Shown here in pieces: positions 1 to 64,000 of a stretch of 64,000 bases of DNA (positions are counted from its first letter, which is position 1; each line of letters starts with the position of its first letter). The notes under the pieces were generated by a model. It saw nothing but the letters and a program-made list of their open reading frames with translations, had not been told where the DNA came from and made no database searches. The position numbers and the translations under genes were made by a program. The stretch lies in the IMG/VR virus record IMGVR_UViG_3300029305_011606, one strand, 5' to 3'. The DNA comes from an uncultured virus (IMG/VR IMGVR_UViG_3300029305_011606) (taxonomy: Duplodnaviria > Heunggongvirae > Uroviricota > Caudoviricetes).

Positions 1-861
1 CTAATTCGCTTTCTCTACGGTTTCAAAGGCGGCACGAACACGATCCAGCTCTGCGCCGTCCAGCACATCGTTTTCATCAACGATCCCAAGCACACGCCCG
101 AAATGACGGATATCCATATCCTCATAGAAGGCGACATCCTCATGGTTGCGGTTGAGAGAGAACAGGCGATCCTCCCGACGTTCCTTGATCAGATACTCGC
201 CGTTGACGATGAAGATGCCAACCTCACCGATAGGCGTCTCTTCCCTCGTGTTTACAAAAACACGGCATCCGTCCGGGTAGGCAGGCTCCATGCTATCCCC
301 ATTAACCAGGATCATGCAGTCACTGTTCTGAGCGGCATGGCTGGTGCGCACGAATACATCCTCGGTTTCTACATAGTCAGGAGCCGGCGCTCCGGGTCCC
401 GCCGCCGAGGAAAGGAGCGTTAAATTGGGAATACGCTCGTGATAGCTGTACAGCATTTTGCTTTCGCTGCACTCCTGCTGGGCAAGCAGCTGATTCGTCA
501 GTGAAGAGACGATTGCCTGATTGCTGGCGCTGAGCGCGTGATAATCCGACAGCACGTCCGCGTCCTCGGCGGAAAGCGGAGAAAGCATGCAGACATCCAC
601 GCCCAAAAGGGTATGCACCGGCAGCCTGAGTGTATTGCAGAGCGCGGGAAGCACATCCAGGGTAGGACGGCTGCGTCCGTTTTCCCAGCCGCATACAGCG
701 TTGCCGGTAACGCCGACTGCTCTGGCAAGCTCCTTCTGTTCCAGATTGGCAGCCAGGCGGTAGCGACGAATGATATCACCCATCCGCAGCTTCTCGTCTT
801 CTTCGCATGAGGGATGACCGGCCTGTTTTTTCTGTGTGTCGGGGATATTGACCTTTTCCAT
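1..861 (-). CDS. XRE-family HTH + S24 peptidase (CI/LexA-like) repressor
   Basis: HTH (QKELARAVGVTGNAVCGWENG), AG site (SAAGPG), GDSM serine and LIKE lysine motifs; RBS AGGAGG upstream of the ATG at 861. Confidence 0.9.
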   Translation of the reverse strand: MEKVNIPDTQKKQAGHPSCEEDEKLRMGDIIRRYRLAANLEQKELARAVGVTGNAVCGWENGRSRPTLDVLPALCNTLRLPVHTLLGVDVCMLSPLSAEDADVLSDYHALSASNQAIVSSLTNQLLAQQECSESKMLYSYHERIPNLTLLSSAAGPGAPAPDYVETEDVFVRTSHAAQNSDCMILVNGDSMEPAYPDGCRVFVNTREETPIGEVGIFIVNGEYLIKERREDRLFSLNRNHEDVAFYEDMDIRHFGRVLGIVDENDVLDGAELDRVRAAFETVEKAN

Positions 862-945
862 AAGGACCTCCTGTATCACCGGTATCGCTTTTGTAATAAG
901 TGTGCGTGTAGAGTCATATTCTATAATGGAAGTTTTTTCACACTC

Positions 946-974
946 AGTATAACACAAGGATATTGTGCTGTCAA
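946..974 (-). promoter_or_regulatory. sigmaA promoter for the repressor
   Basis: TTGACA-17 nt-TATACT on the minus strand. Confidence 0.75.
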
Positions 975-987
975 TCGAAAATCACCG

Positions 988-1016
988 TTGTAAAGTGTAT
1001 ATATTTGTGTTATACT
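988..1016 (+). promoter_or_regulatory. sigmaA promoter for the ImmA/IrrE-like gene
   Basis: TTGTAA-17 nt-TATACT; shares the 12-mer TTGTGTTATACT with the divergent promoter. Confidence 0.65.
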
Positions 1017-1075
1017 AAATCCATCGATTTCCAGTTCTATGGAAAAGCGAGGGGTACAGATCATGCTAGGAGGAA

Positions 1076-3268
1076 ATGCCTATGCGTCAAAATACAATTG
1101 TCTGCAATGCTCTGCTCGACTATCAACTGCTGAAGGTCAAAGACAGCGACTTCCTGCAGTTGGTTTACATGCCTGTGAGCGGCGATGCAAAGATGTTTCT
1201 GGATGAGAGCCGTGTGACATGCGGTACGTGGCCTTCGGCGCAGGAATCTTCTGCCATCGCACGGTTAAATATGCCGTCAAGCGGCCTGATCCTGTTACCT
1301 GAAGCCCCGGTTAATTGTACGTCCAATGAGAGCGAAGAAGCCAATTCTCCTGAGACGATCTTTGATGAATACGAGGGTGATGTTGATGATGAGGACAATG
1401 CAGCTGCGATAAAGTCAACGAGGACTTCACAGATCCAGCCCATGCGGGATTACATTCTCCGCAACTACACGGAACGGATGCGGAAAGAACTATGCCAGCA
1501 TCTTCTATCTGGCAGACTGAGCATCAACAGCCGTGTGGTGGAGGTGTACGCGGATACCTTCAAGGTCGGAAAAATGTCGTTCTGGCGCGAGAGCACCAGG
1601 GCGTGCATGGCGTATGTGCAACTGACCGTAGATCTGGTAGAACAGGTTCGAGGGCAGGAAAGATTGGCGCGCAACAACTATGCGGCGCAGATTACCTTTG
1701 ATATGACCTGGGAGAACATCGAAACGGATGTGAGCTATGGCTATTACAGCAAGACTTCCGAGGAATACTGGGCAAAAACCATGTGGAAGCTGGATGACTA
1801 TCTGGTCCCGGTGTTCACGAAGGCCATGATCGAAGAGGAGGCATGGCTTCTCCACTGCAGGCATTTTCCGGAGCGCAGTGAAACGCCGGAAGAAATCAGG
1901 CGGGAATACGATGCCTATGAAATGGCCCGGAGAATGGGACTGGAAGTGATGTCTCTTCCGCTGAACAGCAAGAAATCTACCAAGGGTCTGCTCTTCTTTT
2001 GCGAGGACCGGGTTCAGATCGATACGGACTTGCCGGACGGGAAGAAAGGCACGGAGTGGGTGGATGTTCCCGGAGACTGTATTGTTCTCAACACCAATGC
2101 CATGCACAAGGACGAATACCAGCTGGAGGTATTCCATGAATGCATCCATTACGAGTGGCATTATATGTTCTACCGCCTGCAGGAGATGCACATCAACGAT
2201 CTGAGAAAGCTGAAAAAGACACCTATTGATAAGCAACACCAGCGACGCGCAAAGGTGTCCATCGATTACCTGGAACATCAGGCGCGTTGGGGCAGCTTTG
2301 CCCTGATGATGCCCCTTCCAGTAATGACTCCCCTGGTTGCTGACCTGATTGAGAAGTACAAGCCTTGCAGTCGCCACGCCGGCGATATGTTCTCGCGCAT
2401 CGTTCGCACGATTCACACGGATCGCAGTCACGCTATATTCCGTATCCGCGCTAGGCTGATCCAGATGGGCTATGTTGAGGCGAAAGGCGCGCTCAACTAT
2501 GTGGACGGAAAATACATTGCCCCCTTTGCTTTCTCCCGGAGGAACAGCGAAGGGAACTACACTTTTGTCATTGACCGCAAAGGGATCGCAAAGGAATATC
2601 GGGAAAATCCGGCCTTCCGTGAGCAAATTCGCACGGGACAGTATGTGTACGTGGATGGACACATCTGCGTCAACTCCCCGGAGTATGTTATGCAGACCAG
2701 CCAGGGCCCCAGGCTAACAGCATGGGCGGAGGCTCATGTGGATGAGTGCTGCCTGCGTTTCCAGAGCATCTACATCCAGAATGAGGTATCCGAGTATGAG
2801 TTTGGGCGACTGGCCTGTGACGAAGAGTATAACAAACATTACCTGAACTATGTAGACCCGGAAGGCAAACTGTCGGTGGGTGCGGCCTACCGGCAGATCC
2901 GAACCTTTTTGAACGGACTGCCCAGCGGCTTTTTTGCCGCGCTCGATTTTTTGCGGCTCGAAAAGAAGATGACGCAGGAAAAGCTGGAAGAGGTGTCGGG
3001 TGTATCCGCAAAGAAGATCGCCCGCGAAAGAAAGAAGACCAAGTGGAGCCTGAGTCGAGATGAGGTCATTGGCCTGTGCATCGGCTTGAATATGCCGCCG
3101 TGGTTATCCCAGGAGATGCTGAAGCGAGCTCATATTGCGTTGGATGATAAAGACCCGACCGACATGATGTACAGCATGATCCTGGAGCTACACTTCATGG
3201 ACAAGATCACGGATATACAGCAGCTTTTGAGAAGCGAAGGCTGTGAAGAGTTAGAACTGGCCTGTTGA
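1076..3268 (+). CDS. Large ImmA/IrrE-like metallopeptidase with C-terminal HTH
   Basis: HExxH (FHECIH) plus downstream E (LEHQA); C-terminal XRE-like HTH (MTQEKLEEVSGVS); RBS AGGAGGA. Confidence 0.75.
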   Translation: MPMRQNTIVCNALLDYQLLKVKDSDFLQLVYMPVSGDAKMFLDESRVTCGTWPSAQESSAIARLNMPSSGLILLPEAPVNCTSNESEEANSPETIFDEYEGDVDDEDNAAAIKSTRTSQIQPMRDYILRNYTERMRKELCQHLLSGRLSINSRVVEVYADTFKVGKMSFWRESTRACMAYVQLTVDLVEQVRGQERLARNNYAAQITFDMTWENIETDVSYGYYSKTSEEYWAKTMWKLDDYLVPVFTKAMIEEEAWLLHCRHFPERSETPEEIRREYDAYEMARRMGLEVMSLPLNSKKSTKGLLFFCEDRVQIDTDLPDGKKGTEWVDVPGDCIVLNTNAMHKDEYQLEVFHECIHYEWHYMFYRLQEMHINDLRKLKKTPIDKQHQRRAKVSIDYLEHQARWGSFALMMPLPVMTPLVADLIEKYKPCSRHAGDMFSRIVRTIHTDRSHAIFRIRARLIQMGYVEAKGALNYVDGKYIAPFAFSRRNSEGNYTFVIDRKGIAKEYRENPAFREQIRTGQYVYVDGHICVNSPEYVMQTSQGPRLTAWAEAHVDECCLRFQSIYIQNEVSEYEFGRLACDEEYNKHYLNYVDPEGKLSVGAAYRQIRTFLNGLPSGFFAALDFLRLEKKMTQEKLEEVSGVSAKKIARERKKTKWSLSRDEVIGLCIGLNMPPWLSQEMLKRAHIALDDKDPTDMMYSMILELHFMDKITDIQQLLRSEGCEELELAC

Positions 3269-3280
3269 AACAGTCCACCA

Positions 3281-3333
3281 AGCCCGCCAAGGATGGTCGT
3301 AATGATCGTCCCTGGCGGGCTTTTTTCTTTTTT
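3281..3333 (+). terminator. Rho-independent terminator
   Basis: AGCCCGCCA...TGGCGGGCT stem followed by a long T tract. Confidence 0.8.
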
Positions 3334-3343
3334 CAAAATGTCA

Positions 3344-3363
3344 ATTGGACAAAAGTGTCCAAT
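3344..3363. promoter_or_regulatory. Candidate operator (inverted repeat)
   Basis: ATTGGACA-AAAG-TGTCCAAT, perfect 8-bp arms upstream of the early operon. Confidence 0.45.
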
Positions 3364-3727
3364 GAAAAGGGCGAGAAATGAAGCGAAAAATGAACTGCAT
3401 TTCATATTTTGGAGAGAAAATAGTCGTATACGATAGAAATATGCTTCAAAATGCAAGTGAATACGGAAATGCCTGGCAAAATTTTCAGACAGTTTTGGGA
3501 TGGAGTTATCTGACTTCCACTGATATCATTATACCCGTGAGGTGGCCACCACACAAAACTCGAACGGTAAGGAATCCGCAGGAGGAAACGCTCCCAGCAG
3601 AGGATGGCTCAGAGGTGAGCCAAAGTCCAACGCAATAGCTATAGGTCTGCCTGTATCCCAGGTCTGCCTATGCCACAAGGAGCCCACGCTGCAGCCGTTC
3701 AGATTTCAGTGTGGGAGGTCATTTTTT

Positions 3728-4120
3728 ATGACGATCAATTCTTTCTTCGGCGTGCAGTTCACCCGTTCCGGCTGGAAGCAGTTCTGCCAGGCCAACCGTT
3801 CCCTCGGCTCCCGTTTCATCCGTGCCTTCGTCCTGAAGCACGAGCTGGCTGTCTATCTGTCGGCGCACGAAGCCGCTGGCATCCGCATGGATACCGACTG
3901 CCAGGAGATCCGCTACGATGATGGCGTTTACCTCCTGCTGCGCAAGATGCAGGGTGAGTGGTACATCACCGATGTGATCCTCTCCAGTGCGCCCGATACC
4001 TTCCTGCCTGTCTACACGGTGCGGAACATTCTGCGCGGCTTCATGTCCGTTATTGCACTGGTGTTCACCGGCTGGCGGCATCAGGTCGGAAGGTCCGACA
4101 AAAAGGCGGTGATCGTGTGA
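3728..4120 (+). CDS. Hypothetical protein
   Basis: RBS GGGAGG before ATG 3728; coding-like codon usage. Confidence 0.7.
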   Translation: MTINSFFGVQFTRSGWKQFCQANRSLGSRFIRAFVLKHELAVYLSAHEAAGIRMDTDCQEIRYDDGVYLLLRKMQGEWYITDVILSSAPDTFLPVYTVRNILRGFMSVIALVFTGWRHQVGRSDKKAVIV

Positions 4121-4425
4121 GCAGGAAGAAACCGTACCCGGATACTTACCTGAACGATACCGTTCCCCAGTTCTGCAAGGAGTGCGCCAAGTACGCACAC
4201 TGCGATCTGTGCCACGATGAGCAGCTCCGGGAACGCTGTCCGCTGCTTAAGGAGGACATTCCGCTTTTCTATAAGAACAGCGAAGGTTACGCCGATCCCA
4301 CAACCTTTTTCGCGCTGAGAAATGTAGAACGTGAGCAGAAGCGCAAGGCGCAGAAAGCCAAGTCCAGGCAGGATAAGCCCAGTAAACCCAAGCCACGTCA
4401 TGATACCCAAGTCATCCATTATTGA
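4117..4425 (+). CDS. Hypothetical Cys-rich protein
   Basis: GTGA overlap with upstream gene; CxxC..CxxC; NSEGYADPT motif. Confidence 0.65.
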   Translation: MSRKKPYPDTYLNDTVPQFCKECAKYAHCDLCHDEQLRERCPLLKEDIPLFYKNSEGYADPTTFFALRNVEREQKRKAQKAKSRQDKPSKPKPRHDTQVIHY

Positions 4426-4441
4426 GAAGGAGGACAAACCT

Positions 4442-5722
4442 ATGAATCCCCACCTGCATTGTGTTACGGCTGAGTCCGTCCGCCGTGGTCACCCCGACAA
4501 GCTCTGCGATCAGATCGCTGACAGCATTCTCGACGCCTTCCTCAAGGAAGATCCCAACTCCCGTGTGGCCATTGAGGTAATGGCTTCGGACGGCGAGATG
4601 ATGGTCGCCGGCGAGATCGCCTCGAACGCCAACGTTTCCATTCCGCCCATCATCAAGAGCGTCATTGATAACATTGGCTACCAGCCCAATGACCTCGGCC
4701 CTGAAGGTCATATCGATGTGCATGTGAATATCAACGACCAGTCCCCGGACATCGCCCAGGCAGTCGCTAGGGATGGCAAAGACATCGGCGCCGGCGATCA
4801 GGGCATCGTCGTGGGCTATGCCACAGACGAAACGCCGGAGATGCTGCCCCTGCCCGTGATTCTCGCTCATCGCATCTGCAACCACCTGGACATTATGTTC
4901 GGAGCGGTGCGGATGGAGGAAAAAGGCGAACCGATGGGTGCGGAGGATTATAAGGGCCTTGGTGCGGACGGTAAAGCCCAGGTCACCGTTCTGTACAACG
5001 GAAGTGAACCTGTTGCCATCTCCACTGTGGTCGTATCCTTCCAGCACGACAAGGATGCTGATCTGAAGAAGCTCAAGGACACCGTGCGCGATCATCTGAC
5101 GCATGTGCTTCTGCCACAGAAGCTGCTGCGTCCCAGCACTCGTATCCTCATCAATCCCTCCGGGCGCTTTGTCAAGGGCGGTCCCTCCGCAGATACCGGT
5201 CTGACGGGCCGCAAGCTGGCGGTTGACCTGTATGGCCCGGTGGCGCACATCGGCGGCGGCGCTCTGTCCGGAAAGGACGCCACCAAGACCGACCGCAGCG
5301 GTGCATATGCGGCGCGCTGGGTAGCCAAGTGTATCGTAGCTTCCGGCCTTGCCCAGAAGTGCGAGGTGCAGATCGCTTATGCCATCGGCAGGAGCAAGCC
5401 AGTCAGCGTGGACATCGACACCTTCGGTACCGGCATCCTGCCCGACTATGTGATCGAGAAAGCTGTGTCCGAGGTATTCGACCTCCGCCCGGCCGCAATC
5501 ATCGACGCGCTGAAGCTGCGCAATCCCATCTACAGCAAGACCTCCGTGTACGGCCATTTCGGTGACAATACCCTGCCCTGGGAGAACACCAAGAAGCGCC
5601 GGGAGCTGATCGCCACAGCCATTCGCCAGAATACCATCATCAATGCTGCCGTGGACGAAGCGGAGAAGCGTGTTGCACAGGCTGACGCTACTGTCGGCAC
5701 CTGTTCCTGCCAGAACCACTGA
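4442..5722 (+). CDS. metK: S-adenosylmethionine synthetase
   Basis: ESV..GHPDK, GAGDQG, GLTGRK, GGGALSGKD, DRSGAY, YGHFG motifs; RBS AGGAGG. Confidence 0.96.
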   Translation: MNPHLHCVTAESVRRGHPDKLCDQIADSILDAFLKEDPNSRVAIEVMASDGEMMVAGEIASNANVSIPPIIKSVIDNIGYQPNDLGPEGHIDVHVNINDQSPDIAQAVARDGKDIGAGDQGIVVGYATDETPEMLPLPVILAHRICNHLDIMFGAVRMEEKGEPMGAEDYKGLGADGKAQVTVLYNGSEPVAISTVVVSFQHDKDADLKKLKDTVRDHLTHVLLPQKLLRPSTRILINPSGRFVKGGPSADTGLTGRKLAVDLYGPVAHIGGGALSGKDATKTDRSGAYAARWVAKCIVASGLAQKCEVQIAYAIGRSKPVSVDIDTFGTGILPDYVIEKAVSEVFDLRPAAIIDALKLRNPIYSKTSVYGHFGDNTLPWENTKKRRELIATAIRQNTIINAAVDEAEKRVAQADATVGTCSCQNH

Positions 5723-5748
5723 CTCCCCGACAAGGAAAGGAGAAGCCA

Positions 5749-6171
5749 ATGACTATGGAAATCAAGATGCTCAAGGCGATCGCAGACGCAGCTTTGGAAA
5801 TGGCAATGGCCATGCAGGCAGTCGTCGATGACTGCGCAGAACAGCTGGCGAAACGTAAGGCCGCTGGTGAGGCGGAAAGCGCGATCTGGGAAGAGCCCTT
5901 CGCCAAGGCCGGCCAGAAGGCTGAAAGCGGCCACGAGGGCAACCAGGAGGCGCATGTTGCGCTGGAATCGAGCACCAGTACGCCGAGCCAGTCCTCGGAG
6001 CCGCCTCTGACCATCGTTGAACTCCGCGCTTTTGTTGCGGAGAAGTCCACCCCGGAGAACCGCCCGGTCATTAAGGAAATTCTTACCCAGCACGGCGTGA
6101 AGAAGCTGACCGAGTTGAAGGAAAACCAGTACCGCTCCGTACTGGAAGCGGTAAGAAAGGCTTGTAAGTGA
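5749..6171 (+). CDS. Phage hypothetical protein typical of DUF2800-DUF2815-polA modules
   Basis: C-terminal LRAFV...ILTQHGVKKLTELKENQY pattern; position before DUF2800. Confidence 0.7.
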   Translation: MTMEIKMLKAIADAALEMAMAMQAVVDDCAEQLAKRKAAGEAESAIWEEPFAKAGQKAESGHEGNQEAHVALESSTSTPSQSSEPPLTIVELRAFVAEKSTPENRPVIKEILTQHGVKKLTELKENQYRSVLEAVRKACK

Positions 6172-7349
6172 GTAATACCCAGAATGCCAATCAGGTCGAG
6201 CATGGCTCTCGTGCCCATGCCCGGCTGAATGCTTCGTCCTCCCACCGCTGGCTGATGTGTCCGCCTTCTGTGAAGCTCTCCGAGCAGTTTGCGGACACCA
6301 CGACCACGGCTGCGGAGGAAGGCACCTTCATGCACGAGCTGTGTGAGCTGAAGCTCCACAGGTATCTGGGCGACATGACCGCCGAGGCCATCGAAGCCCA
6401 GTACGTCGAACACCGTGACAACGAATACTACTCTGACGAAGCCGAACAGCTGACGGACGAGTATGTTGCCTACTGCATCGAGGTCATCGAGGCTGTGCGC
6501 CTTTCCTGTCCCGATCCGCTGATCCTGGTCGAGCATCGCATCGACTACAGCGAATATGTGCCGGAGGGCTACGGCACCGGCGACCTCATCATCGTGGCCG
6601 ATGGCATCATCGATGTGATCGACTTCAAATCCGGGCGAGGCAGAGTCGATGCCCACCAGAATACCCAGCTCATGCTGTACGGCCTGGGCGCGCTGCTGGA
6701 GTTCGATCCGCTGTACGACATCCACACCGTGCGCATGACCATCGTCCAGCCGAGACTCAGCAACACCTCCACATTTGAGATGGAGGCGGACGCCCTCATC
6801 ATCTGGGCGGAAAAAGAAGCTCGTCCCAAGGCGCTGCTGGCTTTCCGGGGCGAGGGCGAATTCTGTGCGGGCGAATGGTGTCGCTTTTGCAAAGCTCGCT
6901 ACACTTGTCGCAAGCGCAGCGAGTACCACATGAAGCTGGCCGAGCGCGACTTCAAGCAGCCCGACCTTCTGACCGATGAGGAGCTTCTGGACATTCTGCC
7001 CATTGCAGATAGCCTGTCAAGCTGGGTGGAGGACATCATTGCCTACGCCACACAGCGGGCTGTCGGCGGTAAGGAGTGGCCCGGCTACAAGCTGGTAGCT
7101 GCGCGGAGCAACCGCAAGTACACCAGTGAGGTGGAAGTCATCCGGGCTGCCACGGAAGCGGGCTACACCGACATCTACAAGACCAGTCTGCTGGGTGTGG
7201 GCGATCTGGAGAAGCGCATGGGCAAGAAGAAGTTCAAGGAGATCGTCGGCAAGTTTGTGGTCAAGCCCCAGGGCGCGCCACAGCTTGTGCCGGAATCCGA
7301 TCCCCGGAAGCCCTATACTGACGCGACGAGTGATTTCGCTGATAACTAA
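6168..7349 (+). CDS. DUF2800 family PD-(D/E)XK nuclease
   Basis: HARLNASSSHRWLMCPPS, GTGD, IDFKSG, QLMLY, WCRFC. Confidence 0.88.
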   Translation: MSNTQNANQVEHGSRAHARLNASSSHRWLMCPPSVKLSEQFADTTTTAAEEGTFMHELCELKLHRYLGDMTAEAIEAQYVEHRDNEYYSDEAEQLTDEYVAYCIEVIEAVRLSCPDPLILVEHRIDYSEYVPEGYGTGDLIIVADGIIDVIDFKSGRGRVDAHQNTQLMLYGLGALLEFDPLYDIHTVRMTIVQPRLSNTSTFEMEADALIIWAEKEARPKALLAFRGEGEFCAGEWCRFCKARYTCRKRSEYHMKLAERDFKQPDLLTDEELLDILPIADSLSSWVEDIIAYATQRAVGGKEWPGYKLVAARSNRKYTSEVEVIRAATEAGYTDIYKTSLLGVGDLEKRMGKKKFKEIVGKFVVKPQGAPQLVPESDPRKPYTDATSDFADN

Positions 7350-7384
7350 CGACCGTGCCCACTACGGGCGGAAAGGACTACATT

Positions 7385-7927
7385 ATGGCTACCAAGGTTA
7401 TCACCGGCAAGTGCCGGGCCTCCTTCGTGCATGTGTTTGAGCCGCAGAGCGTAAACGGCTCCGAACCCAAGTACAGCATTTCCCTGATCATCCCCAAGTC
7501 CGATACCGAAACCCTGAACAGCATCCGTGCCGCCATCGAGGAAGCCAAGCAGAATGGAGCGACCAGCAAGTGGGGCGGCAAGATTCCGCCCAATCTGAAG
7601 ATGCCGCTGCGTGACGGCGATGTGGATCGCCCGGACGACGACGCCTATGCCAATGCCTACTTCATCAACGCCAACAGCAACGAGAAGCCGGGCATTGTGG
7701 ACCGCAAGCGCATCCCGATCACCGATCCGCTGGCCATCTACTCCGGCTGTTATGTCCGGGCTTCCATCAATTTCTATCCCTTCAACTCCAACGGCAATAA
7801 GGGCATCTCTGCCGGCCTGGCCAACATCCAGTTCTGGTGCGACGGCGAGCCCTTGAATGGTCGCGTCCGTGCCGAGGATGAGTTCGATGCGCTGGACGCC
7901 GAGGATGAGGACGATTTCCTCGACTAA
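7385..7927 (+). CDS. DUF2815 family ssDNA-binding protein
   Basis: KYSISLIIPK, PLRDGD, YSGCY, NGNKGI, acidic tail. Confidence 0.9.
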   Translation: MATKVITGKCRASFVHVFEPQSVNGSEPKYSISLIIPKSDTETLNSIRAAIEEAKQNGATSKWGGKIPPNLKMPLRDGDVDRPDDDAYANAYFINANSNEKPGIVDRKRIPITDPLAIYSGCYVRASINFYPFNSNGNKGISAGLANIQFWCDGEPLNGRVRAEDEFDALDAEDEDDFLD

Positions 7928-7937
7928 GAAAGAAAAT

Positions 7938-7967
7938 GCCGCCCGTTGCTGAAAAGCGCGGGCGGTA
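7938..7967. terminator. Hairpin terminator between convergent genes
   Basis: CCGCCCG..GCTGAAAAGC..CGGGCGG stem preceded by an A tract. Confidence 0.6.
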
Positions 7968-7981
7968 ATCTCCAAATGGAA

Positions 7982-8230
7982 TTATTTGATTTCCTGCTCC
8001 AGATCATCGAACAGCGGACTATCGAAGAACTGCCTCACGCTGATCTCGAAGCCATCACACAGCTTCTTGATGGTTGTTACCTTCGCTGTGGTCGAGACTC
8101 CGTTTACCAGATCGCTGATCGTGGACTGCGTGATGCCGGAGATGGTGCTGATCTTGTTGATTGTCACATGGTGCTCATCGCAGAGTTCGTATATGCGTTT
8201 GACTACAGCTTCTGAAACTGTCATACTCAT
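7982..8230 (-). CDS. Small XRE-family transcriptional regulator
   Basis: HTH_3 pattern (TINKISTISGITQSTISDL...TIKKLCDGF...FF); RBS GGAGGA. Confidence 0.85.
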   Translation of the reverse strand: MSMTVSEAVVKRIYELCDEHHVTINKISTISGITQSTISDLVNGVSTTAKVTTIKKLCDGFEISVRQFFDSPLFDDLEQEIK

Positions 8231-8242
8231 TCCTCCAAAGTC

Positions 8243-8345
8243 ATCGGTATACCGTTAATAAAATGTTATCAGCTTGCCGGTGAAAAGTTTAACGGTGCGC
8301 CGTTGACTTTCGTGGAGGCGTATCATAAACTAACGGTACACCGTT
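8243..8345. promoter_or_regulatory. Three palindromic operators (AACGGT-N2-ACCGTT) flanking a TTGACT-17-TAAACT promoter
   Basis: ATCGGTATACCGTT 8243-8256, AACGGTGCGCCGTT 8291-8304, AACGGTACACCGTT 8332-8345; -35 at 8303, -10 at 8326. Confidence 0.75.
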
Positions 8346-8362
8346 GACAAAGGAGGAGTGTT

Positions 8363-8893
8363 ATGACGCATCTAAAATCACTCGCTTTCACTGGTCATAG
8401 AATGGAGAAGCTGCCGTTCACAGAAAATAGCCCTGGCGGCGTTTGGCTGAAGCAAGCTATGCTGGATGTGGTGCTGGAAAAAGCTGCTTCTGGCTATGCT
8501 ATTTTCCTTTCTGGTTATGCCTATGGATGCGACCTGTTCTTTGCCGAGGCTGTGCTGACTGCCAAGCGGACATACCCCGATATCCAACTGATCGCCTGTG
8601 TTCCTTTTCCGGGACAGGCAAGAAGCTGGAGCGAGGATTGGAAGAAGCGATACGCTGAGCTGCTCCGAAGGGCAGACGCCAAGGTACAGCTTTTCGACCA
8701 CTACACCAGAGGGTGCTTCCTTGCCAGGGATCGCTACATGGTGGATGCGTCCACCGAGGTTCTTGCCGCCTACAACGGAAAGCATGAGGGCGGAACCTTC
8801 TACACCATGAAGTATGCCTACAGCAAAGGCAAAGCAATCACGATTCTGGACGTGAACACACTGACACAGAAGCTCATCCCGCCGAAGGGATGA
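8363..8893 (+). CDS. SLOG family protein (YspA/DUF1273-like)
   Basis: AFTGHR, SGYAYGCD, RDRYMVD, GGTFYT motifs. Confidence 0.85.
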   Translation: MTHLKSLAFTGHRMEKLPFTENSPGGVWLKQAMLDVVLEKAASGYAIFLSGYAYGCDLFFAEAVLTAKRTYPDIQLIACVPFPGQARSWSEDWKKRYAELLRRADAKVQLFDHYTRGCFLARDRYMVDASTEVLAAYNGKHEGGTFYTMKYAYSKGKAITILDVNTLTQKLIPPKG

Positions 8894-8966
8894 TGACCAT
8901 AACACACTATGGGGCGCGCTTGAATGCTGCGCTCCTTTATTATTCCTCAAAAGGAGGGCGAACCAC

Positions 8967-11240
8967 ATGCCGCCCAATACAAAGAAGCCCATCATGGGTA
9001 TCGACATAGAGACCTACAGTTCCGCACCACTGCCTAAGTGCGGCGTGTATCGCTACACCGATGCGCCCGACTTTGAGATTCTTCTCTTTTCCTATGCCTT
9101 TGACGATGGTCCGATCATCACCATTGACCTGGCTTGTGGTGAACAGCTACCGCAGGAGGTGCTGATCGCGCTCGAAGATGAGAACATCATCAAGGCAGCT
9201 TGGAACGCGGCGTTTGAAAGAGTGTGCCTTTCCAAGCACCTGGGACATTGGTTGGACCCGCACCAATGGCGCTGCACCGCTGTCATGGGCGCCTATTCTA
9301 CGATGCCGCCACGCCTGGGTGATGCAGCCTATGCGATGAACGTCACCGAGAAGAAGATGGAGGAAGGCAAGGATCTCATTCGCTACTTCTCTGTCCCCTG
9401 CAAGGCAACCAAGTCCAACGGTGGTCGCACGAGGAATCTTCCCCAGCACGCTCCTGAAAAATGGGAACTGTACAAAAAGTACAACGCCCAGGACGTTGCC
9501 ACCGAGCGCGCCCTCCGCATCGAGCTGGAGAAAAATCCGCTGCCTGAAATGGAATGGGAACTATATGCGCTGGATCAGATCATCAACGACCGGGGCGTCC
9601 GGGTGGACAAGCTGCTGGTGAAACAGGCAATGGTGGTCGATTCGGTGTTTTCGGAGCAAGCGTTCCTGCGGGCCAAGGAGCTGACGGGGCTTGAGAATCC
9701 CGGTTCTGTAACACAGCTCAAGGCATGGCTGGCTGATCAGGACATTCCTATGGAGTCCCTCGCCAAGAAGATCGTGCAGGAAAAGGCGAAAACCACAGAT
9801 GGGATCGCCGGGGAACTGCTCAACCTTCGCCTGGAACTGAGTAAAACGAGTGTCAAAAAGTACGAGGCGATGGCGCGTACCGTGTGCCGGGACGGACGCG
9901 TTCACGGAATGCTTCAATTCGGAGGTGCTGCTAAGACCTTTCGTTGGGCTGGGCGACTCGTCCAGGCTCAGAATTTGCCACAGAACCATCTACCCGATTT
10001 GGAACTTGCCCGCAACATCGTGAAAACCGACAATGAGGAGATGCTTGAAATGCTCTATGGTTCCGTTCCCAATACGCTGTCGGAGCTTATCCGCACAGCC
10101 TTCATTCCCAAGGATGGTCACCATTTCATCGTTGCCGACTTCTCGGCCATTGAAGCCCGCGTCCTTGCCTGGCTTGCCGGCGAGGAGTGGGTGCTGGATG
10201 AGTTCCGTGGGAAGGGCAAGATTTACGAGGCGACCGCTTCCCGTATGTTCCATATTCCGCAGGAGACCATCGTCAAGGGAAATCCCAACTATGAATACCG
10301 CCAGAAGGGCAAGCAGGCTACACTTTCCTGCATTGCCGAGGGCATCCCGGTTCTGACCGATGAAGGTCTGATGCCCATCGAGCGAGTCAGAAAAAGCAAC
10401 CTCGTGTGGGACGGTGACCGCTGGGTGCGCCACGATGGCGTGGTCTACAAGGGTGTGCGAAAGTGCATCTCCTTTGGCGGCTTGGTGGCCACGCCCGATC
10501 ATATGGTCTGGAACGAGGGACGCTGGATGCCTTTCATCGATACGCTCCCGGATGGTGTGTTCACGCTGGAGTCCCATCGGGTTTACGACATCATGAACGC
10601 TGGTCCCAATCACTGTTTTATCGCCGCTGGCCGCAAGGTTCACAACTGTGGCTATGGCGGTGGCGTCGGTGCTTTGAAAGCAATGGGAGCAAAAATGCCC
10701 GAGGAGGAAATGCAGCCGCTGGTGGATGCGTGGCGCGCAGCCAATCCTAGCATTGTTTCCTTCTGGTATGCCCTGGGCGATGCTGCTTCGGAGATCATTA
10801 GGAATCACAATAGCGTCCGTGTGGGCAAGGTGACCGTCTACTGGCAGAACGACAGGATGTATATCCAGCTTCCTGCAGGACGGAGACTGTGCTACATCTC
10901 GCCCCGCTTTGTTCCCAATCGCTTTGGTGGCCAGGGCATCGGTTTCATGGCTCCCTCCGCCAGCGGTCAGATGGAACTCAGTGAAACCTTCGGTGGGAAG
11001 TTGGCAGAGAATGTGACCCAGTCTATTGCCCGCGACCTTCTGGCCCACGGCATGATGCAGCTTGAAAAGGCCGGGTACCGCATCGTGTTCCATGTACACG
11101 ATGAAGCCGTCATGGAAGTTCCTGATGGAACGGGTTCCTTGGAGGAGGCATGCAGGGTCATGGCTATCCAGCCGGAGTGGGCGCAGGATCTCCCGCTTCG
11201 CGCAGACGGCTACATCTGTCCGTTCTATCGCAAGGATTGA
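8967..11240 (+). CDS. Phage family A DNA polymerase containing a mini-intein
   Basis: Exo DIETYS; motif A ADFSAIEARVLA; motif B RQKGKQATLS[intein]CGYG; motif C VHDE. Confidence 0.95.
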   Translation: MPPNTKKPIMGIDIETYSSAPLPKCGVYRYTDAPDFEILLFSYAFDDGPIITIDLACGEQLPQEVLIALEDENIIKAAWNAAFERVCLSKHLGHWLDPHQWRCTAVMGAYSTMPPRLGDAAYAMNVTEKKMEEGKDLIRYFSVPCKATKSNGGRTRNLPQHAPEKWELYKKYNAQDVATERALRIELEKNPLPEMEWELYALDQIINDRGVRVDKLLVKQAMVVDSVFSEQAFLRAKELTGLENPGSVTQLKAWLADQDIPMESLAKKIVQEKAKTTDGIAGELLNLRLELSKTSVKKYEAMARTVCRDGRVHGMLQFGGAAKTFRWAGRLVQAQNLPQNHLPDLELARNIVKTDNEEMLEMLYGSVPNTLSELIRTAFIPKDGHHFIVADFSAIEARVLAWLAGEEWVLDEFRGKGKIYEATASRMFHIPQETIVKGNPNYEYRQKGKQATLSCIAEGIPVLTDEGLMPIERVRKSNLVWDGDRWVRHDGVVYKGVRKCISFGGLVATPDHMVWNEGRWMPFIDTLPDGVFTLESHRVYDIMNAGPNHCFIAAGRKVHNCGYGGGVGALKAMGAKMPEEEMQPLVDAWRAANPSIVSFWYALGDAASEIIRNHNSVRVGKVTVYWQNDRMYIQLPAGRRLCYISPRFVPNRFGGQGIGFMAPSASGQMELSETFGGKLAENVTQSIARDLLAHGMMQLEKAGYRIVFHVHDEAVMEVPDGTGSLEEACRVMAIQPEWAQDLPLRADGYICPFYRKD
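10329..10646 (+). other. 106-aa mini-intein (no homing endonuclease) in polymerase motif B
   Basis: Block A CIAEGIPVLT, block B TPDH, block F VYDI..NHCFIA, block G VHN followed by Cys+1. Confidence 0.9.
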
Positions 11241-11346
11241 CCTTTCGTCACACTTAGTTATCAAATAGTTATCCGTTTGTTTGGTTGATAATCATGCCGA
11301 GAAGAGCGAATATGTCCATACCTTAAAGAAATGGAGGGCTCCCCAT

Positions 11347-11757
11347 ATGTGCGATACCGCGAACAGCACCCAGAACGAAACCCCGAACACCAAGACAATC
11401 CGCATTTTGATTGTCGAGCCAGGCAAACGCCCACGTCCCGCAACCATCCCACACACACTGCATGAGTTGCAGAAGGTGGTAGGCGGCTACATTCAGGCAA
11501 TCTACCCCTGGGATGGCCCTGTCGCATTGATCTGCGATGAAGAAGGTTTGCTGAAGGGCTATACCTTCAACCGACTCATCGACCAGGACACCATCATTGC
11601 CGGTACTTTCTTCATCTGCGGTCTGGATGAGGACAACTTTGCTGACCTTCCCAACGATCTGATGGAGAAGTTCACGAAGCGGTTCTACATGCCCGAGATC
11701 ATGGCGCGAACGCCTGATGGAATCGTGGCCATCCCGGTTGAACCGCAGGAGGTGTGA
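11347..11757 (+). CDS. DUF3846 domain protein
   Basis: LIVEPGK..LQKVVGGYIQ..CDEEG..NR..GTFFICG. Confidence 0.8.
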   Translation: MCDTANSTQNETPNTKTIRILIVEPGKRPRPATIPHTLHELQKVVGGYIQAIYPWDGPVALICDEEGLLKGYTFNRLIDQDTIIAGTFFICGLDEDNFADLPNDLMEKFTKRFYMPEIMARTPDGIVAIPVEPQEV

Positions 11758-11760
11758 AAG

Positions 11761-12180
11761 ATGCCTACCACCCGCGCCACCGAGAAGTACATTCTGACTT
11801 TGACGGCTGAACAGGCCAGCGCAGTCATGGACGCCTGCGAACTGTTTGCTCGTCTGCACATCGGCCAGTTTGAGCGCATCACGGAAAAGCTGCTCCATAC
11901 CGACGAGCCTGATTTTGAAGTGCGATGCACCACGGCGAACACGCTGTGCCAGCTGCTGGCCAAGTTGATCCTCGGCACTGCTCCCAACGGCCTGTGCAAG
12001 ATCAACCGCACCGATCACAGCGAGAGGGCGTGGAACGTGTACCAGTCCATCCGACACGCAACGCATGAATACCGCTATCCCACCGACCAATTCAGCATCC
12101 CCGAGACGCTGCCGCACTCCATGATCGATGAAGCCGTTCCACCCTGTGAGGTGCGAGAAGGTGGTGACGCAAATGCTTAA
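11761..12180 (+). CDS. Hypothetical protein
   Basis: RBS GGAGGTG; operon spacing. Confidence 0.7.
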   Translation: MPTTRATEKYILTLTAEQASAVMDACELFARLHIGQFERITEKLLHTDEPDFEVRCTTANTLCQLLAKLILGTAPNGLCKINRTDHSERAWNVYQSIRHATHEYRYPTDQFSIPETLPHSMIDEAVPPCEVREGGDANA

Positions 12181-12577
12181 TCCCTTCAGAGACAAGCGGC
12201 TGGAAGATATACTGACCAGGGAGAATCCCTTTCCGGGTCGGATCGATACTCGCTACCTCATGGGCTACATTCGCGGTGACCATGACGGATACCGTTGGTG
12301 GGCTTCGATATTTAGCAACGACCGTGCTCTTGAGAATGAAGAACGGGTGCAGGAGCTGGATTTCCTGTACAGGTCGTTCATCCGGCAGATCAAGGGACTG
12401 ACGGCGCTTACCGCCTTCTGCAAGAAGCATGCCGAGCCTACTTCCGATCCGACCGAATTCAATGCCTACTGTATCACGCAGAACGGTGTGTACTGGTTCC
12501 GCTTCATTCTCCGCAGGGGAGATTATAATATCTACCTAAAAGCGTATGTGCCAACGGTATTGCAAGGAGGTGATTAA
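12173..12577 (+). CDS. Hypothetical protein
   Basis: Overlaps upstream stop; GYIRGD...GDYNIY motifs. Confidence 0.7.
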   Translation: MLNPFRDKRLEDILTRENPFPGRIDTRYLMGYIRGDHDGYRWWASIFSNDRALENEERVQELDFLYRSFIRQIKGLTALTAFCKKHAEPTSDPTEFNAYCITQNGVYWFRFILRRGDYNIYLKAYVPTVLQGGD

Positions 12578-12578
12578 G

Positions 12579-12941
12579 GTGAGCATCAGAAACAGGGCAT
12601 GTCTGTACTTGCGGACACCGCAGTTGCTCATCGAATACCAGAGACAACGGCTTATTGATTTTGCACAGCAGAAGGAAATGATGGTTGTTCACGAAATCAC
12701 AGAGTACGGTTCTGCCTGTGCTCCCCATCGTCCATGTGTCGATGCGCTTCTTAGAATGGCCGATGCCGGTGCATTCGATATCGTAATCGCTGCGAACACT
12801 TCAAGGATTGCCAGACGCCCTTATGATTTGGTCTTGATTATGAGCAGGCTTCGCAAAGCCGGTGTAGAAATCTGGACAGTCGATACCCAGCAGCGCATCC
12901 CGTATGAACTGCTGGACATCTGGGAGTCGCTTGCAAATTGA
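12579..12941 (+). CDS. Stand-alone resolvase-like catalytic domain, probably inactive
   Basis: CLYLRT, QRQRL..FAQ, RP..L, FDIVI..SRIAR; RBS AGGAGG; canonical RVS serine absent. Confidence 0.7.
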   Translation: MSIRNRACLYLRTPQLLIEYQRQRLIDFAQQKEMMVVHEITEYGSACAPHRPCVDALLRMADAGAFDIVIAANTSRIARRPYDLVLIMSRLRKAGVEIWTVDTQQRIPYELLDIWESLAN

Positions 12942-12955
12942 TCTCGTTTTTCCAT

Positions 12956-12986
12956 AAAGGCTTGCCGCAAGGCGGGCCTTTTTCTT
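12956..12986 (+). terminator. Rho-independent terminator
   Basis: AAAGGCTTGCC-GCAA-GGCGGGCCTTTTT. Confidence 0.75.
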
Positions 12987-13016
12987 ATCCCTCATGCCGA
13001 CTGATAGGAGGTATCT

Positions 13017-15488
13017 ATGCACGTTACCCATGACAAAAAACTACTGATTGCCGTGGGCAAAAGCCGCAAGGCGCTCAACTGGCAAAACAAAGAGCTGATG
13101 TGGAGCGAGTTTCTGGACAAGCTCTCCGTCACCACCCGTACCCGTGAAACCGTAGAGGAATACATGGGGATGAATAAGGCTGACCGCGATGAGCGCAAGG
13201 ACATCGGTGGTTTCGTCGGCGGCTACCTGAAAAATGGCAAGCGGAGCAACAGTTCCGTGGTGAATCGCTGCTTGGTGTGCTTGGACATCGATAACGCCGA
13301 TCCTGGCGTCTTTGATGATTTGGACACCACCTTCATTAACGCCTACGCCCTCTACAGTACCCACAGCCACACCCCTGAACGCATGAGGCTGCGCCTGATT
13401 GTGCCGTTGTCCCGGACGGTCACGCCGGACGAGTACGCAGCCATTTCCCGGCGTATTGCCGCCGACCTGACCCTTGAAAGGTTCGACCAGACCACCTTTG
13501 AGCCGGCACGCCTGATGTACTGGCCTTCTACCCCGGAGAATGGCGAGTTCGTGTTCCGCTATCAGGATGAGCCCTTTCTGGATGCCGATGCTGTCCTAGC
13601 TACCTACGCCGATTGGAAAGACACCTCCCTGTGGCCGACCACGAAGCCGCTGGAGGAACGCACCCGCGCCAAGGTAATCAAGGCAGAAGATCCGCTGGGC
13701 AAGTCCGGCATCATCGGCGCATTCTGCCGGGCGCACAGTATCACAGATGTACTGGATCACATCCTGCAGGACAGATATACACCCACTGCCCAAGATGACC
13801 GCTACACATTTGTCGGCGGCAGCACCACGGGCGGTCTCATCATTTACGATGATAAGTTCGCTTTCAGCCACCATGCCACCGACCCTGCCTCCGCCCAGCT
13901 GTGCAACGCCTTTGATCTGGTGCGCCTGCACCTGTTCACGCCGGGCCAGTATGACAGTGACGGTGAGCTGATCGGCAGCGACGCCGACTCCCGCAAGCGG
14001 ATGCAGCAGTACGCATCCAAGGACGAGGCAACCAAACGTCAGTTGGCTGAGGAACGCCGGGCGCAGGCGGTTGAGGATTTCGGAGATCTGGATGCTCCGA
14101 CCACTGCAACACAGGATAAGACTTCTGCTTCTGACACATCCAAGCCCTCGACCCCCACCAATGAACATTGGCAGGATGATCTGGAACTGGACAAGCAGGG
14201 CAAGGTCAAGGACACCCTGGGCAACCTTGCTGTGATTCTGCGCAACGATCCGCGTCTGAAGGATATCGCTTACAATATCCACCGCAGCGGCATCGACATT
14301 CGCCGGGATGCTGATGGCAAAGCCTCCATCCCGTGGATGCAGATCAAGCCCGGCTGGAATGAATCTGACCTCGGGGCGATCATGATTTACCTCGAAAGGG
14401 TCTACGGCGTCTACAGTCCGACCAAGCTCAAGAGCATCCTGCTCACGGTGGCCTGTGAGCGCAGCTACCATCCGATTCGCGATTATCTGGAGTCGCTCCC
14501 TGCATGGGATGGCGTACCTCGTGTAGAGAAACTGTTTGTTGACTACCTGGGTGCGCCCGACACGCTGTATTCCAGAACGGTCGCCCGGAAAATGCTCTGT
14601 GCGGCTATTGCTCGTGTGTACGAGCCGGGCGTAAAGTTTGACTCTGTAGTCGTACTTAACGGCCCCCAGGGTATGGGCAAGTCCTCCTTTTTCGCCAAGC
14701 TGGGTGGTAAGTGGTTCTCCGATTCCCTCACCATTGGGGATATGAAGGACAAAGCAGCCCCGGAGAAATTGCAGGGACAATGGATTCTGGAACTGGGTGA
14801 GCTGGCCGGCCTCAAGAAGATGGATGTTGAAACCGTGAAGGCGTTTGTCACCAGGCAGGACGATAAATTCCGTCACAGCTACGGCTACAGCGTAGAGGAT
14901 CATCCGCGTCAGTGTATCATCGTCGGCAGCACCAACAGCAACGACGGTTTTCTCAGAGACATCACGGGCAACCGTCGATTCTGGCCGGTTACCTGTTCCA
15001 AAGACTCGCCTCATCGCCCCTGGGAGGTGGCGGATGCTGTTCCTATGATCTGGGCGGAGGCGTATCTGATGTACCAGCAGGGCGAGGAACTCTACCTTCC
15101 CTCTGACGTGGAGAAAATGGCGGAGGAAGAACAGACGGCAGCCTTGGAATCTGATGTGCGCGAAGGCATGATTCTGGAGTATCTTGAAAAGCTCCTCCCC
15201 GTGGACTGGGATCGTATGGATCTGGCCGAGCGACGGGGCTTCCTTCGTGGTGATCAGTTCCAGGGCGGCGATAAGCCCGGAACGGTAAGGCGCACCACAG
15301 TCAGCGCAGTGGAAATCTGGGCGGAGTGTTTCGGCAAAGACCCCACCATGATCAAGCGCGCCGACACCTACGACATCTTCGGCATGCTGATGAAGATCGG
15401 CGGCTGGGAAAAGTATAAGGGCAACAAGAACGGCTCAATCCGTCGTGGCCAGTATGGTCCACAGCGATGCTTCGTCCGCATGGAGTGA
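13017..15488 (+). CDS. Primase-helicase, virulence-associated E (VirE/VapE) family
   Basis: N-terminal prim-pol (LDID, YSTHSH, RLMYWPS); Walker A GPQGMGKS; GNRRFWP. Confidence 0.92.
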   Translation: MHVTHDKKLLIAVGKSRKALNWQNKELMWSEFLDKLSVTTRTRETVEEYMGMNKADRDERKDIGGFVGGYLKNGKRSNSSVVNRCLVCLDIDNADPGVFDDLDTTFINAYALYSTHSHTPERMRLRLIVPLSRTVTPDEYAAISRRIAADLTLERFDQTTFEPARLMYWPSTPENGEFVFRYQDEPFLDADAVLATYADWKDTSLWPTTKPLEERTRAKVIKAEDPLGKSGIIGAFCRAHSITDVLDHILQDRYTPTAQDDRYTFVGGSTTGGLIIYDDKFAFSHHATDPASAQLCNAFDLVRLHLFTPGQYDSDGELIGSDADSRKRMQQYASKDEATKRQLAEERRAQAVEDFGDLDAPTTATQDKTSASDTSKPSTPTNEHWQDDLELDKQGKVKDTLGNLAVILRNDPRLKDIAYNIHRSGIDIRRDADGKASIPWMQIKPGWNESDLGAIMIYLERVYGVYSPTKLKSILLTVACERSYHPIRDYLESLPAWDGVPRVEKLFVDYLGAPDTLYSRTVARKMLCAAIARVYEPGVKFDSVVVLNGPQGMGKSSFFAKLGGKWFSDSLTIGDMKDKAAPEKLQGQWILELGELAGLKKMDVETVKAFVTRQDDKFRHSYGYSVEDHPRQCIIVGSTNSNDGFLRDITGNRRFWPVTCSKDSPHRPWEVADAVPMIWAEAYLMYQQGEELYLPSDVEKMAEEEQTAALESDVREGMILEYLEKLLPVDWDRMDLAERRGFLRGDQFQGGDKPGTVRRTTVSAVEIWAECFGKDPTMIKRADTYDIFGMLMKIGGWEKYKGNKNGSIRRGQYGPQRCFVRME

Positions 15489-15919
15489 GTTTCTAATTCT
15501 CCCAGCCCCGATGTTTCTTCCGTAGTCCGAAACGGTAGTGCCTGTTTCGTGTGTTTTCAGGAAACGACCACAGAAACAGGAAGAAACCGCGCGTATATAT
15601 AAGAAGAAATTCCGCTTTGTTTCTTGTTTCTATCTACTCTAATAGAGTATTGAGAAAAAAGAGAAAAAGGAGGAACACGAATAGGCGTATGTGTACTTAC
15701 GCGCGCGTAAGGGATTTTTGGGGATAGAAACACACAAGGACACAAGAGCCAATGTGTATCAGGATAAAAACAGTTTTCGGTAAGGACGACAGACCCTATG
15801 ACCGGGCACTCTTTGGATGATGCGGCCTTTGCTGGTTGTTGCATGGTACGCTACCGCCAAGGGGCGCTGGGGCATAAGGACTTCGTCCTTATTACTTTTC
15901 TACTTCGCAGGAGGTCGAA

Positions 15920-17341
15920 ATGGACAAACACATTCGGAGTGGAGCGCCACCTCTTCTTAAAGAAAAACAGCTCCATTCTTACCAGCAGTATTGCGTGGAC
16001 TTCATTGAGGAGCATCCGCAGTGCGGTATTTTCCTTGAGATGGGTCTTGGCAAAACGTCGATTGCACTGACCGCCTTGGCCCATTTGCTATATGATTCCT
16101 TTGAGGTCAGCCGTGTCCTAATCATTGCGCCTCTTCGTGTGGCGCGTGATACATGGATCGCTGAACTGGGCAAGTGGGAACACCTCGCCGGCCTGCGTAT
16201 GGAGCGCGTGATCGGCACACCCAAAGAACGGATTGCAGCTTTGAGCCGGAAGGCTGAACTGTACATCATCAACCGAGAAAATGTAGAGTGGCTCGTCAAG
16301 CACTACGCCGGTCGAAAGTTCCCTTTCGACATGCTGGTGATCGACGAGCTTTCGTCTTTCAAAAACAGTCGGGCGAAACGCTTTCTGGCGCTCAAGAAGG
16401 TGCTGCCCCGGTTCAGCCGGGTGGTCGGGCTGACCGGCACACCTGCTCCGAATGGTCTGGAAGATCTGTGGCCGCAGGTATTTCTGCTGGATCGTGGCCA
16501 ACGCCTCGGGCGGACACTGCGCTCCTACATCGACATGTACTTCGACACGCCCAACAGCTGGCTCCCATACAAGCATGTGCTGAAGGACGGTGCGGAGGAT
16601 GCCATCTATCGCAAGCTGAGCGATATTTGTGTGTCCATGAAGGCTACAGATCACCTTCAGATGCCGGAGCGAATCGACAATGTGATCGAATTGACCCTCT
16701 CCACCAAGGAAGAGAAGCTGTACCGGCAGATGGAGCGCGACATGCTTCTGCCCTATGCGGATGGAGATGTGCTGGCTATCAACGCAGCCACGCTCGCCGG
16801 CAAGCTGCTCCAGCTTTCCAACGGCGCAGTCTACGATGAGTTTCATAACATCCGCGTGATTCACGAGCGGAAACTGGATGCGTTGGAGGATCTGATCGAA
16901 GCCGCCAACGGAAAGCCTGTGCTGGTGATGTACTCCTATAAACATGACTTGGAGCGCATCCAAGCGCGTTTTGGGAAGTACGACCCGCATGAGCCGGACA
17001 AGCCCTGTGTCCGGGAGCTGAAAACCTCTCAGGACATGACTGACTGGAACGAAGGGCGTATCCCGGTCGCTGTCACACAGCCTGCCTCCACCGGCCACGG
17101 GTTGAACCTCCAGCATGGCGGCTCGACCATCGTGTGGTTTGGTCTCAACTGGTCACTGGAACTGTACGAACAGGCCAACGCCCGTCTCTGGCGGCAGGGG
17201 CAAAAGGAAACGGTGGTCATTCATCATCTTGTAGTCAAAGGAACGATGGACGAACAGGTCATGCGCGCCCTTCACGACAAGGCCGCCGACCAGAACGCCC
17301 TGATGGCTGCGGTCAAGGCAAGGATTGAGGAGGTGCGCTGA
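15920..17341 (+). CDS. SNF2-family helicase
   Basis: MGLGKT, IDELS, LTGTP, GHGLNLQ, QANARLWRQG. Confidence 0.93.
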   Translation: MDKHIRSGAPPLLKEKQLHSYQQYCVDFIEEHPQCGIFLEMGLGKTSIALTALAHLLYDSFEVSRVLIIAPLRVARDTWIAELGKWEHLAGLRMERVIGTPKERIAALSRKAELYIINRENVEWLVKHYAGRKFPFDMLVIDELSSFKNSRAKRFLALKKVLPRFSRVVGLTGTPAPNGLEDLWPQVFLLDRGQRLGRTLRSYIDMYFDTPNSWLPYKHVLKDGAEDAIYRKLSDICVSMKATDHLQMPERIDNVIELTLSTKEEKLYRQMERDMLLPYADGDVLAINAATLAGKLLQLSNGAVYDEFHNIRVIHERKLDALEDLIEAANGKPVLVMYSYKHDLERIQARFGKYDPHEPDKPCVRELKTSQDMTDWNEGRIPVAVTQPASTGHGLNLQHGGSTIVWFGLNWSLELYEQANARLWRQGQKETVVIHHLVVKGTMDEQVMRALHDKAADQNALMAAVKARIEEVR

Positions 17342-17342
17342 G

Positions 17343-17651
17343 ATGCTTGAGAGAGATATCGTTGTCGATATCAAGAAATACCTGAAGTCACTGGGTAGCG
17401 ACATTTTTTTCTGGAAAGAACACGGCGGGCCTTATGGCACCTCTGGTGTACCGGATATCATCTGCTGCTACAAAGGGCGCTTTCTCGGCATGGAATGTAA
17501 GCTGCCGGGCGGTGTTCTGACCGAACTTCAGAAGCGCGCCATTGACAAGATCAACAAGGCCGGGGGCATTGCCCGCCGAGTAGAGTGTGTTGCAGATGCT
17601 ATGGAAATCATCCATCAGGCGGATGAAGAAAGGATGAATCGACATGAGTGA
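17343..17651 (+). CDS. VRR-NUC domain nuclease
   Basis: GVPDII..GMECK..LTELQ. Confidence 0.88.
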   Translation: MLERDIVVDIKKYLKSLGSDIFFWKEHGGPYGTSGVPDIICCYKGRFLGMECKLPGGVLTELQKRAIDKINKAGGIARRVECVADAMEIIHQADEERMNRHE

Positions 17652-18654
17652 AAAGAAAATGTGGGAGCTTCAAATTGACGCAGAGTTCCGGGATTTAATT
17701 CCTCCGCTTCAGGAGGAAGAACTGGAACTGCTGGAAGCTAGCATTCTGGTCGATGGCTGCGTGTCTCCGCTGACTACCTGGCGGGGCACCCTTGTGGACG
17801 GCCACAACCGATATGCCATCTGTCACAAGCACAGCATTCCCTTCGCCATTATGGAGAAGGAGTTTGCGGATCGGGATGCAGTGATGCAGTGGATGCTTAC
17901 CAATCAGCTGGGGCGTCGCAACCTGAACGACTATCAGCGTGGCGAGATGGTTCTCAAACTGAGGCCGATGCTGTCCGCTGCGGCGCATAGGCGTAAACAG
18001 CACAAGGATTTGGAATCTCCCAGTGCCGAGCCACTTCCGCCAGAATTGGCGGAAGCTCCGAAGCCCAAGGCAGAGAGTGAAACGATGAGTAGCCTGGGCA
18101 AAATGGCTGGTATCTCCCGCTCTACGATGAAAAAGGTGAAAAAACTGTCCGAAGATGCGGACGAGGAGACCAAGAACAAGCTGAGAAACAGCGAGGTGTC
18201 GGTAAGTAAGGCATATGACGACCTACTTACGAAGGAACGCGCCGCGCAGACCCGAGAGTGTGTTCGCTGCCGCGCGGTCAAGAGCCTGAACGAGTTTCCG
18301 ATTTCCCGCCATAGTCATGTGTTTTCTCATGTGTGCAAGGAATGCACCCAGAAAGAGCAGGAGGCAACGCGGGACGATAATGCTGCGCTCGTTTCCACGG
18401 GGATGGAACTCCATGTCGGCGTACCGGTGCATGTTGCAACCACACCCACTGATTCTCCGGATATGTTTGTTCATGTGGTGAGTCTCATTGACTTCGCTTC
18501 CCGTACCTATTTGGACAACATCAGGACTGCCCTCAAGCGGTTCACCCCGACCATGAACACTGCGGAGAATATTGATCGGCTTGAACAACTGATTACCTCC
18601 GCATCTGATACAGCTAAAACCTTGCTGACCGACACACTGAAGGAGATGGAATAA
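17644..18654 (+). CDS. ParB-like N-terminal domain protein with Zn-ribbon
   Basis: IDAEFRDLIPPL..VDGHNRY..NQLGRRNL; CVRC...CKEC. Confidence 0.8.
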   Translation: MSEKKMWELQIDAEFRDLIPPLQEEELELLEASILVDGCVSPLTTWRGTLVDGHNRYAICHKHSIPFAIMEKEFADRDAVMQWMLTNQLGRRNLNDYQRGEMVLKLRPMLSAAAHRRKQHKDLESPSAEPLPPELAEAPKPKAESETMSSLGKMAGISRSTMKKVKKLSEDADEETKNKLRNSEVSVSKAYDDLLTKERAAQTRECVRCRAVKSLNEFPISRHSHVFSHVCKECTQKEQEATRDDNAALVSTGMELHVGVPVHVATTPTDSPDMFVHVVSLIDFASRTYLDNIRTALKRFTPTMNTAENIDRLEQLITSASDTAKTLLTDTLKEME

Positions 18655-18655
18655 T

Positions 18656-19597
18656 ATGAGCCGCAAGAACCACAATGCCAGCCACAGGCAGTCGAAGCGT
18701 AAGACCTATCCCGCTGATTATTTAAAACCGACGCCCTTGGAGATTGCCATTGCAAAGGCGAACCAAGGTACCCGTGCCACACAGGACGAGTGTTCTGTGA
18801 TTCGCTGCGATGAACGCTGCAGCTACATGCACAGGCTGTTGCCGGTGGAACTGCTGGAAACGGATGTGTCCTACCAGCGTAAGGTCGATGTGAAGCGTGT
18901 TCAGGAGATCGTTGACAACTATGACCCTCGCCTGGTTAACAGCCTGAAGGTCAGCAACCGTGACGGTAAGTTCTATATCTTCGATGGCTCCCATACCCTG
19001 GCTGCTCTCAAGCAGATTCACAAGGGCGAACACTTTGTGGTGGACTGTAAGGTGTTTTCCGGGCTGACCTACGAGGACGAGGCGTATCTGTTTGCCCTCC
19101 AGACAGGTGAATCCAAGGATGTGGCGTTCCGTGCGCGCCTCCGGGCCATGCTGATCTCCAACAGTGAGGAAGCTGTTATGTTCAAGAAACATACGGCGGC
19201 GGCTGGATTTACGCTGGCTGAAGAGACTAGCAGCAACAGCCGATACACCATCGCGGCTCTGGCGAAGTCCTATAAGATTTTCACGGAATATGGTCCTGAA
19301 CGCTACGAGGCGATTCTAAAGCTGTTGGCCTCAACCTTTGACGGCGCAGGCTGGAGTGTGACCAGCTATCTTCTGGGCGGTATGGCTGTATTCTTCCGCG
19401 AGTTTGGGGACGAGATCAAGGTGGAACGCTTTGTGAAGCGTTTGCGTGGGGTCACCTACGACGCCATCCGGGATGAAGCACGCCGCCAGATGCGAAAATC
19501 CTCCGATATTGCCCATGCGCTGGCCTTTGCCAAGTTCTATAACGCAGGCGGCGGTCGCGGCTCTCTGGATGTGCGAAAGCTGACCATGCTGGATTAA
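18656..19597 (+). CDS. ParB/DGQHR-like protein (DUF6551-like)
   Basis: YQR..., FYIFDGSHTL motif. Confidence 0.7.
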   Translation: MSRKNHNASHRQSKRKTYPADYLKPTPLEIAIAKANQGTRATQDECSVIRCDERCSYMHRLLPVELLETDVSYQRKVDVKRVQEIVDNYDPRLVNSLKVSNRDGKFYIFDGSHTLAALKQIHKGEHFVVDCKVFSGLTYEDEAYLFALQTGESKDVAFRARLRAMLISNSEEAVMFKKHTAAAGFTLAEETSSNSRYTIAALAKSYKIFTEYGPERYEAILKLLASTFDGAGWSVTSYLLGGMAVFFREFGDEIKVERFVKRLRGVTYDAIRDEARRQMRKSSDIAHALAFAKFYNAGGGRGSLDVRKLTMLD

Positions 19598-19601
19598 GGG
19601 G

Positions 19602-19931
19602 GTGGCCGAGGTGAAGAAGGTCTATATTTGCTCTCCATATCGTGGGGATGTGAAAGCCAATGCGGAGTGCGCCTCCCGATACTGCCGCTATGCGGTGCTG
19701 TGTGGTGAGCTGCCCATTGCACCGCATCTGTATTTCACCTTCTTTCTGGATGACGCCATCGCGGCGGAACGGAACATGGGTATGTTCATGGGCTTGGAGC
19801 TTCTGAAGGACTGCTCTGAGCTGTGGGTATTCGGAAGCCCTACGGAGGGCATGCGAGAAGAAATCAATATGGCAAAGCGCATCGGGATTCCGGCGCGCTT
19901 TTTTGATGCTGACGGGAGGGAACTCAAATGA
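19602..19931 (+). CDS. DUF4406/DUF7768-like (nucleoside deoxyribosyltransferase-fold) protein
   Basis: VYICSPYRGD, APHLYF, ELWVFG..EGM..EI. Confidence 0.8.
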   Translation: MAEVKKVYICSPYRGDVKANAECASRYCRYAVLCGELPIAPHLYFTFFLDDAIAAERNMGMFMGLELLKDCSELWVFGSPTEGMREEINMAKRIGIPARFFDADGRELK

Positions 19932-20155
19932 AGGACAGGTGCTTTGCCATGAACCTGAAAAACCAGTGCGGAGCTTTGAACATAAAAGCCTGTATGGGTT
20001 TCGATGTGTGCCCCTTCTATAAGAGCAGAGTTCGGGCGAACCGTGATCGGGAGAAAGCATTTGCCCATCTGTGCGAGCTTCCACATGACCAGCAGATGGG
20101 CATTTCGGCTACGTATTACGGTGGAGCGATGCCGTGGAGAGGAGAAATTGAGTGA
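19928..20155 (+). CDS. Small Cys-rich hypothetical protein
   Basis: ATGA overlap; CFA..C.AL...C...CPFYK. Confidence 0.65.
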   Translation: MKDRCFAMNLKNQCGALNIKACMGFDVCPFYKSRVRANRDREKAFAHLCELPHDQQMGISATYYGGAMPWRGEIE

Positions 20156-20583
20156 ACGCAAAGGAATATCTGTCCCAGGCTTTTCACATCGACCAGCGCA
20201 TTGATTCGAAACTGGCACAGGTGATGCGCCTCCGGGAGTCGGCAACCAAGTGTACCCAGACGATTTCGGACATGCCTCGTGCCAGCTCGCCCAATTTGCA
20301 GACGTTGGAAAGCACAGTGTGTAAGATCGTCGATCTGGAAAATGAGATCAATGCCGACATCGATAAGCTCGTCGATCTGAAAGCGGAGGCTCGTCGGGTC
20401 ATCAACGCTGTGGCTGATCCCGATCAGCAGCTGATTCTGGAGCTGCGGTACCTGTGCTACAAACCCTGGAGCGACATTGCCGCTGAGATGAATTATTCGG
20501 AAGCCGGAATTTACAAACTCCACGGTCGCGCTTTGGCAAATGTAGTTGTGCCTGAGTCTGCGCAGGAAGAAGAGGCAGAATAA
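20152..20583 (+). CDS. DUF1492 / RinA-like late transcription regulator
   Basis: AKEYLSQA..., LELRYL..W..IAAEMNYS...LHGRAL; last gene of the replication operon. Confidence 0.85.
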   Translation: MNAKEYLSQAFHIDQRIDSKLAQVMRLRESATKCTQTISDMPRASSPNLQTLESTVCKIVDLENEINADIDKLVDLKAEARRVINAVADPDQQLILELRYLCYKPWSDIAAEMNYSEAGIYKLHGRALANVVVPESAQEEEAE

Positions 20584-20672
20584 CAGTCCGGCAATCGTAT
20601 AGTAAAAGACATTGAAGTAGAGTCGCAACCTGTGTTATAGTGTATCCTGTCAAAAGCATCGAGATGAACAAC

Positions 20673-20706
20673 AGCCCTCGCGGGAATGAACTCGCGGGGG
20701 CTTTTC
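20673..20706 (+). terminator. Rho-independent terminator
   Basis: AGCCCTCGCGGG...CTCGCGGGGGCTTTT. Confidence 0.7.
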
Positions 20707-20815
20707 CTGTCTGTGCTTCGATGAAAATATATCTGGGTTTGAAAGCATATAACGCTTGACTTTCATCGCTTTTAGAGCGTAAATGTCACTACCAAAACGA
20801 AAGGAGGTCAAGCCT

Positions 20816-21769
20816 ATGACCATTAGAACGAACTGTACCACCGACCGCAAGGTCATGGTGCGCCGCCTGGCCGAGCATCTCGGCGTTCGCGCGGAATACC
20901 TTGGCGTGCCGAACTGCGGCTACCGGGTGGGTGAACTGACGGTTGACCGCAATGCGGTAATCGCAGGCGCCCCGGAGCTTCTTCAGCAGATCACACCTTT
21001 CCTGATGGAGAACGGCTACATTCACGAAGCTCCCCAGCAGCCCGCCGATTCAGAAGCGGACCAGACTGTAGAAGAAACAGTCGCCCCGGAAAGAGCTGTC
21101 CCGGAAGAGAGCACAGAAGAAAGCATGGAAGATACCACGCAAGATGAAGCCTCTGCTGATTCAGAAGCTACTGACCAACAGATTACGCAGATGTGCGTGA
21201 GCGTTCCGCTATCCGAATTCACAGCATCCAGCTTGACCAATGTACTCAAGCTGGTTTATGCCAGGCAATCCCTGATCGCAGCCATGACACAGTGTGACAA
21301 GATCTACATTCATGAGGAACTCATGGATCTGCTTCAGGATGAGAAGCCGGACACAGTGGAACGGATTTGTGAACTGTTGGAGGGCGAGATTCATGCCGGC
21401 ATGGTGTGCGGCATTGAGATTCAGGAAGACCGCTTCACATTGAGTTTTCCCTATGATGAAGCACAGCCCACTCGCTGGACAGCCTACGCCAATTTGCTGA
21501 CTGCCATTGTGAATCGTTCCAAGATTGCCCACCACATCAGCGGCAAGCGCCTCAATCCGGAAGATGAAGAGATGAAATACTTCTGCCGGAACTGGCTGAT
21601 CCAGCTGGGACTGGGCGGAGCAGCACACAAGGAGACACAGCACATTCTGCTGGACCACCTCAAGGGCTTCGCGGCATTCAGAAGCGCAGCCAAGATGGAC
21701 GCACACAAAGCCAAGTACGCTGCGCTCCGCAAAGAGCGCAGGGAGGAGGTACACCATGAAGCTGATTGA
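20816..21769 (+). CDS. Phage hypothetical protein ('virulence-related' family)
   Basis: YLGVPNCGYRVG N-terminus; KYFCRNWLIQLGL..LLDHLKGFAAFR C-terminus related to the amidoligase C-terminus; RBS AAGGAGG. Confidence 0.75.
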   Translation: MTIRTNCTTDRKVMVRRLAEHLGVRAEYLGVPNCGYRVGELTVDRNAVIAGAPELLQQITPFLMENGYIHEAPQQPADSEADQTVEETVAPERAVPEESTEESMEDTTQDEASADSEATDQQITQMCVSVPLSEFTASSLTNVLKLVYARQSLIAAMTQCDKIYIHEELMDLLQDEKPDTVERICELLEGEIHAGMVCGIEIQEDRFTLSFPYDEAQPTRWTAYANLLTAIVNRSKIAHHISGKRLNPEDEEMKYFCRNWLIQLGLGGAAHKETQHILLDHLKGFAAFRSAAKMDAHKAKYAALRKERREEVHHEAD

Positions 21770-22268
21770 CAAGCGCCTCGCCGATTTGAAAGCCCGGCAG
21801 GAAGCCGGAGCGCACCTGCCTTGCCCTCGCTGCGGCAGGATGACCATGAAGGAGAAGCTCCACACCAACGCGCTCAGCCGCATCGCGGACATGAAGATCT
21901 GCGATTCCTGCGGCACGGACGAAGCAAAGCTGGCATTCATGAACGCGCCGAACTGCCTGTACCAGTGGGCGGCGCTTCAACCCAACCGACCCGATGGCGA
22001 TTTCAAAGCTGTATCAGGTGAGGAGGCTATGAAAATCATCTGCTGCGAACAGTCCGGCACACTGGTGGAACTGTTCATGCGCGCCGAAGCCGGGGATGAT
22101 GCGGATGAGATTCGCTTTACAGCATTTGAAAGCCTGCCCGGTCTGACTGAACTGTGGACGCAGCCCTTCCAGGCAACCTACCGCGCCAAGGACGGCACAG
22201 TAATGATTCGTGTGCGCCAGGGTGACGGTCAGGTGGAACTGGCCGCAGACCTGATCGATGGAAAGTAA
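21756..22268 (+). CDS. Zn-ribbon hypothetical protein
   Basis: CPRCG...NALSR...ICDSCG.DEA. Confidence 0.75.
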   Translation: MKLIDKRLADLKARQEAGAHLPCPRCGRMTMKEKLHTNALSRIADMKICDSCGTDEAKLAFMNAPNCLYQWAALQPNRPDGDFKAVSGEEAMKIICCEQSGTLVELFMRAEAGDDADEIRFTAFESLPGLTELWTQPFQATYRAKDGTVMIRVRQGDGQVELAADLIDGK

Positions 22269-22300
22269 CGCTGACACACCTAAATTTCAAAGCTGATTTG

Positions 22301-22340
22301 AAAGCAGTCCAACGTGCAATGCGCGTCGGGGCTGCTTTTC
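22301..22340. terminator. Terminator hairpin
   Basis: AAAGCAGTCC..CG..CG..GGGCTGCTTTT. Confidence 0.6.
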
Positions 22341-22499
22341 TCGTTGCGCACGTGTGCCCCACAAAGCACCACGTCGGGCTTTGACCTCGGCTTCGAGGGT
22401 ATTCCCAAGCTCAGCCTCCTCGCGGCAACGTGGGCGCGACAGAGGGCGACGTTTTCGAGGCAATTTGAAAGCCCTGGGCATCGCAGCCCCCCTCAAAGA

Positions 22500-22545
22500 C
22501 AAAAAGGCCGCCAGCCTCAACCGATTGCTCGGCGGGCGGCGGCGA
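22500..22545 (-). terminator. Terminator of the inverted cassette
   Basis: On the minus strand GCCGCC...GGCGGCC followed by TTTTT. Confidence 0.6.
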
Positions 22546-22563
22546 TTTGTTAGCCATACCGGT

Positions 22564-23157
22564 TTACCAAAGCCGGAACTTCGGCTGGTAGGAGGTGTTG
22601 CTGTAAAGCAGTCCTCCATCCTCGATGAACTCCCCGACCGTGGCGATGTAGCCGCTGGCATCCATGATGGCCAGTTTCGATTTGGCAAGCCTGTAGATCA
22701 GGTCGAGTACGTTCTGCCGCTTGAGGTCGTCCTTGCGGCGAAGGATGGCGGAAAGGTAGTCGGTGATGAAGATGGCCGTGTCGCTGAACTCGTGATTGTT
22801 GGGGTCGCTGGTCATGCGGATGATTCCGTTGTGTGCGACGCCGCACTTGCATTCGAGGTCGAGGGCTTTCATCAGCGCGGGGCGATTTGAAAGCGGAAAG
22901 GGATGCGTCATTTCGGGACCGACACCCGCTTGGGTGCTGATTCGGAAGTGGTAGACCACGTTGTCCGCTGTGGTGAAGCGTTCCGATTCGATAGCCCGCT
23001 GGAAGTCGCCCAAGTCCATGAAGCCCTTGTGGATGTGGACCTTGCCGTCCCGTGCGTACATGTAACCCGCGCCGTGGGGATTGTTGTAAAACATGTTCCG
23101 AATGGTGGTCTTGCTGGGCTGCTTCGCCCCAGCGGGAGAAACGCAGATGATGCACAT
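22564..23157 (-). CDS. Class II (Ntn) glutamine amidotransferase-like protein
   Basis: N-terminal MC, NPHGAG, HFRIST, HPF, HNG, SDT motifs; RBS AAGGAGG. Confidence 0.85.
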   Translation of the reverse strand: MCIICVSPAGAKQPSKTTIRNMFYNNPHGAGYMYARDGKVHIHKGFMDLGDFQRAIESERFTTADNVVYHFRISTQAGVGPEMTHPFPLSNRPALMKALDLECKCGVAHNGIIRMTSDPNNHEFSDTAIFITDYLSAILRRKDDLKRQNVLDLIYRLAKSKLAIMDASGYIATVGEFIEDGGLLYSNTSYQPKFRLW

Positions 23158-23343
23158 AATGTGGTACCTCCTTGATTTGGTAGCTTGTGTGTCGTGTTGG
23201 GTGGTGCATCGAAGGGTCTTGATTTCAAACCTTCCGGGCGTTACATTCATCACTCTTTCTGGGTGAAATAGCAACCCGACCGATGCACCAGTCATTCAGC
23301 GGTTGGATTTGTTCATATCCACCGGCTGGATTTGGAAGCTGTG

Positions 23344-23562
23344 TCATGCGGTGCGCTTGAGGTACTCTTCGGGGTACGCGGCCTCGGTGCCGGCGTGTAC
23401 CCGGAGGAGGAAACGGGCGCGCTTTCTCAATTCAGGAAGCACTCGCTTCACCCGCTCCTCGCCGTCGAGCTTGGAAAGCAGGATGTGATTGATGTACTCG
23501 TAGGTCTCATCGTCATACCAGTCGAAGATGTCCATACAGGCTTCAAGGGTCAACTTGGTCAT
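23344..23562 (-). CDS. Small hypothetical protein downstream of hammerhead 1
   Basis: RBS GGGAGG-AACACACC-ATG supplied by the repeat. Confidence 0.7.
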   Translation of the reverse strand: MTKLTLEACMDIFDWYDDETYEYINHILLSKLDGEERVKRVLPELRKRARFLLRVHAGTEAAYPEEYLKRTA

Positions 23563-23613
23563 GGTGTGTTCCTCCCTGGGCTGATGCCCGTTTTGATTTG
23601 GAAGCGTGTGGCT

Positions 23614-23667
23614 CCCGCGACCCCTTTCGGGGTTTCGGCTCATGCCACCGAGCCATCGTCAGGCGGG
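23614..23667 (-). ncRNA. Hammerhead ribozyme 1 (type I)
   Basis: CCCGC-CUGACGA-U-GGCUC(loop)GAGCC-GAAA-CCCC(GAAA)GGGG-UC^GCGGG. Confidence 0.9.
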
Positions 23668-24246
23668 TTTCTTTTCGACCATCAGGACGTAGCCCTTGCC
23701 GCGCGCCTCGATGTCGTAGCGCACCCTTCCATCGCGGGTGTGCTTGCGGCGCACTCTGGTGATGTCCTCCAGCTTCACACTCTTCATGCGGGGCTGGCGG
23801 CGGAGCCAGTGTAAGGCAATCGATTTGTAAGCGTCGCCAAGGTCGGTGTAGTCGGGGATCTTCTTTTGCTTCCAGCGGGCGAATCGCTTTTCGGCGCAGC
23901 GCTTGCCGTCCACAAGGGTGGTGTAGTAGCCCTCGCGGAGTCGGTCGAACTTGATTTCAAAGCGAGTGTCAAGGTGGTTGTTCCAGATCGTTTTCCAGCC
24001 GCCGGTCAGGTCGTCTGTGCATTTGCCGACCCGAATGGTCAGGAGGTCGCCGTAGGCTTCGCCGAAGGAGCCGCGGGTTTCGATCAGAACCCGAAGCACC
24101 TCGGAGCCGTTGGTCAGGTCGATGTGTGCCATCTCACCCTGGCTGCCGCCCATCGTCTCGGGGTTGATTTGGTAGCCCTGTGCGAGAAGCTCGGTCACCT
24201 TCTGGGTGTAGAGGGTGCGGATGTCGTTCATGGTGTAAACCTTCAT
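23659..24246 (-). CDS. Hypothetical protein (195 aa) bracketed by two hammerheads
   Basis: RBS from the repeat; stop TGA lies within the CUGACGA core of hammerhead 1. Confidence 0.8.
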   Translation of the reverse strand: MKVYTMNDIRTLYTQKVTELLAQGYQINPETMGGSQGEMAHIDLTNGSEVLRVLIETRGSFGEAYGDLLTIRVGKCTDDLTGGWKTIWNNHLDTRFEIKFDRLREGYYTTLVDGKRCAEKRFARWKQKKIPDYTDLGDAYKSIALHWLRRQPRMKSVKLEDITRVRRKHTRDGRVRYDIEARGKGYVLMVEKKPA

Positions 24247-24296
24247 GGTGTGTTCCTCCCTGGGCTGTTGCCCATCTTGATTTGGAAGCGTGTGGC

Positions 24297-24351
24297 TCCC
24301 GCGACCCCGTTGGGGGTTTCGGCCTGTGCCGGAGGCCATCGTCAGGCGGGA
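24297..24351 (-). ncRNA. Hammerhead ribozyme 2 (type I)
   Basis: UCCCGC-CUGACGA-U-GGCCU(loop)AGGCC-GAAA-CCCC(CAAC)GGGG-UC^GCGGGA; compensatory stem II changes relative to copy 1. Confidence 0.9.
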
Positions 24352-24391
24352 CTTGATTTGAAAGTTCCCCGTGGGGGAGGCTCCCCGTGTG

Positions 24392-25261
24392 TCAGGAAGC
24401 CTGCCGCCATGCGCCGTTGCCGGGAAGGAGCTTGGTCAGGTGTTTGCGGGCGGTCTCGAATTCGTCTCCGATGAAACCCAGTTGGAGGAGCCAGCATCGG
24501 AAGGTGTACTTTGGGTTGTCGGTGACCGGCCTTGTCGGGCTGGCGGCCTTGCTGGAAAGGGCCTTATGGCTGATGGCCATGCAAAGCTGGATGTAGCTTT
24601 TGATCTCCCCTGCGTGGAGGGTCGCGTTGAAGGCGCGGAACTCGATGGTGTGCGCGGGGCGCTCGGTGGAGAAGGTCGCGTGAAGGTTGAGAAGGTGGTA
24701 GCGGCTTCCGTCGTAGTGGCTGGCCGCTCTGTAGGCCCAGTGGCGTTCGTTGTACCAAATCGCAGCGAAGGCTTCCATCGTGCGGGGCTTGCGTGTGTTC
24801 AGACGCTGAAGGAAGTCCTGTTCGACGGGCTTGCACCATTGGTGTCTGCGGCTGGGGCTGATGCCCAGGGCCTGTGTCAGAAGGTCTTCCTTCGCGTTGA
24901 TGATGTTGACCAGCCGCCGCAGGCTTTCGGGGGTGTGTTCCCCGAGCCCGATGTGGATGTGGATTCCGCAGGATCCGTCCACCTTGGCGCCCGCCTTGCG
25001 GATGGCGCGGACCACCTCTTGGACCATCTCGATGTCCTCCCAGCGGCAAACCGGGCTGACCACCTCTGCCGAGGGGTCGGTGACCGAGCCGTCGCGCTCG
25101 ACTGTCCACTTTCTGCCGTCGGGCATCGGGACTTCCCAGTTACCCAGGTGTGTGCCTACGTAGTGTGCGGTCGTACTAAAGTGGTCTGCGATGGCCTTCG
25201 CGGTCTTTTCGCGTCCCAAGCCCGTGGTTTCCAGTTCGATGCCGAAAGTCTGGTTTTTCAT
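24392..25261 (-). CDS. Putative amidoligase (COOH-NH2 ligase family)
   Basis: FGIELE, W..ERDGSV, EVVSP, SCGIHIHI, RYHLLNL, TIEFRAF; RBS AAGGAGG. Confidence 0.9.
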   Translation of the reverse strand: MKNQTFGIELETTGLGREKTAKAIADHFSTTAHYVGTHLGNWEVPMPDGRKWTVERDGSVTDPSAEVVSPVCRWEDIEMVQEVVRAIRKAGAKVDGSCGIHIHIGLGEHTPESLRRLVNIINAKEDLLTQALGISPSRRHQWCKPVEQDFLQRLNTRKPRTMEAFAAIWYNERHWAYRAASHYDGSRYHLLNLHATFSTERPAHTIEFRAFNATLHAGEIKSYIQLCMAISHKALSSKAASPTRPVTDNPKYTFRCWLLQLGFIGDEFETARKHLTKLLPGNGAWRQAS

Positions 25262-25959
25262 GGGGTTGCCTCCTTTTCGTTCCCCGTGGGGTGTTCCCCG
25301 CGGCGTGACACATTCATCACTCTTTTTGCCCGAAATAGCAACCCGACCGAACCACCAAATAATCGCCCCCAACGACGGTGCGCCATCGACAAAGAAAAAA
25401 CGGCTTCCTATATAGCGCGCGAACGCGCCCGAGCGCCCGCCCGCGAGAAAATCAGCTGGACCATGTCATCGCCTTAACCCGTCACAGCCCGCCCCGAAGC
25501 TTGCATCTGTTTCGCGCAAAACCGCCGAAAAAGGGGCTTTTCGGGGGCATATAGCGCCCCTCCGCCCCCTTTTTGCCGCCCAAATCGCGGCTTTTTGCCC
25601 CGGAACACCCCCAATGTGCCGGAAAAACCGCCCCAGATCGGGGCCCCGGGGCCAGATATCTTCCCGGAAGGCTCCGCCCGGGCCGCCCCAGGGCGCGCAC
25701 GTTGCGCCACGTTCGCCCGGCTTTTGCCGCGCACCCAGCCGCCGCGCCCGCGGCCCCCGCCCGCGACAGCCCCGAAAAAGCCCCAACGCTGCCCCTTTTG
25801 CCGCCAGCCGGCCTTTTTGCCCCGTTGCCCGCCCCAACACCCCGCCCGCCGCCGTTTGCGTCGCCCGTCGTGCCGCCGCCCGCGCCCACCAGCCGCCCCG
25901 CCCCGGCACACTTTCGCCGTTCGCCACAACGCCGCTTCGCCGTGGAGAAGTGTGCGGCC

Positions 25960-26046
25960 CAGGGGGGCCTCGATCCTCGTGCGCGACCTCCAAGCGACCG
26001 CCGCCCCCTCTCGCGTAAAATTCCGCGAAATTAGGGGCCCCGGGGT
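25960..26046 (+). other. Candidate cos (packaging/cohesive end) region
   Basis: CGCCGCCCC at 25999-26007, followed by the TCGCG-TAAAATTC-CGCGA inverted repeat and flanking G-runs, upstream of the MTase-terS-terL operon. Confidence 0.55.
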
Positions 26047-26093
26047 CTACGCCCCAAAAAGCAAAAAAGCCGCCCTTGTGACGGCGTGTTCGC

Positions 26094-26167
26094 GCTGTTG
26101 TAGCTCAAAGGCAGAGCAGCTGATTTGTAATCAGCCCATCGCGGTTCGAGTCCGCACAGCAGCTCCA
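26094..26167 (+). tRNA. tRNA-Thr(UGU)
   Basis: Acceptor GCTGTTG/CAGCAGC, D-stem GCTC/GAGC, anticodon arm GCTGA-TTTGTAA-TCAGC, GGTTCGAGTCC T-arm, encoded CCA. Confidence 0.88.
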
Positions 26168-26210
26168 ATTATTCAGTTATCGTAGGAAGAAATGATCAGG
26201 AGGAAACCTC

Positions 26211-27458
26211 ATGAATACAGAAATGACGATCAAGCGATTGCCGGTGAGCATGCTCAAGCCGGCGAAATACAATCCTCGAAAGGATCTGAAGCCGGGCGAT
26301 CCAGCTTACGAGAAAATCAAGCGCAGCCTTCACGATTTCGGCTATGTCGATCCTGTTATCTGGAACGAGGTGACTGGCAACATCGTGGGCGGCCATCAGC
26401 GTTTTAAGGTGCTGACTGCCGAGGGTGCGACCGAGATCGACTGCGTGGTCGTTCACATCGAAAATCCGCAGGATGAAAAGGCTCTGAACATTGCGCTCAA
26501 CAAGGCGGTCGGTGAATGGGAGCCCAAGGCGCTGGCTGACCTGATCTCTGATCTCCAGCTTTCTGGCTACGATGTGGGCGCTACCGGCTTTGACGCTGCC
26601 GAGGTGGATGATCTGTTCTCCAAGGTCCATGATAAGGACGTGAAGGATGACAACACCAATCTGGATGCGGAAACGGTGGAGCCCTTTGTCAAGCCCGGCG
26701 ACCTGTGGATGCTGGGCCGACATCGCATGATCTGCGGCGATGCGACCAGCGAGGAGGACATCAACACCCTCATGGGGGATGTGAAGGCCAACCTCATCGT
26801 GACGGATCCGCCGTACAACGTGGCATACGAATCTGCGGATGGTAAGACCATCCAGAACGACAGCATGGAAGATGAAAAGTTCTACGCCTTCCTGCTTGCT
26901 GCTTTCCAGAACTGGCGGACACATCTGGCGGAAGGTGCGTCCGCTTATATTTTCCACGCGGATACGGAGGGGTTGAATTTCCGTCGCGCCTTTAAGGAGG
27001 CGGGCTTCCACATCAGCGGCGTGTGCATCTGGGTCAAGAACTCCCTAGTGCTGGGCCGCAGTCCGTATCAGTGGCAGCATGAGCCGGTTCTGTACGGATG
27101 GTTGCCCAACGGCAAGCATAAGTGGTTTGCTGATAGGAAGCAGACAACCATCTGGAACTACGACAAACCTAAGAACAGCAAGGCGCATCCCACCATGAAG
27201 CCTATCCCGCTTCTGGCTTATCCCATCAAAAACAGCTCTGCGCCCAACGGTGTGGTGCTGGATACCTTTGGCGGTTCCGGCAGTACGCTCATTGCCTGTG
27301 ATCAGACGGATCGCATTTGCTACACCTCTGAGCTTGACCCCAAGTATGCGTCTGTCATTGTGCTGCGGTACACGGAGGCGGCCGGAGCAGCGAATGTGTC
27401 TGTTCTCCGGGATGGAAAAACCATGACGCTGGAAGAGGTCATGGCTGAAAAGAACTGA
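26211..27458 (+). CDS. ParB-like domain + N4C/N6A DNA methyltransferase
   Basis: YNPRK..VGGHQR N-terminal domain; TDPPY, HPTMKP, DTFGGSGST. Confidence 0.92.
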   Translation: MNTEMTIKRLPVSMLKPAKYNPRKDLKPGDPAYEKIKRSLHDFGYVDPVIWNEVTGNIVGGHQRFKVLTAEGATEIDCVVVHIENPQDEKALNIALNKAVGEWEPKALADLISDLQLSGYDVGATGFDAAEVDDLFSKVHDKDVKDDNTNLDAETVEPFVKPGDLWMLGRHRMICGDATSEEDINTLMGDVKANLIVTDPPYNVAYESADGKTIQNDSMEDEKFYAFLLAAFQNWRTHLAEGASAYIFHADTEGLNFRRAFKEAGFHISGVCIWVKNSLVLGRSPYQWQHEPVLYGWLPNGKHKWFADRKQTTIWNYDKPKNSKAHPTMKPIPLLAYPIKNSSAPNGVVLDTFGGSGSTLIACDQTDRICYTSELDPKYASVIVLRYTEAAGAANVSVLRDGKTMTLEEVMAEKN

Positions 27459-27493
27459 GTTGTAAATGAAAACATAGGAAGGAGGTGCCGCCA

Positions 27494-27970
27494 ATGGCGA
27501 CCCGTGGCCGAAAGCCCAAGCCTACAGCTTTGAAGATGCTGGAAGGCAACCCCGGCAAACGTCCCCTGAACGAAAATGAGCCGAAGCCGCCCAAGGGAAC
27601 GATCCGCTGTCCGACCTGGCTCGAGGCGGAAGCGAAGAAGGAATGGAGGCGGCTGGCTCCGTCCCTGGAAGCTATGGGCGTACTGACCACCGCTGATATT
27701 ACCGCCTTCGCCGGTTACTGCCAGGCGTATGCCCGATGGAAGGAAGCGGAGGAGTTCATTACACAGCACGGTTCCATTTTCCAGACCCCGTCCGGCTATG
27801 TACAGCAGGTTCCACAGGTATCCATCGCCCAGCAGAACCTCAAGATCATGCAGTCTTTCTGCTCCGAGTTCGGTTTGACCCCGGCGACCCGATCCCGCAT
27901 TATTGCCGGCAATGGCGACAAGGTTGATGAGGACGACCCGATGGAGCTGCTTTTGAAGGGTGGTGGCTGA
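27494..27970 (+). CDS. terS: Terminase small subunit (P27 family)
   Basis: RGRKPKPT..LEGNPGKR, EFGLTPATR. Confidence 0.92.
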   Translation: MATRGRKPKPTALKMLEGNPGKRPLNENEPKPPKGTIRCPTWLEAEAKKEWRRLAPSLEAMGVLTTADITAFAGYCQAYARWKEAEEFITQHGSIFQTPSGYVQQVPQVSIAQQNLKIMQSFCSEFGLTPATRSRIIAGNGDKVDEDDPMELLLKGGG

Positions 27971-27971
27971 T

Positions 27972-29534
27972 ATGCCCTTCGATGAGCGAAAAGCCCAGCG
28001 TGTCGTGAAATTCATTGAGTGCCTCAAGCACACCAAGGGTGAGTTCCACGGCAAGCCCTTCATCCTTCTGCCTTGGCAGAGGAAGATCATCGAGGATGTG
28101 TTCGGCACTGTCCGGGATGATTATCCCGATATGCGCCAGTACAACACAGCCTACATTGAAATACCCAAGAAGAACGGAAAAAGTGAGCTGGGCGCGGCTC
28201 TTGCGCTCAATATGCTCACCAATGACGATGAATGGAAAGCGGAGGTTTACTCCTGCGCATCAGACCGCCAGCAGGCCGCCATCGTCTTTGACGTGGCGGT
28301 AGATATGGTTCGCCAGTCGCCGGCACTGAGCAAGCGCATCAAGATCATTCCGTCTGTGAAGCGTATGGTGTACCAGCCCACCGGTAGCATCTATCAGGTG
28401 CTGTCCAGTGAGGTTGCCACCAAGCACGGCCTGAATGTATCGGCCTGCATCTTTGATGAGCTGCACACCCAGCCAACCCGCGCCCTCTACGATGTTATGA
28501 CCCAAGGCTCCGGTGATGCCCGAAAGCAGCCCTTGTGGTTTTTCCTGACCACGGCAGGCACGGATCGCAACAGCATCTGCTGGGAGGTTCATCAAAAGGC
28601 GCTGGACATTCTGGAAGGTAGAAAACGCGATCCGCGCTTTTACCCGGTGATCTTCGGTTTGCCGGATGAAGCCGACTGGCAGGATGAAAAGAACTGGTAC
28701 TACGCCAATCCATCCCTTGACCAGACCATCTCCATCGAAAAGGTGCGGGATGCCTATAGAAAGGCGTTGGAGACGCCAGCCGACGAGAACATGTTTCGCC
28801 AACTCCGCCTAAATCAGTGGGTCAAGCAGTCCGTCCGCTGGATGCCGATGGACAAGTGGGATGAGTGCGGCGGCGTGGTCGATCCATACGAACTGGAAGG
28901 TCGGGCCTGTTATGCGGGACTCGACCTTTCGTCTACCACGGACCTCACGACCCTAGTTCTTGTGTTCCCGCCGACCGAGGAGGGCGGTCAGTTCATCGTG
29001 ATGCCCTTCTTCTGGCTGCCCGAGGATACGCTGCCCTTGCGCGTCCGGCGTGACCATGTCATGTACGATGTGTGGGAAAAGCAGAAATACCTTCTGACCA
29101 CCGAGGGCAATGTGGTGCATTACGGCTTCATCGAGCAATTCATCTGCGATCTGGGCGAACGGTACAACATCCGCGAGATCGTATTCGACCGCTGGAACAG
29201 CTCCATGATGGTACAGTCCCTTGAGGACGATGGTTTCACAATGGTGCCCTTCGGTCAGGGCTTCAAGGATATGAGTCCTCCGACCAAGGAGTTGATGCGC
29301 CTGGTGCTGGAGCATCGCATCTGCCACGGTGGGCATCCCATCCTCAGATGGAACATGGACAATGCCTATGTGCGCACCGATCCGGCCGGCAACGTGAAGC
29401 TGGATAAGGAGAAGTCCACAGAGAAGATCGACGGCGCGGTAGCAATGGTCATGGCGCTGGATCGGGCCATGAAGAACATGGGCGCCGGTGGTAGCATCTA
29501 CGATGAACGCGGTCTGCTGACCCTTGACTGGTGA
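27972..29534 (+). CDS. terL: Terminase large subunit
   Basis: IPKKNGKS Walker A, IFDELH, TTAG, GLDLS, KIDGAVA (alternative GTG start at 27960). Confidence 0.95.
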   Translation: MPFDERKAQRVVKFIECLKHTKGEFHGKPFILLPWQRKIIEDVFGTVRDDYPDMRQYNTAYIEIPKKNGKSELGAALALNMLTNDDEWKAEVYSCASDRQQAAIVFDVAVDMVRQSPALSKRIKIIPSVKRMVYQPTGSIYQVLSSEVATKHGLNVSACIFDELHTQPTRALYDVMTQGSGDARKQPLWFFLTTAGTDRNSICWEVHQKALDILEGRKRDPRFYPVIFGLPDEADWQDEKNWYYANPSLDQTISIEKVRDAYRKALETPADENMFRQLRLNQWVKQSVRWMPMDKWDECGGVVDPYELEGRACYAGLDLSSTTDLTTLVLVFPPTEEGGQFIVMPFFWLPEDTLPLRVRRDHVMYDVWEKQKYLLTTEGNVVHYGFIEQFICDLGERYNIREIVFDRWNSSMMVQSLEDDGFTMVPFGQGFKDMSPPTKELMRLVLEHRICHGGHPILRWNMDNAYVRTDPAGNVKLDKEKSTEKIDGAVAMVMALDRAMKNMGAGGSIYDERGLLTLDW

Positions 29535-29544
29535 GGTGAGCGAC

Positions 29545-29883
29545 ATGCCCAGAGCACCCAGACGGCCATGCCGCTTTCCCGGCTGTCCCAATCTCTGTAA
29601 CTCTGGTGTGTACTGTCCCGACCACCAGCGTTTTTCTACGGATGCGGTTCGTGGAGGCGCAGACGCCCGAGGTTATAACTCCAAGTGGCGCAGAGAACGC
29701 GAAGACTATCTCCGAAAGAACCCTCTGTGCGCTGAGTGCAGGAGGAATGGCAAGCTGTCTCCGGCGACAGTGGTTGATCATATCATCCCACATCGTGGAA
29801 ACCAGAAGCTATTCTGGGAACGCACCAATTGGCAGCCGTTATGCAAGGATTGTCATGACAAAAAGACCGGCAGCGGTCAGTGA
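29545..29883 (+). CDS. HNH endonuclease (terminase cofactor type)
   Basis: PLCAEC..VDHIIPH.G...NWQPLCKDCHDKKT. Confidence 0.9.
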   Translation: MPRAPRRPCRFPGCPNLCNSGVYCPDHQRFSTDAVRGGADARGYNSKWRREREDYLRKNPLCAECRRNGKLSPATVVDHIIPHRGNQKLFWERTNWQPLCKDCHDKKTGSGQ

Positions 29884-30082
29884 CCGACACCGGCTGACAT
29901 ATGGCGGTATATGCGGCAAGATGGCCGCTATTTTTGTGCCCGAATGCGCCGATTTCAAGCAATTTCAGCCCATTTTCGGGCGTTAATTGCCCGATATGCG
30001 CTCAAAACAGGCGAAACACCCGCTGAAACTGCCGATATTCGGCAAGATACGCCCCAATACGGGCAAGACCGAGGTGATATCC

Positions 30083-31471
30083 ATGAAAAATCCCCTGAAG
30101 GGCTTGTTCAAGGCCCGAGACAAGCCCCAAAACGCTGTCAGCAGCGCATTGTCCTTTTTCTTCGGCAGTTCCGTATCCGGCAAGTCCGTCAATCCGCGAA
30201 ATGCAATCCAGATGACCACAGTGTATGCCTGTGTCAGGGTGATCGCTGAGACGATCGCCTCTTTGCCGCTGGCGGTCTATGAGGATACTGGCGATGGAAG
30301 CCATAAAGCAGTGGAACATCCGCTGTACCGACTGATCCATGATGAACCGAACACCGAAATGACCTCCTTTGTTTGGCGAGAGACCATGCTGACGCACCTG
30401 CTCCTATGGGGCAATTCTTACTGCCAGATCATCCGAAGCGGCCGGGCAAAGATCATCGGGCTGTATCCGCTGCTCCCTGACCGCATGGAGGTAGACCGCG
30501 ACAAGTCCGGCAAGCTGACCTATACCTACACCAATTCGGAAGGCCAGCAGACGCAGCTCCGTCCCGAGGATATACTGCATATTCCAGGTCTGGGCTTTGA
30601 TGGCATCGTCGGTTACAGTCCCATTGCGCTGGAGAAGAACGCCATTGGCCTTGGTATTTCCGCAGAGGAATACGGCTCGAAATTTTTCCAGAACGGGGCA
30701 CGTCCTTCCGGTGTTCTGACACACCCCAATACGGTGAAAGACCCGAAGCGTCTGCGCGATAGCTGGAACGCTGCCTATGGCGGTTCGTCCAACGGCGCCA
30801 AGGTTGCGGTGCTGGAGGAGGCCATGACCTTCTCTCCGATTTCCATGCCGAATAATGAGGCGCAGTTCTTGGAAACCCGTAAATTTCAGGTCGAGGAGAT
30901 CTGCCGCATTTATCGTGTGCCGCCCCATCTGGTGGGCAATCTGGAACGCGCCACGTTCTCCAATATTGAGAACCAGTCTATCGACTTTGCGGTACACACC
31001 ATCCGCCCCTGGCTGATCCGCATTGAGCAGGGCATGAACCGCGCTCTGTTCCCGGAAAACGAGAAGGGCAAGTTCTATGTGCAGTTCAATTTGGATGGCC
31101 TCATGCGCGGCGACTATAAGTCCCGCATGGAAGGGTACGCCATTGCCCGCCAGAACGGCTGGATGAATGCCAACGATATCCGCAATCTGGAAAACCTGAA
31201 TCCCATCCCGGAAGAGGAAGGCGGTAACACCTACCTCATCAACGGCAACATGATTCCCATTTCGCTCTGCGGTGTGTCTGCATTGCTCAATGCGGTCGCT
31301 GCTGTCGAAACGGCGGAACAGGGCGTCGGGGAAACGGAGACAGATGGCACGGAAAAGACGGAGCAGACCGATCAGCCGCCTGAGAAGCATAATGACACGA
31401 AGAAGGGACAGCCCCAGAAGAACACGAGGCGCACTACCAACAGGCGCCCTCGGAAGGAGCCAAACCAATGA
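30083..31471 (+). CDS. HK97-family portal protein
   Basis: VYACVRVIAETIASLPL, GYSPI, QFLETRKFQVEEICRIYRVPPH. Confidence 0.95.
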   Translation: MKNPLKGLFKARDKPQNAVSSALSFFFGSSVSGKSVNPRNAIQMTTVYACVRVIAETIASLPLAVYEDTGDGSHKAVEHPLYRLIHDEPNTEMTSFVWRETMLTHLLLWGNSYCQIIRSGRAKIIGLYPLLPDRMEVDRDKSGKLTYTYTNSEGQQTQLRPEDILHIPGLGFDGIVGYSPIALEKNAIGLGISAEEYGSKFFQNGARPSGVLTHPNTVKDPKRLRDSWNAAYGGSSNGAKVAVLEEAMTFSPISMPNNEAQFLETRKFQVEEICRIYRVPPHLVGNLERATFSNIENQSIDFAVHTIRPWLIRIEQGMNRALFPENEKGKFYVQFNLDGLMRGDYKSRMEGYAIARQNGWMNANDIRNLENLNPIPEEEGGNTYLINGNMIPISLCGVSALLNAVAAVETAEQGVGETETDGTEKTEQTDQPPEKHNDTKKGQPQKNTRRTTNRRPRKEPNQ

Positions 31472-33471
31472 ACGAACAACTGACTTTGGGCAGTCTCTTT
31501 GATGGGATCGGAGGATTTCCGCTGGCTGGCATTTACGCCGGCATCAAGCCTGTATGGGCTTCGGAGATCGAACCGTTCCCGATCAGGGTGACCACAAAGC
31601 GACTGCCTGAAATGATGCACCTGGGCGACATTCATCGGCTCAACGGTGCAGAGCTTCCCCCGGTGGATTTGATCACATTCGGCTCACCCTGCCAGAATCT
31701 CTCCATCGCAGGGAAGCGCAGCGGCCTTGACGGTGAGCAATCCTCACTGTTCTTTGAGGCCATTCGAGTGATCAAGGAAATGAGGGAAGCGACCAATGGA
31801 CAATATCCGAAATGGGCTGTCTGGGAAAACGTGCCGGGTGCTCTGTCCTCGGCAGAGGGAAGGGATTTCTGTGAAGTCCTCCGGCAGCTCATATCCATCT
31901 GCGAAGGAGAAGCAGATGTTCCTATGCCGGACAACGGCAAGTGGTTGTCAGCCGGGGAGATCATGGGAGATTCTTATTCCGTCGCGTGGCGGATCATTGA
32001 CGCCGCGCAGGGTTGGGGTGTCGCACAAAGACGGAAACGTCTATTTGCTGTCCTCGATCTTACAGCCGGACGCGCCGGAAAGGTTCTCTTTGAGTCCGAA
32101 GGCGTGTCAGGGTATTCTCCGCCGCGCCCAGAAGCGGGGCAAGGAGCTGCCCAAGGTGCTGAAGGATGCGCTGGAACGTCAGGCCAGGGCGGAGGAGTAA
32201 CGGCTTCAGGCTTTTGTACGGAGCACAGTGCCGACAGCCGTGGAATCGGCTACGAGGAAGAACGCTCTCCGACTCTTCGGGCAGGCGTGGTACCAGGCAT
32301 CGCCATTGAGTACAACCCAACCGACAGCCGCATTAAAATGAAGGATGATGGCATTTGCCAGACACTTACGGCGAGGTGTGGTACCGGGGGCAATACCGTG
32401 CCGCTGACGCTTGCACAGCCCGTAGCCTTTGGGATCAGTTCTGATCAGAGCAACGCCATGCTTTCTGCCAATCCCCACGCCGGGATCTATGAAGCAGAAA
32501 CCAGCCGGACCATTGACTGCAATGGCGGAACGCCGTGCTGCAATCAGGGCGGGATAGCGGTTGTAGAGACATATGCCATCCAAGGGAATATGATCGGCAG
32601 GAAGGACGAGAATGGTCCTCGCGGCACAGGGGTAAACAAGGAAGTCGCATATACGCTCAATACCATCGATCAGCAGGCCGTGTGTGCTGTGTGTCAAGAG
32701 CCCCCGGTCGCTTTTACCCAGAATCAGCGGGATGAAGTGCGTGATCTGGGTGATCAGTCCGGCGCGCTAGCTGCACAGCCCGGTATTCATCAGCAGACCT
32801 TTGTGGCGCAGCCTGCCTATTCGGTTCGTACTACAGTGGGTACTGAGATTGATGAAGAGAAATCTGCTCCCATACGAGCCAGAGACTTCAAAGATCCTCC
32901 TTTGGTGGGCGCTCCGTCGTACTGCATGACTGTGGGAAGCTATGGACATGTAGCAACAGAAAAAACGCCCACATTGGAAGCTCGCGGATATAAAGACCCG
33001 CCTGTTGTAGGAAAACCTGAGAAGGAAATCGGTCAGGCACTGCGCACCACTGTTTCAGGCAGGAATGTGTTTGGCACTTTGGAAGCAAGTATGGCTTCGA
33101 AGCAGTGGCTGGGCAATCAGGAGGCTTTCACAGGCGATTTTCATATTCTCGAACTTGATTACACTGTACGAAGGCTCACTCCCTTGGAGTGCTGCCGTTT
33201 GCAGGGCTATCCTGACGGCTGGACGGAAAATCTCGGAACAGAGGAGCCCTCAGAGCAGGAAATTGCTTGGTGGTCTGGGGTGTTCGAGGAGTGGAATGCC
33301 GCCCAGGGGAAGAACACTTCAGTAACCCGCAACCGTGTGATCAAGTGGCTCAAAGACCCGCGCTCCGATGCTGCGGAGTACAAGGCGTATGGCAACAGCG
33401 TGGCTGTCCCGTGCGTCTTTTTTGTTCTCGCTGGCATCGTGTGGGCGGAGAAAGGAGGACAAAACCCGTGA
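31468..33471 (+). CDS. DNA (cytosine-5) methyltransferase with long repetitive variable region
   Basis: LFDGIGG, GSPCQ, WENV, QRRKR, RRLTPLECCRLQG, GNSV. Confidence 0.93.
   Translation: MNEQLTLGSLFDGIGGFPLAGIYAGIKPVWASEIEPFPIRVTTKRLPEMMHLGDIHRLNGAELPPVDLITFGSPCQNLSIAGKRSGLDGEQSSLFFEAIRVIKEMREATNGQYPKWAVWENVPGALSSAEGRDFCEVLRQLISICEGEADVPMPDNGKWLSAGEIMGDSYSVAWRIIDAAQGWGVAQRRKRLFAVLDLTAGRAGKVLFESEGVSGYSPPRPEAGQGAAQGAEGCAGTSGQGGGVTASGFCTEHSADSRGIGYEEERSPTLRAGVVPGIAIEYNPTDSRIKMKDDGICQTLTARCGTGGNTVPLTLAQPVAFGISSDQSNAMLSANPHAGIYEAETSRTIDCNGGTPCCNQGGIAVVETYAIQGNMIGRKDENGPRGTGVNKEVAYTLNTIDQQAVCAVCQEPPVAFTQNQRDEVRDLGDQSGALAAQPGIHQQTFVAQPAYSVRTTVGTEIDEEKSAPIRARDFKDPPLVGAPSYCMTVGSYGHVATEKTPTLEARGYKDPPVVGKPEKEIGQALRTTVSGRNVFGTLEASMASKQWLGNQEAFTGDFHILELDYTVRRLTPLECCRLQGYPDGWTENLGTEEPSEQEIAWWSGVFEEWNAAQGKNTSVTRNRVIKWLKDPRSDAAEYKAYGNSVAVPCVFFVLAGIVWAEKGGQNP
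31796..32200 (+). CDS. Putative overprinted (alternative-frame) protein inside the C5-MTase gene
   Basis: 134-aa open alternative frame; GAGGGA 8 nt before ATG; C-terminal LSSILQ..FSLSPKACQGILRRA..RGKELP motif. Confidence 0.55.
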   Translation: MDNIRNGLSGKTCRVLCPRQREGISVKSSGSSYPSAKEKQMFLCRTTASGCQPGRSWEILIPSRGGSLTPRRVGVSHKDGNVYLLSSILQPDAPERFSLSPKACQGILRRAQKRGKELPKVLKDALERQARAEE

Positions 33472-34379
33472 GAGAGATCAACCTCAACGGCTACATTGAT
33501 GAAGAAGTGTGGTTTGGAGATGAAATCACCCCTGAGGCCCTGCATGAAGTCCTGTACGGATTGGATGGTCAGGCAAGGGATGATGTTCACATCTACCTGA
33601 ATTCTTACGGCGGAAGCTGCAACGCTGCGACCCGCATGTTCGATGATCTTCGCGCCTATCCGGGCAACGTGGCCATCACCATTTCCGGCACAGCGGCTTC
33701 GGCTGCTACGGTCATGGCGATGGCAGCCAACCGTCTTGAAATGACTCCGGGCAGTCTGTTCATGATCCATGATCCCATCGTAGGTACGGTGGGCAACGAG
33801 CATGAGCTGATGGACGCCATTCGCCTGCTCCGAGCCTGCAAGGACTCTATCCTCAATGTCTATGCGGTTCGCTGTCGCGCCAGTCGGAACGATGTGGCGG
33901 ACAAGATGACCGCGACCTGCTGGATGGACGCACAGGCGGCCTTGGCAGACGGTTTCATCGATGGCATCACGGATGGCATCCGCGTCGGCGCTGCCCTCAA
34001 CACCATCGAACCCCACATCGTGGATCAGGCAGAAGCCGAGCAGAAGGTTCAGGCGTGGATAGACCGAAAGACCGTCCGGCTTTCCCATTCCACACGGAAT
34101 GTTGACATACAGCCCCAGCAGGAGGAGAAGCCTTCAGAGCAGGTCGAAGAAGTTCTGACCAGTGTGCCTGAAGAAACTGTTTCTGCCTCTGAACCCGAAC
34201 TCTCAGTTCAGGTAGAGCCTGTGTCTGACACAGTGGCTGAGGAACACAGAGTTCCGACAGAGACTGCTTCTGACACACATCGGCCCGATAACCCAAAAAC
34301 TGAACAGCCGGAAAATGCCGGCACCCCTGCAGCCCAGCTTCACAAGAGGCTGGGTTTAATTATGCCCTCGTGGCGATGA
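33468..34379 (+). CDS. ClpP-type head maturation protease
   Basis: NSYGG, AASAA, MIHDP, WMDA..A..GFID; RBS AGGAGG. Confidence 0.92.
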   Translation: MREINLNGYIDEEVWFGDEITPEALHEVLYGLDGQARDDVHIYLNSYGGSCNAATRMFDDLRAYPGNVAITISGTAASAATVMAMAANRLEMTPGSLFMIHDPIVGTVGNEHELMDAIRLLRACKDSILNVYAVRCRASRNDVADKMTATCWMDAQAALADGFIDGITDGIRVGAALNTIEPHIVDQAEAEQKVQAWIDRKTVRLSHSTRNVDIQPQQEEKPSEQVEEVLTSVPEETVSASEPELSVQVEPVSDTVAEEHRVPTETASDTHRPDNPKTEQPENAGTPAAQLHKRLGLIMPSWR

Positions 34380-34396
34380 ACAAGGAGGATTTTCCT

Positions 34397-35596
34397 ATGA
34401 GTAAGGTTCTTGAAATGCGCCGCAAGCGCGGCGAGGTCTGGGATCGCGCCAAGGCGTTCCTGACTGCCCATGAAGATGAAAACGGCATGCTCTCTGCCGA
34501 GGACACCGAACAGTACGAGCGCATGGAGAAGGAGGTTGTTGACCTCGGTCATGCCATCGAGCGTCTGGAACGCGCCGAGGAAATGGATCGCCTGATGGAT
34601 GCGCCCACTTCCAGTGTCCTGACCTCTCGCCCTGAAAAGGCGCAGACCCGCAAGCAGGGCCTCGCATCCGATGAGTACAAGAAGGCGTTCTGGGGACGTA
34701 TGCGTGATGAAGTGCGCTATTCCGATGTCCGTGATGCGCTGCAGGTCGGTACCCAGAGTGAAGGTGGCTATACCGTCCCGGATGAGTTCGAACACCAGCT
34801 GGTGCAGGGCTTGGAGGAAGAAAACATCATGCGCGGCATCGTGCATGTGATCACCACTTCCTCCGGCGACCGCAAGATTCCCCTGGTGACTGCCAAGGGC
34901 TCCGCCTCCTGGGTGGAGGAAGAGGCCCAGATCCCCGAGAGCGATGACACCTTCGGTCAGATCATGCTGGGCGCGCACAAGCTGGCCACCATGATCCGCA
35001 TCTCCGAAGAGTTGCTCCACGACTCTGCGTTCAATCTGGAGGCATACATCGCCGGTGAGTTCTCCCGCCGTGTGGGTGCTGCCGAGGAGGAAGCTATCCT
35101 GACTGGAGACGGCAACCACAAGCCCACCGGCCTTCTGCACGCCACCCTGGGCGCAGAGCTGGGCGTGACCGCTGCCTCCGCTACCGCCCTGACTGCGGAT
35201 GAACTGATCGACCTACAGCATTCCCTCAAGTCCGGCTACCGTCGCAAGGCGTACTGGATCATGAACGATGCGACCATCAAGCTCCTGCGCAAGCTCAAGG
35301 ACGGCAACTCTCAGTATATCTGGCAGCCCGGCCTTCTGGCTGGTCAGCCTGATACTCTGCTGAACCAGAAGGTTCTGACCTCCAGCTTTATGCCCCTGCC
35401 CACCGCAGGCAACAAGGCCATCCTGTACGGTGACTTCAGCTACTATTGGCTGGCTGACCGTGAGGGTCGCTCTCTTCAGCGTCTGTCTGAGCTGTACGCT
35501 GCTACCGATCAGGTGGGCTTCAAGATGACCCAGCGCGTGGACGGTCGTCTGATCCTGCCCGAAGCGGTCAAGTGTCTGGCCATGAAGTCCACCTGA
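34397..35596 (+). CDS. HK97-family major capsid protein
   Basis: Coiled-coil delta domain, EGGYTVPDEF, ISEELLHDS, YGDFSYY, RVDG. Confidence 0.95.
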   Translation: MSKVLEMRRKRGEVWDRAKAFLTAHEDENGMLSAEDTEQYERMEKEVVDLGHAIERLERAEEMDRLMDAPTSSVLTSRPEKAQTRKQGLASDEYKKAFWGRMRDEVRYSDVRDALQVGTQSEGGYTVPDEFEHQLVQGLEEENIMRGIVHVITTSSGDRKIPLVTAKGSASWVEEEAQIPESDDTFGQIMLGAHKLATMIRISEELLHDSAFNLEAYIAGEFSRRVGAAEEEAILTGDGNHKPTGLLHATLGAELGVTAASATALTADELIDLQHSLKSGYRRKAYWIMNDATIKLLRKLKDGNSQYIWQPGLLAGQPDTLLNQKVLTSSFMPLPTAGNKAILYGDFSYYWLADREGRSLQRLSELYAATDQVGFKMTQRVDGRLILPEAVKCLAMKST

Positions 35597-35674
35597 TAAC
35601 CCGACAGACCAGTAACCTATAACAACTACGGAGCCGTCCTGCGTGGCGGCTCCCATTTTGGAGGAATTGTGTGA

Positions 35675-36004
35675 ATGTCGTACAACGCAAAAAACTACTT
35701 CGCACATGGCGGCAGCGAACTCGTGATCGGCGGGCGGCTCACTTTTCTGCCCGGCGCATCCGTCGAAGGCATCGAGGGCCTGTTCGATATCGCCAGTGGC
35801 GAAGCGCCTGGTTTGCCCTATATGGCAGACAGCGAAGCGACAACGGTCGCCGCACTGCGCGAAAACTTCAACAGTCTGCTGGCTGCCCTCCGCATGGTGG
35901 GTATTCTGGCAGCTGAACCGGCTGTGGTAGAGCAGACGGAGGAAGCTGAAATTGCTGGTGTCTCCGAGCAGGATGATGCCGCTGTATCGGGTGATGAACC
36001 GTGA
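35675..36004 (+). CDS. Head fiber/decoration-like protein
   Basis: YNAKNY...VIGG.L; ADSEATTVAALRENFNSLLAALR. Confidence 0.75.
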   Translation: MSYNAKNYFAHGGSELVIGGRLTFLPGASVEGIEGLFDIASGEAPGLPYMADSEATTVAALRENFNSLLAALRMVGILAAEPAVVEQTEEAEIAGVSEQDDAAVSGDEP

Positions 36005-36285
36005 TCATCTCCGTTGACCAGGTGAAGGAGCACCTCCGCATCCAGCATGAGGAAGAGGACAGCTATATCGACAGTATCATTCAGCAGGCGCAAGCCGCTG
36101 CCGAGGATTACTGCCGGGTGTCATTTGAGGATGGGGCGCCTGAATCTGTGCGGCTGGCTGTGATGCTCATGGTCAGCCATTACTACGAAAACCGGGACAA
36201 TGCAGACAGACAGGTGTATCTCACCATGCGTACAGCTTTTGAGAATCTCCTGTACCCGCATCGTGATCCCGACAAAATGTTCTGA
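36001..36285 (+). CDS. Head-tail connector (gp6-like)
   Basis: VKEHLRI..EED...HYYENR. Confidence 0.9.
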   Translation: MIISVDQVKEHLRIQHEEEDSYIDSIIQQAQAAAEDYCRVSFEDGAPESVRLAVMLMVSHYYENRDNADRQVYLTMRTAFENLLYPHRDPDKMF

Positions 36286-36303
36286 GAAGGGAGGCGCGTC
36301 TGA

Positions 36304-36663
36304 TTGAGAGGCTATAAAAACTTCGACGCAACGCCGCATCCCGGAGACCTTCGCCACATGGTGGAGATCGGATATACCGTCAATGAGATCAACGAGAACG
36401 GTTACCCGGTCGCCACCGATGTGGTGGTCTGCAAGGTGTGGGCGGGTGTGATCGACGCCGGAAACCAGCACTATCGCTCTGCCGATACCATGAATACGGA
36501 AGCCGTTCTGAACTTTACCATTCGATATCGATCGGATATTAAGCCCGGTATGTGGGTGCGGTTTCAGGGCGAAAAATGGGATATTTCCACACTGGGTGAG
36601 TACGGCTTCAAGCGTACCTACCTGGGTCTCAAGGCTTCCATCGCAAAGGGTGTGAGCGGATGA
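36304..36663 (+). CDS. Head closure / head-tail adaptor
   Basis: GDLRH.VEI, VWA, FTIRYR; TTG start with GGGAGG. Confidence 0.85.
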   Translation: MRGYKNFDATPHPGDLRHMVEIGYTVNEINENGYPVATDVVVCKVWAGVIDAGNQHYRSADTMNTEAVLNFTIRYRSDIKPGMWVRFQGEKWDISTLGEYGFKRTYLGLKASIAKGVSG

Positions 36664-37028
36664 GGCAGGTACAGGAAGCTCTTGCCAATATCGGCATCCC
36701 TGTCATAGCTGGCGTATGGCGTGCCACTTCGCCCCACCAGAATCCGCCTGCCCAGTATGCCGTGTACTCTTCTACCACAACCGAATCCTCCCATGCGGAT
36801 GACTTCTGCACTTCCTATCGGACGTATGTATACCTCAATCTTTGGAGCAACACAGACCCCACAGAAATGGCATCCACGATCAGGCAAGCCATGTACAGAT
36901 ACGGTTTTACGATGCTCGAGGAAAGTGATCGCGGATACAATCAGCCCCAATACGACACCGCCACCCGGCAGTTTGCTGTGGAGTGGACATGGGTGTGGTA
37001 TGAGGAGGTGTCTCTGGAGGTGAAGTGA
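36660..37028 (+). CDS. Tail completion/terminator-like protein
   Basis: Position in neck cluster; YAVY..HADD..LWS. Confidence 0.7.
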   Translation: MRQVQEALANIGIPVIAGVWRATSPHQNPPAQYAVYSSTTTESSHADDFCTSYRTYVYLNLWSNTDPTEMASTIRQAMYRYGFTMLEESDRGYNQPQYDTATRQFAVEWTWVWYEEVSLEVK

Positions 37029-37029
37029 C

Positions 37030-37437
37030 ATGCCCATGAATTTGCAGGGCTTTGACGACCTGGAAAACGACCTGACCAATATGGCAGCAGAGATAGAATT
37101 CGGATCGGGCGTCAACCGTGCCCTGAGAGCCGGTGCCGTTCCCATTGAGGAACAGATGCTCCACAACGCTTCTACCGATCCCAAGATCATCACCGGCGAG
37201 CTATACGGCTCCATCAAGACCGGCAAGGTGAAGAAGCGGCGCGAGGGCGGCAAGGCGATCACCATCGGCGTTCATCACAAGGACCATGCCGCGTACTTTG
37301 CAAATCCATTGGAGCATGGCCACGGCGGTCCGGCACCTGCGCCGGCGCATCCCTTTGTGCGCCCGGCCTTCGATACCCGTGCGGATGAAGCCTATGAGAT
37401 TATGAAGGCCATTCTGCGGGATGAGATCAATCCCTGA
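37030..37437 (+). CDS. HK97 gp10 family protein
   Basis: GFDDL, TGEL..SI, LEHG, AHPFVRPAF. Confidence 0.88.
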   Translation: MPMNLQGFDDLENDLTNMAAEIEFGSGVNRALRAGAVPIEEQMLHNASTDPKIITGELYGSIKTGKVKKRREGGKAITIGVHHKDHAAYFANPLEHGHGGPAPAPAHPFVRPAFDTRADEAYEIMKAILRDEINP

Positions 37438-37501
37438 ATATTCCCCGGCACGATCATGAAAGTGGTCGTGCCTTTTCAATGAAAACATGGAGGTAACAAC
37501 T

Positions 37502-38107
37502 ATGGCTGCAACTGCTTCTCCTGCGGTCTCCTCGACCGTAGGTCTGAAAAACATGGTGCTGGCCCCGCTGACGGAGGACACCGAGGAAACCCTGACCTAC
37601 GGTGCGCTTCAGCTGGTGGCCGGCGCAATTGAGGCGTCCATCACGCCTGAAAACGCTGATCCGGACATCCAGTACGCGGATGACATCGAGTTCGATACAC
37701 TGTATGCCGACCCCGAACTGGCGTTTAAGACTCAGATGGCCGACATTCCCCTGCAGATCCAGGAGATGATCTTCGGCAACAAGATCGATGACAACGGCGT
37801 ACTGATCCGCTCCGCCTCGGACAAGCCCCCGTACTTCGCTGTGGGCTTCAAGTCTGAAAAGTCCAATCACAAGTACCGCTATGTATGGCTGTACAAAGTT
37901 CGCGCCAAGCCCCTCACCGAAAACTACAAGACCAAGGAAGGTAAGACCATCACCCGCCAGACCGGCGAGGTAGAGTGGACTGCCATCAAGCGCACTCATG
38001 ATGGCCAGTATCAGGCTGTGGCTGATGAAGGCGAGAACGGCTTCGATACCACCAAGGCTGCGACTTTCCTGGAATCCGTGTACACACCCTCCTTCGCGGG
38101 CGCGTAA
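37502..38107 (+). CDS. Major tail protein (phi13 family)
   Basis: VGLKNM..A, YADD, PPYFAVGFKSEK..YRYVWLYK. Confidence 0.92.
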   Translation: MAATASPAVSSTVGLKNMVLAPLTEDTEETLTYGALQLVAGAIEASITPENADPDIQYADDIEFDTLYADPELAFKTQMADIPLQIQEMIFGNKIDDNGVLIRSASDKPPYFAVGFKSEKSNHKYRYVWLYKVRAKPLTENYKTKEGKTITRQTGEVEWTAIKRTHDGQYQAVADEGENGFDTTKAATFLESVYTPSFAGA

Positions 38108-38121
38108 GGCGGTAATACGGA

Positions 38122-38784
38122 ATGTCGTTGGAGGCCCTGAAGCGAAACGGTCATCATCTGGAACTGGGCGACTTTGAACTGGCGGGTGACAATGGCATTC
38201 CCATCATTCAACCAGTACAGCTGAACGAGCAGCTCCCGTGGGTGCGTTTCAATCACGCCCTGCGGGAGACAGATCGTTCCCGGTACGGCGTCCATTTCTT
38301 CATGGATGACTATCTTTTTGAGCGTGTCTGGCGTGACCCGGACCGCTATGGTTTCTTTCTGAGAGATTTCCCGGCGGTCATGTCCCCGGATTTTTCTCTG
38401 TTCGCAGACTATCCCAAGGCTGTTCAGGTGTACAACCACTGGCGCAAGCACCAGCTTGCAGCCTATTGGCAGAAGCTTGGGCTGACGGTGATCCCATCCG
38501 TCAGCTGGGTCGGAAAGGACAGCTTTTCCTGGTGCTTTGACGGAGAGCCGGTCGGCGGAACCGTTGCGGTATCCTCCGTGGGTACCCAGAAAGGCAAGGA
38601 AGCACAGTCGCTGTTTCTGGACGGGTACACCGAGATGCTTGACCGGCTCAAACCTACGAAGATCATCTTCTATGGGCAGATGCCCAAGGAATGCGCAGAC
38701 ATGACTGCGGCAGAGATCGAACAGCACTCGCCATTCTACGAGACGTTCACACGGGGACTTGACTTCTCCGCGAAAGGACGGTAA
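38122..38784 (+). CDS. DUF4417 domain protein
   Basis: GVHFFMDDYLFERVW, SPDFSLF, YWQ..G..VIPSVSW, WCFDG.P, VSSVG. Confidence 0.88.
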   Translation: MSLEALKRNGHHLELGDFELAGDNGIPIIQPVQLNEQLPWVRFNHALRETDRSRYGVHFFMDDYLFERVWRDPDRYGFFLRDFPAVMSPDFSLFADYPKAVQVYNHWRKHQLAAYWQKLGLTVIPSVSWVGKDSFSWCFDGEPVGGTVAVSSVGTQKGKEAQSLFLDGYTEMLDRLKPTKIIFYGQMPKECADMTAAEIEQHSPFYETFTRGLDFSAKGR

Positions 38785-38786
38785 GT

Positions 38787-39674
38787 ATGGGTGGCAGAGG
38801 CGGTCGAAGCCACCGCAGCGGTGGCGGTATTCCTTTTGAATCCTTTCCGCCTGAAGCCTTTTCTGCCATCCGCAAGCTGGGGGCACTGAACTTTGCGGAT
38901 CGCCATCTGGCTGACCGTGAGCTTCGTCCACAGCTGGACGCGATATGGGATCGATTGACCGATCTGGAGAAGTATGCGGTGTGGCAATACACCAACGGTT
39001 CGGGCGGATTTAATCGGCCGCTGTCCGGCTACAAGAACAACTGGTATGACTATGTGGGAGAAGGAAGAGTCCCTTTGAACAATGAGAATCTGTCCAGCGG
39101 AATGCTGTCGGGCCTCTTTGCCCGGCTGACAGGCAGTACCGGTGTTGACTATGAAAAGGCCATCTATAGCCTGACCAGTGCGATCTCCAAAACCTCGTTT
39201 CATAAGGACATCTACCTGAGTCGAGGCAGCAGCGCATCGGGTCTGGCAGGATTCCTGCGAGACAGCGTAGGCTACGATAAAACAATGGCTTTGCTTCGTT
39301 CCGGTTCAGAGGCCGATGTCCGGCGCGCGCTGCTGGGCAAGACGGCTCAAAGTCATGCCTTTATTTCTACAGGCATTGCATCCAATGCCGGTTTCAGCGG
39401 CGAAATCAAGTTCAAGATCTATGCGCCCAAGGGGACGCGGGGCATCTACGCAGAGCCCCAGTCTCACTTTGGTGATACGATTTCCCCCTACACCCTATAC
39501 ACCAAGGGACAGCATTACTATGGCGTCGGCTCGGAGGCGGAGATCATTCTCCAGCGCGGCACCAAGTTCCGCATCACAGGTGTGAAGTCCAATGGCTGGG
39601 GCGGCTGGGAGATCGAAATGGAAGTCACCGAACAGCCCCGGTTCAAGAAAAACAGAGAGAGAACGAGCAAGTAA
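38787..39674 (+). CDS. VIP2-like ADP-ribosyltransferase with N-terminal MGGRG tag
   Basis: YT..N.PL helix; R (LSRG), S (FISTG), ExE (SEAEIILQRG) catalytic signature. Confidence 0.85.
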   Translation: MGGRGGRSHRSGGGIPFESFPPEAFSAIRKLGALNFADRHLADRELRPQLDAIWDRLTDLEKYAVWQYTNGSGGFNRPLSGYKNNWYDYVGEGRVPLNNENLSSGMLSGLFARLTGSTGVDYEKAIYSLTSAISKTSFHKDIYLSRGSSASGLAGFLRDSVGYDKTMALLRSGSEADVRRALLGKTAQSHAFISTGIASNAGFSGEIKFKIYAPKGTRGIYAEPQSHFGDTISPYTLYTKGQHYYGVGSEAEIILQRGTKFRITGVKSNGWGGWEIEMEVTEQPRFKKNRERTSK

Positions 39675-39677
39675 TCC

Positions 39678-40040
39678 ATGAGGAGGATGAGTCCCATGAC
39701 TGATAGAGAGATTATCCAGAATTACCTGACGCCCCTTCAGAAAACGCAGGGCGAACCGACCGCTGCCTTGTTTGAGGCCAGATCCCGTTTTCAGATGATC
39801 TACACCCGTGACTATGCCGAGCAAACCGGCCGCTTCTGGATCAGAAACCATGCGGACGAAGTTGCTCCGCTGATGGAAAAGCAGCCCCGGCAGATGACGC
39901 TGCATGAGGTTCGGGTATGCCTGACCAATATTGTCGCCCGTGACCGTATCTACGGTTCCATCGGCGGCTGCGAGAAATCCGGTCTGATGGCCAAATTGCT
40001 GGAACGTTTTCTGGAACTGATGGAAGAGGAGGATGCTTAA
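39678..40040 (+). CDS. Small helical protein (DUF6508-like), possible ART partner/immunity
   Basis: LT.IV..DR...G......G....LLERF pattern; directly after the ART (start may be 39696). Confidence 0.6.
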   Translation: MRRMSPMTDREIIQNYLTPLQKTQGEPTAALFEARSRFQMIYTRDYAEQTGRFWIRNHADEVAPLMEKQPRQMTLHEVRVCLTNIVARDRIYGSIGGCEKSGLMAKLLERFLELMEEEDA

Positions 40041-40421
40041 ATGATTACCTGTACGCTGGGCGACAAGAAATATACAGTGGACTTCGTGACCGGCCGTGCG
40101 CTTCGTGAGTTGGAGCCCGCCGCGAAGATGTACAACCGTGTCCTCGCCATTTCCAATGCGGCGGTGAAGGGAGAGGTTATCCCTGAAGCGGATCAGCTCT
40201 CTATCCCGGAAGCAATGGACGTGATGATCCACTGGTTGTGCATTCTGTTCCAGAACCAGTTCACCCCGGACGAGGTGCTGGACAACTATCCCGTGGATCG
40301 CCTGATGCACGATCTGGCGCTGGCTATCATGGCGGTGCAGACCCAGACCACCTCGGTGCTGGATGCTTTCCCTACGACGGCGGTTCAGGAAACGGAGACT
40401 CAGCCGGAGACCACGACCTGA
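40041..40421 (+). CDS. Tail assembly chaperone (G-like)
   Basis: Between major tail and tape measure; LFQNQFT.DE. Confidence 0.8.
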   Translation: MITCTLGDKKYTVDFVTGRALRELEPAAKMYNRVLAISNAAVKGEVIPEADQLSIPEAMDVMIHWLCILFQNQFTPDEVLDNYPVDRLMHDLALAIMAVQTQTTSVLDAFPTTAVQETETQPETTT

Positions 40422-40654
40422 CCGCAGAGGACGAGGAAGCAAACGAGGATGGCTCGGACATGAACCTCTACGATTTCATTCTCTCCACCTACAATTCCCT
40501 TTTGGAGGGCGGATGGCACATGAAGGAAATTGATGAGATGGACATGCTGGGCTTCCTCAAGATTCGTGCATGGAACGCGCAAAAGGAAAAGAAAAAGAAA
40601 GAACCCCGTCGACGTTACATCGACGAGGTGTGGCCGAATATGAAACCGGGTTAA
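40367..40654 (+). CDS. Tail chaperone -1 frameshift extension (GT-like), or separate ORF from 40460
   Basis: Slippery T-TTC-CCT at 40367-40373 in correct phase; -1 frame open to 40654 with GW...EIDEMD motif. Confidence 0.65.
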   Translation, partial: FPYDGGSGNGDSAGDHDLTAEDEEANEDGSDMNLYDFILSTYNSLLEGGWHMKEIDEMDMLGFLKIRAWNAQKEKKKKEPRRRYIDEVWPNMKPG

Positions 40655-41082
40655 TCTTCGCTCGCCTGCGCTTCGATCAGCTTCAAGAAGTCAGCGGGGG
40701 TATAGACAGGAACAGCAGAGCGCGAATAGTCCTTGCTGTTGCGAGTGATGATGCACTGCATTCCGGTGCGCTTGGCGGTTTCCACCATGACGGCATCCTC
40801 ATAATCGGACATGGCTGAAATCAGCGCCTTCTGGCAGTCCAGGCCATATGAGTCCAGCACAGCGAACAGCGTGAACAGGTTCGCCAATATCCTGCGGCTG
40901 GCTTCATCGCTATGTGTGTTGCGGTGTGTCAAATAGTAAATGTCGGTTGCGGATTTCGCCGTGATGCAGCCTTCGATCTGATGATTTGCTGCAAGCAAAA
41001 ACAGCGTTTCAGCTTCTTTGTTGAACGGTTCACGGTGCAGAAGAGCATCCAGAATCACGCAGGTGTCCAGAAGAACGATCAT
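40651..41082 (-). CDS. PIN-domain (VapC-like) toxin
   Basis: VLLDTCVILD, DYEDAV, IITRNSKDY. Confidence 0.9.
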   Translation of the reverse strand: MIVLLDTCVILDALLHREPFNKEAETLFLLAANHQIEGCITAKSATDIYYLTHRNTHSDEASRRILANLFTLFAVLDSYGLDCQKALISAMSDYEDAVMVETAKRTGMQCIITRNSKDYSRSAVPVYTPADFLKLIEAQASED

Positions 41083-41294
41083 AGCGCATTCAGCCTTTCT
41101 TCCATCGCCTCTTCGTAGGAGATGTTATTCGGTACTGCGCCAAAGAGCGACTTGGCAATATCAACGCGATCCTGATAGGGATTCGTCAGCTTGGAAATTA
41201 CCTTTCCATTCTTTGTGATGAAGATATCTTCTGTTGCAGAGAGCAAGAGGTACTTGCCAAGGTTCATCTTCAACTCGGTTGCGGTAATGGACAT
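41079..41294 (-). CDS. Phd/YefM-family antitoxin
   Basis: ITATELKMNLGKYL..EDIFITKNGK; 4-nt overlap with toxin. Confidence 0.9.
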   Translation of the reverse strand: MSITATELKMNLGKYLLLSATEDIFITKNGKVISKLTNPYQDRVDIAKSLFGAVPNNISYEEAMEERLNAL

Positions 41295-41339
41295 TTGGAG
41301 CCCTCCTTCTTTTATGATGTGAGGATCATCCTCATCTAT

Positions 41340-41383
41340 AGTATACACCAATCGCACGAATTTATCAACCAGTTCGTGCGATT
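41340..41383 (-). promoter_or_regulatory. TA promoter with operator
   Basis: TTGATA-17-TATACT; inverted repeat AATCGCACGAA-N12-TTCGTGCGATT straddles the -35. Confidence 0.75.
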
Positions 41384-41414
41384 TTAATTTACGTTTGAAC
41401 GGTGGTGAGAATCA

Positions 41415-44400
41415 ATGAGCGAAACACTCCGCGACCTGGTCGTCCGCCTGTCGCTGAACTCTGACAATTTCACACGGAACATCAAGTCCATCAATAAGCA
41501 GATCCAGGAAGCGCAGTCCACCTTCCAAATGGCGGCAGCGGGTGTCGAGAACTTTGAGAACACCACGGCGGGTCTGGCCAGCAAGCTGAACATGCTGGAT
41601 CGTACTCTGTCTCTTCAGCAGGATGCGCTGCTTCAGTATTACAAGGCGCTGGAACAGGCCAATGCCAAACTGCGTGAATGCTATGACCGCCAGAACGACT
41701 ATGCCCAGAGGTTGGTCGATGCGCAAAACAAACAACAACAGCTGAAGGAAGAAGTCCGACGTGCTGCCGAGGCATACAGGAATTATGCTCGAACCCTTGG
41801 CGAAAGCGATTCTGCCACCATTGCGGTCAAGGCCAATCTGGACGCCCTGAAGGTCGAGTACAGAGAATCCGTTCAGCAAGTTAAGCTACTCCGGGGCCAA
41901 AATGTCGCGCTGACCAAGGCTACCCAAAACGCTGCGGACGCCGTCAGCACAGCACAGACCCGATATAATCTGGCCTCGGGTGCGGTTGCAGAGACAAGTG
42001 CAGAAATCGAAAAGTGCCGGAATGCGCTGGATCTTTCCATGACCAGCTGGGATGCTGCCGGGGAAGAGATCAAGCAAGCGGAACAGGCCATTATCAGCAT
42101 CGGCAAGCAGATGAAGCAGGCAGAGAGCCGCTTCAAGCTGGCCGCTGCTGGCGTGAAGGAATTTGATAAATCCGCAGAGGGTCTGACTGCCAAGCTGACG
42201 CTTTTGAATGAGAAGCAGCGCTTTCAGACACAGGCTGTTGAAGAGTATGAGCGGAAACTGGAAGCCGCCAGAGAACAGCTTCGCGCAGCCCAGTCGGTCA
42301 ACGACCCGGATAAAATCCGTCAGGCTACAGATGCGGTCACGGATGCTGAAACCGCGCTCAACAATGCCCGCGCAGAATTGAAGCAAACCCGCGCCGAGAT
42401 CGAAAATACCAATAAGGAACTGAAAACGGCGCAGTCCGCATGGACGTCGGCGGGCAAGTCGATGGAGTCCTTCGGGAAGAAATGCGATAAGGTCGGACAG
42501 TCCATGTCCAAGGCCGGGCAGCTTCTTTCCACTACAGTGACCACGCCCATCGTGGCACTGGGTGCGACGGCAGTAAAGGCCAGCCTGGACTTTGAATCCT
42601 CCTTTGCCTCCGTCCGCAAGACCGTGGATGCTACGGAGCAGGAGTTCGATGCCCTCGCAGCGACTTCCAAGCGGATGAGTACGGAAATCGCCACCTCCAC
42701 CAGCGAGATCAACGAGGTCATGGCAACAGGCGGTCAGCTGGGTATCGCAAATGAATACCTGGAATCCTTCACTCGGACCATGATCGACCTGGGCAATTCC
42801 TGTGAGGACTTGGATGCATCGGAGGCGGCTTCTACCATTGCGAAGTTCGCCAACATCATGGGCACCAATCAGGGACTGTTCCAGAACATCGGCAGTACCA
42901 TCGTAGCCCTGGGCAACAACTTCGCCACGACGGAAAAGCCCATCATGGAGATGGCGCAGCGTCTGGCCGGCGCCGGTAAGCAGGTCGGTCTGACCGAAGC
43001 ACAGATTCTCGGTTTTGCCACAGCGTTCTCCTCTGTCGGTATTGAAGCTGAGATGGGCGGCTCCGCCTTCTCCAAGGCGCTCATCAAGATGGAGGTGGCC
43101 TGTGCCACGGGCGGTGAAGCCCTGGACGACTTCGCTATGGTCTGCGGCATGAGCGCCGAGCAGTTCAAGTATCTGTTTGAGGTTGATCCGGCTGCGGCAT
43201 TCCAAGCGTTCATTCTGAGTCTTGCCCAGATGGACGAGGAGGGCATGTCGGCTATCGCGGTGCTGGATGAGATCGGCATTGCCGAGGTGCGTCTCCGCGA
43301 TACCATGCTCCGCGCCGTCAACGCCACCGACCTGTTTGCCGAGACGCAGGCGGTCGCCAACACTGCGTGGAACGAAAACAATGCCCTGACCGAAGAAGCC
43401 AACAAGCGGTACGCGACTACAGCCAGCCGCCTGACCAATCTCAAGAACAAGGCGCTGCTCTTTGCACAGCAGTTGGGTGATGATCTGAATCCCACCATCC
43501 AGAGTCTGATTGATAGCGCGGATGAACTGCTGGACAGCTTCCTTCAGATGGACGAAAGCCAGCGTCAGCAGATCATTCGGATGGCAGCCTATGCCGCTGC
43601 CGCAGGCCCCGTGATTCTGACGCTTGGTAAGATCACCACAGGCGTGGGCAAAGCAGTGACCGGCATCGGCAAGTTTGCCACAGCGGTTGGAGCAGCCGGT
43701 GGCGGTTTCAAGGGTTTCATGGCGGTGCTGAGCAAGTCACCGGCCGTATGGCTGGCGGTTGCGGCTGCGGTCGTGGTCGGCACCGTTGCACTGGCAGATT
43801 ACATCTCCGGCGCAAAGGAAGCCCGTGAAGCCCTGGAAGGCATGAACGAAACGGCGGAAAAGTGGAAGGATACCGCCGCTGAAACCTTCTATGGAAACAG
43901 CGAGGGTCTGTCCTTCTTCGGCATGTCCAAGGAGGATTTCACTCGTGATAAGGGCAATGCGGAAGAATGGCTGGCGGGCTTGATTGCCGTCTGGACGGAT
44001 GGCCAGAAGGAGTCGGACGAGATCGTTACCCAGTGGACGGAATCCTTCAAGGCACTGACTGGCTCCACCCGTGAGGCACTGCTGGATCTGAAGAACACAG
44101 CTGACGCCGGTGGTTACACATCGGTATCGGATAGCCTTGCTGCCGATCTGGAACAGCTGGACGCCATCGATGCGGAAATCGAACGTCTGCTCAAGCGTCG
44201 GCAGAACGGCTACTTCTCTGAAAAGGATAAGATCCGCCTTCAGGAATTGATCGACACCCGAGAGGCCATCGAGGTCAAATACCATCTGACCGAAGCAGAC
44301 ACGGAAGGCTTTGAAACCATCCGGGAAAAGCTGGAGGCAGAAGTTGCCCGTGCCAATGCTTTGGGTAAGAGCGATGCGGATGTTGCCGTTTACGAAAACG

Positions 44401-47153
44401 CGCTGGTCGCTGCCGCAGAGGGTATGGCTGCCATCAATGCGGAGCTGGATGCCCAGTACGATAAGGAGTACGCAGTTATCCAGCTCATTGAGGACAGTAC
44501 GGAACGGCAAGCCGCAATGGACGAACTCAATGCTCGGTATACCGCAGACCGGCTGGCAGCGGCGCGCGAATACGCCCAGACAATGGCCGGGATCGTTACC
44601 CCTGTGTGGGAACAGGAGAATATCCAGCAGGCAAAGACAGATATCGACGAACTGGTACAACTGCTCAGAGCGTATCAGCTGGCACAGCCCAGTGAACGTC
44701 CTGCGATCCTGACTCAGATGGAGGAACTGGCTGCCACAATGGACGAAGGCGCTCTGACCGAGTACCTTTCGGTGCTGACACAGATACAGAGCCTGATGGA
44801 CAGCGGAATGTCGGAGTCGGAAATCCAGGCCATGTTCCCGGAGATCGACTTCTCGACCGCACTGGAGCAGATCGCCTCGATCCAGACCTTCCTCAACAAC
44901 CGTGAGCTGGAGCTTCCGGGTCTGACATCTATGTTTGGCGAGGCGCTCCCGGAGGAAGTTCTGAAGATCGCCACGGACCTCGATATGACCGGCGCACAAG
45001 CACGATGGAATGAATTCGCCGCCAATCCCGGCGCGATCACCACGGATGCCATTATCGCCAATATTACAGAGAATGAGGCGACGGTCAAGGTACAGCCCCA
45101 GGTGGACGCCTTTGTTGCCAAGTATACCGAAATTCCGGAGGGCGCAGACAAGGCCAGTCTGACTCCTACCGGCATCGTGGCCTATGTGACTTCCTTTGCT
45201 GAAGCGACCACGGGCGCAGATGTTTCGGCGCTGAATCCCACCAATGTAACAGCAATGGTCACGGCCTACAAGGAGCTGGCGGAAGGCGCAGATATCACCA
45301 CGCTCAAGCCCGGCGAGATCGTGGCTTATATCACCAAGTATCTGGAAGCTGAAGGCGTGGACATGACGGGGCTGACCCCTGATGCGATTACGGCCTTCGT
45401 TCCGGCTTATCAGGAGGTCACGGGCGGTGCGCTCACTACGGCGCTGAAGCCGAGCGATGTGACGGCAATGGTGGTCAAGTATCTGGAGGCCGAGGGCGTT
45501 GATCTCTCGGCGCTTTCGCCGGATCAGATTGAAGCCATCGTGAGCAGCTTTGCCGAGGCGACCAACTGCGACAAGTCTCAGCTCCTGAAGGACTTTACAG
45601 TGTACATCAGCCGCTATGATGACAGCGGCGCAGTCATGCCATCTCTCGAAGGAAAGATCGGAATCTATGGATATGATCTTCTGGCTTATCGGCAATTCAT
45701 CAAAGACAATCCTGTCGAGATTGCCGGTGTCCTGAAGCTCAGCGAGGTGTATGAGGACCCGACTTCTGCGCTTGGTGATGCCGGTACGAAATACTGGATG
45801 GATGGCGTGGAGATTCCGGCCTCTATGGTCACTACGGACATGCTCACTGCTGACCGAGTGGCAATTCTGGGTCAGGATGGTACCATGCACATCCTCATCA
45901 CGCCCGAGGTCACAGGCACTCAGGAGGCAATCGACGCCATCCAGCCACTGGTGGATCAGGTGGATCAGCTGGGGGTAACGAGTGCGGGCAAGGCGATAGG
46001 TCTTGTGCCGATGACCACCATTGACCTGATCGAATCAGCGGTTGGTCGCATCAATTCCTATACGAAAACATTGGACTACAATGGTTTGCAGAAGTTCTGG
46101 GCAGCGATCTGCGGTGAAAGCACCAACCTGAGTGTACTCAATCAGAGTATGACCTATGATTTTTCGGCGGATACCATTGCAGAGCTCTCGACCTATGTGG
46201 CGGAGGTTGTCTCAGCCATCAAGCAGGGAAAACAGGTGTCCGAAGATGACTTAAATAACCTTCAGCAGATTGTTACCTTCCTGAACGGACTTGATACCTA
46301 CGGTATTGGTACACACATTCTGGAAGGCGTGGGCGTAGGCATGACAGAAGCAGGCTGGGACAGCAATGCTGAAACGGTTGCAGCCAATCTGGAAGCCGCT
46401 CTCAATATGGCGCTTGGCATTCAGTCACCCTCCACTCGCGTAAAGCCGGTTGGCGACAATGTATCTGCCGGCGTAGGCGTGGGCATGACGGAGCATGACT
46501 TCACAGCTGATGCGTCGACCGTAGCAACGAATCTGGTGGCAGCACTGGATAGCGCACTCACTTCCACACTGCTGACAGGAACGGCTACCACCACGATGGG
46601 TGGCCTTGCCTCTGGCATGACGGCATACAGCTTCGTGACTACGGGCAGTACCGTCAGCGCAGGCGTGAAGAGTGCCTTGTCTGCCAGCCTGAACAGCATG
46701 ACGCTCCGTTCTGTGGGTGTAAATGCAATGGGTGGTCTGAAGGCCGGTATCAATGCCGGAAAATCCGGTGTGATCTCCGCCATGCGCTCTGCGGCCAGCG
46801 CCGCTGTTCGTGCCGCCAAGAGCCAGTTGAAGATTGCTTCTCCTTCCGGCGTGTTCCGGGATGAGGTCGGCGTGATGACCATGCGCGGCTTTGGCGAAGG
46901 TGTTCTTGAGGAAAGCAAGCGTCAGCAGAAGGTTATTCGCAATGCTTCGCGTTTCCTGACTGATTCCGCAAAAGAAGGTTTCATCGCCTATTCCAACAAC
47001 GATAACCGCAGAACCTACAACACCAACCAGTCGGTCAACCTGACCGTACAGTCCATGCAGATCCGGGATGAACAGGATATCCGCAGTTTGGCAGTGGAGA
47101 TTGCAACGCTGACACGGCGTCAGCAGCGAGGTCGCGGATTGCGTTTAGCCTGA
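41415..47153 (+). CDS. Tape measure protein (TP901 core)
   Basis: 1912 aa, coiled-coil N-terminus, DFESSFASVRKT core, IASPS motifs. Confidence 0.95.
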   Translation: MSETLRDLVVRLSLNSDNFTRNIKSINKQIQEAQSTFQMAAAGVENFENTTAGLASKLNMLDRTLSLQQDALLQYYKALEQANAKLRECYDRQNDYAQRLVDAQNKQQQLKEEVRRAAEAYRNYARTLGESDSATIAVKANLDALKVEYRESVQQVKLLRGQNVALTKATQNAADAVSTAQTRYNLASGAVAETSAEIEKCRNALDLSMTSWDAAGEEIKQAEQAIISIGKQMKQAESRFKLAAAGVKEFDKSAEGLTAKLTLLNEKQRFQTQAVEEYERKLEAAREQLRAAQSVNDPDKIRQATDAVTDAETALNNARAELKQTRAEIENTNKELKTAQSAWTSAGKSMESFGKKCDKVGQSMSKAGQLLSTTVTTPIVALGATAVKASLDFESSFASVRKTVDATEQEFDALAATSKRMSTEIATSTSEINEVMATGGQLGIANEYLESFTRTMIDLGNSCEDLDASEAASTIAKFANIMGTNQGLFQNIGSTIVALGNNFATTEKPIMEMAQRLAGAGKQVGLTEAQILGFATAFSSVGIEAEMGGSAFSKALIKMEVACATGGEALDDFAMVCGMSAEQFKYLFEVDPAAAFQAFILSLAQMDEEGMSAIAVLDEIGIAEVRLRDTMLRAVNATDLFAETQAVANTAWNENNALTEEANKRYATTASRLTNLKNKALLFAQQLGDDLNPTIQSLIDSADELLDSFLQMDESQRQQIIRMAAYAAAAGPVILTLGKITTGVGKAVTGIGKFATAVGAAGGGFKGFMAVLSKSPAVWLAVAAAVVVGTVALADYISGAKEAREALEGMNETAEKWKDTAAETFYGNSEGLSFFGMSKEDFTRDKGNAEEWLAGLIAVWTDGQKESDEIVTQWTESFKALTGSTREALLDLKNTADAGGYTSVSDSLAADLEQLDAIDAEIERLLKRRQNGYFSEKDKIRLQELIDTREAIEVKYHLTEADTEGFETIREKLEAEVARANALGKSDADVAVYENALVAAAEGMAAINAELDAQYDKEYAVIQLIEDSTERQAAMDELNARYTADRLAAAREYAQTMAGIVTPVWEQENIQQAKTDIDELVQLLRAYQLAQPSERPAILTQMEELAATMDEGALTEYLSVLTQIQSLMDSGMSESEIQAMFPEIDFSTALEQIASIQTFLNNRELELPGLTSMFGEALPEEVLKIATDLDMTGAQARWNEFAANPGAITTDAIIANITENEATVKVQPQVDAFVAKYTEIPEGADKASLTPTGIVAYVTSFAEATTGADVSALNPTNVTAMVTAYKELAEGADITTLKPGEIVAYITKYLEAEGVDMTGLTPDAITAFVPAYQEVTGGALTTALKPSDVTAMVVKYLEAEGVDLSALSPDQIEAIVSSFAEATNCDKSQLLKDFTVYISRYDDSGAVMPSLEGKIGIYGYDLLAYRQFIKDNPVEIAGVLKLSEVYEDPTSALGDAGTKYWMDGVEIPASMVTTDMLTADRVAILGQDGTMHILITPEVTGTQEAIDAIQPLVDQVDQLGVTSAGKAIGLVPMTTIDLIESAVGRINSYTKTLDYNGLQKFWAAICGESTNLSVLNQSMTYDFSADTIAELSTYVAEVVSAIKQGKQVSEDDLNNLQQIVTFLNGLDTYGIGTHILEGVGVGMTEAGWDSNAETVAANLEAALNMALGIQSPSTRVKPVGDNVSAGVGVGMTEHDFTADASTVATNLVAALDSALTSTLLTGTATTTMGGLASGMTAYSFVTTGSTVSAGVKSALSASLNSMTLRSVGVNAMGGLKAGINAGKSGVISAMRSAASAAVRAAKSQLKIASPSGVFRDEVGVMTMRGFGEGVLEESKRQQKVIRNASRFLTDSAKEGFIAYSNNDNRRTYNTNQSVNLTVQSMQIRDEQDIRSLAVEIATLTRRQQRGRGLRLA

Positions 47154-47247
47154 TTGATACGGAATTGATAACTTTCCCATCTATCGCTTGACTTTCTCCT
47201 TTAGTAGAGCGTATATGTCACTACCCCAAAAGGGAGGAGGTGCAACG

Positions 47248-47448
47248 ATGCGAAACGACCCTTACGACCCGATGCGGCCCTGCTGCCTGAGCTGCCCGAA
47301 CAGCTTCTCCCTGCCTGCGGATGAGCCTTTTGATGATGACTCCGTGGAAGGGCATGATCGGCTGATCTGTATGCTCAAGCGAAGGCCCGTGGACGAAAAA
47401 GGATGCTGTAATGAGCATCCGGATAATCTGGAGGAGGAAGCGAAATGA
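47248..47448 (+). CDS. Small Cys-rich hypothetical protein
   Basis: RBS GGAGGAGG downstream of the conserved promoter motif. Confidence 0.6.
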   Translation: MRNDPYDPMRPCCLSCPNSFSLPADEPFDDDSVEGHDRLICMLKRRPVDEKGCCNEHPDNLEEEAK

Positions 47449-47735
47449 AGGTGGCTGTCTACTGCCGGGTGGGAACAGCGAATCAGCTGAAGGCCCAGTT
47501 CCCGATGAAAGAGGAAGTCGAAAGGCTTCGCCGGCAGTATCCAGCAGGAACACGAATTCGTCTGATATCTACGGATGATCCTTACACCAAAGCTGTTCCT
47601 GGCGATATGGCGACGGTAAAAGGTGTGGATGACGCTGGTCAGCTGATGCTGAAATGGGATCTTGGGAACACCAGTATTTCGCTGATCCCCGGCGTGGACT
47701 GCTTTGAGAAGATTGAGGAGGACAAGCACGAATGA
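47445..47735 (+). CDS. DUF4314 domain protein
   Basis: LRRQYPAGTRIRL..DPY..GD..TV..VDDAG..WD..LIPGVD. Confidence 0.85.
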   Translation: MKVAVYCRVGTANQLKAQFPMKEEVERLRRQYPAGTRIRLISTDDPYTKAVPGDMATVKGVDDAGQLMLKWDLGNTSISLIPGVDCFEKIEEDKHE

Positions 47736-48415
47736 GCCATTATGTTGCTGCTGTTTTCAGCAAAACACCTGAAGAAGTTGCTGAAATGATGGAACCATAC
47801 AATGAGGTCGTGGATGCGGCTTCTCCGTATTCCGAGTTCTATGCGGATGAGGAGTACGACTACGACGAAACTGCTAAGCAGAAAGGCCATTGGTTCAACC
47901 CCAATGCCCGCTGGGACTGGTGGGAGATCGGTGGACGCTGGTCGAAGCTGCTCCGTCTGAGGAATGGTAAGCCCGGCCAGGTGAGCATTCGGAATAAAGA
48001 CTTCTCGTGCAGGCTGGAGGCCAGCACGGATGGTCTGTGTGATCAGGCGCTGGCTGCGGACTGCGATTTCAGCATGGATCAGAAGCGATACGACGAGGCG
48101 GTTCGTTTCTGGGAGGTCATTGTGGAGGAACAGCCTCTGCGCGAGGGCGAGGAAATTTTCAGTCACCTCAATGGCAAGTATTTTCTGGAACGCTACAGGG
48201 ATAAGGAAGCCTATGCGCTGGAGCGAGGCAAGAGCCTGCCCTTTGCCTTTGTAGCTTCGGATGGTTCCTGGCATGAAGCCGGGAAGATGGGCTGGTTCGG
48301 GATCGACGATGCAACGGCAGAAAGCCGGGAAAAGTACCGTCAGGAATGGGAATCAGAACTTCAGAAGGGCATTGAGCAGGGATTGACTCTTACAATGGTT
48401 GACTGCCATATCTGA
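47732..48415 (+). CDS. Hypothetical phage protein
   Basis: MSHY, NPNARWDWW.IGGRW, G.MGWFG, VDCHI. Confidence 0.8.
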   Translation: MSHYVAAVFSKTPEEVAEMMEPYNEVVDAASPYSEFYADEEYDYDETAKQKGHWFNPNARWDWWEIGGRWSKLLRLRNGKPGQVSIRNKDFSCRLEASTDGLCDQALAADCDFSMDQKRYDEAVRFWEVIVEEQPLREGEEIFSHLNGKYFLERYRDKEAYALERGKSLPFAFVASDGSWHEAGKMGWFGIDDATAESREKYRQEWESELQKGIEQGLTLTMVDCHI

Positions 48416-48427
48416 GGAGAACGCAAA

Positions 48428-48985
48428 ATGAACGAACAGAGAATCATGATCGGTGCCTTCACACAGGTGTCGGATAAGATGCGGGCAAGCGACCCGTGCT
48501 ACGACAAAGACGTCTGGTGCGCCCATTGCTTTGACCGGGTGGCCAAGGGCGAATGGATCGCCGAGATCGTCGTTTCGGATGAGGGCGAATGGGGTCAGCG
48601 CGTGTCCCAGCTCATCGTGTCCCACAAGGCTGTGAACGACCATGTCCTGATCGATGATCCTGAGTTTGAAGCCGGTGTGGACAGCGGTCAGCTGGGCTTC
48701 TTCGATGATCAGTTTTACCTGAACGGAGCCGTGCTGCCCAAGGCTATGATCCAGCCTTCTTCCATTGGCCTGCCGATGGAAACAAGCCGGGATATATGGT
48801 ACAGCGTATGCTGTGACCTGACGCTTAAGGCAAAGGCTGGTATTTTGCCAAATGGCGCGGTGGCCCGCTCCGGCTTTGGCGACGGCTGTTATCCTGTCAT
48901 TCCCAGTCGGGACGAACTTGGCAGGCTGCGCCGACTCACGGTGATCTTCATCGGTGATGAAGAAGAATGCGCCGAGGAGGAATAA
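48428..48985 (+). CDS. DUF4241-like protein
   Basis: SDPCY, GVDSGQLGFFD, SGFGDGCYPV. Confidence 0.7.
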   Translation: MNEQRIMIGAFTQVSDKMRASDPCYDKDVWCAHCFDRVAKGEWIAEIVVSDEGEWGQRVSQLIVSHKAVNDHVLIDDPEFEAGVDSGQLGFFDDQFYLNGAVLPKAMIQPSSIGLPMETSRDIWYSVCCDLTLKAKAGILPNGAVARSGFGDGCYPVIPSRDELGRLRRLTVIFIGDEEECAEEE

Positions 48986-48988
48986 GCG

Positions 48989-49204
48989 ATGGAAAAGCTC
49001 ACAGTCCGCTTCAATCGCCGAGACGAATCCGGCAACATCTTCTGGATTCTGCGGGCTCTGGTCGATGAGTGCAAGCGTACCGGCACAGATCCTACACTGT
49101 ACAAGGAGATGCTTGAGCGCATCCTTGCGGCAGAGAGCTACGAAGATGCACTTGCCATCATCGACGAAAAGGTCAACCTGATCGATGAAACACCTAAGGA
49201 ATAA
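48989..49204 (+). CDS. Small hypothetical protein
   Basis: GNIFWIL...SYEDALAII motif; RBS GGAGG. Confidence 0.7.
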   Translation: MEKLTVRFNRRDESGNIFWILRALVDECKRTGTDPTLYKEMLERILAAESYEDALAIIDEKVNLIDETPKE

Positions 49205-49222
49205 ACAATACGATATGACCCA

Positions 49223-49247
49223 CAGGCCGTCCTTCGGGGCGGCCTTC
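49223..49247 (+). terminator. Hairpin ending the moron cassette
   Basis: AGGCCGTCC-TTCG-GGGCGGCCTT. Confidence 0.6.
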
Positions 49248-49270
49248 CTCGTGGTCGGAAAGGAGCACGA

Positions 49271-49969
49271 GTGAACGATTGGTTTGCATTCAACGGTGTG
49301 CGCTGTACGGAGTTCGGCATCCATGTGTCGGAACAGCCACCCATCACATTCCCGGCAGAACGCTCCAGTTTTACAGATGTGCCGGGACGAAGCGGTTCTC
49401 TTACCACCCTCGAAGGTGAGGATGTGTATGATGATCTGCTTCTGACGGCAACATGCTTCATTCAAAACACGGAAAGAATCGATGAGATTTCTTCTTATTT
49501 AAAAGGAGCAGGAACCGTGACCTTCGCCAACCGTCCGAAGGGATTCTACTACGGTCGCATCGTCAATCAAATCCCATTTGAGAAGATTCTGCGCGGCAAT
49601 CCTCATCGGAGCTTTTCGGTCAACTTCCGCTGCAAGCCGTTCCTGTACCTGAATGATTCGCCTATATACAGCCTGACCCAGTCAGGGCAGTTTCTCACCA
49701 ATCCCGGTGCTGTATCCTCCGAGCCAGTCATCACGATCTACGGCAGCGGAGATATCACCCTCATGGTGGGCATGAACATCGTGGAACTGACAGAGGTCAG
49801 TGAGAGCATCACGATAGATACACCACTCATGGAAGCGTATCGGGGAAGTACCTCGATGAACCGCTGCATGAGTGGTGAATTTCCAATGCTCGTACCGGGA
49901 GCCAACGCCATCAGCTGGTCTGGCAGTGTGTCAAGGGTGATGATCCAGCCCAATTGGCGGACGCTGTAA
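49271..49969 (+). CDS. Distal tail protein (Dit)
   Basis: FNG..FGI, VPGRSG.L, F.CKPF.Y, NPG..EP.I.I.G. Confidence 0.85.
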   Translation: MNDWFAFNGVRCTEFGIHVSEQPPITFPAERSSFTDVPGRSGSLTTLEGEDVYDDLLLTATCFIQNTERIDEISSYLKGAGTVTFANRPKGFYYGRIVNQIPFEKILRGNPHRSFSVNFRCKPFLYLNDSPIYSLTQSGQFLTNPGAVSSEPVITIYGSGDITLMVGMNIVELTEVSESITIDTPLMEAYRGSTSMNRCMSGEFPMLVPGANAISWSGSVSRVMIQPNWRTL

Positions 49970-49997
49970 TACTTTGAGCGCGAGGAGGTGACGCCCC

Positions 49998-52766
49998 ATG
50001 ATCTGTGTATACGAATCGACCTGTACGGACTTTTCCAACAATGGTCTGGGGCTGGTGTCGCCTCAGTCCTGTACGGTAACAGAGACCCTCAACGGCGAAT
50101 GGGAATTGACGCTGGTTCACCCCATTGACGAACAGGGCAAGTGGGGACGGCTCATCGAGGGCAATATCCTCCGCGTTCCCGTCCCGGCGGCAATCACGCC
50201 GCAGATCGATCTGGTCATCCAGAACAATCAGTCTGTTGTTGCGGATGTGCTCATCTACAAAGTGGCCACGTCCAGTGGCAAGCTCAACCTTCGTTCTGGT
50301 ACCGGCACCAAGTACAAGCGGCTCGGCCAGTACAAAAAAGGAACGGAAATCATCGTTCTGAACAAGACCACTTCCAGCTGGTATGAGGTTACATGCCCTG
50401 ACGGTAAGCACGGATATATGTCCGCGCAGTATCTGGAATATGTGCGCACCGACCAGCAGGAAACGCAAACGAATACCGGCTTTCAAAATCAGACCATTCA
50501 GACCCGGCAGCTTCGTGACCAGCCCTTTCGTATATACCGGGTAGTGCCTGAACTCAGCAAGATCACGGTCTACGCCCGGCATGTGTTCTATGACCTGATC
50601 GACAACATGGTGAAGTCGCTGAGACCGGCTTCCTCTACTGTGGGCGCGTCCGTGGTGCAGACGCTCTCTCAGAGCTGCCTGTCCGAGCATGATTTCACCT
50701 TCTATTCCGACCTCACCTCAACAGCAGAAGAGGTGAGGCTGGAAAACCTCAACCCTGTGGAGTGCATGCTGGGCGAAGGCGGCATCGTGGAGAAGTACCG
50801 GGCGGAGCTGGTTCGTGACTGGTTTGATGTGTTCCTGGTAGATCGTGTCGGTCACGACACTGATGTGCAGATCCGAGAAAAGAAGAATCTGCTGGGTATC
50901 TCCTACGATGTGGACGAGACCGGCGTGGTCACAAGGATCATGCCCACCGGCGAGGATGCAGATGGAAACCTTCTGTACCTCCCGGAACTCTACATCGACA
51001 GCCCCAACATCGATGCCTATCCGCATCCCAAGTGGATACACCTTGCGGTATCTGAAGCCAAGGAAGTCACCGAGGATATCAATGAAGACGATGACGAAGA
51101 TCCTCGAAAGACCAAGGCACAGTGCTATGAGGAGATGCGCAAGGCGGCTGCGGCGGAGTATGAAAAGGGCTGCGATCTGCCCACCATCACCCTCAAGGTG
51201 GACTTCATTGACTGCGCCAATACGGAGGAATACAAGCAGTACCGGGCGCTGACCGAGATTTTTCTGGGCGATGCAGTCCGGGTCATCGCGCCTCGCATCG
51301 GCGTGGAAGTGTCCATGCGCATGACCCAGTATACCTACGACTGCCTGCTGAAAAAGTACACCTCCGTGACCCTCGGCACGGTGGCGGATACCATTGAGGG
51401 CAATATGATCTCCATTCGCCAGTTGGCGGCAGGGAGTATTACTGGCGCGAAGCTGGCCATCAACTCCGTGGGTGCGGGTCAGCTTCAGTCTGGGTCGGTG
51501 GGCAGTCTCCAAATCAAGAATGCGGCCATCGGCGGTGCGCATATCCAGAACGCATCCATCACGCAGGCGCATATTGCGGAAGCCCTGATCGATGTGCTGA
51601 ATGTCAACGCCCTCAATGCTGTGACTGCCAAGATACAGGAGCTGGTGGCCGGGAGCATTACCACAGATGAGTTGTATGCTTCCATCGCTGCCATTGCCAC
51701 AGCGCAGATCACGACCGCCAACATTGTCAATGCCAATATCGACTGGGCGCATATCGACAGTCTGACCGCCAAGGTCGCGGAGATCGGCAAGGCCCAGATC
51801 AATACGGCGAATATCAATGAAGCCAACATTGAGTGGGCAGCCATTACCAGTCTGACCGCTGCGGCGGCTGAGATTTTCAAAGCCGAAATCGGATCGGCGG
51901 ATATTGACTGGGCGCACATCAAAGACCTGGCCACGGATACGGCCATCATCACACAGGGTGTGGGCGGAGAACTCTACATTGCCCGCCTTGCTGTGACGGA
52001 AGCCAACATGGTCAGTTTGAATGTGGGTGAACTGGTGGTGAAGGGTACGGACGGGTGCTTCTATTCCGTGTCGGTCAACGATGAGGGCGAAGTAATTACA
52101 ACGCTGAAACAGGTGGCGAATGATGATGTGGCTGACCTGTCCATCAATGCCGGGGAGAAGATCATCGAGGGGACGGTCACAGCAGCTACCCTCAACACCC
52201 AGGACATCTTCGCCAACAACGCCATCATCAAGAGCCTGATTGCTGCCAACCTCGATGTGGATGCGCTGTTCGCACGGGAGGCAACCATCAACGCGCTCAA
52301 CGCAATGGACATTACCTCCAATACCTACCTGAAGCTGATGGTGGAGAAGAAAGCCGATCAGTCCGGTGTAGATAAGCTGGCGGAGCGCATGTCCAAAGCA
52401 GAACTGAAGATCACGGATGACAGCATTGTCAGCACGGTCACAGGCAGCACAGCTTACCAGCAGCAACAACAGCAGATCTATTCCGATATGGATGCGCTGC
52501 TGGGCTATCGCATCGAGATCAGAGCGACCACGGTATTCCTTACAGAAAACGTGCGCAGTACCACCCTGACTGCCCGTGTCTGGCACGGCAGTATCGATGT
52601 CACGGATAATATCCCTGCATCCCGGTTTCGTTGGATCAGAGAAAGCCAGGACAGCATGGCGGACGCTGTCTGGAACAACAGCCATACGGGACTCAAGTCC
52701 GTGCTGGTTTCAACGGCAGATGTGCTTCGACAGGCGTCCTTTCAATGTGAACTGCTGAGTGAATAA
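49998..52766 (+). CDS. Tail hub/endopeptidase-family (Tal) protein with SH3 insertion
   Basis: NGEWEL.L.HP, QPFRIY, KNL.G, TRIMP.G; SH3b-like LNLRSG.GT.Y..WYEV..GYMS. Confidence 0.85.
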   Translation: MICVYESTCTDFSNNGLGLVSPQSCTVTETLNGEWELTLVHPIDEQGKWGRLIEGNILRVPVPAAITPQIDLVIQNNQSVVADVLIYKVATSSGKLNLRSGTGTKYKRLGQYKKGTEIIVLNKTTSSWYEVTCPDGKHGYMSAQYLEYVRTDQQETQTNTGFQNQTIQTRQLRDQPFRIYRVVPELSKITVYARHVFYDLIDNMVKSLRPASSTVGASVVQTLSQSCLSEHDFTFYSDLTSTAEEVRLENLNPVECMLGEGGIVEKYRAELVRDWFDVFLVDRVGHDTDVQIREKKNLLGISYDVDETGVVTRIMPTGEDADGNLLYLPELYIDSPNIDAYPHPKWIHLAVSEAKEVTEDINEDDDEDPRKTKAQCYEEMRKAAAAEYEKGCDLPTITLKVDFIDCANTEEYKQYRALTEIFLGDAVRVIAPRIGVEVSMRMTQYTYDCLLKKYTSVTLGTVADTIEGNMISIRQLAAGSITGAKLAINSVGAGQLQSGSVGSLQIKNAAIGGAHIQNASITQAHIAEALIDVLNVNALNAVTAKIQELVAGSITTDELYASIAAIATAQITTANIVNANIDWAHIDSLTAKVAEIGKAQINTANINEANIEWAAITSLTAAAAEIFKAEIGSADIDWAHIKDLATDTAIITQGVGGELYIARLAVTEANMVSLNVGELVVKGTDGCFYSVSVNDEGEVITTLKQVANDDVADLSINAGEKIIEGTVTAATLNTQDIFANNAIIKSLIAANLDVDALFAREATINALNAMDITSNTYLKLMVEKKADQSGVDKLAERMSKAELKITDDSIVSTVTGSTAYQQQQQQIYSDMDALLGYRIEIRATTVFLTENVRSTTLTARVWHGSIDVTDNIPASRFRWIRESQDSMADAVWNNSHTGLKSVLVSTADVLRQASFQCELLSE

Positions 52767-52784
52767 AAAAGGAGGAACTTCATC

Positions 52785-54452
52785 ATGGCCATCATTGCTA
52801 CAGGTCAAATCTCCATTGTAGATCTTTCGGACGGCAAAAGTCTGTCCTGTTACATCACCGCGAACCTGCCCAAGACGCAGATACTCGACCCCAATCCGGG
52901 CGGCAGCATCAACCCTGACTGGGCAGGCTCCACGCCCCTGAAGCTGACGCCTGTGGTGTTTGCCAACCAGACGGCGCTTGCCCTGAATGCTCCCGGCGTG
53001 GCTCTGACATGGAAGCGCAAGGAGGGCTCCGGCGCGGAGGCTGCGCTGACCACGGGTGAAACTGTGTCCAACGGCATCCTGACGGTCAGCACCAACAAGC
53101 TCACTTCCATTTCGTCCGGCCTGATTACCTATCTGTGCTATGTGACCTACACCGACCCGGAAACCAATATCCCGGTTAATGTGGTAGCGGATATCACCTT
53201 TAGCCAGATCAAGACGGCAGTCAACGCAGCTACCGTGTGGATCAGCGGTGAGCAACTGTTCAAATACACGGCTGCGAGTAGCGTATCGCCCGCTCAGATT
53301 GAACTGACTGCTAACCTCGTCAATGTCACCGTAAGCAAGTGGCAGTACAAGGACAGTTCTGGCGAATGGCAGGATTATCCCACCACCAGCGACAACGCTT
53401 CCATCTCTGCCGGTACGCTCATCGTAAAGCCTACGCACAATATTTTTGTCGGCGAGGGCGCAACGCTGCGCATCCTGACCAGCAATGAAGCTGTGTCCGA
53501 TGTGATGAGCATCTACAAGGTACGGGACGGCGCAGATGGTACGGTGGGCGCATCCGCTCCGACAGTCTTTCTGACCAATGAAAACATGACTTTCGCCGGG
53601 AATGTTTCGGGTCAGGTGGCGGCTACCACCAAGACCTGCAATGTGGTGGCCTACAGGGGTACAGGCAAAGTCACGCCCACTGTCGGCACAATCAGCGGCG
53701 CGCCCACAGGCATGACCGTGACCAAGGGCAGCGCCACCAATAACGAGATTCCGCTGACCATTACGGTTTCCGCCAATGCGACCCTCGGCGGCGCCGGTCA
53801 GCAGCAGGGTACGATCTCTGTTCCGATCACTTCTCCCGTTTCCACCACGCTTCTGATTCATTGGAGCAAGGTGAATACGGGAGCGACCGGCGCTGCGGGT
53901 GAGCCTGCCATTGTGTTCTCCCTCTATGCGCCCAACGGATCCGTGTTCAATAACGGTGCGGGTACGCTGACCATTCAGACTGCCGCCTACAGGGGAACGA
54001 CCGCCATCACCAGCGGAGCGACCTATGTGTGGAAGAAGTATACTTCCGGCGCATGGACGACCATCTCCGGGCAGACAGGCTCGTCTCTCTCTGTTTCGGG
54101 CAGCGAGGTCAACGGCATTCAGGCATACCAGTGCGTTATGACCTACAGCGGCAAGACCTACACCGATACCTTGACCCTGACGGATAAGACCGATAATTTT
54201 CAGGCCACCATTGAGAGCAGCGGCGGCGATGTGTTCAAGAATTCTGTCGGCACCAGCACCCTGCTTTGCAGGCTGTTCCAAAACGGGCAGGAAGTGGACA
54301 CGGCGGGCACGGAACACACCTACAAGTGGTATCGCCGGGATAAGGATGGCAACGCAATGGACAGCGGGAACGCCTTCGCCACCGGCAAGACGCTGGAAAT
54401 CGACGGGGACGATGTGGAGGTCAAGACCACGTTTATCTGCGAGGTGGAATGA
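52785..54452 (+). CDS. Tail/baseplate protein with Ig-like repeats
   Basis: ATGQISIVDLSD start; beta-rich repeats; position in tail module. Confidence 0.8.
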   Translation: MAIIATGQISIVDLSDGKSLSCYITANLPKTQILDPNPGGSINPDWAGSTPLKLTPVVFANQTALALNAPGVALTWKRKEGSGAEAALTTGETVSNGILTVSTNKLTSISSGLITYLCYVTYTDPETNIPVNVVADITFSQIKTAVNAATVWISGEQLFKYTAASSVSPAQIELTANLVNVTVSKWQYKDSSGEWQDYPTTSDNASISAGTLIVKPTHNIFVGEGATLRILTSNEAVSDVMSIYKVRDGADGTVGASAPTVFLTNENMTFAGNVSGQVAATTKTCNVVAYRGTGKVTPTVGTISGAPTGMTVTKGSATNNEIPLTITVSANATLGGAGQQQGTISVPITSPVSTTLLIHWSKVNTGATGAAGEPAIVFSLYAPNGSVFNNGAGTLTIQTAAYRGTTAITSGATYVWKKYTSGAWTTISGQTGSSLSVSGSEVNGIQAYQCVMTYSGKTYTDTLTLTDKTDNFQATIESSGGDVFKNSVGTSTLLCRLFQNGQEVDTAGTEHTYKWYRRDKDGNAMDSGNAFATGKTLEIDGDDVEVKTTFICEVE

Positions 54453-54499
54453 TGCGCCGTTCCGCTTCTTTGAGATGGGAGGTGGCGTAATTGCTTGCG

Positions 54500-56968
54500 A
54501 TGGCTCAGATCACCATCCGGGATGAGAAGGACATGATCGTATCGGCTACGGCTCCGTCCAATCCGTCCACGGATACGATATGGCTGGATACCAGTACTAC
54601 GCCCCACAAGCTCAAACGCTGGAACGGCTCTGCCTGGGTAGAATGCGGCGCAGATGTTGACCTGTCCAATTACTACACCAAGACAGAAGTCAATACCCAG
54701 ATCACCCAGACGCAGAACATGATCGCATCCAAAGCGGATGCGAGTACCGTGTCCTCACTCGGTCAGCGCGTATCGGCTGCGGAGGAAAAGATCACCCCGG
54801 AGGCCATCTCTCAGACGGTGGCCTCCTCCGCGCTGTACGCCTTTGAAAAGTATGCCGGGCGAAACTATCTTCTGGACAGCGGCAACACATTGACCTATAC
54901 GGGCGGCTACTACCAGCAGAATGGCGGTAACTACGGATACACAAAGTATCTGTATGCATCTGATGACTTCTTCCCTCACAGCAATGGGCTGAAGAACATG
55001 TACCTATCCTTTGATATCAAGCGTACAAATGTGGATGCCTCGACCGCCACCAGTGTGGGTATCTATTTCGGCGTTTTCATCTATTACCGGTATTACAACA
55101 CCAGCGGGACGCTGACTACATCCGGGCGCGGATATTATTTGCGTACCACGGACGCCAGCTTTGTAGCAACAGACAGTGACTGGGTCAGGCTGACCTATGG
55201 TAACGTGGACTTCTCTTCCTATGGGCCGGTCAGCTTTGCCTATCTGTCAGTCGGAACATCCAGTGCAAAAGGAATGACCGGCACGGTGGAGGTGCGGAAT
55301 ATCAAGCTGGAGCTGGGCGGCGCTACGGAGTGGAGCGCCGCACCGGAAGACATCTACGGACTGGCGAAGCGAATGACCTCTGCTGAGTCAAAGATTCAGC
55401 AGAATACAAATAGCCTCGCGCTGAAGGTCAGCACTTCCACCTACAACACGGAGAAGGTCTACCGGGGAACAACTGCGCCCACCACACTGTACACCAACAT
55501 GCTATGGCTGGACACCAGCGTCACGCCCAATCTGCTCAAACGCTACACCGGCAGCGAATGGGTGGCAGCCGGCGCGGAGGAGGTCAAGGCTTCCGGCATC
55601 TACATCGGGCCGAATCAGATCTCCATGACCACAGAAAACTTCTTGCTCCAGCTGCTCGACCCAGCAGACAATGAGAACGTCCTCATGGAGATGTCGGCAG
55701 ACGGCAACGTGGGCTTCAAGGAGTTGTATGCCGATGAAGTGATCTCCGACTCCGTGGCGCAGGCATACTTCGGCCCGACGTATATTGACATTGTGCCGAC
55801 TGCAAACACCACGAGCGAGTATACCTACCGTTCTCTGGGTGACGCCATGCTGGCGCTCAACAACCGCTATCTCAAAGAAGATGTGACCATCTACCTGCCG
55901 TGGGGCGAGGAAACCTACGAATCCGCAGGCGTCTTGATTCGCGGCATCTCCGGACCCGGCAAGCTGCGCATCTACGGTTACGGCACCAGCAGTACCCTTA
56001 ACTCGTTCATCAAGATTCAGGGCTGCTTTGCGCACATCGAATTCTACAATGTGTCGCTACGGGAAATCCGTGGTCTGAACGGCAGCAACTATCAGTCGTA
56101 CCTGGTGGAGCTGCTGATGAATCACTATGTCACGTTCAGCAACTGCACCTTGGATGCGAACAGCGTGACCTATGACTCCATCTACTGCCGGGGCAGCTAT
56201 GTCTACCTCTATGCCTGCGGCCTGTACAATGCGCTGCAAGGGCTGGAAGTGTATATGGGGCAGGCGTTCGTCAACAACTGCAAGGGATCCTGCTCGTGGG
56301 CCATGGTCAGTTATGCTGGGTACATCATTGCATCCGGCACCGTCCCGGCAGGCAGCCGAGGCACGGGCAACAACGGACAGATTTTTGCTTCCAACGTAAC
56401 CACTGACTACGGCACAGCCATCCCCACGGTCACGCCGGATGAAACCACGATCCAGTACGCCACAACGACGAAATCGTGGCGCGGCAGCTGGCGTACCGAT
56501 ACGGTGGATGTCATTCAGGGTGTATATTCTGACAGCGGTTATTCCAGTTCGCTCAATTGGCACAGGGGCTGCATGTGGTTTGACTGGCTTCAGAATGTGC
56601 TTAGTGGATGCACTGTCAAGAACGCGACGCTTACGCTGCACCGCAAGACCGGCTCCGGCGCAAGCGGCGCGAAGACCGTTTACCTGTGTGCGATCACCAA
56701 TACCTCCGCAAGCGGAACGCCGAGCATTGCGTACAACTATGGGGCTATCGGCACGATTGGCAGAGACAAGCAGGTCACGTTCTCCATCCCCACGGATGCC
56801 GTGCAAGGGCTGGCAGACGGTACTTACGGCGGTCTGTGTCTTTATGAAACGCCATACAACTTCGGCTCGTCCACCTATTCCAGCTGCTATATGCGTATGT
56901 CGGGTACAGATACGGATCTGGAACCCTATCTTGAAGTGGTCTACTCCGGCAGTACGGCTGTCGGCTAA
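54500..56968 (+). CDS. Tail fiber / receptor-binding protein
   Basis: Two WLDTS..P..LKR..G..W repeats, GRNYL..NIKLELG module, beta-helix-like region. Confidence 0.75.
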   Translation: MAQITIRDEKDMIVSATAPSNPSTDTIWLDTSTTPHKLKRWNGSAWVECGADVDLSNYYTKTEVNTQITQTQNMIASKADASTVSSLGQRVSAAEEKITPEAISQTVASSALYAFEKYAGRNYLLDSGNTLTYTGGYYQQNGGNYGYTKYLYASDDFFPHSNGLKNMYLSFDIKRTNVDASTATSVGIYFGVFIYYRYYNTSGTLTTSGRGYYLRTTDASFVATDSDWVRLTYGNVDFSSYGPVSFAYLSVGTSSAKGMTGTVEVRNIKLELGGATEWSAAPEDIYGLAKRMTSAESKIQQNTNSLALKVSTSTYNTEKVYRGTTAPTTLYTNMLWLDTSVTPNLLKRYTGSEWVAAGAEEVKASGIYIGPNQISMTTENFLLQLLDPADNENVLMEMSADGNVGFKELYADEVISDSVAQAYFGPTYIDIVPTANTTSEYTYRSLGDAMLALNNRYLKEDVTIYLPWGEETYESAGVLIRGISGPGKLRIYGYGTSSTLNSFIKIQGCFAHIEFYNVSLREIRGLNGSNYQSYLVELLMNHYVTFSNCTLDANSVTYDSIYCRGSYVYLYACGLYNALQGLEVYMGQAFVNNCKGSCSWAMVSYAGYIIASGTVPAGSRGTGNNGQIFASNVTTDYGTAIPTVTPDETTIQYATTTKSWRGSWRTDTVDVIQGVYSDSGYSSSLNWHRGCMWFDWLQNVLSGCTVKNATLTLHRKTGSGASGAKTVYLCAITNTSASGTPSIAYNYGAIGTIGRDKQVTFSIPTDAVQGLADGTYGGLCLYETPYNFGSSTYSSCYMRMSGTDTDLEPYLEVVYSGSTAVG

Positions 56969-56988
56969 CATGGAAAGGAGACCAACAA

Positions 56989-57696
56989 ATGAATATCGTG
57001 ATTCCTCTCGCGGGGCGGGTGCGTATGTGCATCCGCTCTTCTTATGTCGCGGCAAAGCGCATTGATGTGACCCACTACGACCTGTCCGGCGATTCATTCA
57101 ACTTAGCTGGCGTGACCGCCGATCAGGTCTATGTCTTTGACGATACCGTTCAGGTGACGGAGAACGATGAACTGACCCCGGAACTGAGAGCCAAAGCACT
57201 GCCCCTGGAACAGTTCGTCCGGGTAACGTCTGAGGATGCTTTGCCTAATGCGCTGGGTATGTTGCTTCGTCTCGCTGTGGCAGACGGGCGCATCTCCGAT
57301 GCCGAGCTGCTTACCATCCAGCCCGCGCTGGAAGGGAGGCTCTGGCAACCGGGTATCTCCGTTCAGGTGGGTGATGTGTACACCTTTGGCGCATTTCTCT
57401 GGAAATGCCTGCAGGCGCATACTACCCAGGGAACGTGGGCTCCTGATCTGGTACCCGCACTCTGGCGCAAAGTGGAGATCATCCCGGAGGACGCGGTGCG
57501 TGTCTGGGGCGCCGGTATTGACTACATCATCGGAGATGAAGTTGCTTTCCCGGATGAGAACGGTTTGCTGTATGAATGCCTTCAGGCGCACACCTCGCAG
57601 GAGGGCTGGGAACCTCCGATGATCCCTGCGCTCTGGAAGGAGAAAGGTGCTGCTGACTCCGATGCGTCGGAAGAAATCGAGATTGCAACCGAGTAA
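56989..57696 (+). CDS. Carbohydrate-binding (CBM5/12-like) tail-associated protein
   Basis: Two CLQAHT.Q..W.P...PALW repeats. Confidence 0.75.
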   Translation: MNIVIPLAGRVRMCIRSSYVAAKRIDVTHYDLSGDSFNLAGVTADQVYVFDDTVQVTENDELTPELRAKALPLEQFVRVTSEDALPNALGMLLRLAVADGRISDAELLTIQPALEGRLWQPGISVQVGDVYTFGAFLWKCLQAHTTQGTWAPDLVPALWRKVEIIPEDAVRVWGAGIDYIIGDEVAFPDENGLLYECLQAHTSQEGWEPPMIPALWKEKGAADSDASEEIEIATE

Positions 57697-57770
57697 CAGG
57701 CCGTTCAGCAATGGGCGGCTTTTACTATACCCATTTTCCTATCTACCTATATGACAAGGAGGACATCACT

Positions 57771-58229
57771 ATGGAAAACTTTACTGTTGATCTGGTCTGG
57801 ACGAAGATCGAAATCGCCATCACCGCTCTGGGCGGCTGGTTGGGCTACTTCCTGGGCGGCATGGACGGTCTGCTCATTGCGCTCATCATCTTCATGACCA
57901 TCGACTACATCACCGGGGTCATGGTGGCGATCAGCGCCAAGACGCTGTCCAGTGCCGTGGGCTTCAAGGGCATCTGCCGCAAGGTGCTGATCCTGATGCT
58001 GGTTGGCGTGGCGCACATTGTTGACCTGCATGTGGTAGGCACCGGCAGCGCACTGCGCAGCGCCGTAGTCTGCTTCTACCTGGCGAATGAGGGCGTGTCC
58101 CTGCTGGAGAACGCCTCTCAGCTGGGCCTGCCCATCCCGGAAAAGTTCAAGGAGGCGCTCACCCAGATCCACAAGGGCAACACCACGAAGCCGGAACTGC
58201 CTGAAGATACCGATACGAATAAACAGTAA
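57771..58229 (+). CDS. Holin (toxin secretion/phage lysis family)
   Basis: LGG.D, IDYITG, SS.VGFKGI.RK, NEG.SLLEN..LGLPIP. Confidence 0.92.
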   Translation: MENFTVDLVWTKIEIAITALGGWLGYFLGGMDGLLIALIIFMTIDYITGVMVAISAKTLSSAVGFKGICRKVLILMLVGVAHIVDLHVVGTGSALRSAVVCFYLANEGVSLLENASQLGLPIPEKFKEALTQIHKGNTTKPELPEDTDTNKQ

Positions 58230-58283
58230 GCGACCGACCGGGGCTGTGGGACGACCGCAGCCCCTTTTAACATAGGAGGATTT

Positions 58284-59456
58284 ATGCCTGATACTACTCT
58301 TTCCATTGAAAGAATCAATACCCCGTATACGAATGAGCATTTTGTCGCCTTTTGCGAGAAGATGCTTGACCAGCCCTATTGGTATGGGTCGGTCGTCTAT
58401 AAGTGTACCGAGAGCCTGCGCAAAAGAAAAGCGGAACAGTATCCTTCGCATTATGGCTCTAGCCGTACTGCCCGCTACAAGGACGATATCGCCAAGAAGA
58501 AGGTCTGCGCCGACTGCGTTGGCCTGATCAAAGGTTACCAGTGGACCAGTGGCGGTATCGGAGTTATCGAGTCCATCGGCACGGATAACACCTTCAAGAG
58601 CAAGTATGGAAATCACGGATGCCCTGACAAGTCCGCCAACGGCATGTTCACCTATGCCAAGAGCAAGGGCATGGCCTGGGGTACCATTGATACCATCCCT
58701 GAGATCCCTGGCATCGCTGTCCGCTTCGATGGTCATGTTGGCGTGTATGTCGGAAACGGCTATGTCATCGAGGAACGCGGTTTTTCGTATGGGTGCGTTA
58801 AGACCAAGCTGAGTGGCCGCAAGTGGCTGCATTGGTATCAGCTTCCGTTCATCGACTACGGCGATGCTTTTGCAGATGTTCCCACCAGCCCCGGCAGTTC
58901 TACTACCGTTGTGGCCACCCTGGGCAGCCGTCTCCTGAAGAAGGGCATGGTTGGTCAGGATGTGAAGGCTCTGCAGGAGCTTCTGATCCAGCTGGAATAT
59001 GACCTGTCCAAGTATGGCGCGGATGGCGACTTCGGCAGCGAAACCGAGGCCGCCGTGAAGTCCTTCCAGAAGAAGGCTGGCGTCAAGGTGGACGGTAAGT
59101 ACGGCGATGAAACCCACAAGGCGCTCATGGACGCTGTTGCGGACGATGATGAAGGCAAGGGCAATGTGGACGAGGATGACCAGCCTTCCACTGAAACGCC
59201 CGATGTGCCTGCCCAGTCCGATACGCCCGCCGAGTCCACCCCCGAAACCGCCCCGGTCAAGACCGTTCTGATCACTGCCGGCAACGGCGGCAAGGTCAAC
59301 ATCCGCGTGGGCAACGGTACGAACTATGGCCGCATTACCTCTGTAGCCTCCGGCACGGCGCTTCCCTACATCGCCACTGCACCCGATGGCTGGCATGCTG
59401 TTGCACTCAGCGACCGTGTGGGCTGGGTGTCCGGCAAGTACAGTCAGGTTGTTTAA
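58284..59456 (+). CDS. Endolysin (NlpC/P60-like Cys-His domain + PG-binding + SH3)
   Basis: DCVGLIKGY, GHVGVY, DGDFG.ET..AVK.FQ, VNIR.G.GT.Y..GWVS. Confidence 0.9.
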   Translation: MPDTTLSIERINTPYTNEHFVAFCEKMLDQPYWYGSVVYKCTESLRKRKAEQYPSHYGSSRTARYKDDIAKKKVCADCVGLIKGYQWTSGGIGVIESIGTDNTFKSKYGNHGCPDKSANGMFTYAKSKGMAWGTIDTIPEIPGIAVRFDGHVGVYVGNGYVIEERGFSYGCVKTKLSGRKWLHWYQLPFIDYGDAFADVPTSPGSSTTVVATLGSRLLKKGMVGQDVKALQELLIQLEYDLSKYGADGDFGSETEAAVKSFQKKAGVKVDGKYGDETHKALMDAVADDDEGKGNVDEDDQPSTETPDVPAQSDTPAESTPETAPVKTVLITAGNGGKVNIRVGNGTNYGRITSVASGTALPYIATAPDGWHAVALSDRVGWVSGKYSQVV

Positions 59457-59470
59457 GCATGGTATTGTCT

Positions 59471-59500
59471 ACTGCCCTCTGATTCCCGGAGGGCAGTCTT
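59471..59500 (+). terminator. Terminator after lysis genes
   Basis: ACTGCCCTC...GAGGGCAGTCTTT. Confidence 0.65.
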
Positions 59501-59513
59501 TGGGGGTGAGAAC

Positions 59514-59936
59514 ATGACGCGGGAACAGCAGGAAGAAATCAGGCGGCTCAGAGCTATGGGCGAAGGCTATAAGAAAATCGGCGCCCTTCTCGACCTTTCC
59601 GTGAATACGGTCAAGTCGTTTTGCAGAAGGGATGCCGGTTCAGAGCTTGCCGAAGCTGAAGATAATATTCTGCCCACGGACGACGCGCAGTTGTGTCCTC
59701 GCTGTCACCGGCCTGTCGCGCCGGTTCCGGGACACAGAAAGCGCGTCTTTTGCTCGGATGCCTGTCGTGTGGCATATTGGCGCATGCAGGCACGATCTGC
59801 AATCACAAAAACCTGTGTCGGCTGCGGTCAGCCTCTTTTGGGTCATGACCGCGACAGGAAATATTGCAGCCACGACTGCTATATCTCGCATCGCTTTGGA
59901 CGGACAAATGGAGGACGGAATGATCGCAGTGCGTAA
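59514..59936 (+). CDS. HTH + Zn-ribbon protein of the recombinase module
   Basis: GYKKI..L.LSVNTVKSFCRR; CPRC, FCSDACR, YCSHDCY. Confidence 0.85.
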   Translation: MTREQQEEIRRLRAMGEGYKKIGALLDLSVNTVKSFCRRDAGSELAEAEDNILPTDDAQLCPRCHRPVAPVPGHRKRVFCSDACRVAYWRMQARSAITKTCVGCGQPLLGHDRDRKYCSHDCYISHRFGRTNGGRNDRSA

Positions 59937-60135
59937 AACTCAGCAGAACACCGGTGCCCCGCTTCTAACCCACGACCAGCTTCAGCGAGAACTGTCCTAC
60001 CGCGCCGCGATATCCGTTCTAAAGGAAATGCTGGATACAGGACTGGTTACTGCCAAGGAAATTGTCACAATTGCACCGATCCTCGCGGAAAAATTCTCTC
60101 CCGTTTGGGGCGATTTGTATCAAAGTATCGCTTGA
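59920..60135 (+). CDS. Small SHOCT-like protein
   Basis: RE..Y...L.EML..GL.T..E; RBS GGAGG. Confidence 0.65.
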   Translation: MIAVRKTQQNTGAPLLTHDQLQRELSYRAAISVLKEMLDTGLVTAKEIVTIAPILAEKFSPVWGDLYQSIA

Positions 60136-60224
60136 TATATCCCTCCAAAAGAGTGATTAATGGTCACGGAAACCGGGCAGCCCGATGCGCTTCGGCTTCC
60201 AATACCGAGCGAGGAGTGAAAAGA

Positions 60225-61580
60225 ATGGAGATCACCAGGGTTGACAGGGGTACGGTCGTTCACAGGGTCAAGCAGACGCAAAACGAGTTACCCAGGCGCA
60301 AGCGTGTCGCCGCATATTGCAGAGTCTCATGCGGAAAGGACGCCATGCTGCACTCGCTTTCCGCACAGGTCAGCTATTATAATCAATACATCCAGAAGTG
60401 TCCTGGCTGGGAATACGCCGGGGTGTATGTAGACGAAGCGATGACGGGCACAAAGGATGATCGTCCACGTTTTCAGCAGATGTTGGAAGATTGCCGAGCA
60501 GGACGAATCGATATGATTATCACCAAGAGCATCAGTCGGTTTGCACGAAACACGGTTACCATTCTGGAAACCGTCCGTGAGCTGAAGGCCATAGGCGTGG
60601 ACGTTTACTTTGAAGAAGAACACATTCATTCGATGAGCGGGGATGGTGAGCTGCTGCTTACCCTTCTCGCTTCTTTTGCGCAGGAGGAAAGCAAGAGTGT
60701 ATCCGACAACTGCAAGTGGCGCATCCGTAAGGATTTTGCGGAAGGCAAACCCATGAACCTCATGCTCTTATACGGATACAAAACCGTGGATGGGAAGATC
60801 GTGATCGATGAGGATGAGGCTACTATCGTCCGCAGGATTTTCCGCGAGTATCTGGATGGGATGGGCAGTGTGCAGATCGCAAAGAGGCTGGCTCACGAAC
60901 AGGTACCCAAGCGGCTGGGCGGCGAATGGTCGTCAACCTATGTGGTTGAAGTGCTGACCAACGAAAAGTATACCGGCGACTGCCTTCTGCAAAAGACCTT
61001 TGTGGAAGATCACCTTTCAAAAAAGCGGCACCGCAATATCGGCCAGCTGAACCAATATTACGCAGAAAATACCCATCCGGCGATCATTGACCATGAGACT
61101 TACGAACGCGCCCAACAGATTCTTGCCGAGCGTAGAGAGTTTATCAACGTTCGAAAGTCTACGGTCGCCCGTTATCCCTTTACCAGCAAAATCGTTTGCG
61201 GCAACTGCGGCGCGAACTACAACCGCAGGACACGCTCTACCGGGCGCAACTCCACCCCGCGCTATACCTGGCAATGCCTCACCTATACGAGAAAGGGCAA
61301 GCGATACTGCCCCGCTAGCCAGATTCCTGAAGAAGTGCTGGAGGTACTCACCTGCGAGGCATTAGGAGTCAGCGAAGTGACGGATGAGGCCATGAAGCAG
61401 TTGGAAGTCATCCGAGTGGTTGACAGCGACCGCTTACAGTTTGTTTTCAAGGACGGTCACACAGAGGAGCGGCAATGGGCATGGGAATCCAGAGCCAGCT
61501 CATGGACTCCTGAGATGCGGCAGAAAGCCAGTGAGCAGATGAAGATTGAATCGGCAAGAAGGAGGCAGCGCCATGAGTGA
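60225..61580 (+). CDS. Large serine recombinase 1
   Basis: AAYCRVS, TKSISRFARN, AQEES, NEKY.GD, CGNCG Zn ribbon. Confidence 0.93.
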   Translation: MEITRVDRGTVVHRVKQTQNELPRRKRVAAYCRVSCGKDAMLHSLSAQVSYYNQYIQKCPGWEYAGVYVDEAMTGTKDDRPRFQQMLEDCRAGRIDMIITKSISRFARNTVTILETVRELKAIGVDVYFEEEHIHSMSGDGELLLTLLASFAQEESKSVSDNCKWRIRKDFAEGKPMNLMLLYGYKTVDGKIVIDEDEATIVRRIFREYLDGMGSVQIAKRLAHEQVPKRLGGEWSSTYVVEVLTNEKYTGDCLLQKTFVEDHLSKKRHRNIGQLNQYYAENTHPAIIDHETYERAQQILAERREFINVRKSTVARYPFTSKIVCGNCGANYNRRTRSTGRNSTPRYTWQCLTYTRKGKRYCPASQIPEEVLEVLTCEALGVSEVTDEAMKQLEVIRVVDSDRLQFVFKDGHTEERQWAWESRASSWTPEMRQKASEQMKIESARRRQRHE

Positions 61581-63207
61581 GTCGGCAATTTCCAGCGTAT
61601 CCACCGTCGCCGGTGGAACAAGAGTACGGATGATCCCAGCCACCATGCAGCGGTATGCGGCGGCAAGACCGCTGACGGCCACCCTGCGCGTTGCTGCCTA
61701 CGCTCGCGTCAGTACGGACGAAGAAGAACAGCAGACCTCCTATGAAGCCCAGGTGGACTACTACACCAAAAAGATTCGTGAGAATCCTGAATGGATTTTC
61801 GTGGAGGTGTACGCGGACGAGGGCATCACAGGCACCAGTACCAAGCGGAGAAAGAACTTCAACCGCATGATCGAGGACGCGATGGCCGGTAAGATCGACA
61901 GGATCATCACCAAGTCGGTCAGCCGTTTTGCCAGAAATACGGTGGACACGCTGACTACCATCCGTATGCTGAAAGAAAAAGGCGTGGGCGTGACCTTTGA
62001 GAAGGAGAACATCGACACGCTGGACAGCAAGGGCGAACTGCTGATTACCATCATGTCCTCTCTGGCGCAGGAGGAAAGCCGATCCATTTCGGAAAACGTT
62101 ACCTGGGGCTGGCGCAAGCGCATCTCGGATGGTAAGGTTTCTGTGGGATATGCCCACTTCCTTGGCTATGAGAAAGGCACAGGCGAAAAGGATAACCAGA
62201 TGCGGATTGTTGAGGACGAGGCGCGAATCGTCCGTGAGATATACGCCCTCTTTCTGGACGGACAGACGCCCTCCAGCATCGCGGCCATCCTGACGGAGCG
62301 CAGCATCCCGACCCCGGCCGGGAAGGTGAAATGGACGAACAGTACGGTACGATCCATCCTGACCAATGAAAAATACAAAGGCGATTCCCTTCTGCAAAAG
62401 ACCTTCAAGCCTGATTTTCTGAGCAAAACGCAAGTAAATCGCGGCGAAGTGCCTCAGTTTTACGTAGAGAACAGCCACCCTGCCATTGTTACACCGGAAG
62501 TATTCGATCTGGTGCAGTATGAGATGACGCGCCGTAGTCAGAAGGGTCGGCACACCAGCGCGGCCAGTATTTTCTCCAATCGCTTAGTTTGCGGTGGGTG
62601 CGGCGCGTACTTTGGCAGCAAGGTTTGGCACAGCAACGACCCTTACCGCTGCGTTGTGTGGCGGTGTAATAGGAAGTACGACAAAGGCGCAGAGCGTTGT
62701 CATACGCCCCATGTTCGAGAGGAAGAGGTCAAGACTGCTTTCCAGAAGGCCCTTGAGCAGATGCTTGAACGAAAGCAAGAGATCATTGCAGCCTACGAGG
62801 CAGTGATCATGTGCCTGACCAATACGGATAAGCTGAACCGTGAGGCTGAACGGATTCAGACAGAACTGGACAGCTTTTATCTGGAGCTTAACCAGATGGT
62901 GCGCAGAAACGCTGAAATGGTGCAGGATCAGGATGAGTACAACCGATCTTTCGATGCTTTGACCGCCAAATGCGAAAGGCTCAAGGAGCAGCAGCGCAAA
63001 ATCAACGATCAGCTGGCTGAGAAAGCCGGCAGAAAGATGAAACTGGAAGCCTTCATTGAGAGGATCAGGAATACAGATGGGCTTACTGAGTTTGACGAGC
63101 ATCTGTTCGCGGGAACGGTTGAACAAGTTATCGTCAATCGCAGCGAATCGAAAAACAAAAAAAGGCTGACCTTCTGTTTCAAGGATGGAACAGAGGTCAC
63201 CGTATAA
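61573..63207 (+). CDS. Large serine recombinase 2
   Basis: AAYARVST, TKSVSRFARN, AQEESRSISEN, CGGCG, coiled coil. Confidence 0.94.
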   Translation: MSESAISSVSTVAGGTRVRMIPATMQRYAAARPLTATLRVAAYARVSTDEEEQQTSYEAQVDYYTKKIRENPEWIFVEVYADEGITGTSTKRRKNFNRMIEDAMAGKIDRIITKSVSRFARNTVDTLTTIRMLKEKGVGVTFEKENIDTLDSKGELLITIMSSLAQEESRSISENVTWGWRKRISDGKVSVGYAHFLGYEKGTGEKDNQMRIVEDEARIVREIYALFLDGQTPSSIAAILTERSIPTPAGKVKWTNSTVRSILTNEKYKGDSLLQKTFKPDFLSKTQVNRGEVPQFYVENSHPAIVTPEVFDLVQYEMTRRSQKGRHTSAASIFSNRLVCGGCGAYFGSKVWHSNDPYRCVVWRCNRKYDKGAERCHTPHVREEEVKTAFQKALEQMLERKQEIIAAYEAVIMCLTNTDKLNREAERIQTELDSFYLELNQMVRRNAEMVQDQDEYNRSFDALTAKCERLKEQQRKINDQLAEKAGRKMKLEAFIERIRNTDGLTEFDEHLFAGTVEQVIVNRSESKNKKRLTFCFKDGTEVTV

Positions 63208-63213
63208 GCAATA

Positions 63214-63280
63214 ACCCCGCAAGCGGAGCTGGTGGCTGAGTGTTTCAGCTGGTGGCTTAGCTTGCGGGGCTTTTTTTATT
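63214..63280 (+). terminator. Long hairpin terminator
   Basis: CCCCGCAAGC...GCTTGCGGGG followed by TTTTTTT. Confidence 0.7.
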
Positions 63281-63578
63281 TCATGGAGGTTACCAGGTTC
63301 ATGAGCATTTCCTTCTGCTCTGGCGTCAGCGCCGCCCAACGCATAAAGAATTGCTGTTGTTCTGGGGTGAGTTCAACCAGTTTACCTTCTGCAAAGAACT
63401 GCGCAAGAGTAATGCCGAAGCCATCGCATATGGCCCGGAGCGAAGGAATCGTCGGCTCGGTGTTGCGCTTCCACATATTAGAGATAGTTGTCTGGGCAAG
63501 GCCAGACCGCTTGGCCAGTTCATAAATCGTCCAACCGCGTTCATCCATGAGCTCTTTAATACGGGTTTTAGCGTCCAT
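63276..63578 (-). CDS. XRE-family transcriptional regulator
   Basis: RIKELM.ERGWTIYELAKRSGL.QTTI..P...L..IC. Confidence 0.88.
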   Translation of the reverse strand: MDAKTRIKELMDERGWTIYELAKRSGLAQTTISNMWKRNTEPTIPSLRAICDGFGITLAQFFAEGKLVELTPEQQQFFMRWAALTPEQKEMLMNLVTSMK

Positions 63579-63847
63579 AGCAACTCTCCTGATCATCATT
63601 CATACTGGTATAATTGTACTAATCATTTGAACTGTAAAAAAGAAATCATAAGGGTTGCTAATTACACATCATATGAGTTATAATTAGGATGGTAAATGAT
63701 ACGCATTCGAGGGTTTCGGACCGTTCGAATATGTACGGAGGTGATGGCAGAAATGTAATGATACCAAGTGTTTCCTCAACTTCATATATAGTTTCAGGCG
63801 CTTTCTGTAGAATAAGGGTTACACCCGAATGTACAGGAGGCAAGAAA

Positions 63848-64000
63848 ATGAACACAACAACTTACGGATATGTCCGTGTCTCGACCCGTGAGCAGAATGA
63901 AGATCGCCAACTCATCGCAATGCGGCAGTTCGGAGTTGATGAGGATAGCGTTTTCATTGACAAGCAGTCGGGAAAGGACTTCAATCGCCCACAATACCGA
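63848..64000 (+). CDS. Resolvase/invertase (partial, runs off the window)
   Basis: MNTTTYGYVRVSTREQNEDRQ...DKQSGKDFNRP; RBS AGGAGG. Confidence 0.85.
   Translation, partial: MNTTTYGYVRVSTREQNEDRQLIAMRQFGVDEDSVFIDKQSGKDFNRPQYR

Follow-up and report, generated by a model that had tools for sequence, protein, structure and literature searches.

The gp41-1 intein has 125 aa and is called the smallest intein in published papers. It is naturally split (88 + 37 = 125 aa), its fused cis form has been solved (PDB 6qaz/6riz), and the removal of two linker residues drastically reduced its splicing. For natural mini-inteins, the review by Mills, Johnson and Perler in 2014 gives sizes 'as small as 134 residues' (PMC4031507). 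The engineered Mtu RecA mini-intein (139 aa; PDB 2in0, 3ifj) was derived by deletion of the endonuclease in the laboratory. A 2025 preprint by Gosselin, Arsenault and Gogarten reports an out-of-frame HNH layout for actinophage inteins (bioRxiv 10.1101/2025.01.02.630785). Among phage polymerases, the APSE-1 enzyme (P45) contains a long-form intein with an endonuclease gene, and RefSeq annotates the HNH coding sequence P46 as nested in P45.

The window analysed here, that is, the whole stretch of 64,000 nucleotides, represents a temperate, siphovirus-like prophage of about 63 kb that looks complete, and its DNA polymerase gene carries an in-frame insert of 106 aa. This putative intein is smaller than any intein size that we found in the open-access literature and 19 residues below gp41-1; in the full text of that literature, we found neither an intein of fewer than 125 aa nor any account of an intein located here in the polymerase. 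Compared with gp41-1, it is contiguous instead of split and is followed by Cys instead of Ser at +1; its connection at the split/endonuclease site is much shorter, and the two share only 17-19% sequence identity. The 134-residue natural mini-inteins, a figure that we take to stand for Mth RIR1, are also contiguous and endonuclease-free, but 28 residues longer. The Mtu RecA mini-intein is 33 residues longer, and its host protein and site are different. The splicing domain of the APSE-1 intein, which is presumably listed in InBase, is related to that of the window intein (residues 1-66 are 47% identical), and the two polymerases are related as well, but the APSE-1 intein occupies a different site, between …YGGKS and CENICQAAARD, where the intein starts with Cys and ends with IVHN.

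The prophage encodes a repressor, an exonuclease, a Gp2.5-like ssDNA-annealing protein, the polymerase, a primase-helicase and a second helicase, together with ParB-like proteins, methyltransferases, terminase, portal, capsid, tape measure and tail proteins, and two serine recombinases. Across the polymerase, the window has the same sequence as a 29-kb viral contig of IMG/VR.

Polymerase gene and splicing residues of the insert

The precursor gene lies at 8967..11240 on the + strand and encodes a family A DNA polymerase of 757 aa, including the insert, with an N-terminal 3'-5' exonuclease-like part. The protein matched Pfam PF00476 (E 8.5e-18) and PHROG 17 'DNA polymerase' (E 5.2e-130), and 7997 homologues were found. 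Its N-extein (454 aa; 8967..10328, + strand) contains GIDIETYS (8997-9020), the motif A-like FIVADFSAIEARVLAWLAG (10125-10181) and, at its end, RQKGKQATLS (10299-10328) as the first half of motif B. The C-extein (197 aa; 10647..11240, + strand) starts with CGYGGGVG, the second half of motif B, and contains the motif C-like VFHVHDEAV (11085-11111). The labels A, B and C follow the usual motif names of Pol I. Between the exteins, a predicted class-1 mini-intein with a HINT core (106 aa, 318 nt) is located in frame at 10329..10646 on the + strand, corresponding to precursor residues 455-560. An earlier sequence-only reading had proposed an insertion of this length with intein motifs, and its coordinates and every motif that it listed proved correct. 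Alignment with 12 homologues showed that the extein sequence is invariant around the junction, and the insert appears to interrupt the nucleotide-binding helix (motif B) of the polymerase, splitting it between invariant residues. Mapped to E. coli Pol I, the insert presumably separates two conserved residues of motif B, a Lys and a Tyr, so the unspliced 757-aa precursor should be inactive.

To compare the insert with a sequence lacking it, as that reading had suggested, we examined P0018 (661 aa, 87% extein identity). The insert is absent from this homologue, which joins RQKGKQATLS to CGYGGG exactly at the predicted junctions; the sequence obtained by removing the insert from the window polymerase is identical to it, so that motif B is restored as the reading had claimed. 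The remaining 11 of the 12 aligned homologues have an insert at the same point.

Cys1 of the insert is encoded by TGC at 10329, Asn106 by AAC at 10644-10646 and Cys+1 by TGT at 10647-10649, and the motifs are CIAEGIPVLT (residues 1-10), T55-P-D-H58, R84-VYDIMNAGPNHCF-97 and H105-N106, followed by Cys+1. For residue counts, we delimited 161 unique family inteins; 37 long rows were unaligned in the C-terminal part, leaving 124 rows there. The results showed that the nucleophile Cys1 of block A (CIAEGIPVLTDEG; 10329..10367, + strand) is present in 161/161 inteins, and that block B (GLVATPDHMVW; 10479..10511, + strand) has Thr55 in 160/161 and His58 in 161/161. Block F (RVYDIMNAGPNHCF; 10578..10619, + strand) carries Asp87 in all 124 aligned rows and His95 in 113 of them. 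In block G, KVHN plus the +1 Cys of the C-extein (10635..10649, + strand), His105 was found in 116/124 and Asn106 in 124/124 aligned rows; Cys+1 also occurs in the insert-free P0018. Every catalytic residue of a class-1 intein is thus in place: Cys1, Thr55, His58, Asp87, His95, His105, Asn106 and Cys+1.

Between blocks B and F, alignments and the secondary structures of the 106-aa and 123-aa models place a shortened helix (residues 69-72) and a 7-residue loop (73-79) at 10533..10565 on the + strand, a site where relatives have 17 to about 200 extra residues or an endonuclease gene. Only 25 residues separate His58 from Arg84, and the family profile (positions 1-123) was matched end to end without an insert. 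A nested endonuclease gene was rejected, as it would not fit into 318 nt and the match to the profile is gapless, and the claim of the sequence-only reading that the element has no homing endonuclease and almost no linker held.

Several other classes of element were considered. Class 3 inteins have no N-terminal nucleophile and carry a Trp-Cys-Thr triplet, the Cys of block F acting instead; this class was rejected since the insert starts with an invariant Cys1 and has Asp87 at the position in block F. A naturally split intein was rejected because one open frame runs through 8967..11240 without a stop, and an intron because the insert is in frame, has a predicted HINT fold and contains the splicing residues. 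Bacterial intein-like (BIL) domains are Hint domains of proteins that are variable and not conserved, and most lack a +1 nucleophile for ligation; the 106-aa insert, which is followed by Cys+1 in a DNA polymerase, was not assigned to them.

Predicted fold and detection by sequence models

An AlphaFold2 model of the 106-aa intein was built from a 43-sequence alignment (the window plus loci), including longer relatives that guide the model. Its mean pLDDT was 96.4 and its pTM 0.86, with no residue below 70. Searching the PDB with Foldseek gave 21 matches at E<=0.001; among the matches listed, all were inteins except one Vint (Hint) domain, and every solved intein chain had at least 125 residues. 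The HINT core common to the model and the solved inteins spans 105 of the 106 residues, and the family sequence profile matched a solved DnaE intein (E 7.4e-5). The structure prediction that the sequence-only reading had proposed as a check thus gives the insert a HINT fold with high confidence.

We also modelled the 123-aa allele of locus L081 (pLDDT 96.6), and found that its secondary structure equals that of the 106-aa model for residues 1-60. Beyond this part, the helix has 7 residues in the 123-aa model versus 4 in the 106-aa model, the next segment has 17 versus 7, and the strand ends are trimmed in the smaller form. The 17 residues of the 123-aa relative that the 106-aa form does not have are located around the endonuclease-insertion point, and going by the description of gp41-1, the trimmed region appears to be the second pseudo-symmetric unit of the fold.

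A profile made from 23 related inteins, run against the six frames of the window, matched 10329..10646 end to end (E 7.7e-43), and no other intein of this family was found within the window. The HMM search recommended with the sequence-only reading therefore succeeded with this family profile, but not with curated models: of the Pfam intein models, Vint alone matched the insert, and its score of 14 bits (E 0.046) is below the cut-off, which is 27 bits, and the NCBIfam intein models gave no match. Hint_2 of Pfam weakly matched one of the 23 family members, and the rest were unmatched, so the family will probably be overlooked in surveys. The failure of Pfam and NCBIfam is a failure of detection and not a biological defining feature.

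When 1.84 billion representatives were searched by phmmer with the 106 aa as the query, 2547 proteins matched at E<=1e-3, and 1334 did so at E<=1e-10. In most of the 2547, the match falls into two pieces, one N-terminal (about residues 1-68) and one C-terminal. Like the profile match, this is far more than chance would give. In GenBank phages, 177 of 50,697 records matched, all below 60% identity, and two full-length matches span 420 nt (140 aa). Three of these 177 were inspected: one with a 309-aa intein (H1), one with a 140-aa intein (H7) and APSE-1 with its different site (H14). At the DNA level, nothing exceeded 63% identity except the IMG/VR contig that is identical (L001/L138), and no close relative was found in the metagenome scan or in 258 genomes of one order (10 matching, best 63%). 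For want of close DNA relatives, protein-level rates and differences between contigs were used in place of dN/dS.

Allele lengths, conservation and origin

To describe the size range at this site, we tallied intein lengths in the window polymerase and the best 120 of its 7997 homologues. The results showed that 70 inteins have 141 aa, 33 have 310 aa, 10 have 123 aa and 3 have 106 aa, while lengths of 105, 112, 140 and 307 aa were counted once each and one polymerase has none (length 0). In species-representative genomes, the commonest form at the site has 309 aa. The other small alleles are P0015 (105 aa), P0143 (109 aa), L019 (110 aa) and P0093 (112 aa), of which P0143 and L019 belong to more distant polymerases, and the allele series at this one site runs through 105, 106, 109, 110, 112, 118-141 and 309-310 aa. 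The proposal of the sequence-only reading that the element is among the smallest natural cis-inteins agrees with the 125 and 134 aa given in papers; the 106-aa length is not unique in this respect, given the 105-aa P0015 allele at the same site.

Empty sites were found as well. Among public contigs of gut metagenomes, a related allele lacks precisely 318 nt (10327 to 10646), two more contigs skip 327 nt with 9 letters replaced, and a loose contig end after 10331 continues directly into GGCTACGGCGGC.... The alleles that skip 318 nt are empty sites in the same runs as intein-bearing contigs. Contigs from four runs span the intein without an indel. The stretch is present at no less than half of its words in 14 public runs, and the 20 rows with all or part of it represent 15 studies (animal gut or faeces, some isolates), one run of which may be its source.

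The exact window polymerase occurs on 9 contigs, the longest of 110 kb. Clustering at 90% groups it into a set of 10 polymerases (752-760 aa), each with the 106-aa intein; together with P0004, the 106-aa form is present in eleven distinct polymerases. Identity to the window (intein/extein) was 90/91% for P0003, 79/85% for P0004 and 64/72% for P0093 with its 112-aa intein, and 96-100/95-100% for the eight other cluster polymerases. By these identities, intein and polymerase extein are under about equal constraint. In contigs from four runs, which come from mixed metagenome populations, 32 of the 40 nucleotide differences listed (of 112) are synonymous; 3 of those listed fall inside the intein, all synonymous (3/3), which is thin evidence for selection within the intein.

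The allelic 309-310-aa inteins, called 'non-canonical', share the insertion point (after …LS or …LA, with C…HN followed by CGYGG) and the splicing blocks with the 106-aa intein at about 50-63% identity, but carry about 200 extra residues with an HNH gene, all of which the window intein has lost. In 17 loci with a 309-aa intein, the intein frame is open in 17/17, and over the middle 570 nt the amino acid identity is 0.63 in the +1 frame versus 0.31 in the intein frame. The +1 open reading frame of L098 matched HNH endonuclease PHROGs (PHROG 374, E 7.5e-24). Conservation of the middle in the +1 frame, together with the HNH match, indicates that a homing-endonuclease gene lies out of frame within the long form of the intein.

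From these comparisons, the 106-aa intein, like the other mini forms, appears to be a deletion derivative of the widespread intein at the same site, which usually has 141 or 309-310 aa, and the 309-310-aa alleles are its presumed ancestors. In the proposed course, deletion would have taken away the HNH gene and another ~17 residues (part of the helix, the insertion loop and strand ends), leaving the 7-residue loop. Without an endonuclease, the 106-aa element would be inherited vertically, and it would be retained because any imprecise excision would ruin a motif that the polymerase needs. In P0015, the 105-aa intein is only 53% identical to that of the window, and the sister of the P0015 polymerase (support 1.0) carries a 310-aa intein, which suggests an independent miniaturisation.

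Proposed splicing, alternatives and meaning

Taken together, we consider it very probable that 10329..10646 is a contiguous endonuclease-free class-1 intein whose standard cis-splicing restores ...QATLS-CGYGGG.... In the proposed reaction, the 757-aa precursor would be translated and the insert would fold into a bare HINT core. Cys1 would undergo an N-S acyl shift, aided by Thr55 and His58, and the thioester would be attacked by Cys+1. Cyclisation of Asn106, aided by His105 and Asp87/His95, would release the intein, and an S-N shift would yield ...QATLS-CGYGGG..., with motif B restored in a 651-aa polymerase. A tryptic peptide across the splice junction would span ...QATLSCGYGGGVGALK. That the 106-aa intein splices, and at what rate, we infer from its residues, predicted fold and conservation. 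Since a two-residue deletion drastically cut the splicing of gp41-1, the very short loop might slow or impair splicing of the 106-aa intein.

Carried to its end, this concern gives an explanation in which the insert is a genuine intein by descent that became splicing-dead or very inefficient after over-deletion, so that the polymerase is inactive and the prophage is decaying or uses host replication. The drastically reduced splicing of gp41-1 minus two linker residues would fit it, and no RNA run was among the public runs listed for the stretch. We judge it improbable, as the catalytic residues are all intact, the 106-aa length is kept in eleven distinct sequences in which the intein has diverged about as much as the extein, 32/40 listed differences are synonymous, the prophage gene set looks complete, and a small form persists down to 64% identity (P0093). 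Still harder to accept, and in our view barely credible, is an inserted domain that does not splice and stays in the polymerase as a tolerated additional loop. Phage methylases are reported to have in-frame insertions of this non-splicing kind with a hidden HNH gene (PMC11855218), but the present insert combines a complete set of splicing residues with a predicted HINT fold, splits the motif B helix between invariant residues, and at 318 nt is too short for a hidden gene while matching the intein profile end to end.

Two other explanations accept an active intein. The sequence-only reading had also suggested a conditional switch, for which we found no support beyond a clade-specific pair of cysteines. 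In the redox-gated form of this idea, Cys46 and Cys96 would control splicing together with Cys1 and Cys+1. The two cysteines occur together in 5 of 161 unique family inteins, 4 of these 5 in the 106/112-aa clade; the family consensus at the same positions is Val46/Arg96, and disulfide-trapped inteins are known (PDB 3nzm, 'redox trap'). The pair may, however, merely repack a smaller core, and the cytoplasm is presumably reducing, the likely host being an anaerobe of the gut, so we give redox gating a slim chance. A less remote, though still unlikely, explanation is that the intein is real and active but that equally small inteins are already catalogued, so that its size is no record. Alleles of 105 (P0015), 109 (P0143), 110 (L019) and 112 aa (P0093) were readily found, which speaks for it. 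Against it, the minimum in the 2014 review is 134 residues (PMC4031507), the solved intein chains listed all have at least 125 residues, nothing smaller appears in open-access full text, and surveys are likely to miss a family of which Pfam detects 1/23 members.

Returning to an active class-1 intein that splices in cis, it belongs to a known class, the class-1 mini-inteins, and to a family related to the APSE-1 polymerase intein; its size and its trimmed second unit mark it as structurally extreme. We lean slightly towards the view that the 105-112-aa inteins at this site are fully active, which would make them the smallest natural protein-splicing elements known, about 15% below gp41-1. If this is true, the HINT domain could do without the hairpin or loop in which endonucleases are inserted, the fold would have a new lower size limit, and these inteins would offer a more compact ready-made scaffold for cis- or split-inteins. 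Inteins are used for ligation, cyclisation, tag removal and the split delivery of large genes, and size matters in all of them; the 106-aa intein is a candidate for a very compact protein-engineering tool. The family is common in gut prophages yet invisible to Pfam and NCBIfam, so intein censuses are likely to under-count such elements. The natural allele series represents a minimisation already made by evolution, compensating changes included, and would allow direct study of the lower size limit for a functional HINT domain and of the residues that make up for the loss.

Empty and endonuclease-bearing alleles of the motif-B intein

Among the 121 polymerases closest to that of the window, only P0018 (661 aa) was free of an insert, and in the tree of these 121 proteins it was placed within the clade of the 106-aa intein (supports 0.995 and 0.998). 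Alleles without exactly the 318 nt were also found in metagenome contigs of the public runs X4 and X6, with joints at window 10327/10646. As P0018 is nested in this clade and the contigs skip precisely these nucleotides, the results suggest either that an intein without an endonuclease was precisely lost or that an empty allele was acquired by recombination.

A 309-aa form is a common allele of the intein at this site. In 17 loci of 927 nt (L098, also L024, L043 and among L102-L137), the intein frame was open throughout, and over the middle 570 nt the +1 frame was conserved, with an amino acid identity of 0.63 versus 0.31 in the intein frame. This +1 frame encodes an HNH endonuclease (PHROG 374, E 7.5e-24); at locus L098 the intein spans 2779-3705 and the nested ORF 2924-3727. 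An out-of-frame endonuclease gene inside an intein is a known layout (Gosselin et al. 2025 preprint, bioRxiv 10.1101/2025.01.02.630785), and the annotation of APSE-1 P45/P46 shows the same layout. We found no description of it at the window polymerase site in the open-access papers searched.

Cysteines and further intein sites

The window intein carries Cys46 (10464-10466) and Cys96 (10614-10616), where the family consensus has Val46 and Arg96. Both cysteines occur together in only 5 of the 161 unique family inteins, four of them from the 106/112-aa clade. The pair could be joined by a disulfide bond, or it could adjust the packing of the smaller core.

Besides motif B, the polymerase family has two additional intein sites, one after RTGRW/F (intein end SN, followed by SGR) and the other at KIVEN (intein end SN, followed by CTQ), and some members bear two inteins. 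These observations come from the homologous polymerases P0093 and P0006 and from the loci L081:1429-2628, L092:1534-1941, L120 and L144:2501-3760. At these four loci the first-site intein has in-frame stops mid-way, so it may represent split inteins or broken genes.

Other genes and likely limits of the prophage

A 667-aa C5 cytosine DNA methyltransferase is encoded at 31468-33471 (+). Its Pfam match is confined to residues 7-143 (profile 3-132 of 324), and PHROG matches cover 1-658 with repeated stretches. Several target-recognition domains, or an insertion, could lie in the long middle part. One window end has two large serine recombinase genes in tandem (60105-63207, +), and the opposite end has a repressor gene (1-957, -) whose product is UmuD-like in its C-terminal part; these genes likely mark the prophage limits.

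Detection by curated models

Pfam detected one member (Hint_2, E 0.0083) in an alignment of 23 family inteins of 105-141 aa, and NCBIfam gave no intein match in the window polymerase. Automatic annotation therefore calls genes with inteins of this family plain 'DNA polymerase'.

Follow-up and report, generated by a model that had tools for sequence, protein, structure and literature searches.

A pair of type I hammerhead motifs encloses one gene in the amidoligase operon of a temperate gut phage

Hammerhead ribozymes that surround genes are known from prophages. Perreault et al. (2011, PLoS Comput Biol; PMC3088659) described multiple hammerheads in the same orientation that flank single genes or short blocks, with varying identities of the enclosed genes and with pseudoknot tertiary contacts in all three hammerhead types. 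That study reports that three arrays cleaved in vitro and one in E. coli, and proposes processing into operon- or gene-length mRNAs. RiboJ, an element engineered from a plant satellite ribozyme and placed after the promoter, joins the sTRSV hammerhead to a 23-nt hairpin before the ribosome-binding site (RBS), and increases mRNA approximately 2-fold and protein 2-10-fold (PMC6206723). Retrozymes and viroid-like circular RNAs are non-coding and eukaryotic and replicate through circles (PMC4918200, PMC5680766, PMC6765202). A 2019 review considered that the role of bacterial and phage hammerheads needs more work (PMC6765202).

We analyzed a stretch of 64,000 nucleotides (hereafter, the window), which is the whole genome of a temperate gut phage whose named relatives are filed under Ca. 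Heliusvirales. No literature pairing a hammerhead with an amidoligase was found, and the Heliusvirales paper contained no mention of hammerhead, ribozyme, or amidoligase. The minus strand appears to carry an accessory operon in the order amidoligase, hammerhead A, ORF1, hammerhead B, ORF2, and Met-Cys gene. Because a sigma-70 scan of positions 22000-26400 yielded 0 promoter-like sites, we infer a polycistronic transcript from gene order only. The upstream cistron (24392..25261, minus strand) was assigned as an amidoligase by PF12224 (E 2.1e-60), phrog_2443, and its sequence. Its start was taken as the ATG at 25261 behind AAGGAGG, rather than the TTG of the mechanical ORF, in which the PF12224 match begins at residue 39. 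ORF2 (72 aa; 23344..23562, minus strand) is an open reading frame with an RBS and leader matching those of ORF1 and had no Pfam or PHROG family match. The conserved Met-Cys gene (MCIIC...; 197 aa; 22564..23157, minus strand) frames the operon on its downstream side.

ORF1 (23659..24246, minus strand) encodes a conserved phage protein of 195 aa belonging to phrog_38037 (E 4.9e-27), which carries no function annotation. Homologues were found in at least 458 clusters, and neither ORF1 nor these clusters had a Pfam match or a named member. The AlphaFold model was confident (pLDDT 89.6). Resemblances to PUR-alpha or MRP1/2-like proteins (best Foldseek matches, E 0.03-0.1, TM approximately 0.2) and to cystatin-like proteins (best VIA-align Z 5.8 over 59 residues) were within noise, and ORF1 was therefore given no function. 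The CUGA core of hammerhead B supplies the UGA (23661-23659) at which ORF1 stops.

The original prediction described a minus-strand direct repeat of approximately 108 bp containing a full type I hammerhead core in each copy, with compensatory changes in stem II and different stem III loops, and all of these features were recovered. The two arms of the direct repeat (23559-23646 and 24243-24330) are 88 nt long and 91% identical, with a spacing of 684, and each unit extends to approximately 109 nt once the indel-bearing part of stem II is included. Hammerhead A (24298..24350, minus strand), delimited by sequence, pattern match, minimum free energy (MFE) fold, and covariance model, consists of stem I CCCGC (24350-24346)/GCGGG (24302-24298), the core CUGACGA (24345-24339) with an extra U (24338), stem II GGCCU (24337-24333)/AGGCC (24325-24321), GAAA (24320-24317), and stem III CCCC (24316-24313)/GGGG (24308-24305), followed by U 24304 and C17 (24303). 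Hammerhead B (23614..23667, minus strand), delimited by sequence, pattern match, and covariance model, has stem I at 23667-23663/23618-23614, the core CUGACGA at 23662-23656 with an extra U at 23655, stem II GGCUC(G)/(U)GAGCC, GAAA at 23636-23633, and C17 at 23619. All canonical core nucleotides were found in both copies: CUGACGA provides the 5' core C3, U4, G5, A6, N7, G8, and A9, and the 3' core comprises GAAA, an A-U-closed stem III, and C17 as the cleavage-site nucleotide H17. Stem II differs between the copies by the claimed exchange of GGCUC/GAGCC for GGCCU/AGGCC, and the stem III loops by CAAC against GAAA.

The pattern of core and stem III occurred at exactly these two places in the 64 kb and gave 0 matches in 100 shuffles. 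The MFE fold of copy A was the exact three-way junction, with stems II and III loop-capped and stem I open. Judged by sequence, both motifs are bona fide type I hammerheads and look active. A non-canonical U between A9 and stem II in both copies, a stem I of just 5 bp, and the 3-bp pseudoknot of copy A described below were weighed against self-cleavage. The geometry of the motifs places the cuts between 24303 and 24302 (A) and between 23619 and 23618 (B) on the minus strand, so that the cut sites and the 684-nt length of the excised RNA (24302..23619) are predictions. As claimed, this piece would carry a single gene, the widely conserved ORF1. A probable dead hammerhead remnant with a leader motif lies between the amidoligase stop and hammerhead A (24352..24402, minus strand); its local alignment to hammerhead A and its leader scored 29, a value reached by 0 of 500 letter shuffles. 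GAAA, the cleavage site, and the 3' strand of stem I are missing from this remnant.

A pseudoknot between GUGGC in loop II and GCCAC in the 3' tail had been assigned to one of the two copies, and the pairing proved to be 5 bp long in copy B, but only 3 bp (GGC/GCC) in copy A. The tail AGCCAC follows stem I at 24292..24297 in hammerhead A and at 23608..23613 in hammerhead B (minus strand), such that both copies have a predicted tertiary contact from the loop II side to the stem I side. The MFE fold of isolated hammerhead B RNA used the GUGGC/GCCAC pairing. Among the relatives described below, 79.7% of pseudoknot cells were paired versus 72.2% in shuffles, a level reached by 0 of 500 shuffles, with 28 double-change cells versus 8.7 expected; an independent swap test gave at least 4 bp in 57% versus 28%.

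We constructed our own covariance model from a gapless seed alignment followed by model-based alignment; a MAFFT alignment was discarded, as stem II was mis-registered in it. With filters off, the model found two sites in the window, hammerhead A at 75 bits (E 7.7e-16) and hammerhead B at 63.4 bits (E 4.4e-13), the next best scoring 9.2 bits, and it aligned both copies end to end. In total, it identified 127 sites, spread over 99 viral loci and the window (100 sources). The predicted conservation of core and covariation in homologues was borne out: over 121 distinct rows, 97.0% of stem cells were paired versus 77.3% in shuffles. For the 124 loci retrieved by a pattern in which stem I and the core were fixed, the free test is confined to stems II and III. 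Changes on both sides were seen in 13 of 16 pairs, and 311 stem double-change cells were counted versus 83 expected, a result reached by 0 of 500 shuffles; slid-register controls paired at 35-48%. The core was invariant in nearly all family copies, and the cleavage-site column was C in 124 of 127 aligned sites. One array member elsewhere carried a mutated core, CAGACGA (L036:890-958).

The search with Rfam hammerhead models that had been suggested as a check came back without a match. No hammerhead family was found in the whole window at the gathering threshold, and no hammerhead match at E<=10 in 1101 nt and 78 nt around the motifs, although the two copies share ribozyme class and topology with RF00163 (Hammerhead_1). 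The same held at gathering for 20 related loci, in 19 of which our model placed 48 sites; 0 of these reached the Rfam gathering score. When RF00163 was run on three related records, scores were sub-threshold (15.7-26.8 bits versus 34 bits for gathering), and relatives without the extra U scored 21-27 bits, with per-genome E values of 5e-6 to 3e-4. The 34-bit cut-off is a threshold set by the database and does not define the ribozyme class. The Rfam type I model thus misses an abundant phage class, mostly with an extra U after A9, and routine annotation consequently leaves such sites unmarked.

These scores under the Rfam thresholds, together with the adjoining dead remnant and the array member with the CAGACGA core, would fit a reading in which the motifs are inactive relics, unable to cleave owing to the extra U and the shortness of stem I, that have survived as neutral repeats. 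We consider this highly unlikely, as the cores of both copies are intact, the copies differ by compensatory changes in stem II, and the extra U recurs in 76 of the 121 distinct rows, a frequency that marks it as a conserved feature rather than decay.

The view of hammerheads as punctuation was consistent with the genomic contexts of the relatives, where they are placed, in the sense orientation, exactly after the stop codon of one gene and ahead of the RBS that follows. A Shine-Dalgarno (SD) sequence, start codon, and ORF followed within 60 nt of the cut in 84 of 118 family members (median, 41 nt), versus 21% at random positions, and an upstream open frame ended within -60..+12 of C3 in 114 of 118. 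Near ORF1 homologues, 57 of 57 matches were on the coding strand, and the relatives held 2-5 hammerhead sites per 3 kb. This placement fits a role in punctuating a polycistronic RNA.

The enclosed genes vary, as the original prediction expected from a search of related phages for other ORFs between the same repeats. The amidoligase is common to the window, PV036454.1, and PV036419.1 (73-82% identity), and the Met-Cys gene to the window and PV036454.1 (69% identity), where it lies directly 3' of a third hammerhead. In PV036454.1 and PV036419.1, four genes (one homologous pair and two further genes) lie between the hammerheads or immediately follow them, and none matched ORF1 or ORF2 (blastp, E<=1e-3). 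Slots between hammerheads that hold unrelated genes within constant flanks suggest cassette-like exchange within one phage lineage.

Of 21 public runs listed, 6 covered parts of the stretch, in each case in the form of assembled contigs, and four of them were compared with the window. In one metagenome contig, 303 other letters replace 23333-23651, starting inside hammerhead B. The four provided neither usable starts or ends nor a joint at the predicted cleavage sites, and are neutral on cleavage and circles. The start of one RNA-library contig precedes the copy B cut by approximately 5 nt; contig starts are uninformative. Joints were seen at 23668->24387 (with a side of 25 letters) and at 24360->24243 (stepping back 118), which most simply represent relatives with other cassette layouts.

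Such exchange raises the alternative that the 90-110 nt header is a module boundary at the DNA level, a homology patch for swapping accessory genes in which RNA cleavage is secondary. The unrelated genes beside the amidoligase shared by the three phages and the Met-Cys gene shared by two of them, the contig replaced from within hammerhead B, the dead remnant at 24402-24352, and the greater likeness of copies within a locus than between loci (0.50 versus 0.37) all favor it. However, a patch could do without a catalytic core; the core is nonetheless invariant in nearly all copies, and covarying stems preserve structure rather than sequence. We regard this alternative as unlikely; a homology-patch role can accompany cleavage, but is no substitute for it.

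Each hammerhead is followed by a leader and RBS that are identical in both copies, GGGAGGAACACACC-ATG, with starts at 24246 and 23562, just as had been claimed, and the notion of a portable ribozyme and RBS header agrees with its recurrence in many phages. Leader A (24247..24302, minus strand), recognized from its sequence, the fold of the 3' product, and relatives, would form the 5' end of the 684-nt product. It contains a predicted hairpin (GGGAGC 24300-24295/GCUUCC 24289-24284), the motif CAAAUCAA (24284-24277), a small hairpin (GGGC 24273-24270/GCCC 24265-24262), and the SD sequence GGGAGG (24260-24255). Leader B (23563..23618, minus strand), ahead of ORF2, has the same layout, and this layout, including the CAAAUCAA motif, is kept across related phages. 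In both 3' products, a hairpin was predicted to span nt 3-19, and the distance from the cut to the RBS was 43-48 nt. The 5' end was paired in the MFE folds of 111 of 115 distinct family 3' products, and GCGG...CYGC occurred in 82 of 115 versus 23 of 115 in a control stretch. The complementarity of the hairpin (4.52) exceeded that of a letter-shuffle control (3.77), but did not clearly exceed that of a strand swap (4.33; swap maximum, 4.57), and we therefore describe the hairpin as conserved complementarity and not as covariation.

This alternative partner for the 3' strand of stem I, present in most family members, and the conservation of the leader motif across phages could indicate a regulated switch, in which cleavage is tuned by stem I versus the downstream hairpin, or by a factor on the CAAAUCAA leader, and sets the ORF1:amidoligase ratio in infection. 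Neither a ligand pocket nor an extra conserved domain was seen, and the alternative hairpin may fold only once the RNA has been cut; we find this reading quite improbable.

The best explanation of these data, and in our judgment the likely one, is that the two hammerheads cut the operon mRNA into gene-length pieces with a predicted 5' hairpin ahead of the RBS. The ribozymes would fold during transcription of the operon, with a 5-bp stem I, stems II and III as hairpins, and loop II docked through its pseudoknot to the tail 3' of stem I, and each would cut after C17. Cleavage would yield three RNAs: an amidoligase message whose 3' end is a structured ribozyme bearing a 2',3'-cyclic phosphate, a monocistronic message of 684 nt for ORF1, and a downstream message beginning at ORF2. 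Each new 5' end would be a 5'-OH. The freed strand of stem I would then refold into the predicted 5'-terminal hairpin, followed by the conserved leader and strong RBS. By analogy with the RiboJ insulator, stability and translation of each cistron would likely be uncoupled from its upstream neighbor.

The original prediction also raised a retrozyme-like or circular coding RNA. In such a reading, the 684-nt ORF1 RNA would, once both cuts are made, be closed from 23619 to 24302 by an RtcB-type ligase of the host or through the reverse reaction of the ribozyme, and the circle would be stable and translatable. The chemistry of hammerhead ends suits RtcB. Because both copies have stem I and the tail in common, the excised RNA could dock through its 5' end on its own 3' ribozyme remainder, which would bring the two ends close to each other; however, the 5' strand is predicted to be caught in the local hairpin, which would compete with docking. 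Among the 51 ORFs of the window, scanned against Pfam, no match to a reverse transcriptase or an RNA ligase, including the RtcB type, was found. Perreault et al. (2011; PMC3088659) reported no detectable circular or spliced products from such arrays. The reading thus gained no support, and we judge it to be very improbable. If true, hammerhead-bounded cassettes would give gut phages circular mRNAs that resist exonucleases, and cassettes could also be swapped between phages by way of the shared headers.

In comparison with known systems, the locus belongs with the clustered prophage hammerheads. As in those described by Perreault et al. (2011), two same-orientation sites, here 684 nt apart, surround one gene in phage DNA. 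The present instance is distinguished as a type I pair within the amidoligase operon of a gut phage, with an extra U after A9 in both copies. The leader with its predicted 5' hairpin and CAAAUCAA was not found in the passages of that article that were consulted, and the subclass may be included elsewhere in it. Since prophage hammerheads flanking single genes and the idea of gene-length mRNAs were already presented in 2011 (PMC3088659), the novelty first attributed to the locus was overrated, and it is a new example rather than a new kind of system. It offers a compact test case in which two ribozymes enclose one gene within a conserved operon frame. As in retrozymes and viroid-like circular RNAs (PMC4918200, PMC5680766, PMC6765202), two direct-repeat hammerheads bracket a unit of 600-1000 nt with ligatable ends. 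Unlike those non-coding units, which depend on reverse transcription or rolling circles, the type I unit here encodes the conserved 195-aa ORF1 protein within a dsDNA phage operon, and the 51 scanned ORFs of the window gave no match to a reverse transcriptase or ligase. The composite header of ribozyme, leader, predicted terminal hairpin, and strong RBS can be viewed as a natural counterpart of the RiboJ insulator, and the idea of stability and insulation is thereby directly testable. The module here and RiboJ both follow the order hammerhead, hairpin left at the new 5' end (here predicted), RBS, and gene, and the expected effect in both is a standard 5' end independent of upstream context; unlike RiboJ, the module here is natural, lies between cistrons, and reuses a strand of stem I for its hairpin.

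The minus strand is the sense strand for both hammerheads and for the operon that contains them. A direct repeat on this strand, predicted to be about 108 bp long, was found at 23559–23646 and 24243–24330 as 88 nt with 91% identity and a spacing of 684 nt; the repeat unit reached about 109 nt when the part carrying small indels was counted in. As read from the sequence, each unit opens with a complete type I hammerhead (hammerhead A, 24350–24298; hammerhead B, 23667–23614). Both copies contain stem I (CCCGC/GCGGG), the 5′ core CUGACGA followed by one extra U, a stem II hairpin of 5–6 bp, and a 3′ part comprising GAAA, stem III (CCCC/GGGG), the closing pair A15.1–U16.1, and C17. Across the 64 kb, the pattern of core and stem III occurred at exactly these two sites, and it had no match in 100 shuffles. 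The predicted compensatory changes in stem II (GGCCU/AGGCC in copy A and GGCUC/GAGCC in copy B) and different stem III loops (CAAC and GAAA) were both read in the sequence. The pairing proposed between GUGGC of loop II and GCCAC was available in copy B, immediately 3′ of stem I, but not in copy A, where the pairing of loop II to the tail was limited to GGC/GCC. The three-way junction was the lowest-energy fold of copy A alone, and that of copy B alone had the pseudoknot strands paired and stem II not formed. Cleavage after C17 is predicted at 24303/24302 and 23619/23618, with a piece of 684 nt between the two cuts. The UGA in the core of hammerhead B is the stop codon of ORF1, the 195-aa gene between the hammerheads (24246–23659, minus strand); the predicted cut lies 40 nt downstream of this codon, so the released RNA would retain it.

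Relatives were retrieved from IMG/VR using a pattern with stem I and the core fixed and stems II and III free, which matched at least 124 loci. Among the matches listed, 129 were distinct (including the window), and 105 passed a filter for stem II of ≥3 bp, stem III of ≥2 bp, and a downstream flank of ≥30 nt. Our covariance model, seeded from seven gapless relatives, scored copies A and B at 75 and 63.4 bits, respectively, and the rest of the window at ≤9.2 bits with filters off, and it found 127 sites across 100 searched sources. With the full core and the unique pattern, these scores bear out the two type I hammerheads originally predicted, and at the level of sequence the pair is confirmed. 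Conservation of the core and covariation in homologues was likewise observed: among 121 distinct rows, 97.0% of stem cells were paired, as compared with 77.3% in shuffles, and both-sided changes were found in 13 of the 16 stem pairs, with 311 double-change cells against 83 expected, although the retrieval pattern fixed stem I and the core and the alignment was fitted to the model, such that the free evidence of covariation comes from stems II and III, along with the additional model-found sites. These pairing and covariation values were reached by none of 500 shuffles, and stem pairing fell to 35–48% when the 3′ partners were slid along.

An Rfam search, a computational check proposed for the hammerheads, returned no hammerhead match in the whole window at gathering thresholds, in 1101 nt and 78 nt of the window at E ≤ 10, or in 20 related loci at gathering. 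Run directly, the type I model RF00163 (Hammerhead_1; gathering score, 34 bits) gave 21–27 bits for relatives lacking the extra U and 15.7 bits for one site of the related phage PV036454.1. Of the 20 scanned loci, 19 contained sites found by our model, 48 in all, and none of these sites reached the Rfam gathering score. This class of phage hammerheads is visible to the curated model only below threshold and is under-called; RF00163 needs sequences from the class, above all those with the extra U. This U, which follows A9, was present in 76 of the 121 distinct rows and is thus a feature of the class rather than damage. A family-wide pseudoknot between loop II and the tail was also supported (79.7% paired vs. 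72.2%; 28 double-change cells vs. 8.7; values reached by 0 of 500 shuffles), and in an independent swap test ≥4 bp formed in 57% vs. 28%. Perreault et al. described pseudoknot contacts in all three hammerhead types (PMC3088659). In an array of three hammerheads, the site L036:890–958 had a change at U4 (core CAGACGA) and a weaker stem I; this copy is likely inactive, the array being intact otherwise.

The window covers essentially all of a temperate phage, encoding an S24/HTH repressor, SAM synthetase, family A polymerase, VapE-like protein, SNF2 helicase, ParB-like proteins, small and large terminase, portal, capsid, and tail proteins, and two serine recombinases. Among named records, those closest to it are Christensenellales phages of human faecal origin, which have been placed in Ca. 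Heliusvirales; the description of Heliusvirales makes no mention of ribozymes. The hammerhead operon lies on the minus strand between the replication and packaging modules, in the order amidoligase (24392–25261; PF12224, E 2.1e-60), hammerhead A, ORF1, hammerhead B, ORF2 (72 aa, 23562–23344), a 186-nt spacer, and a conserved 197-aa gene (22564–23157) whose product begins MCIIC, hereafter the Met-Cys gene. Mechanical ORFs (24392–25372 and 22564–23295, minus strand) placed the starts too far upstream; ATG 25261 and ATG 23157, each preceded by AAGGAGG, are most likely the starts of the amidoligase and Met-Cys genes, respectively. ORF1, which matches phrog_38037 and has at least 458 homologue clusters, is by this sequence evidence a real gene; none of these clusters carried a name or Pfam domain, and its confidently predicted structure gave no match above noise in fold comparison.

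Several other features were observed around the operon. A second, divergent amidoligase-like gene is located at 20783–21769 on the plus strand (phrog_2443, E 8.8e-24), and a tRNA gene (26094–26164, plus strand; Rfam 58.1 bits) lies between the operon and the ParB-methylase and terminase genes. The G-rich stretch upstream of the operon (25480–26060) contains repeated GGGGC-AAAAAG-like units and two terminator-like hairpins; the 175-aa ORF within it had no family match and may not be a gene. A second repeated header of 48 nt (23243–23290 and 25310–25357, minus strand; 88% identity) sits in the untranslated stretches before the Met-Cys and amidoligase genes. Its core, GUUGCUAUUU-N7-AGAGUGAUGAAUGU, was found in 14 viral loci, AT-rich phages among them, always a few tens of nt ahead of an RBS and start codon; the header had no Rfam match, and folding of the two window copies revealed no common fold.

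Sufficient flanking sequence was available for 118 family members. In 84 of these, a Shine–Dalgarno sequence, start codon, and ORF of ≥30 codons followed the cut within 60 nt (median, 41 nt), as compared with 21% of random positions in their loci. An upstream open frame ended within −60 to +12 of C3 in 114 of the 118, the core UGA itself being the stop in 40 of those. All 57 model hits near ORF1 homologues were on the coding strand, and a hammerhead lay within 100 nt upstream of the homologue in 15 of 26 closer relatives; the model had no hit in 54 more distant ORF1-homologue loci (about 35% identical). The densest array, in the IMG/VR contig L147, comprised five hammerheads on a single strand of a 3-kb locus, at spacings of about 290–930 nt. 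This placement at cistron junctions is as expected of punctuation. As a mechanism, punctuation is the best supported, and it agrees with a published proposal; the alternative offered by the original prediction, a circular or retrozyme-like RNA from the hammerhead-bounded unit, received no support. Three tandem hammerhead arrays cleaved in vitro and one in E. coli (Perreault et al.; PMC3088659), and a 2019 review still called the purpose of bacterial and phage hammerheads undefined (PMC6765202). We found no literature linking hammerheads with amidoligase.

The amidoligase gene is common to the window, PV036454.1, and the related phage PV036419.1 (73–82% identity), and the Met-Cys gene to the window and PV036454.1 (69%). 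As anticipated, the hammerheads of these relatives enclose other genes: PV036454.1 has three hammerheads, which bound a 101-aa gene followed by two small ones, and a 103-aa gene lies between two hammerheads in PV036419.1. The genes between or just after these hammerheads had no blastp match to ORF1 or ORF2 at E ≤ 1e-3. In one metagenome contig, 23333–23651 was replaced by 303 other letters, starting inside hammerhead B. The 51 nt that separate the amidoligase stop from hammerhead A (24352–24402, minus strand) align with hammerhead A and its leader (score 29; 0 of 500 shuffles); this stretch lacks GAAA, the cleavage site, and the 3′ strand of stem I, and is therefore read as a probable decayed copy. 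Likeness of copies at variable columns was 0.50 within and 0.37 between loci (window pair, 0.64). The variable genes, contig replacement, probable dead copy, and within-locus likeness would fit duplication and exchange of header modules.

For 115 distinct 3′ products, the first 32 nt were folded; in 111, the lowest-energy structure had the first nucleotides paired, and GCGG followed by CYGC occurred within +8 to +26 in 82 of the 115, as compared with 23 in a control stretch. The subgroup containing the window has a predicted hairpin (GGGAGC/GCUUCC, nt 3–19 of the 3′ product); next come CAAAUCAA, a small hairpin (GGGC/GCCC), and the RBS. Complementarity of the leader hairpin exceeded that of letter shuffles but not that of the swap control, which indicates conserved complementarity, with covariation not proven. 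On the plus strand (23577–23590 and 24261–24274), the complement of the small hairpin and the A-rich CAAAUCAA tract has a terminator-like score; these sites may act to block antisense transcription, or the score may be a coincidence. The detail added here comprises the Rfam under-calling, the extra-U majority form, variable slots in a conserved operon, and a RiboJ-like leader. RiboJ, a synthetic insulator, raised mRNA about 2-fold and protein 2–10-fold, and its authors suggest transcript stabilisation by the terminal hairpin (PMC6206723). RiboJ and the header in the window share the order of a ribozyme, a retained 5′ hairpin (predicted here), and an RBS.
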